From Glaucostegus cemiculus (lineage: Eukaryota): a DNA stretch of 64,000 bases. The notes beneath the pieces were generated by a model. The model was not told the DNA's origin and made no database searches. It saw only the letters and a program-made list of their open reading frames with translations. This document shows, in pieces, positions 1 to 64,000 of the stretch (the first letter of the stretch is position 1; each line of letters opens with the position of its first letter). The stretch spans positions 3,844,001 to 3,908,000 of the forward strand of contig CDPCPM010000176.1 in NCBI GenBank assembly GCA_976551045.1. Direction: 5' to 3'. The position numbers were made by a program, and so were the translations under genes.

Positions 1-796
1 TTACGGTTCATCTTGAAAATAACTATCTTAAATTAGGTAACGTATACTCATTGCATTCTGCAGGTAACTTTGTGTTTGTGAAAATCTGTACAAGAAAGCT
101 GCTTGTTGGGCATTTTCATGGAGGGATTAACATTAGACATTTGCAAATTGCCACGACCAAGTACACTGATCTAGGGAAGTGCTCTTGGCCACCACAGGGT
201 CCATTAATTCAGTAATGCATACTGCACCAATAATGTTCTGGTCATTAGGTCACCAGTAAAAACTTTAAGGCATTGAGGTCCACATAACCTTCATGCACTA
301 TGCAATGTGGATAAGAGGTTAAGTGGATAAGGGCTGGATCTGACTGGGAAAGGTCCACCGGTCAGGTTGTTAGACGGAGATATGGGTCAGTAGATGATGG
401 GAGCTGTGAACCAGGGCTTTGTGGACAAGAGGGCCATGGATCAAGATGAGGTTGGCACTGGAGGACTGATGCTTCAGGGAGATGGGTGGGGGGGGGGGGC
501 CATTGAGGAAGTCTTGCCCTCATCACTGGATGGAGGGAGAGCAGGTCTCGCAATGCAACCCAGAAAGGACTGTAATTGTGAAAAATATCCAATCTCCGTA
601 TATAAAATCAGCTGTGCTTGTCTGAATTTCAAGACCACTCTCCAAATGAAGTTTACTACATAATGATTTTCAGTTCAGGTACCTGCCACATGCAACAGTA
701 TTATAATCCTCATTCTAATGGTTGCATGCACAGATTTTCTTGCAAAACCACCTGGTTCTTGTGTGCATGAATATCCCAAGCATGTAGCGAGTCTCA

Positions 797-961
<165 letters not shown>

Positions 962-1093
962 TTAATGCTCTGCTCGTTTAATGCTTGAACTATGCCTTAT
1001 CTGAAAGCACATTATAAATCAAGGATCCCAAATGTCATCAACATTCAAGACCAAAAATAGTGGCCATATAGTTCAATAGAGCACAAACAGGTT

Positions 1094-1715
1094 ATGGCAT
1101 TCATAAATCAAAATATTGAGTATAGGAGTTAGGATGTTACAGTGAGGTTGCATGAGACATTGGTGAGGCCAAATTTGGAGTACTGTGTGCAGTTCTGGTC
1201 ACCTAACTACAGGAAGGATATCAGTAAGATTGAAATAGTGCAGAGAAGATTTACTAGAATGTTGCCAGGTCTTCAGGAGCTGAGTTACAGGGAAAGAATA
1301 AACAGGTTAGGCCTTTATTCCTTGAGCGTAGAAGAATGAGGGGAGATTTGGGATAGAGGTTTACAAAATTATGAGGGGTATAGACAGAGTAAATGCGAGT
1401 AGGCTCTTTCCACCTAGATTAGGAGACATAGGTTCGAGAGGACATGGCTTTAGGGTGAAAGGGGAAAAGTTTAGGGGGAATATTAGGGGGAACTTCTTCA
1501 CTCAGAGTGGTGGGAGTGTGGAACGGGCTGCCATCTGACGTGGTAAATCCGGGCTCACTCCTAAGTTTTAAGAATAAATTGGATAGCTAGATGGATGGGA
1601 GCGGTCTGGAGGGTTATGGACTGGGCGCAGGTCAATGGGACTAGCGGAATAAAGTTTTGGCACACACTAGAAGGGCCGAATGGCCTGTTTCCTGTGCTGT
1701 AGTGTTCTATGGTTT
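1094..1715 (+). mobile_element. CR1 LINE 3' fragment, 5'-truncated and well preserved
   Basis: ORF2 C-terminus LVRPNLEYCVQFWSP...IEIVQRRFTRMLPGL..LSYRER; CR1 tail gggccgaatggcctgtttcctgtgctgtagtgttctatg. Confidence 0.92.
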
Positions 1716-2189
1716 GTGGTTAACAAGAATATCAATACAATTTCAGCAACATTACATGCCTGAGAAATAAGTATTTTGAGGATTGACATATAAAGGTCAG
1801 AGCATTCCTAAAATTAGCATTTACTTGAGCTATTTCATGACAGAAATCATCCCTTAGAGACATTGATTTTGATCGCTGCCTCTGGAGGAGAGAAAGATGC
1901 AACTGGTCATATTTACTTATAGCTTAAAATGGGGTGAGAACTGGGGTGGAGGAGTTCAGGGGCAGAAAAATGGGGAAGTCAGTGTGGGGAGGGTTATCAG
2001 GGACCATGTGGGGAAAAAAGATAGAAAATATGATGTGATTTCACTTGAGTACCTCACGTGAAAAGAAAAATATTTCCATATTTTGCAGAATATCCTGCTC
2101 GATTGCATCTGCCCTGGTGATATCCAGATTGGGAAAGTTGAAGGAAATTAGTTCTAACAGGATTAACAAATTCACAGGGTCTGTCTGCA

Positions 2190-3712
2190 TCCCAGAGAAC
2201 CCAAGGAGGTGGCCCCAGACGTGGCATCCATTGTAGTGGTCACGTTCCAACATTCTTTAGACTCTGGATCAGTTCTTACGGATTTATGAATGGCTAATGT
2301 AACTTCATCATTTACAAAGAGGGAGAAAGAAAACAGGACACTACAGACCAGTTAGCCTGACATCAGTAGTGCAGAAAATACAAGAGTTTGTTATTAAAGA
2401 TGCAACAGCAGAGCATTTGGAAGTGTGACAGGATCAGTCAAAGTTCACACGGATTTATAAAAGGGAGATCATATTTGATAATTTACTGGAATTTGAGGGT
2501 GTAACCAGTAGATTGGACTGGGGACAACTAGTTGGTGTTGTGTATTTGGACTTTCAGAAGGCTTTTGACAAGGTCCCACATCAGAGATTAGTGTATAGAA
2601 TAAGAACACATGGGGTTGGAGGTAATGTATTACCATCTGTTGGAGAACTAGCTGGCAGACAAGAAGCAAACCACTTCTTTACCCAAAGATTGTGGTGTTC
2701 TCCAACACAGAAGGCAGTTGAAGCTGTCATTAAATATATTCAAGGAGTTAGATAACTCTTGATCCAGAAGAGTAAGATCCATGTGCCTTTTCTGCGCTGC
2801 AGGCAGTGACTGGTAGGATACCCCTGGCTTCACAATACACATCAATAATTCAGATGCCAGGAATTAAATGCATCAGTTCCATGTTTGCACAGCTGGGTAC
2901 AACTGAGAGCGGTGAGGAGGGTGCAGAGAGGTTCATGGCGATTTGGGCAGGTTGAGGGAGTGGGCAAATACATAGCAGATGCAGTAGGATATGGACAAAT
3001 GTGAGGTTATCCACTGTGGGGGCAACAGCAGGAGGGCAGAATATCTGAAAGGTGAGGAATAGGAAAGGGAAAGATGCAATGAGACCCGAATGTCCTTGTG
3101 CACTGTCTCGGCAAGCATGAAGGTGCAGCAATGGTACATTGGCCTTCACAGCAAGACGAATTGCATACAAAAATCAGGAATACTTTACTGCAATTGTACA
3201 GGGCCTGAGTGAAACCACAATGAGTACTGTGTGCACTTTTGGTCTCCTTATCCAGGGAAGGATGTGCTTGATACAGAGGGAGTGCGCAACTAAGGTTTAC
3301 CTGATTGACTCCTCAGGTGGCAGGGCTGACACATGAAGATAGATTGGGATTATATTTGCTATAGTTTAGGAGAATAAGAATTGCCTCATTGAAACACAAA
3401 GTTCTTGGACGTGACAAAGATGTTTCCAATGATGGGAAACTCCAGAAGCAGGAGTCACAGTTTAAGGATACGAGTTAGGTCATTTAGGACTGAGATGAGA
3501 AGCTTCTTCACCCAAATGTTGTGATGGTCCCCCACATCGAAGGCAGCTGAGGCCAACTCCTCCTTGAATATATTTAATGACTAAAGAGATCAAGGGATAT
3601 AGGGAGAAAGCAGAAACAGGGTATGAATTTAGTGATAAGCCATGAAAATACTGAATAATGGAGTATCATCGACCGGCCAAATGGCGTACTCCTGCTCCTA
3701 ATTACCATGCTT
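2190..3712 (+). mobile_element. Degenerate, rearranged CR1 LINE (RT remnant plus 3' end)
   Basis: Motifs YRPVSLTSVV and VYLDFQKAFDKVPH with many frameshifts; tail ggccaaatggcgtactcctgctcctaatt. Confidence 0.88.
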
Positions 3713-4929
3713 CAATATCACCATTTTCAAGATAACACAGGTTGACTTCACTTCAGGCTTGTAACTGGAATCCCTTTTGACTGGCAGCTGTGGGGTGGTT
3801 TTGGCTACTTGTGGGTTTGCTGCATTCAGGCAAATTCAAATAGTCTCCAATGCTAAGCCTAGCTTCTAGCCACTGAATCGATATATCAACTGCAAAACCA
3901 GGTAACTTGTCCCTGCAACTTATGTCACAGAACAGTGGAGCAGAGCTCTCATGTAATCAAGTTTCTGTCAGAAATATCTTAAAACAATATTTTACGTACA
4001 GTGTTAAACCATATTCTATTTCTGGCGCCCGAAACAAGGGACTACTCTGTGCAGAAATTCTACTTCTTCCTGTTCCAACTCTATTCACTTTTATTGTCTT
4101 CATGTTAGAATGCTCAACACATTTGTCCTTTAAATTAACTTACTGGCCAAAAAGTGCAATGAGCAGCTATGTTCTTTTCTGTGCTACAAACAGGGCAAAA
4201 ACAAAAATCCTTCTTATGAAGAAAGGAAAACAATTACATTTGTTTGAGGGAAATCACACGTCAGATACACTCCTAGTGATATCATTCACAGTGGAGAGGG
4301 ACTGCAGAAGTTAGTCAAGCCCCAGAGCATATCCTGTCTCTGACCACTGAACATAAGCAGATTTTAATAGTGCTGAAAACAAGACCTTCCTGAGCAGGTC
4401 CCAACCTGACATGGGGAACCCAAAGCAAGAGTCTGTTAAAATAACTTAATGTGCATTACTCATGTCTTCTACTGTTCCCTCTCACAGCACTAACCCCAGC
4501 CCTTCTCCAGAACTGTCAGCCCATCAGCAACCACCCTCAGGGTCTTACCCATTGGCCCAAATCACCTCCTCCTTCCCCAACCCCCGATCCTGCTCCCCAA
4601 CATATTCTGACCCAACCGTACCAACCTCCCAACCCCAACTCATTATTCTCATGAGATCCCTCAAAAGCCTGATACTCTAACCTCAGTCAAGCCCAATCTA
4701 ATGACCTGATCCCAACCACTGGCCCTCAGCCCAAGACCTAATTTCCTTCCTGGACTTACCTGCCATTTTCCTTCTCATGGTCCACAAATAAGGAATGGGA
4801 CAACTTGGGAAGGAAAGCGTGCAAGGGCAATTCAGGAGCACTACTGTCTTTTCAAGTCACTGGTGTGCAGCATTATGGTGTATTAACACACCCGTGGGCA
4901 CTGAATCCCTAAGCCACACTGACCAACAT

Positions 4930-5174
4930 AGGTGAGTCCAGGTAATAGGGATAAGGTAGAAGGGTGGGGGTGGGGAGAGGGCCCCACCCCACCTACCTTC
5001 CTCCTATCACCCGCCTGCATGTGCTTCTCCCCCTCCCCTGACCACCTTATTCTGGCTTCTGCCCTCTTGCTTTCCAGTCCCGATGAGAGGTCTTGACCTG
5101 AAGCGTTAACTGTTTATTTCTCTCCATAGTGCTGCCTGACCTGCTGAGTTCCTCCAGCATTTTGTGTGTTTTGC
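4930..5174 (+). mobile_element. Penelope-like non-autonomous fragment with short inverted 5' part and decayed hammerhead core
   Basis: Same family as 39310-39886 (gctgcctgacctgctgagttcctccagcattttgtgtgt); core decayed to cCGATGA...GAAG. Confidence 0.75.
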
Positions 5175-5455
5175 CAAAAGGATATGCAGATAGGGCAGAA
5201 AACAAGCGTGAAGACAGACTAGCTAAAGTAAAACAGGTTAGAGGGGCTATATAACTTACTTGTGGTCTTATGTTCTTGGGCTGGTCCCTGTCTTGATCTC
5301 ACTGATCTGAAGAAATTACATTTTTTCTGTAGAAAAGTATTTTTGAATTACAGGCAAAGCCTTTTGTTTAACCTCACTGTGCTAATATTTTAGAAATGAG
5401 TTTTAAATTGTTTACTTCATGCTTGAAGCTATGAGTTCTATATTTACATTGATTA

Positions 5456-5647
<192 letters not shown>

Positions 5648-6079
5648 TTAAGTGTTGCTAATTGAGTATTTATAAACATTAAATAAAATCTTACAACAAG
5701 CACAATAAAAAGTGACTTTGAGAGGCAATAATGAGACACAAAGGAATCTAAAAAACATATCTTTAGACGGTGATTTGAAAGTAAGAGATTATATTTGACC
5801 GTACATCATACATTAAAAAGTGTGAAACTTAATTCCTTCAATTTAGAACAAATTAATTAGCTGTAATGTAGCAATTTTCATAACTTAGGAAGCAGCTGTT
5901 AATATTTTATAATAGAGAGTACACGTCAAAACAAAGCTGACAATATACACAAGGCATATCAACTCTAAGATTCTGGGAGAAATGTACTCTGAAAAGCGCC
6001 ACTGGTTTCTTTGATGTTTACTTGCTGGAGTAAATATAGTGTAATCTTTCAACGAGCAGGCTAGATTACACAACAAAGT

Positions 6080-6146
6080 CTGGGTCAGAGCTTAAACTCA
6101 TGATGTTCTAACTGAGAGCTGACTGCTCCCACTGAGCCAAGGCTGA
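6080..6146 (-). mobile_element. Old tRNA-derived SINE head
   Basis: Minus strand reads tggctcagtggg (A-box-like) ... gagtttaagctc (B-box-like). Confidence 0.4.
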
Positions 6147-7697
6147 TATCAATTAAGGTGGTACGAATTTCAGTCAACAAGCCAAGTCAGAACATGTTTG
6201 ATCATTGGCTGTACGGATAATGGACATGAAATGGAAAGAATGAACTAGCAGATTGATTCTTTTGAAGGGCCAATGTGGCTATAATGAACTCAGTCTCCTG
6301 CTCTGCTGGAAGCTATTGTATTGATTCAGCATCACACAGAATTTCTCCAACAGCTGCTTCGGACCTAGACGCTCGTATTTGAATACAAACTGCCCCATCC
6401 TACAACTCTTCATCAAAACTGGAAATATAATACATTTGTTTGTTATCAATTTGAGGTGGCAGTTAGTTGCTAACATTTCTTGCAAAAGCTCAACTTTAAG
6501 TTATTCTATCTTGTGTCAGACACCTTCAGCAAGAATGCACAACTCAAGGCGAACCAAACATTGACTGCAATTCCTATCCTAAGGGTGTGTGGGGAATTCA
6601 GTGTTAGTACTGAACTTTTAAACAGGATGCAAGTTGGAAAGGAAATCCTTAAGTATTTGTTGATGCAAACACAGCTTTTCTTCGGGACATCTGTGTGATG
6701 ATGACACTAAAATAAAAAGTCATCATCTAAATAGCAAGATGTCTGATCTGCTCCAGGTTCTGGCCTCAACAGCTGTTCACAAGCGATTGGGGGAAACATT
6801 TGTAAACAAGTTTTAGATTGCTGATGAACTCAAAACACATCCCTATCAGGCAGCTTTGCTGTGTTAGTGCCTGGACATCAATTTCTAGATGAGACAAAGA
6901 GGAGGGAAGATGAAACAAAAGAGAAGGTTGGATCAAATTATCGTCAATATGATTTTTGGATCTAAAGCAGAATGCTCAAAAGAGAGGAGGGGTGAACTTG
7001 CAAGGAGTCATAGATAAAGTATTTTAAGTGTTCACAATGGCGAGTTCTGTTTAAAATCATCTAAAGGATTAAAAAAATATTCAGTACTAAAAGGGGTCAC
7101 TTGCAGGGGAAATACAAGAGGATTGACCACCTCTGTAGCGAGGGAGGGGTTATAGAGGAAATACTACAGTCAGATGTGTTGAGTTGTGTTTTTCTGTGAG
7201 CCTGAGCTGTTTTATCCCACCCAGATGGGTTCATGCTGAACTGAGTATCTGTTGGAGAAATTATTACATATGAAAGGCCTCAAATGCTAAAAGATTTAAT
7301 TGATTCTAGAAGCTTCAAGGTGATAAAAAACATCAACCTGATTGCTCGGTAACATAAAGGCACTCTGGTGGCTCAGTAATGAAAGACCCAACCGTCAAAC
7401 GCTCCACATTATTACAAGAGCTAACAAATATGGTTACATCTCAGCTGAAGAATGCAGACTGAATAACATGAACTCCAGAAAGTTCAAGGACTGCAGCATT
7501 AAATGTTCTGATCAGCTAGGTACTGAACACACGGAGTGAAGCCAGTGAGGAGTAAAAGAAAACAGAAAAATTCAAAAAGCCTTCAGTTCAAATGCATCTA
7601 CTGAAGAGCATCTCTTTGGGTAACCTTGAGCGCAGTACTTCTACCAAAATGCTTAGAACAATACTTTATTCTTATAAACACTATACAAAAGGTATTA

Positions 7698-8075
<378 letters not shown>

Positions 8076-9378
8076 TCAATATATCTTCTAAAAATAATCC
8101 TTTTTGGTTAATAAATCAAACCAAGGTTTGTAAAATGAATAAAAAGCAAAAGTCTCTTTAAATGCTGGAATGCATTTTACAAACAAGTTGGAAATTTCCA
8201 CTGATTTAATCAAGTTTATCGTCTGCACCTCAGAAAGTTACGGCCAGGATAGTGAATCGAACGCATTTCAAAGCTTACCACTTGAATTTATCAAAGGAGA
8301 TGCTGTAGTTTTAAAACATGGGTTTGGCGTAGATTCTAACTAAATTACAGCCACATTTAAACCAGGTGAGTATTTAGGGATGACTAAACCACCCAAAGGC
8401 AGGACAGCGAATAATGTTGGAATGAAAATCTAGTGCAGTAATATTTTAATATCAGTAAAGGCAGTTTAAATTCAAAACACGTCTCTTCAGATTGTAAAAT
8501 GTTAGCCACCATAAATGTTTTAGTGCCTTTGTGTAGCTGAAGACACTTACTATTATCCATCAGTAAAGGGCTATATTTTGTTCTCTGACTTATTAACTTC
8601 TATTTGAGGAGAATGTTTAAAACAAAACATTCAATTGCATTTAACTGCTGAGGCCAAGTAGATTAAATACCAACATACATAAATTTGCTAACTACATAGC
8701 TCAATGAGATTAGTGAATCTGATATGAAATACAGATCTCAATCCAGAGTCTGTGTAGAATTTACTCATTATAGTTACAGACGTTTGCACATTGGATGTGG
8801 AGCTGGTGCAACTGATTTCCAAAGCCATGGATTAGAAACCTTCGTTTGTTGTCTATGTAAAAGCAGAAGAATTTGTGTCTGGGATACACTGGGCTCTCAA
8901 TACAAACAGGGCTCAACACTTCATGTTGGCTAAAGAACGACGACCAGTGGAAACACATCACAAAGATCAAAATTTGCAGAGCATCACGGTAAAGAAAGAA
9001 AAATATAATTTAGAAGGAATAAACCATTGACCATTTTCTAGGTGGAAATGTTTCATGTTCTTGTAAATGTCTTGCACTAAGATGGCCACTAGGGCTGCTC
9101 TGTAACCAGTCAATTGATGCTGCCAAAAGTACCGCGGAGAATTTGGCTCCACTTGCATCAGCTTATATTAAAGTGGCTGAAACCAGGCCAACAAGCTTTT
9201 GGGGAAAGCTTGGATGTAACCCCATGTCATTCTATTCTCTACAAGTTTGTACTGGAATTTCAATGCTAAACCTGCATTTAAATATCTTCATTGTATCAAC
9301 AAAAATACATGATGAAATAATGACACATGCAAGGGAAAAATCAGATAATGCTCTAAAATGCGCTATAAAACTGCTTTA

Positions 9379-9723
<345 letters not shown>

Positions 9724-10190
9724 TCATGAATTACTCGAATTTTGTTCAGAGTTGGATATCTCCCCATGCAATCATCATCTCTTAGCCATGAAGATACTTC
9801 AGAATGGTTTTTTTTAAACTTGGTCATAAAACAGTAATCTAAGATAATTACCTTAAGTGAAATGTCAAAACTAGACATCACTAAAAGTTAATATAATTTG
9901 ATGCTAACATAGCCAATTACAGCATTAATGTCTATGAAAGTGCATGGGCCAGACACAGACATACTAGCAAGGCAGGGCCACAGGTATATGGTCACAACAG
10001 ATTTAGCATAGATGGTCAGTACATACAGACTAAAAAACAAAATAACCAGCAGAGACTGTATGTCCCATCGCCAGATGCAGCCTCCCTAAAGAGAAATTGG
10101 CAAGGAACAGCTACGAGTCCTACCTGCGTTAATTTATAATCACGGCAGGGAAAACAATTTAAAAACTTGTTTTGAAAAAGAATTGCATCA

Positions 10191-10352
<162 letters not shown>

Positions 10353-11690
10353 TCATAAAAAAAGGGCAAGTTATTTTGTTGAAGCAGATTCTACCAAAAT
10401 TACTACTCATAATTGAAACACAAGTCTTACATGTATTGAGTGTGTAGGACACCCAGAAACAGTACATAGTTGGGAAATCATATGACAGTAATGTTGCCCC
10501 CAACTCTGCCCGCCCACCTCTAGGTATAACAAATGCAGTAATGACATTGTGATGGAGCACATTTACAGTAGCACATAGAGATGGATTAATAAAAAGAAAG
10601 CACATCTATGCTCAGCACATCCAATTCAATATCATAAATGCAAATTAATTTTACATACTGCATCTCTCAATTTGCATGCTTAAAAAGCTTTCTTTCACCA
10701 GTTTCATAAAGATTAAGAATCTCTAGCATTTACTGAAAATGACATTCATGAAGTATGCCACAGCACAGAAAAATAGCTCAATAACTGATACCACTGGAAG
10801 TGCCAGTAACTAATTTGGAGTTTCTATTAATGCATATTTCTAAAATTCGCCACAAATCAAATACAAAAATAATTTGTACATTGGCATACCATCGATGCAA
10901 CCACCATTTCAAAATGCCCTTAGTGCCTCACAGAATGTTAATTTTAATTTCCCTCATTTTCAGGAAGTTCGTGTTTGAAACCTATTTAGCTGCTGATTTC
11001 ATCTTCAGGAGTAAACACTTTCAAAATTTCAAACCGATTGGCTCCAAACATTGGTCAAAAATGAAACTGAACCCAGAATTGAAAGGCCTATGTACTTTCC
11101 AGCTCTAGCCTTGCCATTAGATTAACAGATATATGATTAACAGGAGATCATCTGTGGAGCCATGAAGAATAAAATTTTAGGTTATTTTGGAACAAAAAAA
11201 AGGGACTGATTGCAAGCTCCAGCTTTAAGCATTTTCCCATTTTATTCTGACCCACCCTATATGAAATTAGACTAGTCTTCTAAATATTGATACTTTTCCA
11301 TTAAAGTGCTCTAAAATTTTATAATTCCTTAATTACTAACAAAATTCCTTCTGAAGGTAATTTTCTTTAGTCGTGCACGTTAAGAGTGTATAAAAACTGA
11401 AAGATAGAAACTTACAGCTGCTGCAGAACCACGCAAGTTTAACAATTAATATTCACCCATGCAGGTATTTCAGTTGTTAACTGTAATTCGATCAACATTA
11501 GATATTATCCACAGTAAGAACAAAGATGGAAAGATGGATGAAATTAAAAGCCTTCCTTTGGATTACAGCCAGACACTTAACTGCAGTAGTTTTATCCAGA
11601 ATTGACTTAATAGGATCAAAAATTACCATTTTGACAGATCCAAAGAAACAAGTAATCTTTCCGTGTATGCACATATGTTAGGGTGCACTA

Positions 11691-11858
<168 letters not shown>

Positions 11859-14800
11859 CTAGAAGTCGGAGAGAAAAAATATTTGGTCAGGAGGACAGAA
11901 ATCCTAGCCCATTTCTAGTTGCAGAGTTCAGTCAGCACAAGACACTGAGAGAAAAACAGAACCAGACAGGAAGATAATCACAATATAGTTTGGTAATATG
12001 ACAAAGATGCACAGCTCAGGCCAGAATACGTTATGTATGATGTGCAGTTAAATCATAGTTACATAGCTAGTTGCACATCAGCTCCATGGGAGCAGTGGAT
12101 GGATGTAAACGCACATTTGTAGAGGACGTCACCATCCTATTAGATTACAAAATTAGGACTCTGAGATGTGACGTGACATTAGAAACTTAAAGCCAGAAAG
12201 TTTCCATTTGCTGCACTGATCTAGCAGTTATGTTACAGACAAAACTCAGCCAAAACAAAACCACTGACTGGGGAGTCTCACAATTGTATCATTAATCTAC
12301 CTGGGGCCTCCTCACTTATAGAGGAATTCTAAAAACTGGTACAACTATTAAGGTCTATCTTAAAACCTTAGATTTTAAGGATGGCTCTCAGTAGTTGTAC
12401 CCACCAATGAACTTTTCTTTCATGTGACTGTTCTCCACATATTCCTACTGTTTTGCAGTAATTTTTTGACAGGGAAATAAATTTCTCACAACAATCTATT
12501 TTGATTAATATTCGGCAAAACCAGACACATTTTATCAGAGTTGTTCAAACACCAGGATTTAATCTTGAAAGGGCAGAGAACTGATTTCTTATCTCAGTGG
12601 GAAGCTTTGAGTATAAAGCTACATAATGTGTCTTACTAGAGAAATAGAAAAAGAAATTCAGGAAGGGAAAGCGCTTGGAACAGCTAAAATTATTGTAAAG
12701 ACAGTCTATCTTTTGTTTTACCTTTCCTTGGGCAATAAAGAATTGGGCAAGTTACCTTTGGGTGGCTGAATAGAAGAATAAGGCAAGATGGGAAGTAATT
12801 ATTGGAAGGCTTGAGAAGAACGTAAACACAGAGACCAGATGCATTAAATGCCCGTTTCACTCTGTAGACTAGGCCATGCAGATTGTGAAGGAATAGTTCA
12901 ATGGGTGATGTTCACAATAATATCTGCAACAAGCTGTAAGCTAATAGGGTTCACTGGTAAATAATGCCTACATTGTCAGGGTATCTGAAGACAACTGTAG
13001 TCTTTGGAACTGTTCTTCAACCAGTGAGTCACCCCTTTGAGGAGGAATAAAATTTGTAAGAAAATAGGGTAAGAGAAAGACAATTCACAGGTTGACCAAC
13101 TTTTCCTTTGAAGTCCGCCCTCGTGAACTTTCGTCAAGGTTTCTTCTACATTTGCTTCCACTCTTTTCGAAAAGGTCAGTAAATTTAACCAATGGATATT
13201 TGTCAAGCTCAATCAAATGATCCCGCACAAATATTGAGTACGTGAATGTTGGTGAACCGATCATGGATACTGCACAGTATTCTCTCCATGAACACTCACA
13301 GCAGAAGGTCACGAGAGAAAATCTGCCCTGTAGGCCTTCCTAGCTCCTAGAAATAAAGCTGTATTGTGTTGATCACTACTGTAAATGCAGCTCTCTTCAT
13401 CTGTGGGTTTCAGCATCACACACAAAGCACTTACATAACACCTCAAGCCACATGTACGATTCCAGAATAAGAAGTGTTGGATCAATGGATAAAGACTTTT
13501 CCACTGTTTGAATACAGCACTATTTTAACTGTACAATGTCTGTATGTATCTGTTTAGGCTCTTTTAAGATCAAGTCAGGTGAGACTTCAGATTAATTGTT
13601 ACTTTAGACAATTAGCTCAAACATTGGAGTGGAGTGTGTAGTTTGGCTCTCAGTGCACAGGGCTTTCTTTGTATGTTCGAGGTCGGGGCCTCTGATCTTC
13701 AGCAAGTCACACTGGAGCTGGAATGAAACCTCCAGAAGCTGGCTGATTGATGTATGATGATGGATGACGGGGAAGACAGATAACTTGCTAACAAGTCTGA
13801 TCAAAATTGATATTTCGCAATCTATTTTTTCCTCCTTCTTGGTGCCAAAAAGATCTAGATCTCCTTTACTATTCATAGAAAGGGCACCGCCCACCAGTTA
13901 GCCCAACCTTTAACTCTGGGTCAAATACAACTGTACATGAAGAGCCTTCACAACCACACACCATCCCACCACAGTTACCCAGAGAGAGGAAAAAAAAGCA
14001 TCTGAGAAAGCATTCACACAGTTTGCAATATGACTGAATAAAATTAGGTTACAGTATTCTGACTGTTTTAACACATATCCTTTAAATCCTTCTGTTCAAC
14101 TTTATTAGTACAACTATTTGGTGTATCTTCCTGCTAATCACACAAATAACCTGTGTTCCAAGCTGCTATTCTCAATTAACATCCTCAAGCTTCCCCTGAG
14201 TTGCCACTGATATGCAACTTCCACTGAGCTAAACCTGGAGAATCACTAACTGGAATCCAACCTAGGAAAGACCATTTTTCCACTTCTCAAAAGCAGCTGT
14301 CAGATTTGTGTAACTTTGTTTTATCCTCCACGAGCTCCCACATTATGACAACATATTCTCACTTCAATGAGGACTGGCTTTGGCGAGAGATCTATTTATA
14401 AATAAGAGAATCTATAAAGCCATTCCTCCCTTAAAATGACATTAGTGAAATGTACTTTCCCCTGCCCCTCATTCTGTATTTTAGACTGACAGTCAACTTG
14501 AGCCATTTTATTTAGAAACAGAGAGCATTCTAGACAAAAAAATCATCATGTTACAACAAAATCAAGCACTCACTGAATTTTAAACAGTTATAAGCAAAAT
14601 ATATCAGAGCTGCATTGGCATAATTGCATTTGAGAATAATAAATTCCATTTTTCTGGGACTTATTCCATAAACACACAATCTGTACAGGGTGATGTTTAA
14701 AATCTGAGTTCAGAAAGACTATGGCAACACAAATTGATTCTTTGCCAACATCCCCTGTAAACCAATCTGTCCATTACAGTCTAACTAAAACATCAAAACA

Positions 14801-15386
14801 CATTCATTTCAGCGGTTGCTCTGAGAGAGCAAAGATCAACCCATTGCAGGTTTGCATTTTAACACTGGTGAAACATAAACTATGAGCTTGCAGTTAGTAC
14901 ATTGATCCAATATAGAATACATCTTGAGTAACTATCAGCTGTTTTAAAAAAGTGATCAGAAGCAAATCTATGGCAAAAGTAGAACAATGCAGTTAATCCT
15001 GAAGTGAGAGTACAACAGAAAAGAACTTCCTTAAATTAAACATTTTCTTTCCCTCTGATTAGAAATATACTTTAGAATTTGTTTTCTTCCTGCTGGTATG
15101 AGTAGCAGCAAAAATTTTCACTGCGTTTCGTTCCCAGTGTTACTGGGATCTTGGCATTAACTAGAGCAGAAGAGGATCTCTAATTGTCACATGATTTATC
15201 TCCATGGGGAGGGATTCTACCCTTCCTTGCTGTTAGAAGACGAGAACCAGGAAACAAGACTGCAGCCTGGAACATGGTGCGGCACTGCAAAGCACCCGTC
15301 AAGGTATTACCACTGCCATTGACAATGGTTGATTGCTAGGTATTACTAAATCTAGGTTTGCCATGATACAAATTGCAGAAGATTCA

Positions 15387-15581
<195 letters not shown>

Positions 15582-15766
15582 TCATACCTCATTAACGGAA
15601 AAAGAATGCATCAACTATTTGTTTTACTTCATACTTAACTATATCAGCTGCAGTAATGGCACTAAAATTAATCACTAAAATGGTTTCAAACATTATGGGA
15701 ATGATGAGAAACAATCCTATACAAATTTAAATTTTCTTTCTTTGCACAATCATGGTAAAATACTTA

Positions 15767-15862
<96 letters not shown>

Positions 15863-16754
15863 TCAATTTGTGCAACTTCTAAGTTTCTCCTGTCTCACGG
15901 ACTATAATAAGGAACAGTTGATCATTTTCATTGCTGAAGACATTTAAACATAATTATTAATAGTCTTTAAGAGAATAAGCAAGCAGAAAACATCACAGAA
16001 AAACATTTACAATAGTCAAATTAGCATCTTAATTAGAAATTTGAATTCTAATCATGGAACTTGGAAGAAAAAGCTTTATAGAAAAAAAAGACAAGTCATT
16101 TAGTGTCAGAAAGGATGGAAAAGCCTTAATAAAATTTTTGCAACATATCATTTTTCAGTAGAAAGGGATTCACAACCTTATCCATAATCAGCATCCTTTA
16201 ATTACTAATACTATTAAAGGGTGTAAATTCCTTCCTACTGAAAAATAAATGTTCATGTCCACGAACAGAAGATTATTCTGCCATAAATCCACAGGTTTCA
16301 GAGATATAAGGCAACATTATTTAATGTCATCCAAAGATGAACAGACATAATTTATTTCAAAATACAGATTGAAACAAACACAACTTTTGAACTTTTAATT
16401 GAAAAAGATTTTGTCATCAATTATAAGCCTCAAGGTAAAAACAATTTCTTCTTTTAAAAATTATTAGTATCTTGTGGGAGAAAATAGACTTCCTGCGATA
16501 ATTAAACATACGGCCTCACAGATGGATCCTGCTTCAAACGTCACTCAGCTGATAGTATCTAGGTCTCCACTTTCCAGAGTCAGGGAACAGTTCAAATGAT
16601 CAATGTTCTTTCCTGTCAACACAACCTATAACCATGGCTGGAAAGCCCACCAGGTCAAGTATTGAGCAGGACCAAATCTAAGTTAGTGATAACTCCACAG
16701 GTGAACATTCAGTTCATCGTGATCATAGTTCACGTGGAGACTTCAATCAAAATA

Positions 16755-17260
16755 AAACACAGGTGTTGGAAATCTGGAATCAAAACAGAAAGTGCTGGAG
16801 ATATTCAGCTGGTCAGGCAGCAAACACATGGCTGCTTCAAATTAAAGACTTTTCATTGGGAGAAGTTAGAAAAAAAACATTTAATTTGGATGGGGGGGGA
16901 TGGACAACAATGTTAGCGGGATGGTGGGGGGCTGGCGGCACTGTGGTGCAGCTAATGAAGCTTCACAGCTCCAGCGACCAGAGTTCAGTCCTGATCTCTG
17001 GTGCTGTAAAGAGATTTATTTCCCTGTCGAAGAATTACTGAAGAATGTAGAAAATACTCAGCATCTGTGTGGAAAGAAAAAAAATTACAAGTTGATGACC
17101 TTTTGAAACAAACTGGAAAAGCTGGTTATCTGAAGTTTATTGTTGAGTCCTGTGGGCTGTAATGTACTTCGTTCGATGAGGTGTGTTTTCTCAAGCTTAC
17201 ATTGGACTTCACTATAACAGTGCAAGAAGCCAAAGACAGAGGTTACAGTGGGAGAAGTGA
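16755..17260. mobile_element. Cluster of decayed Penelope-like fragments with a SINE head (~16930-17010, +)
   Basis: ggaaatctggaatcaaaacagaaagtgctggagatattcagctggtcaggcagc resembles other copies; tgtggtgcagcta...cacagctccagcgacc.gagttcagtcc matches the SINE at 35330. Confidence 0.55.
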
Positions 17261-18158
17261 GGTGACAGGACCTTTGGGAACGGTGACTTTAGGCACCCCA
17301 TGTACTGTAATGGTCAGACACTTTGCAATGGATATTGGCTTGAGAATCATGTTAGGAGAACATCAAATTACATGTCAAACACCTAAGCTCGTGTCTTTTG
17401 GAGTTAATGTGCCTCAGGGTTACAGATTGAAAATGGATCAGTCTTAGTTAGCCTTAGCCACCCTTCATGATGAACACTCTAGAAACCAAATACAAATCAG
17501 ATTTCTATAACTTGCAAGAATTTTTAAATCCTTCAACATTAATCATTAGCTTGGCAGAACATAAAATTTTCCTGAAGAAATGCAAATTTGATTGATTGTT
17601 TTCATGCATTCAACCCTCAGTAAAAATACATTACTCCAAGATCTCTCATGTGAGAGATTTTTTAAAAATTATAACTCTGAAGACATTCATGCACAGCAAA
17701 GATCTCCAAGGATCATTCCCAGACAAAATGGGCACATAGGGGTAACAGAACTATCCTCATTTGCATGTGTTAAATGTGTAGTACGGTAGCCAATTGCAAA
17801 ATACAGCCCCATTTACTTCAATGCTGATAAAGATCAAAGTTCTGTCGCACTTAATCCGAGCTTTCTCTTTAAATCATAGAACATTATGGGTCTGGATTTT
17901 GCTTTCACTTTCACAAGCACACCAGCGACAGGACTTTATGCAGCCAAACCCTGGTCGATTCTCATGGATTTTGAAAAAAAATAGCCATACTCCGCAAACT
18001 CCCTGCTGTGTACCAGCTCTGTCGAGGAAGTGTGCCAACGAGCCCATTTCAGCATTTGAAAGCAAATTAAAGTTGAAAATAAAAAGCTTTGCATCTGAAG
18101 CTGCTGATTTACATAAATACCCAACTGGTTTATTAGCATCATTTTGGGGAAGAAATTC

Positions 18159-18980
18159 GTTAATGATCTGGATGAAGGAATTAATGGCACTGTGGCCAAG
18201 TTTGCAGACGATACAAAGATAGGTGGAGGGACAGGTAATGGTGCAGAGGCAGGGGTTCTGCAGAAAGATGTGGATAGGTTAAGAGAGTGAGCAAAGAGAC
18301 AGAACAGTGTAGGATTATGGTAGGAAGAATAAAGGTGCAGACTATTTTCTAAATGGGAAGAGAATTCAGAAATCAGAGGTGCAAAGGGTCTTGTAAGGAA
18401 GGCAAATGCAAGGTTAGCATTCATTTCTAGAGGACTAGAATATAAAAGCAAGGATGTACTGCTGAGGCTTTATAAGGCTTTGGTCAGACCGCATTTAGAA
18501 TATCGTGAGGAATTTTGAGCCCTGTATCTAAGGATGGATGTGTTGGCCTGAGAGAGGGTCCAGAGGAGGTTCACAATGATCCAGGGAATGAAAGGCTTAA
18601 TGATGGAGGACTGTTTGACGACTCTGGGCCTGTACTTGGAGTTCAGGAGGATGGTGTGGGAGGGGTAGGGATCTCACTGAAACCTGATAGGATTGGATAG
18701 AGTGGACGTGGCAAGGATGTTTCCATTAGCAGGAATTTCTTCGCCAGAATGCAGTAAATCTATGGAATTAGTTGCCCCAGAGGGCTGTTGTGGCCAAGTT
18801 ACTGGGTGTATTTAAAGTAAAGAATGATAGGTTCTTGATTGCTAAAGTGGTTATGGGTTACAACAGGGAGAAGGTGGGAGATTGGGGTTGGAAAAAATCA
18901 GCTGACTGAATAGCAGGGCAGACTCGACAGGCCAAATGGCCTAATTCTGCTCCATTATCTTACGGAGCTATGGTCTAAAT
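18159..18980 (+). mobile_element. CR1 LINE fragment with internal deletions
   Basis: NDLDEG..GTVAKFADDTKIGG RT motif (FADD); LYKALVRPHLEY; CR1 tail ggccaaatggcctaattctgctcc. Confidence 0.9.
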
Positions 18981-19844
18981 CACCTTTCCTCTCTTTGACC
19001 TATATCTGTTTCCAGTCCTAAAGATCACTGGCTGACTGGCATCAAATGTGGCTTTCTTGAAGGAGACCATCACCGTCTAAAGACCAGCAATAAATGCCAG
19101 CACTGCCACTAGATACAAAAAGGATCAACCATTTATGGGAACAGAAATAACAACTAATTTGCAGAAATATTCTGAAGCAGTTGGAATTAGTATACCAGCA
19201 ATTCAAATGGTATAGCAAGCAAACTAAACTTAAAATGGCTGTATCAATAAAATACAAGTCAAGACAATGAAAATCAGATGATTCCCTACAAATCACTGAA
19301 AGAGGGCAAATTATTTCAAGGTGGGGATGAGATATTCTACGAGTTGGCCCTACTATGGATCAATAAAGCATCTAGTTTATAGAAAACCAGCTATACACCT
19401 GTAATATCTAATTTTACTTAAATCATCGATACAAGCATCATCTGCAGAACATGGAAACTTGTAAAAATCTGGCAACGTTTGCCTACTTCTTAAAATGTAG
19501 AGGTTACATGATAAAGCCATAGGAAAAATATTATGAAGATCTGTTTTCAAATCTGCTCAGGATTTCTTTCTGTTGACATTAAAAGGAGACCAACAGCCTC
19601 TTAAGAGAAAACAAACTCAAGCACTGAGAATAACTTTGGCTATCATTTAATTCAAGCCATGGAAGGTATTACTGGAAAGATATTCAAGGCATTACTGAAT
19701 TAGCATCTACTTGGTTTGAACATCCTGATTTAAGATAATCCAAGATAAATCATCTTCCATCTAAATGATCAAAGGAATGTTTAAACAACATTCAAAAAAG
19801 ATCAAAAAAACATTCGAGTCATAAGCCTGTAATGATTTTTTTTA

Positions 19845-20126
<282 letters not shown>

Positions 20127-22223
20127 TCAGGCATGAACAGCACTCTGAATAATAAATAGCCTAGAACTAAAACAAAATGATCAGAACACCATAAATGGTG
20201 GGACAGTGTGGTTTCCATGAGTTAGTACGATAATCCTGATGACTGTTGATTCCCCAAAGTTCTGGTCAGTTTGAAGGCTAGCCACAAGACACTGTCACTG
20301 AAGGATGTGTTCAACGGTCTAAGGCAGCCTTACTCTGATTCTCCAACAAACCCCATCCTAGTGCTGGCTGGAATTGATATTTGTTATTGCTACATCTGAT
20401 TGCTCAATAGCAAGAGCTGAGGAATTTAAATCAATGTTTTTCTGACACCTACGTTACCACATTATAATTAACAATTCTTAATTTATTCAACTGGAACCTA
20501 AACTTGCTCTATAAAAGTCTGAACTCCATTTGATCGTTAGAATAAAGTCACATGGTCATTCCAACTTATAGCTTTGGCAGCATGGATCTGAGGGACAGAA
20601 ATCCAGCCATCCACCCGTCACACCAGCCTGACCTCAATCCATCAGCAGTTACACCAACTTTTAGACCACCAACTTCAGAGTGAATTTCATTTTTCTCTTA
20701 CCATCTCCTTGGTTCTTCATCCAAACCTAAGCATAACTATTGAAACTAGCATGACTGCACCTATGTGATCTAACTAATTGCAAGTGTCTGCCGTTCCAGA
20801 CCCACACCTTTTTCTTTCTCCTTTCCACTGTTTCTTTCAACTTTGTCCATCAAACTCGCTTATCTATAAGGATCTAAGGATCTCCTACGAGCTGAAATGA
20901 ACATACTAATTTATCCAAGTTCAGTTAAAACAGTTCTACAAAGGCATTAATATATTTGTTGACAGTTAAATATGCAATTCATGTATGCTATTGGTGAATG
21001 TTTTGTTCGTGTAATTATATTCACTGGAAAAAAAATCTATTTTTGCTGAATATCATGATCTTTAGTCATGGTGATTCCAGGCTCTCAACAAAAGATAGGC
21101 ATTGCAAATATATTTTTTGTAAGTTGGGGGGGAAATTACCACAGCAAATTAATTGGGGAAAAAACTTAGTGCTTCTACCAACCTGCTACACAGTATAGAA
21201 CGTTAATTGTGGTAGAGTTGTCTTAAGTGAGGTGGTTGGCATGGTTCTTAAATAGGTGATTTAGTCACTATGGAACTTCCATCAGGAAATCTTTGCAGTA
21301 AATGCAGGATATTGTTCAGGCCACAATCTAAATACAGGCTCTGATGCAAACTAGTTGAGCATTTTTGTAACTCGAGTTAACCAGTGAACCTTGCAATTAA
21401 ATTACTAACTTGCAAGTTTTTTAAAACTTAAACACCTCTTCAATTCCATTCAGGTAATTTCACTGTACTTAAATGTAGATTCATATTAGGTGTAATGTTG
21501 CTGAAGGCAGACTTGTTGTCGCTTTTCGACCAGTAACTGCTATAATATTAATGACCCAATAACACAAGATATACTGCAGCATTTTCATGCAACTGTAAAA
21601 GCAAGGATTTCGATTTTCTCTTCTTTACTAATAACTGATCTTTAGTGCTGATCAAGTTACAGCAAATAAATGTGGATAATAGGAGATGGAATTCTAATCC
21701 TGTGTGACACACATTCCCCAGACTCAGAACCTAAACCCAGAGTTCCAGTGATTTATTTTATTTAAAATATTTCATTAACTTTAATATGCAAGACACATGA
21801 AAAGGACAGATATGAACACAGATAGCTGCATTTTGCAACTTTGCAGTGGATCCACTGAATACACTTCCTTTCTACTTGGCCCACATAATGCCAGTGCTGC
21901 TTGTTTCTTCTGTGCAAAGTTCTCTTGTGCAATATGAAGTTCAACCTGCATGATCACAGAGCATTATTGTTGACAAAAGATCAACATTAATTAATACTGC
22001 TACTTCCCATACCAGCTACATCTTCTCTAACCTGAAAGTTCCAGCTTTATTAATTAGTAATCTGACGTGTTGTAACAGCAGAATACTGATTCTTTAACAT
22101 GGCAAGGAAAGATTACATTAAGGGAAAATAATTTCTACCTTTCCTTTTTTTTTAAATGAGAAGCTCATGCAAATCCGTCCTTGCTTTACATAACTGAAAA
22201 CAAAAGTCAAAGAAGTTAACTCA

Positions 22224-22395
<172 letters not shown>

Positions 22396-23134
22396 CTGCA
22401 GGGGTCAAAAATATTTGTAAAATGGAATAAGGAAATTGTTTTAAGTAATGAAAACAAATTAAATTAAACAGATAGCAGATTTGTTTCATGGGTTTCCTAA
22501 CAATTTCACAAAAGTCAAAACTGGTTTCAAAGCTATCAGACCAAGATGAAAAAGTAGACCGGATCCTACAATGGTTCAACAGGTTCACCTTTACCTTGGA
22601 AGGTTTCGGTTTCCATACTCAGTCTGTGCATTCAACATACCCTAACATTGGGAGAACTGTGTAGTATTGATGCATGTTCTTGCATTTCCACCCTGTGTCT
22701 TTAAAAGAAAGGGAACTTAATGGAGTTTCAGTGGGAGAAACGACAGTCTCATACCTACACACAATTACCTACAAAAATCTTTGCCTCGTTGTCATTTCTC
22801 TTCATGATTTTGGGACATTTTCCTTTATAAATTCCTATATACTATGGTCTTAACACTGGAGATGTTGGCAGAGCACAACTAAAAGCTGTTTAGTTTTATA
22901 AAATTCTTTCACCAAAAATCTGATTAATAAAAATACGAATTATGTTGTCATTGCACCCACTCACTTGTGTAGCAACATATTAGTTTTATGTTCCAGTTGC
23001 AAAGAAACTCAGATGCTTCAAACAATCCTATGCCTCCCAAACTGTCTTCAGTTTGGCAAATTCAATATAAAGATTACATAACTACAATAATACATTAGGT
23101 GTCAGACCATGGCTGTAAGATGGGAACCAAATTA

Positions 23135-23690
23135 CAGACTTGGAGGAGTGAGCTGCCAGACCCCTCAAACCTGTTCCACTACTTAACCAGATAATGGCTG
23201 ATAATCTTGTCACCCTCATGGTCCTTTGTCTTAAAACACTACCTCATAAGATGGTGGAATAGAACTTCCAAAAGCTCAACCCTAAAAAAAAGCCTCATAC
23301 TTATCATAAATGAGCAATCCATTATTTTTTAAAGAGTGAACCCTAGTTCTAGATTCACCCACGAGGTGAATATCCTCTCCACATCCAGCCTGTCAAGACC
23401 ACCCTGGCTCTCAAGTTTCAATCAGGTCCCCTCTCACACTTCTCAAGTTGAGCAGATACAAGTCTTTCATGTTCAACTATTCCTCCTCATCTGGCTATTC
23501 CAGGCTTTAGTCTGGTAAGTCTTTTCCAAACTGGTTCCACCACATTAATATCCTTCCCTAACTAAGGAGACCAATACTGTGCACAGCACTCCAGGTACGG
23601 TCTCACCAATGTTCAATGTAACTGGAACACAACTTCCCCTACTTTTGTTTATTTGTTAGCTCCTGTCCAAGCATTTCCATGCCTTTTACA
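23135..23690 (-). mobile_element. Older CR1 LINE 3' fragment
   Basis: Minus strand ttggtgagaccgtacctggagtgctgtgcacagtattggtctcc = LVRPYLECCAQYWSP. Confidence 0.75.
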
Positions 23691-23716
23691 CATGGCATCA
23701 ACTTCTGCACATGCAT

Positions 23717-24019
23717 ATAGAACATTACAGCTCAGTACAGGCCCTTCAGCCCACAATGTTGACCCAACATTTTATCGTGCTGTAAGATCTATCTAACCCT
23801 TCCCTCCCACATAGCCCCTCATTTCTCTACCATTCATGTGTCTTCTTAGAGTCTCTTAAATGTCCCTAATGCATTTGCCCCCACAACCTCTGCTGGCAAT
23901 GCGTTCCACGCACCCACCACGCTGTGTGAAAAAAAAACTTACCCTGACATCCTCCTTATACTTTCCTCCAATCACCTTAAAATCATGTCCCCTTGTGTTA
24001 GCCATTGTCACCCTGTGCA
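23717..24019 (-). mobile_element. CR1 LINE 3' end
   Basis: Reverse complement of tail gtgggctgaagggcctgtactgagctgtaatgttctat; similar to 1400-1715. Confidence 0.85.
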
Positions 24020-27000
24020 AGTAATATTTTTATATATTTGAAGTTATATAGCCAGTTAATTGGTCAGCAATGTTTAAATACCAAAAGACCAGTTATTCAG
24101 TGAATGCAGATGATGGGCAGAATTTAACTATTGTTATTCTAAAAAGGTGCAATGGGTACTCTGCAACCTGGCATGTTCACAGGTCAAGGTCAAGGTCAAA
24201 TGCATCACTGGATCTGACTTTAAATCAAAACTATGTACCACCTTCTTCTCGGAGGACGAATCCAATGATTTTGGAGAGCTGACAACCCTCAAATAGAATT
24301 CACTTCATATTCCTCAACTCTGAGCATAAAGCACACGGCTGCCTTGTTACTGAAAATGACTTGGTTCAATTGCTCCAGAATCCTTTGGCTTCAGGATGGA
24401 AAAGTAAACTACAATTGAGATGCTATCTTTAGCATCCTCCAGAACCCTATTGAATATTTTCATTGTAGTTAGCAGATCCAAAGAGTTTATTAATTATTTT
24501 AGTGAGATATGCTGTAGTAAGCATCCTTTAGACTGCACCACTTGAATTGAGCAATGTTGTTTCTGAAGGTTTTATTGGTTGCATGCTGCCATTTTCAGAT
24601 GATTACAATTTTAAATCATGCCAACAACATACCACTACCTATTTCGATCAACTACTGGCAGCACACTGTTAAAAGTCCCTCTACCTAAAGCTGGAGAGAG
24701 TAAGGCATTAGGGTTTCCGGAGAACTGTCGGCATAATTATACCACTTGAACTCGTAGAAACAAAGGCAAGCTGTACAACAGTGGATAGATCCCATCAGGG
24801 AAAACAGCACTCAGTCAGCAGTCAAAACCTTTCTGATTGAAATGCATCCTTGTTAAAAGGCATACATGTATAAGACAAAGAATGTGTGCACTCAAAGTTT
24901 GTTCCAGAAATCAAAAACCAAACCACCCAGATTATTCTCGTTATTCCACACTTACTCTACTTTAATAGTCACATATTTCTTAAAAGATGCTATGGTCTTT
25001 GCCTACATTGTCACCTGGAAGAAAGCATACATCATGATAAATTAATAAGAAATGTCATGCAAATTTCACATCATAAGCTAAATTCCCAACTGCAAATAAA
25101 CTTGAAGGAACTTGTGTTCTCTACAAACTATGCACAGTTTTTAATGAGATGCCCTTGTGAGTGAGCACCTGTAACAGAATTAGAGTCTATTCAGGAGAGC
25201 AAGAGTTGCACAATACCACGACAGCATCCACTACAGATCTGTCTTTTGAACAATACTCAAAACAAAGCTACTAGACCACCAGCACTCAGGTGACCAATTC
25301 AACTTGCTCTAAATGCCAATAACTACTGTAATTAGATCTAAAAATTAAATGGTCTGATTAGTGATATATAATGGCAGAAAACTCATTCTGTGTCAATTAG
25401 ATTAACATAATACGGTTAAATATTTGGAATATATTTGCATTTCTGAATTCCACTGCATTTCCATCCTGAGCCCAAAAAGATTTTTTATATTATTCCATTT
25501 CTACAATCTCCCCACCACTCCCATCCAAACAAGACTCTGATGGCATCCTACACTTCCCCAGCCTTCCTGGAATCCACCCTCTGGATACGATGAAACTTCA
25601 GTGAAACTGCAGGGTGGGGTCAGCCACTGTTGGAGAGGTCCTGCAAATCAGCTGGGGCCTGATATCACCCGGGAGACTGAACCCAGGAATGTTCTGTAAG
25701 AAACATCTTCCCAATGGTGTACCAGCACTGAGCAAGGGCAACTCATGGGTCATCAGAAGGGCACTCCAATACTCCCCTCCCTCCCAAAAAATTTATATTA
25801 CACTTTATATATTCTAGATGTTAATGATTCCCCACAAGGTACAACTAAACACATGTTTTTTCACCACAGTATTCTAGCAGTTAGTCACTTCCAGTAGAAA
25901 TTTCCTTCAATTTTTAGGACCACACATATTGAAGGCACTCGTGGGTACTTGCCTGGTCTTGCAGGAAACCACCCATCAGCATCCCTCTGGTGAATGCTCA
26001 ATTATTAATTTGCAATTATTTTGAAATAATTTGCAAATTTATATATCAACCAATTTTGGGTCCTGAATAATCCCAGACCCACATCCCAAAAGACCAACCA
26101 GTGGCATTCTACGATGGGATCAAACCTAATCACTAAAATGTTCTGCAAAACATCAACTTATTTTGTTGCATGGTAGCAGAACAGCTGAGAAAGAAAAATG
26201 ATGAAACAGATACAAGTTAGAGCTCTTTTTCCTTGTTGCAAAAGTGGATAGATTCAAATCAAGATCCCCATTTGCCTGAAGATATTTAATGCTCCCAGGC
26301 ACCACTTAGAGAGCATTGATGAGTTTAATTTAAATATAGTTAGGATTGTTCTCACTGTGATGTTCTAATGGTTTGAACTTTCAGAAGAATGTTTAATGTA
26401 CCATCAGAACTTTGTCAACAATTGTTTACAAAGATTAAAATAAACTATGCAATAACCAAACCAATTAAAACAAATACATGAATGGACAGAATGTTATCAG
26501 CATTACGAAATAATGGAATGTGCTATACCTTGAATCAAAATTCACGGTAATTGAACGAGTAATGGTTTAAAAATGATTAACTGTTACACCTCAATCTACC
26601 AGATATATATATTATACACACAAAATACAGACATTTCTTTGATGCAAAAATTGTTCAAAGCAATAACAAGTAGATCATGTGTACAAATCCATCCCTGGGT
26701 AATGACTTCCATTAGTCAATTTTGTCCATATTGGAAAGTACACCGAAATTACTCAATATGGTAACCATACCTCCACAGTCCTGTAATGAATGGCATCAAA
26801 AACACATACAGACTGATAAGGACAAATACTAAAAGTGCAGCAAGAGGAAACTTGTTCTGCCAATTGTAGAAACATACTATGTATGTACTTTGAACTTTTG
26901 AATTTAATAATATATGGGAGCTCATTTGTATGTACAGGTGTCAGGAGTTGGTAAACCAGGGATGGCCTGTATAGGATATGGAGTTAGGAGAAGGTCACTT

Positions 27001-27714
27001 CACATTCCAATAGGAATTTGTAGATTTACAAACATTCAATTTATTTCTCAACAGCAACACCAATGAATCTTTGATTTACAAATCTACTTGTCATTATAAT
27101 GAATAGTTTGCTCCTCCTCACCTATGGAAGTCTGTGGTTCCACAATGGCCTCATTAGCCGACTCAGAACCCACAAAACCAGAGTGAAATCAAGTCATCCT
27201 TAATCCCAAGGGCCTGCCTCAAGAGGAAAAATATTTCACCCACAGGAATATTCTATAGGAACATTATCCATAATGCAGTTCACCCAAATAATATGAAGAA
27301 ATAGCCAATGTAGATAATTCCATCTTCCAACCATGGGTCAGCTGCTATGAGACACAATGTGATTACAGGTCATGTGTTGCTTTTGGGAAGAGGGTAGAGG
27401 CTAATTTGAGATGTTGGGGATCTTGCACAGGCACGTTGGCCTGGTGGTTACTTTTTTTCCCCCTGTATTGGTAGTAGTACTTAAAAATGGACAAATTGCA
27501 ACAAACCTTCTGCTGAGTATTCTGATTTTGCTGTAAGAAAGAGTTCCAGAAGGATGTCTACTGGCAAATTCTTCCAGGACGTAATGAATTGATTGAAGAT
27601 GGAAACCTCTGGTGTGCACCACCTTTCATTCACTTGGATTATGCCAGTGTCCGACTTGCAAATTTGTCTCAATACTGGTAAATGTATACTTCTTTGGCTG
27701 GGAAAGCAGGCGCA

Positions 27715-27968
27715 TTTCAATGTGAAGGTCAGCAATCCATTCAGTGGCTTCAAGCGATGCCGTTCAGGGATGGATCTCTCGGCAAGAGTTCATTACGTGT
27801 GACAGTCTATCAGGCCACTGCCATAACTTGAGCTGTTTCACATGTTCCACTTGTGGAGCAAATTTCCTTGCCTGTCCTCCAACAAGGGTTGTCTAGGTTT
27901 CCCTTGCAAGGTTAAAGCCATGGGATGGCACCATCGCTTGGTTCTAGTCAGTGATGTCAGCCAATGCT
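27715..27968 (-). mobile_element. Ancient RTE/RTEX-like LINE ORF2 C-terminal relic
   Basis: Minus-strand frames give GFNLARET*TTL..RTG.G..LHKW...TVTR/HVMNSC...EWIADLHI, resembling the RTEX C-terminal pattern GFDLPR..W..LNR.RTG.G..LHKWG..C. Confidence 0.55.
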
Positions 27969-28374
27969 ATCAAGAAAGTGAATGAATTCTAGCTACTAGT
28001 CTCCATCTAAACAGCATATATTCATTCTGGCCAATTACAATGGTGTACTGTGGTCAAAGGACGGGACCCTGATCCAAACCTGAAGTACAGCTTTTATTTC
28101 AGATCTACAGTATTTACTGAGATTACCCTATGCAGTACTCTGTCCTCAAAACTGTGCACCTCTGCAGGAAAAATGTTGACTCCAGCTGTAATACAAGTCA
28201 CAATACAAATGATATATCAGAGCTCTTTAAAACTGTTCTGAAAGCAATCTGTGCAAGATACTTGTGTAGGTAAAGTGCAAATGGTAAAACAACAGACAAA
28301 TATATGAATAAAGAGCAGGTGTATGCTACTTAACTTCTTAAGCCTGCTCTCCCATGTAATTAGATTATGGTTGA

Positions 28375-28460
28375 CATAGTGTGGGGACATGTTCGGCACA
28401 GCTTTGTGGGCCGAAGGGCCTGAATTGTGCTGTAGGTATCTATGTTCTATGTTCTATGAT
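28375..28460 (+). mobile_element. CR1 3' tail
   Basis: ggcacagctttgtgggccgaagggcctgaattgtgctgtagg followed by (tatgttc)n. Confidence 0.8.
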
Positions 28461-28889
28461 TATAACTACATTCACCCAAGATAACCTTTCGCACCTTGCT
28501 TACCAAGAACTTACCCTTGCCTTAAAAATACTTAAAGACTTCTTCCACCTCCCTTTTGAGGAAGTGAGTTCCAAAGGCTCACAATCCTCAAAGAAAACTA
28601 CTTCATCTGTTACCCAAGTGGGAAACAGCATATTTTAAATAGTCTCTGCAAGTTCTAGAAATCAGAGATCAAAGCAGATTTTAAATCTGTCTGGGGATAA
28701 CCAACATTCTTCAGCGAGATTGGGATGGTTTTGAATGCCCCCTATTTATTTGCTGCATTAGAACTCCTCCACATATTTTATGTATTCTTGTAAGAAAAGC
28801 TACTGTCAGTGGGATGAAGAAGCTTTACTATACCTGAAGGAAGTTAACAATGAAAACAACTGACCCTGAGTTAAACCTCATTTGAGAGA

Positions 28890-30270
28890 TATGGTTTCAC
28901 TAGCAAGGCTAATGGTTATTGTCAGTCACTAAATGCCCCTGAGACAGAGGTGGCAAGTCGCTAGTGCAGTCCTTCTGTGAAGGCATCCACACTGTGCTTT
29001 TAAGGAAGGAGTCCCATATAAGTGACTCCTATTTTACGGCCAATTGGGTAGTGGAAATTCGCCCTCACAATACGTTACCCAAAAATTTGAGATATGGAAT
29101 AAAACCCACTCTCACAGAACTTGTGGAACTCTCTCTCTCCCCCCAACTTGCGCTTCTTGATGCTTGCTCAGATAACACAGTTTCGCATTATGAAAAACCA
29201 CGATATAGACCACTTTCAAGCACAACCGCCGCACTTTAACATAAGGGTCACCGATTTATGTTTCCCTCTCTACAGACACTTCCTGACCTGTCATTACAGC
29301 ATTTTCTGTTATTATTTCAAATTGGTGGCAACTGCAGTATTTTGTTTTTTCCGCTGGCAGCATTGCCGGTTGGACCGCTACAGGATTCGGGCATTATGAC
29401 TGGGTTAGAATGATGCATGATTTGGGAGATCACTGTCACTTTCACCTGCTGCCTTCTTCCATCTCAGTGACTAATGTCATAGAATTTATAGGTGCTGTGT
29501 CGGTGTGTTATTAGAGCATTTTGAAGATGGTATGTCCACCACATAGCCCCGGTGCACCAATGATGGAAGTGAATGAGTAGCAAGCTGGACAGGTGACAGT
29601 CTAGGATGACATTGAACCTCCTAACTATTGTAGGTGTTGCACTCATCCAGGCAAATGTTTCCATCATGGTCTCGACTTGCATTTTGTAGATAATGAGAAA
29701 GGTATAGGGGAAATCAGGCAGTCAAGTCTCTCACAGCAGAATACTAGCAATATAACTATAGCTAGTCCAGTTAAATTTCAAAACCATAAATTTTCCCAAA
29801 TACATTAACTGTAGGGAACTCGCCGATGTCAAGTAGTGGACTCAATGCAAGGCTAAGTGATTAAGCTCTCTCTTTATTGAAAGAGTCATTACCTCACACT
29901 TGCATGGTACAAATTTTACTAATCACTCATCGGCTCTTGCCTGAATGTTGTCTAGGTCTGCAGTTTTATGTCAGGGGTTACTTTATTTTCCAACATAAAA
30001 GCAGCAAACAGAAATAAGCATTCTGCAATGCCACAGTTAGATCAGGATTGGGGAAGGAAAGCAGCTCACTGATAAAGCAGTTAAAGATGGTTTGCTCAGG
30101 ATACTGCCTAGAAGAATATCTATAGCAACACCTAAGGGCTAAGGTGATAGACCTCCAGTGCATCCCTTTCAGAGAATTTTTCTCAATTTGCACTGACTTT
30201 AGCTTTGTAACGATCCCCTTATGTTGGAATTTAATAATTACTGCCTTGATGTTGAGGCACTCTCACTTCT
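28890..30270 (-). mobile_element. Highly decayed CR1-like LINE remains with a nested Penelope-like fragment (~29050-29345)
   Basis: Weak similarity only; ctctctacagacacttcctgacctg...agcattttctgtt matches the Penelope-like family. Confidence 0.4.
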
Positions 30271-31641
30271 GGAATTCCTAACAGAAAACACAAGGAACGG
30301 GAGGAGGAGAACTTCGATTGGCTGTTGAGCCTGCTCTGCATTCAATAATTTCATAGCGGTCCAATCTTGACCTCAACACCCACGCTCTCTTGTATTTCAA
30401 ATACCTGTCGATCTGAGTCTTGTACATATTCAGCGGCTCCACCTGTACTGCGCTCTGGGGTTGGTCTTGAAGGAGAGACTAAGTGAATAAAAATGCTCCA
30501 GTCAGATCTGAGAACAGGTGTGTGAGTGGTTCTTTTACTCCATAACACCCATTATTCATTATCTAAAGTTTAGCTGCTACTCCCTTTCATAGAGCTGTGC
30601 AACCTTTTACAATCTGTTTTATTTTCTCCCCCCACCTTTATATTTGTTGAAGCCATCCTCTGTTAGTTACTAAAAACTTGCCATCCTCCTTTGGCCCACC
30701 AAAAATCAACACAATATCCTATGCTTCTTCTTTCAATTTAATACTCTATGACTATTACTAAGTTGACTATGGATGGCGTATCCTTCCCTGGAGTCTTCTA
30801 CACTTTACTGAGAAATATTAACATCTCTTAAACATCTGTTGATTAACTGTCCAGATCCTGGAGCTCCCTACCCTACACTCCTGTAAACACACCTCCACTA
30901 GAAAGATGGCAGAAGTTCAAGGACATGGCTCATCACCACTTGCACAAATGCAATTACGCATCAGCAATAGATGGTCTTGCCAATGATATTCACTTCCCTT
31001 AAGTGAATAAACCACTCACACCACTAAAGTTGATTTAACCTTTTCATTCCACAGGCTCCTGAAGTAGAGTAATAGATCCCATTTTTTGTGGGAATTTCCT
31101 GATACAACAGAGATGCATCAAATTAACTATTTATCCATCCTTATTATTAGGGACAGTCGTGCTTCAGTATCTCTTGACTGCTATCCCTTCTCAAATCATT
31201 TACCTTCCTATCATTTCACCATTGTACAAGTTGGGTGTCATCACAATATTTAATGAGCTAATTTGCCACATAATGATCTACATCTCAGAGTTACCTAATG
31301 ACCTCTATTGGTTTTGTTGCATCAATTAACACAACAATATAACCAGAGTGACATTTATGCTTGACAGTTAATGAACTCAGCAAACCATTAAGCATCTGTC
31401 TTGTACATATGACTTCACAAAACAAACCATGCAAGGTCACACTTGGCCTGTCTACTGACACCTACAGTCAAGGACAGCAGAAAACCAGAAATTTTATTTC
31501 TAATACATAGAAGCAAAGATTACCATTCACTTTATGACACAAGGAAACAACCTTCAACCAGCAGATTCACCAATTGGAGGTGCAAAGCTGCCTACTTCTA
31601 ATCAGGATAGGTATCTAACGCCTCATGAATAAACTTACATT

Positions 31642-31879
31642 TGTAGCGACTCACGATAGCGGGGTCTGAAACGCCGTCGGCCGTCGCGGGGAAACGCGCG
31701 AGTTCCCACGATAGTGCCGGAAGGCGGGACTTCCAGCGGGAGTATGACGTCACTTCCGCCGGCCATGTTTTTTTTGTAGTTCGGGATATGCGCAGCTTTT
31801 GGTGAGTTATTAAAAACGTACTCACTCGAGTCTCCGTGTCCTCGTGTTTTTTCTAAGTCGCACCCTGCTGGCTGCTACA
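31642..31879 (+). mobile_element. Solo LTR, 238 bp (Gypsy/ERV-like), CpG-rich and apparently young
   Basis: Ends TGTAGC...GCTACA (6-bp inverted termini, TG..CA); 4-bp TSD CATT at 31638-31641 and 31880-31883; ATTAAA at 31809-31814; abrupt CpG enrichment confined to these boundaries. Confidence 0.85.
31745..31758. promoter_or_regulatory. Overlapping ETS-CRE composite motif within the LTR
   Basis: TGACGTCACTTCCG = reverse complement CGGAAGTGACGTCA (full CRE palindrome overlapping an ETS core). Confidence 0.65.
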
Positions 31880-33259
31880 CATTCATGATATAGGGCCCAT
31901 TTCCTTTTTTTTTTAAAAGAAGAGAGGACATGGCACCTTAAGAAATTTCTTTGTATTTCGAGATCTTTACTATTAAAGACCAAACATTTTTTGCAGTTTC
32001 AACAGAAACTTAAGAACATGAAAACAAATGCAAATCAAAAAAAAGTGATCCTTTAAATATCAGAAAGAAACCAGCATGAAGTGAATAGTCATCAAGTAAC
32101 ATTAAGGTATCATTCTTCACAGCATTCCTTTCTACCACTATAGGTAGGGCAATTGATTGAAATGGATGGAATTAGAAATTGCAATCTCTCACGCAAGTAA
32201 AATTCAAGGATTGTAATCAATCACAAGAGAGTTTGACTTCGTAACAGCAATCCAGTGGCCTGGCTAATAATATTGAACTTTTCAAGAAAAGTCACCTGCA
32301 GATTTTCTAAATGAATTTCAGAAAGCTGAAGTAAAATAAATTCCTGCTCAAAGAATTAAAAGATTGAACTTCTACATCTCTCTGCACCCTCTGAATAATT
32401 TTACAGCCAAAAGGGATAATGTGACCAAGACCAGGCTCTCTATAACTGAATCTTCAAGTGGAATCCTTCAGCTGGAAAGAATCCCTAAATAAATGAGGGA
32501 ATTCATGACCCACAATTTGAGAGAAGAAAATCAATGGATTTATATTTCAGTCTTTCCTTCAGGCACATTTCCCAGCAAAATCATTTTCTGAATTTTATGA
32601 CCTCAAATGAATGCGAAGGAACTATTTGCCCAGATTAATGGAGAGGGTTATGTTTCCTTGAAATAAATTGCTGGCTAACAATGGAAGCTAAGTAGGAGAT
32701 AAAGTTACTTCATCAATTCTTTTCACGCGATAAACAAAATCTTCTGTATGCCTGTCTTTCCTGTAAAACCTATTATTCCTGCTCATGTTTTTAAGGCAAC
32801 ATTTAAAACTAACAAAATGTTAAGTATTCCGAATTGAAATAAAGGGCATTAAACTGTCTTTAACAATCTTGTTACAGAGTCTGGCCGACAGGTGGAGCAG
32901 GGAGATGATTTCCACAGTTTCTCTCCTAGCTCTGTTGCCATCTTGTCTGTTAAAAAAAAAATCAATTGACCATGAGTAACCCAAAGATCAATTTACAAGC
33001 CTCGTATTAGTTTGGCAGAAATATTGAGTCAGTGACTGGGAAGACAAGGATGATAAACTCTAAAGCAGACCCAACAATGTGTGAAGACGTACATTTTGGC
33101 AGGAGAATAAAAAGTAATCCATACTAAATGGTACCATTTTAAAAATGTTTCATGAATTAAGCTACTGGGGACATGTAATCTTGAAAAGTGGCACCATAAA
33201 CTGAGAGACTGTTTAGAAAAACATATTTTTGCTTTATTTGAATAGTGATAAAACACCAA

Positions 33260-33760
33260 AGCAAGCAAGTTGTACTAAACCTTTGTAAGACATTGGTTAA
33301 GCTTCAGCTGAAGTATTATGCCAGAGTTTGGGCACTAGTTCAAGTTCATTGTTATCATAGGTATTCACAACCAGGGTACAAATGCCATGAAAATTAGCTT
33401 TGTGCAACAGTAGCTACACTACGCTTCAGGACAGGGTGCAGAAGACATTTACTGAAAAAGGTGAAGGCACGAGAGATATCAGTCACGAGAGCAGCTGGAT
33501 TATTTCCCTTACAAAAAGGACAGGTAGAGAAGAGGTTTGACAGATGTTCAAAACCATGAATAATTTTACTAGAATAAATGAGTAGGAGTTTCCAATGGCA
33601 GAAAAGTCTAACTAGAGAACACAGGTTTAAGGTGATTAGCAAAAGAACCAGGAGGAAATTTGATGGGAGTTCATTTTCAACACTAAGTTATTGTCTGAAC
33701 TTACTGCCTGGAAACAGATTCAGCAGCAGTCTTCCAAACAGAACAGGATAATGCACAAAG
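33260..33760 (+). mobile_element. Decayed CR1 fragment interrupted by an antisense LINE tail (~33337-33413)
   Basis: LNLCKTLVKLQLKYYARVWAL-like decay of the LVRPHLEY motif; insert agttcaagttcattgttatc is the reverse of the tail at 55690-55800. Confidence 0.6.
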
Positions 33761-35327
33761 ATAAAAAAGTAAATGGTTCTCCAACCTAAGGCTAATTAGC
33801 TCAACAGCAGCAATTCATTGCGAGTTTATGACCATCAAATGACAATATGACAGAGATCCATAATTTCTTCAAATACAAGGGAAGACGCTTGTTTGTTGAA
33901 TGGTATTGTTCAAGAACTATACATTCAACTACGGAAGATAAACAATTGGAAATATGCCAACAAGTTGGTCGGCTCAGGTAACCTTCAGCTCATTCAAACT
34001 TCCTCCACTGTTATGTACTGACCAAATAGGAAAATAATTTCCGATCCAAACGAAATGTTGCTGCAAAGAGCACAGATTTTCCTGTCGCTTCAGATTAGGC
34101 GTATTTCCTGCTGTGTAACTTTGCCCTCAGGGACTCCATTGTCAAACCAAGTCACTGTTAAAGAATCTGCCCCCATTTTTTGTCAAGAGGTGCCATAAAA
34201 CAATGAATTTTGCTCAAAGTTTGCATGCGGTCACTTCTGCAGTTACCTCAGTTATTTTACCAAGTAATTTTGCATATACTTTTCTAAAAAAAAGAATCCA
34301 CTTTTGTAATATTATTCACTGTTTTAAATTGATTAGTGTTCACAGCTCACTGCTGGGTACGAAAGATTGTCAGAATGACCTTATGATGTGACCAGGGAGG
34401 ATTTGGATAATGGCTTCTAGTGTCATGAAGCCGCGAAGGTCAGCAAAAATGCCAACTGATATAGCTTTGAGGGTGGTAGAGAGAAAGTGTTCCAATCCTC
34501 TGATAAAATCCCTGTGATAAGTGTTACAATTCACTTTACACAACTGTTCAGTAAATGTAACAGGCACTACAGAAACACTATTGTTATAAAAGAATGACCT
34601 GGATGATGCGCCCCATTTCCACTTGTCAGTGAATGCTCCCCATTCACCCACTCTTACGTTCTCTGATCCAGGCGACCCATTTCCCTGGCAAAGTGTCTAG
34701 TACCAACCAAGGACTTGTTGCTGCATAGGGCCTCCAGCAACATAATCGATTAATGTAGTGGACCACACCAAGCCCCAGCCATGAAAGCCTTGATGGGTCA
34801 AAGTTCTTCAAAGCTTCTTTTTAAAAATATAAAAGGAAAAGTTTCTGAATTTCTGAAAATTTCCCCACAGCCAAACAAATCCCATTCAAATGAGTGGGCT
34901 TGGAGATCAAGACAGTGAAAGCCCTCGGGAACCTCTGCAAGCTCCTCCTCTGCTGTAAGCCGGGTCCAGGAGCACACAATCGTTGGCAAACTGTCAGCTT
35001 GTCCATTAAATTCGGGAATTCCCCTTCCATGCAAGAAACATTACAAACCATCCCGGTACTTCTGCTGAAAAGTTTCCAGTAAAATCCAGAGCAATGCAAA
35101 ATATAACAAAATTAAAGATTTTGTTCCTGACATTTTACATTTGCTCCCACCAGAAATTCAAGTTCCCCACCTTTGGCCCAGACACAAATGAAAATGAAAA
35201 TAAGGTTTTCCAAAAGAGAAATGTCATATTATGCTTGTCATAAAGATTGCAACTCCAGTCTAGTTAGATTCCAGATTCACAATACATTCTCCTCAAAATG
35301 TTTATTTAAGGAAAAAAGCTCATGAGA

Positions 35328-35548
35328 AGCGCATTGGCACAGCTAGTAGAGCTGCTTCGTCACAGCTCCAGTGACCCCAGATTCAATCCTGACCTCCAGT
35401 GTTGCATGAGTAGAATTTGCACGTTTTCCCTGGGACCACGTGGGTTTCCTGCCACATCCCAAAATGGGCCTCTAGTGTTGATGGATGGTAGAATCACCCC
35501 TGGATGATCGGAGAGGACTCTGTGCTGTATCTCCTCTAGACTATGACT
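35328..35548 (+). mobile_element. HE1-like / V-SINE tRNA-derived SINE
   Basis: tggcacagctagtagagc (A box), agattcaatcc (B box), V-domain gtgggtttcct, CR1-like tail ctgtgctgtatctc..ctatgact. Confidence 0.7.
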
Positions 35549-38500
35549 AACACGTCCAAGAAACTATAAAGGATGGCAGACTTAACCAAAATTAACAGAG
35601 CATTGTTTGAAACATGAATTTTATTGCAAGAATTAGAGAGAAAAGGAGAAGAATTTCTCCCTATAGACTGTTTTTAAGATATGGAATGTACTATTTAAAG
35701 GGTAAGAAAATCAGTAACTTCCAAAAGATGCCTGGACACATAGAAAGGGCAGAATTCAACAGGGTTAGTGAAGAAAGGCCAGCATTGGACAACAGCTGGC
35801 ACATCTTTCAAAAGAACCACAAGTGATATGACGGGTTGAACAACTTCCATGTGCACTTTAAGATTGAGTGATTCGTGAATGAACTATTTTAGGCTTTGCA
35901 CAAAAAACAATGCAACCAATAAGATCAATGTTTTGTAATTAGCAAGTATTGCTCAAATAGCACAGCATGACAACAAGTTACTGCAATGCTCTGAAGTCAG
36001 AGTTGCATCTAAGGTGCCAAAATAGTCATGACAACAGGTAAGTGGCTGAAAGATGGAGAGCACTCTCCTCCATAACTGGGTTTGCCCTTAAGACGTGAAG
36101 TCACGTGTACCTCAGTGGCTGCAGATGAATTGGGACCAAACAACCCGGATAGAGAGCCCCACAGCCTTCAAACAGACAGGAATGCACTAATCAATATAAT
36201 TTGCCATTGACTTTCACTTTCCATAAAATTCCCGATATATCAAAAGCTGTACAGCATTCAAAGGAATTATAAAGTTGCACATTTCAATGATGGTATAGTC
36301 TAGCAGTTTATTCTGCAATCATCCTTCATAACAACAGAAATGCTTCATGTTCTGCAATGTTTTCAACTAGTCTTATTCAGCATTTTTCTGGGAAAAAAGT
36401 CTCAATATGCTTCAAGGGAATTGCGGTTACCAATCAGGAAGCGAAGATTAGGACCCAATGTACACCAAAACAACTGAGATGAAAGCAAGAAACTATTGAC
36501 CCAGATATTATGGTCTGCAGCAAAGAAACAACACCCAATATTCATTACAGCTCCCCCAGAATTTTTGCAGGTTTATGAATAGTGTCATGTCTTCTACTGC
36601 ACTTCCGAACCATGTACGAACATGTGCTGACTTTTCAAGCAATTAATTTGAAAAAAATGCTTGATGAACCACATATTTTAGAAAAGGAAGTGCAAATTAG
36701 ATTTAAATCGTGTAGAGAAAGCAAAATAAATACTGGGGAAGAATGATGAGATTGAGAAAAAGATGAGAAGTCAGAATAAAATTAAAATATTAAAATCATT
36801 TTAACACTTAAAATTTTTCAACATTAAAATGAGATTCCATACAAAATAGAGCTTACAAGACCCATGTAGCTGTTTAGCAATAATTATAATTGAGCACACT
36901 AATAAAAAAAATCACTTATAATTGAAGGCACTAACCATAACCTTCTGTCACAAGATAACTACTAATTTCATGCCGATTTACAATAAGCATGGTAGTGAAA
37001 TTGATGAGCAATAGTACAGCATAATTCATGAGAGAATTAATTATTATGGCAGCACCTTCCACATTTTCACACATAACCAACTAGCCAATGCTGTGGTCAG
37101 GCATCACTCTTTGTAAGTGTTTGCTTTGCTATTACTAATGGAAAATCTGGGCACTTCGTTTTGAAGCAAAGTCAAGGGTTTGGAAAATGGATGGCAAAGA
37201 TTGGCCTCCAACAGTGTAGGGACAATTAGTGACCTAAAGCTGGAAGGGCATAAGATGGAAGATCATAAATGGAAAGTCCAGAAATTGGAGCTCTGCTTCT
37301 ATCTAGCTTAAGCAGCAGGATAGGTATTCATTGTAAGCAAGGTAGTCAAGGGAGTTCAACGCACATAAATATTAGCGAGTATTAAAGCAGCTACATTCTA
37401 CTTCCTGTTGTATTGCCAATAGTAGTTGTTGACCCAAAAATTGATGTTGAATGACACCCAAATATAGTAATCATCTTGATGCAAGAAGTGAAGAAATGGG
37501 CCTCACTGATAGAGTGAAAAGAATAAGGCAAGGGTTGACACAAGAGGAAAAGCTATAGGGGGCAATTAACAAGAAGTGAAACCTCAAGAACACCGTAATA
37601 GAGGTAGATTAAGGAGAGGAGAATGGAATGGCTGATGGTATTGAAGGTAGACATGGATTTGGAAATAAGCAATGACAATGAGCCCTGATGTAAGTACTTA
37701 GGAGTGATTTGATCAAGTGGTCTCAGCGTTGTTGGTAGAGTGGAAAATGACTGGGAGGAACTCAACTAGGAAACGGTAAAGCTGATAAAATGGCAGATCA
37801 AGGAAGATGCAGGCAACCAGCCTTTTGGGTTACGGAAAATCACCCTTACAGAATTCAGAAATTAATACCCAAGAATGAGATATGGAATAAAATTCACTCA
37901 CATGGAATTTGTGGAATAAGAAGTGAATAAAATCAACAATTTTTTTTCAACTCTCATTTCTTAACACATGTGCAGATGGTGCAGCTTCCCTTTAGTGCAA
38001 ATTATGATATGGCTGGTTTTCTAGGAATGCAACCCCACTGTAAAATGTTTACTCAAACAAGTGGCCTCCTCAAGTCCAACTGTCTAAGGCAGCATTATTA
38101 AGCCCATTTTGTTGAGAATTATATTAACCAACAGGTATCCAGGTACAAGGATGGCACTTCCAGCTAGATATACAGTTGCCTATAAATAATATGGTTAAGC
38201 AGTGACCTCATTCTGCAAACATGCATTCAGTTAATTTTCTAATAATTCTCTAATATAACCATTGATTTCTGTCAGTAAACAAAATTCAGTAAATTAGGTT
38301 TATATTAGATAACCTTCCTCAGCCTTAGTGATCAAAGACAGCCTTGTTTCATTTGACAGCATACCTCTACCTGGCCAGTATCCAGATTACTGTAATAAAC
38401 CCAGGGAATCAAAGAGAAAATGTCGATTAACATGTTTTACTGGAATATTACATACTATTGTGGGGTCTACTTAACTTTTGTTCCACCATCCAAATTTTGG

Positions 38501-39309
38501 CCTTGTCTATAAACTACAATATTTATTAAAGGAACAAATGGAAAAGACAAAATTCTCATTCATACACAATATAAATTTATTGTGCAGTTATTACAGACTA
38601 TATTTTTCAAAATATAGCAAATAGAAAACAATATTGTTTCTCCTGCATCAAACAGAATGCCAAATTGGTGATGAATTGAGGCTCCCAAGCCCAATACAGC
38701 AGCTTATAGACAACCCATTACAGAAGCTCCAGCCTACAGCTACTTCTATTACATTTTCAATTTCAAAACAACTCAGGCCAACAAAATATTGAAATAATTA
38801 GATCTTTTCCCCAATGTAAAACCTCTTAGCAGTGACCTGATAGAGGTTTTTGAACATTCAGGGGCTTGACTTGGGCATTGAGATGCTTCCACTGTGAAAC
38901 TAAGACTGTGAAACTCGTGAGCTCAAGGAATGACTGAGGCCACAAAGGGAGCGTTAACTAAGCACATAGCAGAGAAAGAAATCAAGGAACATATTGTTTA
39001 GGTTGGAGAGAGATGGGAGAAGACTCAATGGACAAAAGCACAGGTATGAACTAAATGGCCTCTTTTTATTCTATAAAAACAATAGGAGCATGATATAAAG
39101 AAAGAAAAATACTAATCCAAAACATGCTAAAAGCAATCAGTGAGATTATATTTGAATTTGGCAAATTGTCCATTTTTCTGGATACATTACCTACTGTGGA
39201 CACATTAGGCACTGTGGAGGCTAGTTTCTCAAACAAATGCAAAGCCTCCAAAAAGCTACTAGCTTTCTTGTTAAAAGTAAAACAATGAGAATCAACATGG
39301 CAAGTAATC

Positions 39310-39886
39310 TGAAGACAAAAGATTCTGCAGATGCTGGAATCTGGAGCAACACACACAAAATGCTGGAGGAACTCAGCAGATCAGGCAGCATCTGTGGAGG
39401 GAAATAAACAGTCGACATTTCAGGTCGAGACCCTTCATCAGGATTGGAAAGGAAGAGTGCAGAAGCCAGAATAAGGAGGTCGGAAGAGGGGGAGGAGTAC
39501 ATGCAGGCAGCTGATAGGAGAGTTCAGGTGATAGATGAGTCCAGGTGAGGGGGGGAAGGTAGGAGGATGTGGGTGGGGGTGGGGGGGGAAGGTGATGTAG
39601 GAAGCTGAGAGATGATAGGTAGGAGAGGCAAAGGGCTGAAGGAAGAATCCATTCCCCACCTCCTTCCCTTTATTCCATGATCTCCCACCTCGTTCCCTTT
39701 ATTCCATAGGTCTCACCTTCCTTTTACTCCATAGTCCACCACCTCCTTCCCTTTTTTCCGTGGTCCACTGCCCTCTCCTAGTGGATTCCTCCTTCAGCCC
39801 TTTGCCTCTTCTACCTAAATGTCGACTGTTTATTTCCCTCCATAGATGCTGCCTGACCTGCTGACTTCCTCCAGCATTTTGTGTGT
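39310..39886 (-). mobile_element. Complete non-autonomous Penelope-like insertion with inverted arms and hammerhead core
   Basis: 13-bp TSD ATGGCAAGTAATC at 39297-39309 and 39887-39899; 70-bp inverted arms 39351-39420 and 39817-39886 (3 mismatches); CTGATGA...GAAA core. Confidence 0.85.
39409..39446 (-). ncRNA. Minimal type I hammerhead ribozyme motif (Penelope-associated)
   Basis: 5'-CAAUC CUGAUGA AGGGUCUCGACCU GAAA UGUC GACUG-3': intact CUGAUGA and GAAA, stem II GGUC/GACC, GUC triplet, imperfect stem I. Confidence 0.65.
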
Positions 39887-41667
39887 ATGGCAAGTAATCC
39901 TTTTGGCACACCGCTAATTGAAGTTCATTCAAACTAAAAGATGTTAGAATCTAGTCTCACAAAAATACAAGAGGACACATTCCCAACAATATCAAAATGT
40001 TACAGTATGAGGGCTGACTGGGAATGATGGTGAACAAGACAGACGCTCAACAGGACTGGTTATAAACTGGTACTACTTTGACCAGGACTGGCAATAAATC
40101 TACCAACAGTACACAACTTCACTTGGATGGGCCCAGTTACAGTCAAGACCACAAAAGGAGACAGGGATCCAGAGTCATCTCAGCTCTTTGATTACTTAAT
40201 GAAGCAGGTAGCACAATTTCCAATCCAATATCTGTTCAGTTTCCAAGAGCAAACCAGAAAGGATACCAATGGGGGCCCCATGGCATCGGAAGCTAAAGAC
40301 ACTACAATTATACTTTGATGGACAATGGACAAAGCAGCAGCCAAACAGGATACAAACTTAATTAAGACCATAAAATAAATAAATTAAAGTCAGTCTCACT
40401 ACACCACATCAGGTAAACTATCTGGGGTCTTAAAACTACTGCCTATCCACAAGGGCATTTTCAGCAAGCACATATAGCAGCATACAAGAGCAAAAGAAAT
40501 CATCAGCAACAAAACACTTCTATCTCAGAAGGGTGTTAAAACTCCAAAGATGATTTTATATTCTCCATTTTATATTCTCTATTAAAACAGAGGCTAATGC
40601 TTTAAATCATCTTGCTCCCTGCAACCCTCCTCACCTCAGCTTCACTGTTCATTCTTCAGACCAGCTGTCAATGGATAGGTTTCCTGTGAAAATTTAGCTG
40701 GAAGGAGATTAACACTCTAATTATTGAAAAATTAAAAGACCCTCCACACTGTGCACATTCAGATTGCAGCACTCTGGTAATTGCAGGCACGAATATAATT
40801 GTTCCATCCTTCTGCTTTAGTTGCCAGAGGACTAACTGCCTTTGGGTAGAATGTAGATTACAAACCAGGGATTAGAGAGTGCCTGAAGCCCTCAAGTAGA
40901 AATGTTCATAAAGTGCTTATAGCCAGAGGAGCTAACTTTAAAAGGCAAGTTCAATCACATTATAGCAAAACAGAATTATTTGACCTTGCGTTCAAACTCC
41001 TTAACTACTATTATGAGAAAAGTCAGGTCAAAAATCTTTAAAAAGATAATGTAATTGTTTCCATTTATTACTTACTAGCAATCAGCATCACAATTCTGAA
41101 TACAACATCTAAGTTGGTAAATGTAAAAATAAAATTGCAAAAGCAACAACCACTTTCCTATCATTTTTTGCAGCACAACTCATAGCAAGACAATGCACGG
41201 TTCTCCAAGATGAGCTGTGCTATGCCATGCAAGGCGCTAAGTACTATACTGCTAAGACAGAGTTTGATTAATTTGGATCAAGTCAAATGAATTCAAAACT
41301 ATTCAGTAGCTTTCCAAGAACAAGGCTGGGAAAGTTAGACTACATCCCGAGATTGGATCTGCAGGCAGAAGTGTTTGGAACTTCAATAGTTTAGGCACGA
41401 ACTTCTGTACTAAGTGACATATGATTTTTCACAATTAAATTCCATCTAATTACACTAGATCTTGCAGAGCACTCATCACATTCAGTTGAAGATTACATTT
41501 TTTTTAAACTTTGAAGTAATGTACGCTATGAAATTTCTCAACTTTATTTTTGGAAGGTCAGGTTACTCAGGGAATTTTTTCCACATTGCAAAGGGACAGA
41601 AGGCAATAAGAACTGGAATGTTTGGCAATGGTAGGTATAAGAGTAAGGATTGGTGGGATCTAAGAGT

Positions 41668-41925
41668 ATTGGTATTGGTTTATTATTGTCACTTGTACCG
41701 AGGTATAGTGAAAAGCTTGTTTTACAAACTGATCGTACAGGTCAATTCATTACACAGTGCGGTTACATAGTTAGTACAAAGTGCATTGATGTAGTACAGT
41801 AAAAGTGTCACAGCTACAGAGAAAGTGCAGTGCAATAAGGTGCAAGGTCACAACAAGGTAGATCGTGAGGTCATAGACCATCTCACTGTATAAGGGAACC
41901 GTTCAATAGTCCTATCACAGTGGGG
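41668..41925 (-). mobile_element. Rex1/Babar-like LINE 3' end
   Basis: Reverse complement of the element at 58515-58805 (cccactgtgataggact...gaccttgcaccttattg...aataataaaccaatacc). Confidence 0.7.
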
Positions 41926-43211
41926 CACTGCATGCATCCATCAAGATGAAGGATCCATAGGTCTGTAGGAGGAGTTATTGGTCTGGAAATGTTATGTGTA
42001 GGTGTGATCGAGGGGGTTAATAGGGGCCTGGAGAGAGGAACAGGAAGCTGCACAGTGCAGTACAGAAGCTGAGAAAGCACATGTCACTGGGTCTTAGAAA
42101 AAGGATTCATGTACCTGGAGAAGAGGGAACTTAGACAACATTTATTTGGAAAATTCAAGAGGTAGAGCTAATGTGTTTGTATGTGTGATGAGAGTTAATA
42201 ACTGACAGACAATGTTTCATCAGCAAGAGCAAATGGTACTAAATGATAGACAAACTATGAAGCACTGGCAACAACTCCAGCTAGTCTCCCTTCAGCCATG
42301 GAACATCCCTTGAACATAATTAATGAGGTCATCTGCCCACTTAAACTGGATCATCCAACAGCCCAATTACCTTCCAAATAAGTTATCCTTGGAGACAGAA
42401 GTTTGAACAAGGCAGTTATCTTCTGCTACAAGGACAGATGACAGTAAAATCTGATCAACTGATCTGTCAACCTTTGCTTCTCAAATATACCTACAGTACT
42501 ACTTCCCTGAATCAACCATATTTCACATCGTCATGAACCCCAGGCCTGGACAAGCGAGGAACTGGTTTAATTTTAACCCTGCAACATAGGGGTTCCCAAA
42601 CTGTATCACTGAACCACCATGCCATCTCAATGCCGTCCACGTTCACACCCCTTTCCCACCACCCACCCACCCCCCTTCACCAAAGTTTCATATTTTATGG
42701 TTGCTGAGATGGGAGAGTTCGTGCCAACTAATCTCAGAGCAATGAATTCAAAATGCTCATCCAGACTTGGGTCAGGTAGAGCAGTTGTGCATCTCAAATA
42801 GCCAATAGTTCCAAGCAAATGTACTGTTATGGAGCAGTCAAGAGAAGCCACAAAAGGGTCATTCGTCTTAACTGATGATATTTGAGTTATCACTGATTTT
42901 TAGATTCTGATATTTGACTGACTGCTGGTATGTCTTAAGTGAATCTAGTTAGGAATCTTTTTTCCAGTGAAGTAGAATCCTTTTTTGTTTTCAATTGCTT
43001 GCTTCCACCCTGGATACCAGTCTGGCTAACCTGTCTAGTAGAGAGTTCTATGCATGTCTAGATGCATGAAGACAATGAGCAGAGGGGAGAACCCCTGTTG
43101 CCTAAACAAATGAAGTTTAGGTTAAAAATATCCTCATGGATGGAGTTAAGGAGCAGGGACCTCAAATTCTAATGATTTTATCAATTTAAATTAAATCGCA
43201 TGCTGAATTTA

Positions 43212-43604
43212 CAGGTTACAAATGCCTGACTTATGGACACCCTGTACACATGAACAAATGTTTGGAAGACTGGAGGGATGGATGGGGGTGGATTTTCCGG
43301 CTGCTGCAGGCACCTTCTGTCAGGTGGGAATGAGAAATTTCCATGAACCTTCTTTTCCACGAGTCACAACTGTTGGGATTTATTCAAGCAGAGGAGAACA
43401 GGGACTGCTGAGCAGACTCACTTGCACACTCACCAAGTCAGTGAGGTCAGCTGGCATCCACTCTTCCTGCGCGTGCTCGCTCTCCCATCACAGCTGCTTC
43501 TGTGATCCTCTCCCACACACTTTTCGTTCATTTCCAACTTACAAAGAGTTTGGGCTGGGAACAGTTCTCAGGCACGGAAACCTGTCTAACCTGGGGACTG
43601 CCTG
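43212..43604. mobile_element. Tc1/mariner (Tigger-like) non-autonomous DNA transposon
   Basis: TA|CAGG...CCTG|TA; right end reads caggcagtccccaggtta on the minus strand; left end caggtta appears to have lost the outer 11 nt. Confidence 0.55.
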
Positions 43605-43959
43605 TATAGTTTCATGTCTTGTGAAACTGGGCAGCAGCCCTCCTGGGAATCTGACTCAGAATTTGCAATTAAACCTAAAGAACTACAGACTCTGAAACTT
43701 AAATAAAAACAGGAAATATTGCAAATACTTCACAGGTCAGAGAAACTAAGTTAACATTTCAGGTTAATGACTGTCATAAAAGGAGCCCCACAGCACCAAT
43801 GGAAATGCACTGTGGTACAATCATAACACAGAATGCTTGAAGTTTTCACTGGTTTGGACAAGAAGTCAATCAGAAACATTTATCTTGTAACATAGACGCT
43901 GTCAAACCTGCCTTTTCAGCATTTGAGGATTTATTTCCAAATATTGTCCTTCTACCTCC

Positions 43960-46900
43960 CAAGCAGCCCTGCATTAATTCAAAAGCTACAGTGAAAATTC
44001 ATTCTAAGTGAGTTTACTTTCACATCTGCCACTTCTGCATTGTAGACCACAAGAAAGCAGGTTTCACTTCCTTTGGTAAAGTTTGTTCTCTGATCAGCAA
44101 ATCCATTTTCCTCTCCACTCCTCTGATGCTTCTCTTTTTTAATCTAGCCTAACTAACGTTACCTCATTAGTCCCAAATTTGTACCTTTTTCGTATTTCTC
44201 ACTCATTTCCCCTCTTCCCTCCAAATCCATTTTGCCCAGGAGATTCAGTTCCTGCCTCCAGTTCCCAGAGTACTGAATCACCTTTCTTTCCTAGCCCTAC
44301 AGCAGCTGAAATCATTGACCATTGTCTCTCCTCAGGTACTGCAAACCCCGTTCCTCCATATCTACTATCATTACTCACCTCAAGAAAAAACCTTTGTTGC
44401 TTCCATCCAAAGTCCTTTAATCAGTTGCAGATCCCCTAAACTCAAGTCCATGTCACCCTAAACCCCTTACCCAAATCCCTATGGTTGGGTCGCCAAAATA
44501 GTACCAAAACAGTTTTAATTAAACTCACCAATGATATCCTTTGTGATTATAGCAAAAGCAATCTGTTCCTTTTTGCTCTTCTCAAGCCTTTGACATTGTC
44601 CCCAGTGTGTGGCTGAAGTCTGGAGAGTCGAGGGGAAGTGGGGAGAATAAAAATAGGATGAATAAAAATGGGATTAGTGAATGATCGGTGTAATGGGTGA
44701 TTAATATCTGGCACAGACTCAGTGGGCCAAGGGGCCTGTTTCTATGCTGTACAACTCTATGACTTTCCTCCTGTGCATCACAAATACCGTCCAGCTGGCC
44801 ATAGCTTCCATCACATTACGTCCCCACCATATTCACTCTGAGGCACAGTAGCATAGTGGTTAGCACCATCCTGCACAGCGCCAGCGACCCGGGTTCAAAT
44901 CCGGCCACTATCTGTAAGGAGTTTGTACGTTCCACCCGTGTCCATGTGGGTTTCCTCCGGGTGCTCCGGTTTCCTCCCACATTCCAAAGATGTACAGGTT
45001 AGGAAGTTATGGGCATGCTATGTTGGTGCTGGAAGTGTGGTGACACTTGCAGGCTGCCCCCACCCCCCAAAAATCACTAAGCAAAAGATGTGTTTCACTG
45101 TGTGTTTCGATGTACGTGACTAATAAAGAAATCTAATCAAACATCCATACATTGCTCACCCCCACAACCCCATTTCCCATCTACACGCTGCCTTTAGTTT
45201 ACAACTTCACATCATCTTTCCCTCAACTGTCATCCAGCAAATTTGCTTTGATAGGGTCAGAATATTTTAGTTTGTTTTGACTTGGCAGTGTTTTTATTTA
45301 TTAGTACTTAATTAAGTTGCTTTGCATTAATTCTAAATAATTCTGATTTTGTTATTAGAAAAAAACTTCAGGCAGTATATGCATCACCCAGTTTTTTTTC
45401 AGCTTCCAAGTGCATTAAATCCAAGGCATAGATTTAATTTAGTTAACTAAATATTAACAAAATTAAATAAAGGCATGGATTGTCACCTAGCAGAAATTTA
45501 ACAAAGCAGTTGACAACTTTCGTTAGAAAACCAAGAGAATCACTTTTCACACTAAACCCATTTTCTTGGGAGGTTGCTTCAACTTTCTGTGCATCAGTTC
45601 TGCAAGTTACACAGTAAAACCATTTCATGATTTGAAATGTAACTTTTCAGATTTTGGAGAAATATATTTGTGGAATCCTTGCTGCTTGTTAGACAGATAA
45701 ACATTGACCCTATGTCATCTTTTAAGGCAGTGGTAGATCTTGTCCTTCATGCTACTATCTTACTCAAACACATACAGAACTTGAAGCAAGCCATATATGC
45801 AACCTCCCAAGAAATGGGTTCAGTATCAAGCAACAAGGTTGTCAGCTACTTTGTTAAATTTCAGCTAGGTGACACACCCTGAATAAATCTGCACTCTTTA
45901 ATGTAATCACATACATGAGGTTTTGCACCTCATTCCACCTGCACTTTCACTCCTGTTCCTTTTTCCACTACCATCAGACCATTGACTAGCATATCGCACA
46001 GACAAACATAACTGTTAGTCAACTATGAGCACACTTTAAAAGGCACATGCAGCACACTGAAAGCAAAATGTAGAAATTTATCCAGCTGCTATTTATTGTT
46101 AACATGGATATTCAACATTGAAAAATTGCAAGATTTTTCCAAAGTAGGCTTTCAGAAAAAGAATCAATTAACATTGAAAAATTCAAGTCCCAAATTCTGG
46201 GAAGACTGAGGCCAACATCTCTGGTCCACATAATGAACTCTGTTCCTCCACCACAGACTTTAATTCCTCTCCCAGACAGCTGTCTGAATTAATCCATACC
46301 AGTTGCAACCTCAGTGCCATATCTGATCCAGACTGGTTTTGGACTTCACATCCATGAAGCCTTTGATCACCTACTTCTACCTCTGTACCATCATTTGACT
46401 TTGCTTCTGCTCATCTCCTCCACAACCTTCAAACACTTGCGCTGCATGTACATTTGACTATTTAAACAGTTCCTAGTTGGCCTCCTTTATTCCACTCTCT
46501 AGAGACAGCAGAGTTTTGGATGACTGTATATATTCCATGAGCAACAAGCTCTCTTTACCCATCAACCTCTATACTCGTTGACCTTCACTGCCTTCTGGTA
46601 AAGCACCATCTAAATTTCAAAACCCACATTATTTTTTCCAAATCCCTCTCAATTCTATTTAAGTCCTATTGTCTTTTTTGACATACTGTTCACAAATTCT
46701 AGTCTCTCCTGAAAATTTTAGTCACTCCACTATTCAGCAGTCACAGTGCCCAAACTCTGGAACTACCATGCCAGAGTAACTCTGCTTCTCTACCCTCTTT
46801 CCTCCTTTAAGGTGCTCAAACCACCTTCTAGACCAAGCCTTTAAGGCCAGCTGTCACTACATTTCTCAATAATAACAGGCATTGTGCTTTGTTTGATTTG

Positions 46901-46960
46901 TTGTTAAGAGTCATAGGATATTATGTCGAAGGTGCTAAATAAATGGAAGTTACTGTGCTG
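43960..46960 (+). mobile_element. Fragmented old L2-like LINE interrupted by younger insertions
   Basis: 44510-44600 reads LIKLTNDILCD...LF..AFDIV, the L2 RT motif K.TNDIL..D.G....L.LLDLSAAFDTV; L2-like 3' part at 46450-46950. Confidence 0.5.
44841..45135 (+). mobile_element. V-SINE (tRNA-derived)
   Basis: A box TAGCATAGTGG, B box GGTTCAAATCC, V-domain tgggtttcctccgggtgctccggtttcctcccaca. Confidence 0.88.
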
Positions 46961-48760
46961 TGACTGTGCAGCTTGGCTATAAGAGGCTTCAATACTGCAG
47001 CTTCTATAACCTAATCTGCAGAAACATCTGAAGCGGAAACAGTTAAATTTTATGACGTGATAATGTACAACTTTCTTTTAACAAAATGTTAGATAGGTAC
47101 ACCTAATGAATTTACAATGACACTGTTAATCACCTTGTGAATAGAATATGATTTTTGCTCTGTGGGAACCATGATAATGCAATCTGTCCAGGAGGTATAT
47201 TCCTTGGGTCGTGCAGAGGCAAAGCATGGGCAATTTGTCAGCTTACAAGTTAATTACATAGACAATTCTCTCCTGCTCTTGAGATGCTCCAGAAACCTCA
47301 TTAGTGTTAAGCCATCTGACACCAACAGAGTCATTTAATAGGTAAATCAGGCATCAAAACACCTAAATTTATTAAATGTCAGAAGCCTGCAGGTCATGCA
47401 CAACCTTGTTGGAAGATTAGAAAGTTTTATCTCTTGCGCAAAAGTAACTTTCGTCCCGGTCTATGAAGTCCACGATGACACAAGTACAAATTGTCTGGCT
47501 TGCATCATTTGCCATACCCTGTTTAGCATGAAGAAAGTGATATTGCTATTTTCCAAGCCTTTCAAAGAACTAAACAATTGTTCCTTTCTTAGCAATATGA
47601 AGCATGTGTGTTATACACTGAATTGATTATCAGATACATTTTAGTGCAATTATAAACCTTAAGCAGAAATATCCATTTTGAAACAGCAATATCTGAAAAT
47701 TTGCATCCCACCTTTGAGTAGGAATCAGTGAGCATCCTGTACAACCTGAAAGGAGAACTATTGTATGAAAAGGTCAGTTACCCCAGTGACAAGCTATTCC
47801 TATTCATGGCAGCACTGATGTGTTTTGCATCACAAGAATAAATGTGCCTTCCAATAAAGTGCAAGAGAACACAAAGCAAGTTGGCAGAGGCCAGAAATGT
47901 AGCAGTCCCAAATGCAAAAATGCCTATAGTGCTCTGCAAGACTGGAGAAACTGGAACCAGGTTAACACATACAGCACAGCTATTGAAATGAAAGGAAGAA
48001 AGCAGTTGCTGCGAGAAAACAGAAAATAGAATACAATTTAAAGATTTTAAATTAAGCATATGTGTTTATAGTTGTAGCCAAAACATTTTAATTGTTATAG
48101 TTATTTAAAAGAATAGATTTCAAATAATGTTGAATGTTTGTAGATGCCAAAATCATTCATACACATTCCTACTGGAAAATTTAACAACTAGTGATCTTTG
48201 GGGTTGGGCTTCACCCGTATTATCACTGAATGTCAGAGTACATCAGTGTAACCAGCCACCTGCCCCAGGGGAGGGAAGCCCCACACACATCTCAGGAGAC
48301 AGCCTACCAGCAGGAGACTGCACCTAATCCACAGCAGAAGCAGCAGTCTAGTGCAGGGGTACAGGTGGCTGGCAGTCTCAGGGCAGCAGAAAGTCTGCCT
48401 ATCATACTCCTCTATTGTCACGTCTTCAATATTAATAGTACCAATAACCATTCCAGACTGCGCTATAATACTCCCGCTGAAGCAGAAATGACGTTTCTTA
48501 AGCATCGAGTGTCCATATATTAATATGGCCCATACACTGCTTTTGAGAATTTGAGTTTCTGAAAATATTGTTCTTTGGCTCAGTCACACAATTAAAACAG
48601 AAAGACAGGATTAAATAAAGAAAAAAATCAAGCTTTATTTTCATTGTATTAATTTAACAGATATAAGCAAACAGGTGAAGTACCAGTTTTACAGGAGCTT
48701 TTTCCTGCCCATTTCCAAGTTCATATGTAAATAGTAAAATGAAGACAAAAAGCTCACAAT

Positions 48761-48903
48761 AAGCTGGAAGAACGCAACGGGTTAGGCAGCATCCAAGGAG
48801 GGAAATGGACTGTCTATTTCCCTCCACAGATGCTGCCTGATGTGCTGAGTTCTTCCAGCTTGTGTGTTCTTCCAGATTTCCAGCATCTACAGTCTTGTGT
48901 CTC
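48761..48903. mobile_element. Penelope-like fold-back fragment (101-nt imperfect palindrome plus tail)
   Basis: Two opposed copies of the terminal repeat joined at 48811. Confidence 0.75.
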
Positions 48904-48994
48904 AAGATTTCAGCTCGTTGTGTGGTTTTGTACATATTATTATTATTATAGAAAGGATACATCAGAAACAGAAAGCGTGCAATTACATTTCATT

Positions 48995-49290
48995 AGAACA
49001 TAGAACATGAGACCGTGCAACAGAGGAACACACCCCTTTGACCCATGATGTCTGTGCCAAACACTGACAAATTAAACCAATTCTGCCTGCGCATGATCCA
49101 TATCCTTCCATTCCCTACATATTCGTGTGCTTATCTAACAGCCACTTAAACATCACTGTTGTATCTGCTTCCACCACTAGTCCAGCAGCCCATTCTGGGC
49201 ACCTACCACTCTCTGTACAACAAAAACATGCCCTGCACATTTCCCTTAAACTTTCCCTCTCTCACTTTAAATGCATATTCCTCCAGTATC
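48995..49290 (-). mobile_element. CR1 LINE 3' end
   Basis: tagaacatagaacat start (reverse of the tatgttc tail); similar to 23717-24019. Confidence 0.8.
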
Positions 49291-52061
49291 TAGTCATTTA
49301 GGTGGATGTTGCTGCGAACAAGAGTTATAATTCTTATGAGAGAATGAATTAACCCTTTACCCAAATGGAACTGGAATATTAAGGGATGACCTGATAAACG
49401 TCTGGAGTATTACAGAAGGATCTAATAATCTGTCCACATTTAGTTTATTCCCAGCAGACGATAGGACAGTAAAAAAGTCCAAACTTCAGAGTTAAACAAA
49501 GCTGCAAAATTATTTACAATACAGTGGCAAAGGTGGAAATTTTCAGCTGCATCTTTAAGTGAAGGAAACAAGTAGATAGTTTCTTGTGAAAACAGAATCA
49601 AAGTTCAAAGTCAAGTTTATTGTCATATGCACAAGTACATGTATGCACAGCTGCAATTAAAAACTTACTTGAATAAGCAATACTAAACATCTGGAGAACG
49701 AGTAGAATTGGACTGCACAGCACATGGAAGAAAATCACTAGTGCGGAATTAATGGGACAATTGGCCAAATTTTAATCAGAGCTTATTTAAAAGAAATTGC
49801 TAAATTTACTGTAAAGCATGCAAAAACTCTTTTGGGAACTATATTATATTACAACAATACACTGCAGTATATCAATCTAGAAAATTATACTATGTATTAA
49901 TATTCATTGTTTTCCCTCATTTAAACACACTGAAATCAAAAGGATAAACGGATTTTAGTTACTGAATGACAGGCCTATATTCATTACACAAGTCAGCACA
50001 CCGATAACCATCACCCACCTCCTTCATTGTGCTATGTCTCTAACAGGGCATCCTAAATTATAGAAAGTGAATCAACTAAAGTGTTCTAAGTTACATAACA
50101 TCACTCCTACAAGGTCTGAAGAATTAAGCCTGCAATATTCAAAAGGATTAAAAATCTTCGTCCAAGTGCTCAGAAAGTATCTGGTCCAAGTAAATAAGTA
50201 ATTTAACTCATTGCTACAATTAAAGCTACACAGAAACCTAAACACAAGGCCTTGACGTTGGCATCTTTGACCAACGAAAGTTAAACGCAGCCTCCTACAT
50301 CCTTCTTTTTAAACTTGATTTTATCAAGTAAGTTGTGTGGGACAAGTAGACAGGTTGGATTGGTGGTTGCAAATTGACATTGATGAATCTGCCAGAGTCT
50401 CTAACAACAATTTGGCGGATGTTATTCTGATTACTGGGAGTTAGCCTATTTTTTTTTTGAGATATATGCATTTTACAACTCTCCGCACTATGATTTAACT
50501 TCAAATATCTAAAGCAACCTAATCTGTTAATTTGTACCCATTTGATATTGAAGGAGAAAATAAGGTATTTAATCCAGGTTTAAATTAGCAGTGAGCGTAG
50601 CTGTAAAATAATCAAATTTGTAGCACTACATTCATTACGAGTTACACTGCCTACCCTGGGAGCAATTCTAACAAGTTCCTTATTGAAAGCACTATACATA
50701 TCTTTGGTAAAAATGGAAATAATGGAAACACAGGACAAATTATGATTTCAAATCTGATTGAAACTTTGCTGTTTTGCACCACTGAAATAATAACTGAGCC
50801 AAGACCCAACTGCACATCAAGTAAAGCCAGAGTATATTAACAGAGGATTCATGATAACATTGTGTATTGTAGAATTTCTTTATTAAAATTAGCTACTGAG
50901 AAACAATTAAGCTTCACTTAAAAAAAAAACCAATGCCAGTCAAAACACAGATTCTAGCTGTTTCCCAACTGTTCAATATCTTTCCAGACAACTTCAGATA
51001 TCTGAATCTTTCACTTTCTCAATGGAGGCAAGTTACAAATTCCCAAGTTTATAAACAGCTGGTTTCAAACTTTACATCTCATTTTGAAATCTGCTTCCTC
51101 TCTATTTTACCATTACACCATTCTAATGAATACACAACATAAGCTCAGATTTAATAGCCCATCTTCCCAAGTACAAAATGAATACTACTGATTTACAATT
51201 AATAGTCATTAGAATAATTCAGATTCTGCAAAGCAAAAGCGCCAAATGTAATGCACACTTGAAATCCAGCGGTTGTGAATAGAAAGGACAATGCATTCAA
51301 CCATCCCAATGTACTTTCAGTGCAAGAGTCAATACAAAAGGTCAGAATTACTCAGATTGAGTACATTTATGCAGAACATTTTGGCACCATTTGAACTTCA
51401 GTGAATTGATGAAAGATAAATGTTGCAAGGTGCATCTCTCTCTCAGGCACCTTATCAGGTTCATGTGGCCACAATATAATTTTACCTAATCCAATGAGCA
51501 AACTTTTTAGAAAAAATAGATTCACACACTAACCTGCTTCTCTCCATCTCCTCAGCACCACAAGCAATTTTTGGAGGTGGGAGCAATATCCAAAAAAGCC
51601 CCAAATGGCACAGAGTCATGCAAATTGCCAGTTTTCAGTGAACGTTTGGTGCACTAAATAGCTAAGTACCAGTTTTGATCGCATTGGAACAGCCTGAGGC
51701 ACATCTGGTATCATTCAACTTTGCTACTGAAATGTAGACAGCCAATATCTGCATTCAACTGTAAACCCATATGTAACTAACCAGTCCTTGATTCTGATGG
51801 ATCGGAAGTAGAGGCCCACTGCAACATGTTACAAAAACACTAACATTTAGAAAAACAATTTTCCTGCACGTGCTACCAGTCTAGTTGAAATGGAAACAAC
51901 ATCATGTAAATATTACTGAAATAATATAAAATCACCCATGATGCAGAAGTAATTTCTTCAAACATACAGGTATTTTCCCCAATTCAAGGGTCCAAAATCA
52001 TAGACTCGTACAACACAGGAAGCCTTTTGAACCACTGAGTCCTGTTGAACAGCAATCTAGC

Positions 52062-52700
52062 AAATTATTTTCTTACTTCCCTATTTCAGGTAAGCCACCC
52101 AATTCTAACTAGCAAATCCTACTCTAAACATAATGTTTGAACTGAGGATAAAATAGTATTTCAAACAGGTTTACCATTCATTATCTTAGCCGTCTACCAA
52201 AGTCTGTCACCTTACATCTGCATTAATTTCACCCTTTTAGCAATCCACTTCATCAACTCATGTCAAGATGTATCCTGTGTCCCAAGGTTATACAAATACA
52301 TGATGTAGTCATGTTTATAGAACCACTCAATTTTTTTAAGCAAATATCAAACTGCATCGAGGTTGAGAAGGAACAGTTATGCTTAACTATTTTTTTTAGA
52401 TTTTTTATTTACAGTGTGGTAACAGGCCCTTTTGGCCCAATGAGTCCACGCCGCCCATTTTAAACCCCCAAATTAACCTACCTGTACGTCTTTTTGCAAT
52501 GTGGGAGGAAACCGGAGCACCCGGAGGAAACCCACGCAGACACGGGAGAACGTACAAACTCCTTACAGTCAGCGACGGGAATCAAACCCCAATCGCTGGC
52601 GCTGTAACAGCGTCGTGCTGACCGCTACGCTATTGTGCCGCCCCAAATTAAAATCATTTTCTTACTTCCCTATTTCAGGTAAGCCACCCAATTCTAACTA
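52062..52700 (+). repeat. 50-bp direct repeat pair (52062-52111 and 52651-52700)
   Basis: aaatYattttcttacttccctatttcaggtaagccacccaattctaacta, 49/50 identical. Confidence 0.9.
52392..52644 (-). mobile_element. Young V-SINE with CR1-derived tail
   Basis: Minus strand GGGGCGGCACAATAGCGTAGCGG (A box), GGTTTGATTCCC (B box), V-domain, tail gggccaaaagggcctgttacc; many CpGs retained. Confidence 0.9.
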
Positions 52701-53582
52701 ACTTCAAGCTCCAGAAAAAGCAACTTAAAGATTAGGTGACTAATTACAGAAATAGAAATTCCCACAAATGTAGAACATTCTCTAGAGCAAACTACTGCTG
52801 AACTCAATTACAAACAAAACTCCAGCAATTAAATAAACTTCAGGAATCCACACTTAGATTCCTGTTCTCACCCCTACAAGTTTCAAACCTTCGGAGCCTT
52901 CATAAAATTCACTTATTTGACAGAGCTGTTAATCACCTAACAAAATGCCTCCATCTTCCTCATTCATCTGTGAAGCACCTTTGGATTTTTCTGCTTTCAA
53001 AGCATGATATAAATGCAAATTGCCACTTGTACACAACCATGAAGTGTTTAGATCAAGAGGAATTGCTTCCAACAGTAAAAAGGGCAATAAAAATCACTTA
53101 AGGACCCAGAGATGACATCAGGAAGAAGTACTGAATGGTAAGGATTTGGAATACAGTATCTGATAGGATAGTAATAGTTCCAGTAGTTTTGAAAAGAAAA
53201 TTGAGTAAATTTGGATAAACTAGAGAGAAAGTTACAACGATATGGGGGGAGAAAAGCAGGGAGTGGAACTAACTGGACTACCTTTTACAAAAGGTGACAC
53301 AGTAATATTACTTGGACGTTTACCCCATAGTAACACTTAGCCAGTTAAGTTAATGCAACACAGAACAGTTTGAGTTAGTGGTCAAATATGTATTGTATGA
53401 CGCTGTAAAATGTTCTTAGAAATAGTGAAGTAGAAAATGTGGGTTATGTATCAGATTAGCTTTTGAATATGTATTGAATTTCCTATTAATTGGAATACCT
53501 TCAAGATTTAATTGGCCAGACCTTAATGATAGGCCAAATTGCCTCCCCGTGTTTAATTCACTGATTTTAATCCAAAAAAAAT

Positions 53583-53880
53583 CAACTGCTGGAAGAACTC
53601 AGTGGGTAAGCAGCATCTGTGGAGGCAGAGAGATGGCCACTCTTTCGTGTCAAGACGCAAGAATGTAGAGGTAGGATAGCCAGTATATGGAAATGAGAGG
53701 GAGATGCAAGACCGAGACTGGTAGGTAATAAGTAGAACCAGCTTGGGTGCAGAGGGGTGAAGATGGTCCAGTGGAGCCAAGTGAGGGAGGGTGAGGGGGT
53801 AGTGTTGTGATACAGGACGGAGGTTGGTAGGTGATAGGTGGAAACAGATAATGGGCTGGGGGGGGTGGTGGGTAGAGTCA
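53583..53880 (-). mobile_element. Penelope-like fragment, hammerhead core lost
   Basis: tgctggaagaactcagtgggtaagcagcatctgtggagg matches 39361 onward; G-rich body. Confidence 0.7.
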
Positions 53881-55689
53881 GATGTTAATCCCAGTTCAAA
53901 GTAGAGTTTTGTGATAGAACTGTTAGAGCATAATCTTATACAAAGTATATCAGCACTAGAGCAGGAATAACTTGTGGTTGTTTGAGCCCCAAAGACAATC
54001 AATGTAGGTCATTTGTAACTTACAGACCTTTTAAAGAATAAACCTGTAAATCTGTGAGGAATCGATTCCCAGCAGTAAGAAAACAGATAAAAGGCAAGGA
54101 CAACTGCTCATGTTACAAGACATTCCCCATGTAGAACAGAGTGGTCCACACAACCTTTGTTCCCGTGGGCAATAATTGCATGACAGAATTTATTAAGTAC
54201 TTTACTGGCTTGGATATTTGACATTGTCAATAACAGGCCATTAAATGTCCAACAGAAGAAAACACTAGATCAACATTTCCACACACAGGGAATGACATTT
54301 GCTACACTATTGTTGAATTGGAACATTGTAATCATAAACTTGGTAGTGTTGAGCTTGCCATTGTGTACTTCAGATATGGCCAATTAAATCTTGAAGGTAT
54401 TCCATTTAATAGGAAATTCAATACATATGAAAAAGCTGGTCTGAAACATAACCCACCCATTCTATTCCACTATTTCTAAGAACATTTTACAGCTTTATAC
54501 AATACATATTTGACCTCCAATTAACTCAAACTGCACGGCATTGCACTAAGTTAACTGTCTAAGAGTGCTGTCTTACTATGGGGTTAAATGTCCAAGTAAC
54601 ATAAGACTTATGGATTACGTCAATAAAAAGAAGTCCCTCAGATCAATACACATGGAAAAGGGCTGTAAATTTCAGAGATCAGGCTCGTCATACTAACCCC
54701 GCTTGAACACCAAATCCTACTCACACCAGTACTGCCACGCCACATAAATCAGCTAAAAGGAGCCTTCTTAGTTGGCCACATTTTAGAATGAGTAATTGCA
54801 GAATTCCACTACTGGAAGCTGCTTAAAACAAAACCAATCCACAATTCCAGAATTTGGAGAAACAAATCTTTTCATGTTGCCCTTCAACTTCTAAAGCCTT
54901 GGCTTTGCAAATCTTCCAGCACTGTCCAGTGATAACTCAGAACCACAATGCATTTATTATACAAAGAAAAAGTAGCTTTTTAAAATTGATTTTGCTTGCA
55001 AAAATGAGCTATACTTTTTCAACAAACACTATTGCTGGAAAGAATACTTGGAACTGGTAAAATCATAATCTTTTTTTCATAGGCAGTTACACAATGCTGG
55101 TTCTGAAAAAAAATGAACTGCCCAGAAAACAAAGCAAAGCCGTGGGGTAATTATGTCAGGTCACTTAATCAGCATTAGATCACAATTTTAAAAATGTGCT
55201 GAGGAGTCAGAGAGGGGGACAAGGCAGCAATTTATCCAGTATTTAAAAAAAGATTTAAGCATTATTCAACTGGTTTGTAAATAACAACAAAAAATTGGTT
55301 GAATATGAGATAGGCAAAGCTTCAATTTTAATGAATTTCTTACATAACAAAAATGTGGTATTTCAAGAAGTTAAAAAAAATGCTGTATTTTCTCCAAGAC
55401 ATAAAATGAAATTATACACAATCCCACATGCATTTATAAAACAGAATACTAAGTTTTCTTGGCAAAGCACAAGAATTTTTAAACAATATCAGACACTAGA
55501 TGCTGAGTAATTAGAAAATAGCTGATGAAGCATTTAACTTTGGACATCTCTGCATGTTTATCACCTGTGACAGAAATATTCCAAACTCTGGGTGAGGAAT
55601 GCAAGATATGACAATAAACTTACATGCCCTTCATAATGAATACATGTTACATGCAATTTATGTATAATTTATGTTAATTTAAGTTTATG

Positions 55690-55800
55690 TAACTTGTTTG
55701 TCCTCTCCTTGAATGTACTGTGCTGCTGCTGTAAAAATCTACCTTTCGTGACATTTATACCGTGTGTATGTATGCCCATAACAACAATAAACTTGAACTT
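55690..55800 (+). mobile_element. LINE 3' tail (related antisense tails at ~33337 and ~49600)
   Basis: tgtactgtgctgctgctg...acaataaacttgaactt. Confidence 0.55.
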
Positions 55801-58514
55801 GTTTGTAAAACAGCATGGTTAACAGTCATAACCAACATAACTAATTAAACACATTCCCCACAACCCTGCCACTCTGGTACGCCAGTAAGTGCATTAAGAT
55901 TTGAAATAAAGCCTAGAAACTTCCTAGTTCTATTGTAATAAATTACTATTTCTTCACAGTTCGAACATGCATGGCGAATAAATACATTGGGTAAGAATTG
56001 TGCAATGTTTCAAAGAATCTTAAACAACTTTTAAACCAATTTTACTTCCAAAGTTCTACTTACTGGAAAGTGGGAACATTCTCTCCAGACTCATGAGTTC
56101 CTTAGGTTAGAAAGCTTCGAATCACCCATACAGCCTGTTCAACTAAGACAACTTACTTTCAGGTCTCATGTAAGTATCTCAAAACTCTCTACAGTGGATA
56201 AAGGCAAAGACTGAACATCTGGTGCAGGAACACTAGAGGTAGGAAGGTGTTTGAACAATTTAAAAAAAATCCAGAGAATAATATTTTCGTTTTCAGCACT
56301 GGAGCTGTATACACGGTATGCATGCAATAACCTGTAATTAGAATATAGAATAAATTCAAACACATGACTAGAAAAGATAGTCTAAACAAGGTTGGATAAA
56401 GCAATAGTGGAAGACAGAATTAAAGAATCTAACCCCTAAAAGAGTTCAGCCAAGATATGGGTGGAGCAGAAATCAAGTAGGTCAAGCTTCAAATGAAAAA
56501 CAGCTTTGAATGATCAGCTATGAAGCACAAAGCTTGGTGCATGGTCAATAAGAACAAAATAGTCATATATCAAAGTGAGAGATGCCAGCAGGTTGATCTC
56601 AGGTGCATATGCTGATGAGAGCTGACCATCCTTTTATGCTGTTGAGCTGTGGAAAGTCTTTTGTTAGTTTCAGGTCACTTTGACTGATCTGAATGTAACA
56701 GCCAGAGACATGCATTTAGTAAAGATAAAACTCTTGTCTGATGTTTTCATTTAAACTCAGAATGATTATTTCTAGAAACTACTTCAAATTTACCATAGGT
56801 TCCTGCATTGCAAACAACTGGGTCAAAACTGATGAAATAGAGTCTATGTGCTTGCACATCACTGCAAAAAAATTGCAGGGAGAAATGTGCACTGCCGGCA
56901 GCAAGACACTGTTTCTACAAGTCTATTATCACAAACAGCAAAACAATTTAAGTGCATGATTCATTTTGATTAGAGAAATAACATTTGTAAATTAGGCCAA
57001 TTTAATTAAGCTTATGTATGCTAATTTTGATAATTAAACCTTAGCCAACCCATATAATTAAAAAGTGCTAGTCCTGTGGCTGTTAACACAATAAAGTACC
57101 AGGCTGGAAAAATCATACATCTTTGCTCTGTTAAATGCTAATGTACAACCTTAACTAAACCCAGCTGAGAATACATTAGTAAAGTATTTAGAGCTCATTT
57201 ATCAATAGAAAAACAAATTGAAGGAGTAGACAATTGGCCCCTTGCACCTACTCTACCATTCAATAAGACCATGGTTGGCCTTTCACCTCAACACTACTTT
57301 CTTGAATAACCCCAAAGATCATAACAATCTATAAAATTTTTTACATGTACTCAATGAGTCTCCACAGCCCTTTTGTTTGTAGAACTCCAACGTTCATTAT
57401 CCTTGAGGTGAAAAAATTCTTACCTGTCCTAAATAGCTGACCCCTTATTTTGAGCTTGTGACCCCTGGTTCCAGACACCCCAACCATGGGAAATATCATT
57501 CCTGCTTCTACCCTGTCACATCCTGTAACAATTTAGTACATTTCAATGAGATCATCTTGTTCTCCTAAACTATAGAGAACAAAGGTAACTGGCACATCCC
57601 AGAAGGTAACCTGGTGAATCTTTGTTACACACATACTCTCGCTGCATCTTCCTCCTTGGGTAGGGAAACCAGACCTGTACACTGTATTCCAGCTACAATC
57701 TCACCAGGGCCCTGCATAATTGTATTAAAACTTCCTTACTCTTGTGAATTCCTCTTCCAGTAAAGGACAATGTATTATTTGCCTTCCTAATTGCTAGCTT
57801 CACCTGCATTTTAATTTGGTGATTCATGTACTTGGGCACCCAGCTCCCTCTGAATAACAACACCTTTCACTTTCTCTAAAAAAAACCCTCCTTGCCTTTA
57901 TCTTTACCACAGAAGCAAATGAGCCCACCTTTTTCTATATTCTCCATCTCTCCTGCCACTTGCTGAGCCTTCTATATCCCCCAAAACCTCTCTGCATCCT
58001 CTTCAAAACTTACACTGCCACCCAGATTGGTAGCCTCAGCAAACCTGGATATTTTAATATTCAAATCACTGATACTGAACAGCTGGCACCTCAGCATCTG
58101 TCCCTGCAGCACCCCCACTAGTCAAGGCCTCCCAGCTCAAATGAACCATTTATTCCAACTCCATTCTCAGTGCATTAACTAATCCACATCAGTACCTTAC
58201 CTATAATCACCTGTGCTCTAATTTTGTTTAGGAACCTGTGTGGCACCTTACTGTACGCCATCTGCAAGTCCAAAAGCACCACCTCCATTAGTTTCCCCTT
58301 TTCTATTCTGTGGGTACAGCCTGAATAACAGATTTGTCAAACATAATTTGCCCTTTGTAATTCCGAACATTACCTTCCAAGTGCACTCTTTCCACTTCCT
58401 TATAAATAGATGTTATCATTTTCCCTACTACTGACATTAGGCTAACTGGAATATAGACTCCTGCTTTCTCTCTCTCTCTCTCAAAATAGTGGGGTTTACA
58501 TTTGCTATCCTGAA

Positions 58515-58805
58515 AGAACATACCAGCAGGCTCAAGGACAGCTTCTATCCCACTGTTATAAGACATGAACAGTTCCCTAGTACAATAAGATGGACTCTTG
58601 ACCTCAAAATCTACTTCATTATGACCTTGCACCTTATTGCCTACTTGCACTGCACTCTCTGTAGCTGTGACACTTTATTTTGCATTCTGTATTGTTTTAC
58701 TACCTTGTACTACCTCAATGAACTATGTAATGTAAAGGGTATGAATGGTAATGCAAGATGTTTTTCCACTGTATCTCAGTACAAATAACAATAATAAATC
58801 AATTC
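58515..58805 (+). mobile_element. Rex1/Babar-like LINE 3' end nested in CR1
   Basis: HTSRLKDSFYPTVIR resembles the Rex1/Babar ORF C-terminus RT.R...SFFP.AIR; same family as 41668-41925. Confidence 0.7.
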
Positions 58806-59096
58806 CAATCTGTGTGAACTGTTCTAGAATCAATGAAATTTTGGAAGTTGACAACCAGTGCATCCATTATCTTCATCTCTTGAAAGAGATTTTGGGATGC
58901 AGGTCAACAGATCCAGGGGTTTTAACTGACCTTCAGTCTCATTAATTTACCCAATACTGCATATTTTATTTCATTATTTTTCAGCTGTTCATTCTCTCTA
59001 GACCTGTTGTTCTTCACTATTTTCAGGAGACTTCTGTGAAGACAGCTAGAAAGTGTGCAATTCATTAATTGGGATTTTTGTCTCCCCCGCCCCCCC

Positions 59097-59320
59097 ACCA
59101 GAGGATGGTTGGAGTCTGGAATGTTCTTCCTGAAGAGGTGGTGAAGACAGAAACTTTCACAATATTTAAACCACCTCTGGACAAATACTTGAATTGCCAA
59201 AGCAGACAAGGCGACAGACCTGATGCGCATAAGTGGAATTAGTACAGGCAAGTACAACAGGAAGCATGGGCACTGTGGGCTGAAGGGGCTGTTTGTGTTG
59301 TATCGCTCTAAGATTCTATA
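59097..59320 (+). mobile_element. CR1 3' end nested in older CR1
   Basis: cagaggatggttggagtctggaatg...gtgggctgaaggggctgtttgtgttgtatcgctcta. Confidence 0.8.
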
Positions 59321-60599
59321 ATTTCTGTCATTTTCTTATTCCCAAATATAGTTTCTCCTCCAAGGAATCCACATTAACATTCTAGTCTTTTTCTTTTTAC
59401 ACTGTTAGAAGTTTTCACACACACTTATTTGTGTTGCTCATTAGATTATTCTGATATTTTGCTGAATTGTCCCAATCCTCAACTTGCTGTTCTTTTAAAC
59501 ATTACAATTAGACCAAAAGAAATTACTATCTTTAACTTCTCATTCGCTATCACTGAACTACTTTTCCTGCTTTTTTTAAAACACCTTAAAGAATAGTTGT
59601 TGTAAATTATGTATTAATTAAAGGTTACTGTCTTGTATTTAAAATACTTTCCCATCTATCATAACGAAGTCATGCCCTATGCCTTTGACATTTGCTTTGA
59701 GTTTAAGACCCTTACTTGAGATTGAGCTAAAATCTCTTCAATCTTTATACAAAATTCCACTTTAGTATGATTACTCTTCCTTAAAAGCTCCCTTAAATAC
59801 AAGATCAACCATTTCTCATACCGAATCTAAAATAGCCTGGTTGCTTCCTTAACACACAGATCTGAAGATCATTTTATATGCACTGCATGAATTATATTGC
59901 TAATTTGTTTTTCCCATTCTATATGTCTCTCATGATGATTATTTTGCTATTTTTGCATGCACATTGATGAATCACTTTGTAAGAATATCTTTGAACTGGA
60001 TATACCAATTTCTATTAATACATTAATTCATCCATTTTGTTATGAACATTGCATGTGTTCAGTCACAGTCTTTAATTTTGTCTTTACCACCAGTTTTACC
60101 TACTATAGTTTACATATTCTGCCCCTTCATTAAATAATTCAGTTACATTACCCATTTTACTATTCTGCATTATCACTATCCTTTCCCTTTAAACTTGCAA
60201 AAATTTCCCCATACCTGACCCCATCCTAAAACGGTTTAGTTACAAACCATCTCTACAGACCTAGTTATTCAATTCACTAGGATACTGGCCCTAGCTCAAT
60301 ACAATCAAAGCTTGTCTCAAAGGAACCTTCGCCCCTAATACTGGTGACAATGCCCCATGAACCCATCTTGCCCACTAACTTTTGAATCATGTATTCAGCT
60401 TTGAAATCTTACTGGCATAGAAGTGGAATATGCCCAGGGTCAGGAAGTGTTCATGGAGAGGCCACTTCTCGTACATTTTGGTAACTTACTCTGTATAATT
60501 CAACAACAAGTCCAGAAGCGAGAAATGTTCCCAGCCAGAAGTATTGTTCCTCAAACTTGTTTTGGACCTGTTATAACAGCACAGAAGGTCACAAACAGG

Positions 60600-61225
60600 C
60601 AGGTTAGAGTGGAATGGAGAATTAAATTGACAGGTAACCGAAGCCCATCACTGCTCTTGCAAATTGAATGCAGATACTCCATAAAGGGTCATCTAATCTA
60701 TTTGGTTTCTGCAATATAGATTGGAAGACGTGCAAGTGAATTTCTGCTTCACCTGGAAGGACCGTTTTCATCCCTGGATAGTGGGAAGGGAAGAAGTTAA
60801 GAACAGGTGTTGCACGTGCTTTGAGAAGAGAAGCAGTTGCTGGAGATAGAAGAGTCAACCAGGGAAAAAACAAAGACATGGTCTGTTTGAATTATTAGGT
60901 GTCTGGTGATGGAATCACATTGAAGATGATGGAAACTGTACAGGATTATCTATTGGAAATGAAGGGTGGTGGGGTGGAATGTGAAGACCTGGAGAATATC
61001 CTTGCTCTGCTCTCACCCTCGCTCCACCTTCACAGAGTCGCTGGAAATAGGTGAGATGTAGTCAAAGACTCTGTCAACTATGGTAGAGGGAAAGCCAAAG
61101 TTCAGGAAGAAGGAAGACATCAAGAGGCACCTATCTGGAAAACCTCATTATTGGGACAATGGAATGGAGCCCTTATAGGAGAAAGACCAGGAAAAAACAG
61201 AGTTGAGAGAGCTGCAGTGGAGTGG
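60600..61225 (-). mobile_element. Penelope-like element ORF relic (GIY-YIG endonuclease region)
   Basis: Minus strand gives TIQG*KRSFQVKQKFTCTSSNL..YIAETK..LDD..MEYL...LPVNL, matching the PLE endonuclease pattern FTC.S.N.+Y...YIGET.R.L..RF.EH. Confidence 0.7.
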
Positions 61226-61229
61226 GAAA

Positions 61230-61575
61230 GAAAAATCTTTTGCTTTCACTCTCTAACTACCTTCATGCATAGCTTCTACATTTCTTTGTTTAAGTTCTCT
61301 TTATAACTGCCCACATTAATACGTCAACCAGATGACTCATTTACAGTTTATCGCATCGACAACCCTAGCCAAACCTTTTCAGAGATATTCTCTTTGTTAT
61401 ATTCCTCTCTCCCCAAACTCTGCAACTTAAAAACCTGTTTTCTCTTTCTCAGATCTGATGAAAGATCTTCAACCTGAAACATTAATTCTGTTTCTCTTTC
61501 TACAGATGCTGCCTTGCTGGTGTTTCTAGCATTTTCTGTTTACATTTCAGATACCCAGCATTTGAAGTTTTTGAA
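61230..61575 (+). mobile_element. Inverted Penelope-like terminal repeat with hammerhead core
   Basis: cagatCTGATGAaagatcttcaacctGAAAcattaattctg at 61450-61490, then acagatgctgcc...agcattttctgtt; opposite orientation to the adjacent ORF relic. Confidence 0.65.
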
Positions 61576-64000
61576 TTTCATGAACTGAAATATCTACCCA
61601 GAAGAAAGTTTATGGTTTACTTTAAAAATTCTAATATCTTAAGCGAAAGATGAAACCTAAGGAAGTAACTGGGAAATCTAGACATACTGCAGTGCGCATG
61701 TAGTTCTTCCATGGTCGCTGACTGCAAAACTATTCTACATAATTAACAAAATTCATTACTCATTGTTTGATAATTGTGTACATTATCAGCTGCAGGCAAG
61801 ACAATTCAGAACAGAGTTCCAAGAGGAAATTTATAATAAGATTAAGTACAAATCAACGCCTTCAATCCAGCTTCTAGTCCTATCCACAATTATTCCCCTC
61901 TGTTAACACTTTCTTCCCCATCTTGTTAGCATTTAGATAACACAGGATTGAAAGTCACCTTTCTTGGTGTGATAGAATATCTTGTGAACTCAACCATGGC
62001 TGATCCCACATTCCACTTCAGGGCTGCCCTGAACTGATCAGCATTGTCTCTTGCTCATCTTTAACTAGTTTAACCAACTTGGAGACAAAATTAGAAATAA
62101 TTAAGGAAAGAAGTCCTGGTGACCCTGAATTTGTAAATTAGAGATAGCATGCTCCAAAGTAACACCTGTGGGCATTGTATGACTAGTTCTCAGAATACGG
62201 AGGAAGAGGCCATCAGTTTCTCAAGAGCATGGATCCCCAATACTTATCTAATTCCACAATAATCAAAATTCAGTTTTGAATGGAAAGGTTGCTATGATTA
62301 ATTTTAAAATTTCACAGATAATCCCATGAGGTGTTCAGGATTTATTCTTAGTAAGTCATCCTTATTTCACATTGGTTGTACAAAGTATAAATATCACCAC
62401 CGCCCCCAACAAAGATTAAGAATGATCAAATTTGGTGCAAGCAAAAAGCAAATATTCTGAAACAAATTTGTCCCTCACATAAAGGAAGACATATTTTGCT
62501 TCACTGAAGTTACTTGTGAAAAAGGGCATAAAAATAAAGTGCAAAGGTGGTGATGTTCTTTTGCAATAATCATTTGGATAAACAAGCAGCTGTGAAACTC
62601 AAACTATTTTAAAACATGACATTTTCTGTATCCCCTCTTACACGAGCTGGATCATTAAGTAAATGGGAGCATTTAATAAAAGGTGATAGAAGAGAGGATT
62701 CTTACTGATTTACACTTACTCAAATTACCACAAGTGGTCTGAACTTCCACCATTTTTAAGATTATGCAAGGATCCATATGGAGAGCCAATTTAAAGGTCA
62801 AGGGCTTTCTATCACTAATTACTAACAAGCTATGATTAATAACATACATGGTTATGAAGGCCATTTGATTCTTCATAGTGTCCTCCTGACCACCGGCTAT
62901 AACGAATGCCTGAAAAGTATATCATTGGGCTTCAGTCAGCTTAATGACCGGACAGAAACAGCAAACATTACAAGCACCACTCACTTTGAGAGTGGATATG
63001 ATTTATTGTTGAAGACACAGAAATTCAAATCAATATAGAGGATGCCTGGTTTGATTTTCAGCATAAAAAGGTACTGCTTTAACCTCTGGGAGATACCAAC
63101 ATGGATAATTTTTCTCCATTTATGTCAGCAATTTGAAATTCTGCCACTCTTCAAGTTGCCAAACTGTGCAGTTCTGCAGCAAATAAGTTTGCTGAATAAT
63201 AACTTAGAAAAGCTAGATTCCTCTAAAAACCTGAGAATTTTGCCTTGACATTTCTCACAGGTTCGCCAGTTCTGTTCAGGCCAGAAGTGAGCATCCTGTT
63301 CCTGTTGCCTCCACTAAACCTTCTTGGTAACATTGAAGGTGGTAAGAAACACGGCAGAGTTCGAAGGTCTGTGATGACACTTACCCAGCCTACAATAAAT
63401 GCATTCTGCATTGCTCAGAAATTGCTCTCCTCAATGATACCGCCCTCAGCATCTATGTAACCAATTACAATGGACGCAATCTTTAATTAAAAATAATGCA
63501 CAGCTCCAATACATGATTCCTTTGTGCAACATATATTTCTACACGGTTGCTGTATATATGTTTGAGGAATCTGACCAAGGCACCTTCGCTAGGATAGGCC
63601 TGGCATTAAAAAAATATCAGCCCATTCAGTTGAGTTTATAGTTTATATGAAGGAAGACAAGCATAAAGCAGTTTATATTTTCAGATAATTTAAACACAAT
63701 CTTTTATTACAAGTTTTAATTTTTAAAAACTTAATTATTTCATTAAAATTCAGTTTTTGTTTGTTTGGAAAGCTTGTGATATCTGGTGTAAAACATTTCT
63801 GTGGGCAAACCCCAACAATTGTTAGGTCTGCCTTCCTTGAGGAAATTACACTGGGGACCTGATAAGATAGGAATGGTTTAGTGAGCAGATGACTGGGGAG
63901 ACTTGGTTTAACGGGCATGTGACTGGGTAAATAAGTCTTACGTATATGTAACTGGCAGTCATCGGCAAAGCTAGCATTTACTGCACATCCTCAATTGCCC

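Follow-up and report, generated by a model that had tools for sequence, protein, structure and literature searches.

The elements closest to the one analyzed here belong to the CsRn1 clade of Ty3/Gypsy retrotransposons (CsRn1, PwRn1, AgCR and, in fish, CsRN1), which is defined with its CHCC Gag motif, its RT/RNase H/integrase phylogeny and the lack of env. CsRn1-like elements are described with 4-bp duplications, a trait not specific to the clade, with TGT..ACA ends and with a tRNA-Trp primer site after the LTR; the LTRs of PwRn1 and AgCR end in AAA or ATA (PMC2582038). Pufferfish CsRN1 and Mag LTRs measure about 200-300 bp, with 174 and 302 bp given for CsRN1 (PMC11117352). Human intronic solo LTRs are biased to the antisense orientation, and a solo LTR lying within a gene against its transcription is a commonly tolerated state (PMC1794541). 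LTRs can also respond to signals: LTR10A is bound by AP-1 in human trophoblast, and its cases at NOS3, CSF1R and ENG combine AP-1 sites with ChIP, transcript and deletion evidence (PMC10113160). Finally, an ETS-CRE composite motif, associated with GABP-alpha and CREB1, characterizes conserved gene promoters in a CpG-dense, TATA-less context (PMC3464117, PMC4555227).

Here we describe a 238-bp LTR located in a window of 64 kb (the whole stretch of DNA that was analyzed), upstream of exon 2 of mapk8. The element is a real, young and lineage-limited solo LTR, and we are reasonably confident in reading it as one insertion of a multi-copy retrotransposon, likely CsRn1-like Ty3/Gypsy, which is likely antisense to mapk8 and is probably a neutral, methylated passenger. 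The element and the exons of the host gene that are needed to follow the argument are the following.

31642-31879, plus strand (likely sense; antisense to mapk8): LTR element of 238 bp, TGTAGC..GCTACA; from the sequence and the borders in the runs.
31638-31641, no strand: left CATT, one copy of the 4-bp target-site duplication; from the sequence.
31880-31883, no strand: right CATT, the other copy of the duplication; from the sequence.
22225-22395, minus strand: mapk8 exon 2, the first coding exon, with the acceptor at 22395 and the main ATG at 22346; from the sequence.
19893-20022, minus strand: mapk8 exon 3, ending AAT|GTAAGT; from the sequence.

The outermost letters of the element, TGTAGC and GCTACA, form 6-bp inverted ends. 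A preliminary description of this DNA had reported a CpG-rich patch coinciding with a 238-bp TG..CA element and its CATT duplication, and this was borne out: the 26 CpGs of the element span from 31647 to 31859, every one within its borders, and the 500-bp flanks hold only 2 and 3. With a GC content of 0.55 and a CpG o/e of 1.43, against 0.24 for the window, the element is the top CpG patch of the 64 kb. The combination of TG..CA, a 6-bp inverted end and a 4-bp duplication, at lengths of 156-700 bp, is found at nine other places of the window, and for this reason the TG..CA/duplication pattern alone was rejected as proof of an LTR; when the spacing is fixed as in the element, one of 2,097 box pairs fits the pattern (the element's own box is among them, and the position of the match is not given). 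Within the 64-kb window no second copy of the LTR was found, neither a partner LTR nor an internal region was found nearby, and Rfam gave no matches.

What the element is can be seen in public sequencing data. Twelve public DNA runs from five studies, representing four coded organisms, contain shares of 0.05-0.09 of the interval 30900-32700, and four of the 12, one per organism, were aligned at 80% likeness: X1 (organism A), X2 (organism B), X6 (organism C) and X10 (organism D). X1 and X6 each contain one contig that covers 31082-31589 and 31879-32721, joined across the element, with flanks 93-94% identical to the window. The join skips 289 bases (from 31589 to 31879) and places 61 other letters between them, i.e. 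a net 228 bases are missing against the 242 expected for the LTR plus one duplication; the remaining 14 fall in a diverged stretch whose letters were not printed. Organisms A and C therefore provide the empty-site orthologues that the preliminary description had proposed to look for. X10 aligns over 30922-31641 at 94%; its match breaks off where the target site lies, 14 letters short of the contig end, and no join is seen. Copies of the LTR family were not found in X1, X6 and X10 (depth 0 over 31642-31821 at 80% likeness), where coverage holes are no proof of absence (X10 has no coverage at 31642-32121, and the flanks in X2 are almost bare). Several short low-likeness records at 30926-31011 in X1, X6 and X10 represent an old dispersed repeat fragment.

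In organism B, 2,579 contig records of X2 fall on the stretch and are piled up on the element; 471 of them have a likeness of 99% or more (short pieces), 773 lie at 95-99%, 1,066 at 90-95% and 269 below 90%. Summed depth, which is not a copy number, reaches 18,000-40,000 in the four LTR bins versus 0-18 in the other 26 bins, and peaks across 31702-31821. The share of X2 would be explained by about 15 of about 22 sampled words expected in the LTR. Loose ends of 16 and 29 contigs lie before 31641/31642, with an agreement of 0.42, and those of 18 contigs lie behind 31879, with an agreement of 0.46. Because these many-contig loose ends fall at the borders of the element, they confirm them independently, and such low flank agreement at fixed borders indicates many different insertion sites of one family. 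The identity as a solo LTR, proposed earlier from the letters of the window, thus stands: the site is empty in organisms A and C, and organism B has many copies of the family, all cut at the exact borders. Organism B is either the species of the window, thinly covered, or one further away.

Since the site is empty in organisms A and C, the family was not found in A, C and D, and it is multi-copy in B, the element is young and lineage-limited; its insertion postdates the split from relatives differing by about 6%. It is not retained across these relatives, a result compatible with a recent lineage-specific role. At 80% likeness the family has no record in the three organisms with flanks about 94% identical, whereas the likeness of its pieces in organism B extends from 99% or more to below 90%. 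This suggests that one lineage was invaded recently, via horizontal transfer or fast LTR turnover.

The family pieces also carry a distinctive substitution pattern. All 25 variable places among them are transitions, versus 55 of 87 in the X1 flanks (Fisher p about 9e-5), a pattern compatible either with CpG decay or with errors of reverse transcription. Of the 25, 18 are C>T or G>A; against the base content of the element this is not significant (p 0.11; the changed positions are not shown), and the excess alone was rejected as a sign of methylation. The CpG richness of the element would be due to its recent insertion, as its youth suggests, with a copy too young for decay; the alternative of an ancestral CpG island of mapk8 was rejected because the locus is empty in relatives. 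In the elephant shark, TEs are hypermethylated, a statement that names LINEs and SINEs but no LTRs (PMC5437953); by analogy, the LTR may be silenced by methylation.

The interior of the element carries promoter-like motifs and processing signals, all of them read from the sequence or from motif scans.

31717-31729, plus strand: ETS site CCGGAAG (31717) overlapping an E2F-like GGCGGGA (31723), in the putative U3; motif scan.
31745-31759, minus strand: ETS-CRE 15-mer GCGGAAGTGACGTCA, identical to the motif of PMC3464117; motif scan.
31762-31769, plus strand: YY1-like GCCATGTT; motif scan.
31775-31782, read 31782-31775 on the minus strand: GAACTACA, a putative site of the [G/A]ACTACA type; motif scan.
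31799-31807, plus strand: splice-donor-like TTG|GTGAGT, directly upstream of the poly(A) signal; sequence.
31809-31814, plus strand: ATTAAA poly(A) signal; sequence.
31836-31853, plus strand: GT/T-rich tract 3' of the poly(A) signal, putative U5; sequence, with the layout as in PMC3601003.

Read on the plus strand, the order is promoter motifs (31717-31782), donor (31799-31807), ATTAAA (31809) and GT/T-rich tract (31836-53), the same layout that has been described for animal Metaviridae LTRs (PMC3601003); A[AT]TAAA is missing from the minus strand of the element. The majority line of X2 behind 31879, a mixture of 18 contigs, continues with two spacer bases and then eight letters that match the start of a tRNA-Trp primer site. 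The poly(A) signal, the GT-rich tract and this partly seen tRNA-Trp-like primer site make it likely that the sense of the LTR is the plus strand, antisense to mapk8. The strong donor-like site that adjoins the poly(A) signal may spare the 5' LTR from terminating; in viruses, U1 binding close to a poly(A) site can suppress that site (PMC5071671).

The eight letters behind the element match the start of the primer site printed for CsRn1-like elements, whose 4-bp duplications and TGT..ACA ends are also found here (PMC2582038). By its sequence the element is thus likely to be CsRn1-like Ty3/Gypsy, our best guess of the family. At 238 bp it compares with the 174 and 302 bp of the pufferfish LTRs, and it differs in its ACA end from PwRn1 and AgCR; the clade is defined with coding domains, whereas the element is known here from its LTR. 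An endogenous retrovirus is a possible alternative identity. Some retroviruses, too, use tRNA-Trp as primer. An internal coding region of the retrotransposon was not found in the window, nor by pattern scans in viral contigs and metagenomes: the LTR pattern scan gave no matches in viral contigs, and one of the patterns gave none in metagenomes. With the other pattern, 14 metagenome loci showed 19-22-bp matches without further LTR likeness and were rejected as chance; the flanks of the six of these 14 that were printed contain no primer-site-like sequence. No title on the LTR family seen here was met among the accessible literature on shark Gypsy solo LTRs and promoters, a search that covered mostly papers outside subscription.

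The motifs themselves had been listed in the preliminary description (a CRE/ETS composite, a second CCGGAAG, GGCGGGA, a YY1-like site and a minus-strand GAACTACA), and all of them are present at the positions given there. The factor names attached to the ETS, E2F-like, YY1-like and GAACTACA sites follow general usage or that description. The full CRE, TGACGTCA, at 31745 occurs once in the 64 kb. Expectations were derived from 20,000 dinucleotide shuffles of the element, for motifs that had been picked after being seen: the 11-mer core of the ETS-CRE motif appears in 6 shuffles, the CRE in 74, the YY1-like site in 234, the E2F-like site in 780, the [G/A]ACTACA site in 871 and two CGGAA[G/A] sites in 1,325. 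The motif set of the element is real and exceeds its composition. An AP-1 heptamer, TGA[CG]TCA, is absent from the element.

The identity of the 15-mer GCGGAAGTGACGTCA, set in CpG-dense, TATA-less DNA, is what the element has in common with ETS-CRE composite promoters, but those are conserved gene promoters and the LTR is a young multi-copy element known from sequence alone (PMC3464117, PMC4555227). Housekeeping promoters are reported to be enriched in the overlapping ETS-CRE motif, which is described as a target of GABP-alpha and CREB whose binding CpG methylation blocks. Our element contains the 13-mer GCGGAAGTGACGT; in mouse, none of its 21 copies was methylated in either of two cell types. 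A non-overlapping ETS/CRE module, on which ATF and Jun act, is cited in the same paper (PMC3464117). By extension, the 13-mer might keep the LTR site open.

In an alternative reading, the LTR would be active in its native plus direction or as an enhancer, yielding a short antisense RNA that ends past the ATTAAA at 31809 or an RNA spliced from the donor at 31801/31802, or modulating the true mapk8 promoter from a distance. We consider this improbable, even though the plus-strand layout is complete and signal-responsive LTRs such as the AP-1-bound LTR10A of human trophoblast are known (PMC10113160), because in a cartilaginous fish methylation of TEs is the rule (PMC5437953). LTR10A resembles our element in that both are LTRs with bZIP sites close to a gene; it differs in having AP-1 sites and ChIP, transcript and deletion evidence, where the present element has a CRE, is likely antisense and is read from its letters (PMC10113160).

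The remaining readings concern the relation between the LTR and its host gene. Judged by a minus-strand exon, which scores 123.7 bits for MAPK8, 109.5 for MAPK10 and 100.4 for MAPK9, the host gene is mapk8 (JNK1). CpG-island-like patches upstream of exon 2 are limited to the LTR and two copies of a SINE-like repeat (44741-45010 and 52401-52710), and because of this the true first exon of mapk8 is probably beyond the window, with the LTR in intron 1. The first intron of human MAPK8 is long.

Several further features of the window are recorded here. In exon 2 (22376-22346, minus strand) an ATG-TGA start-stop is present at 22376; at 22370, an ATG in frame would put eight residues ahead of the usual start. 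Two exon-like copies at 9529-9568 and 10302-10341, 88% alike and 773 bp apart, are likely the mutually exclusive alpha/beta exons of JNK1. The SINE-like repeat is of the tRNA type, with a further copy at 35300-35600, and we take it to resemble the HE1 (V-SINE) family of sharks and rays. Its copies make up two of the window's three CpG-island-like patches besides the LTR, and the fourth patch overall, at 1451-1710, lies near LINE-like remnants. The genome is that of a vertebrate poor in CpG, and the look of the SINE and LINE of the window makes a shark or ray the probable host. Around the SINE copy near 52400-52650, a 50-nt direct repeat (52062-52111 and 52651-52700, 98% identical, 589 bp apart) would be either a local duplication or a target duplication of unusual length. 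At 53333-54566, long inverted arms (53375-53526 and 54369-54520, 88%), extended by 53333-53377 and 54522-54566, enclose about 840 bp and form a possible non-autonomous DNA transposon.

The preliminary description had also drawn attention to a splice donor at the left edge of the LTR which points towards exon 2, and had noted that it reproduces the junction used by exon 3. The two donors that matter here are the following.

31633-31641, read 31641-31633 on the minus strand: donor-like AAT|GTAAGT, made of host flank and target site; sequence.
31649-31657, minus strand: competing donor-like ATC|GTGAGT within the LTR, 16 nt ahead of the flank donor; sequence.

The identity with exon 3 is exact (AATGTAAGT), and the exon-2 acceptor, expected about 9.2 kb downstream, is indeed at 22395, 9,243 bp away. 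A further minus-strand GTGAGT donor lies inside the LTR at 31828-31820. However close to the element, the flank donor was not created by it, because its nine bases consist of target site and host flank; when the LTR and one duplication are removed in silico the same 9-mer is still there, and the LTR as creator of the donor was rejected. Such sites are not rare: in the 41.6 kb upstream of exon 2, GTAAGT occurs 16 times, and 42 sites agree with the consensus at 7 or more of its 9 positions. Within 10 nt downstream of a random position, a GTAAGT is met in 0.4% of cases and an equal-or-better consensus site in 1.0%; within 250 nt these values rise to 9% and 23%. From these frequencies, the adjacency of donor and LTR would be a modest coincidence at one locus, of a kind to be expected somewhere in a many-copy family. 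The host bases adjoining the donor have no aligned counterpart in organisms A and C, and so give no sign of constraint; a conserved cassette exon ending at the donor is unsupported, 31911-31976 being densely different in organism A (12 listed differences).

Promoters rich in CpG fire bidirectionally. Were the LTR open in some tissue (germline, early embryo or under stress), its minus-strand RNA could immediately meet the U1 site, be spared early termination and be spliced to exon 2, producing a minor, lineage-specific 5' isoform of mapk8. If the outer donor served, its AAT and the first G of exon 2 would together make an ATG, from which an 8-codon ORF would run to a stop ahead of the main start; this upstream ORF would damp translation. 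The path would be passable: both donors (31657-31649 in the LTR and 31641-31633 in the flank) precede the first minus-strand AATAAA, at 31498, no minus-strand ATG lies between the CRE and the donor (a single one is at 31766), the exact ETS-CRE 15-mer is of a kind enriched in housekeeping promoters (PMC3464117), and U1 sites protect promoter-proximal transcripts (PMC5071671). Against it, the polarity of the LTR is likely opposite to mapk8, the donor is older than the insertion and one of 16 or 42 similar sites, the host bases beside it are not matched in organisms A and C, and the insertion is missing in relatives, so that it is dispensable for mapk8 there; such an isoform is in our judgement quite improbable. 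We give equally little credit to the broader proposal that the LTR family is a portable, housekeeping-type CpG promoter with the exact GABP/CREB ETS-CRE 15-mer, YY1-like and ACTACA sites, unmethylated and recently multiplied in a single lineage whose relatives are without it, and whose divergent transcript at this locus is caught by the host U1 site and joined to mapk8 exon 2 as a uORF-bearing JNK1 isoform.

An exapted mapk8 promoter with feedback, as the preliminary description had envisaged, is unlikely from the sequence. CRE sites are able to bind ATF2/c-Jun, and the element has a full TGACGTCA, unique in the window. Nevertheless, a loop from JNK to JNK1 through ATF2/c-Jun is very remote, because it requires the spliced minus-strand transcript to be real and JNK-dependent binding in addition, the literature assigns the overlapping ETS-CRE motif to GABP-alpha and CREB (PMC3464117), the element lacks an AP-1 heptamer, and the motif is likely family-wide, hence not tuned to mapk8 (X2 depth is highest at 31702-31821, where single letters are not listed). 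A TE-derived MAPK8 promoter is not described in the accessible parts of the literature searched, under the same limits of coverage as above.

The reading of the element as a young and probably neutral solo LTR accounts for the locus as follows. The integrase would have inserted a full element at CATT, where the duplication is observed, and recombination between the two LTRs would have left one. Together, the ETS, CRE, YY1-like and ACTACA sites would serve the element as its native promoter, TATA-less and of housekeeping type, leading on the plus strand from the U3 motifs to a start site, the donor, the ATTAAA and the GT-rich U5, an arrangement observed as a layout and proposed as a function. 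In the antisense placement the poly(A) signal would spare mapk8 transcripts, and the insertion would be tolerated, in line with the bias of human intronic solo LTRs, which was established for human ERVs and not for the family seen here (PMC1794541). The flank donor would be an unrelated cryptic host site.

Signal-responsive LTRs being already known, a positive result for such a role here would add one more example to them. Were the minus-strand junction true, the locus would be a dated natural experiment in which a conserved kinase acquires a new first exon from an LTR that is not retroviral, and other copies of the family might have founded numerous promoters of this sort within the lineage. 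As a neutral insertion, it offers a clean case of a young, lineage-limited LTR with known empty-site relatives, useful but ordinary, and it shows that the motifs of a textbook housekeeping promoter can occur as a set inside the LTR of a retrotransposon.
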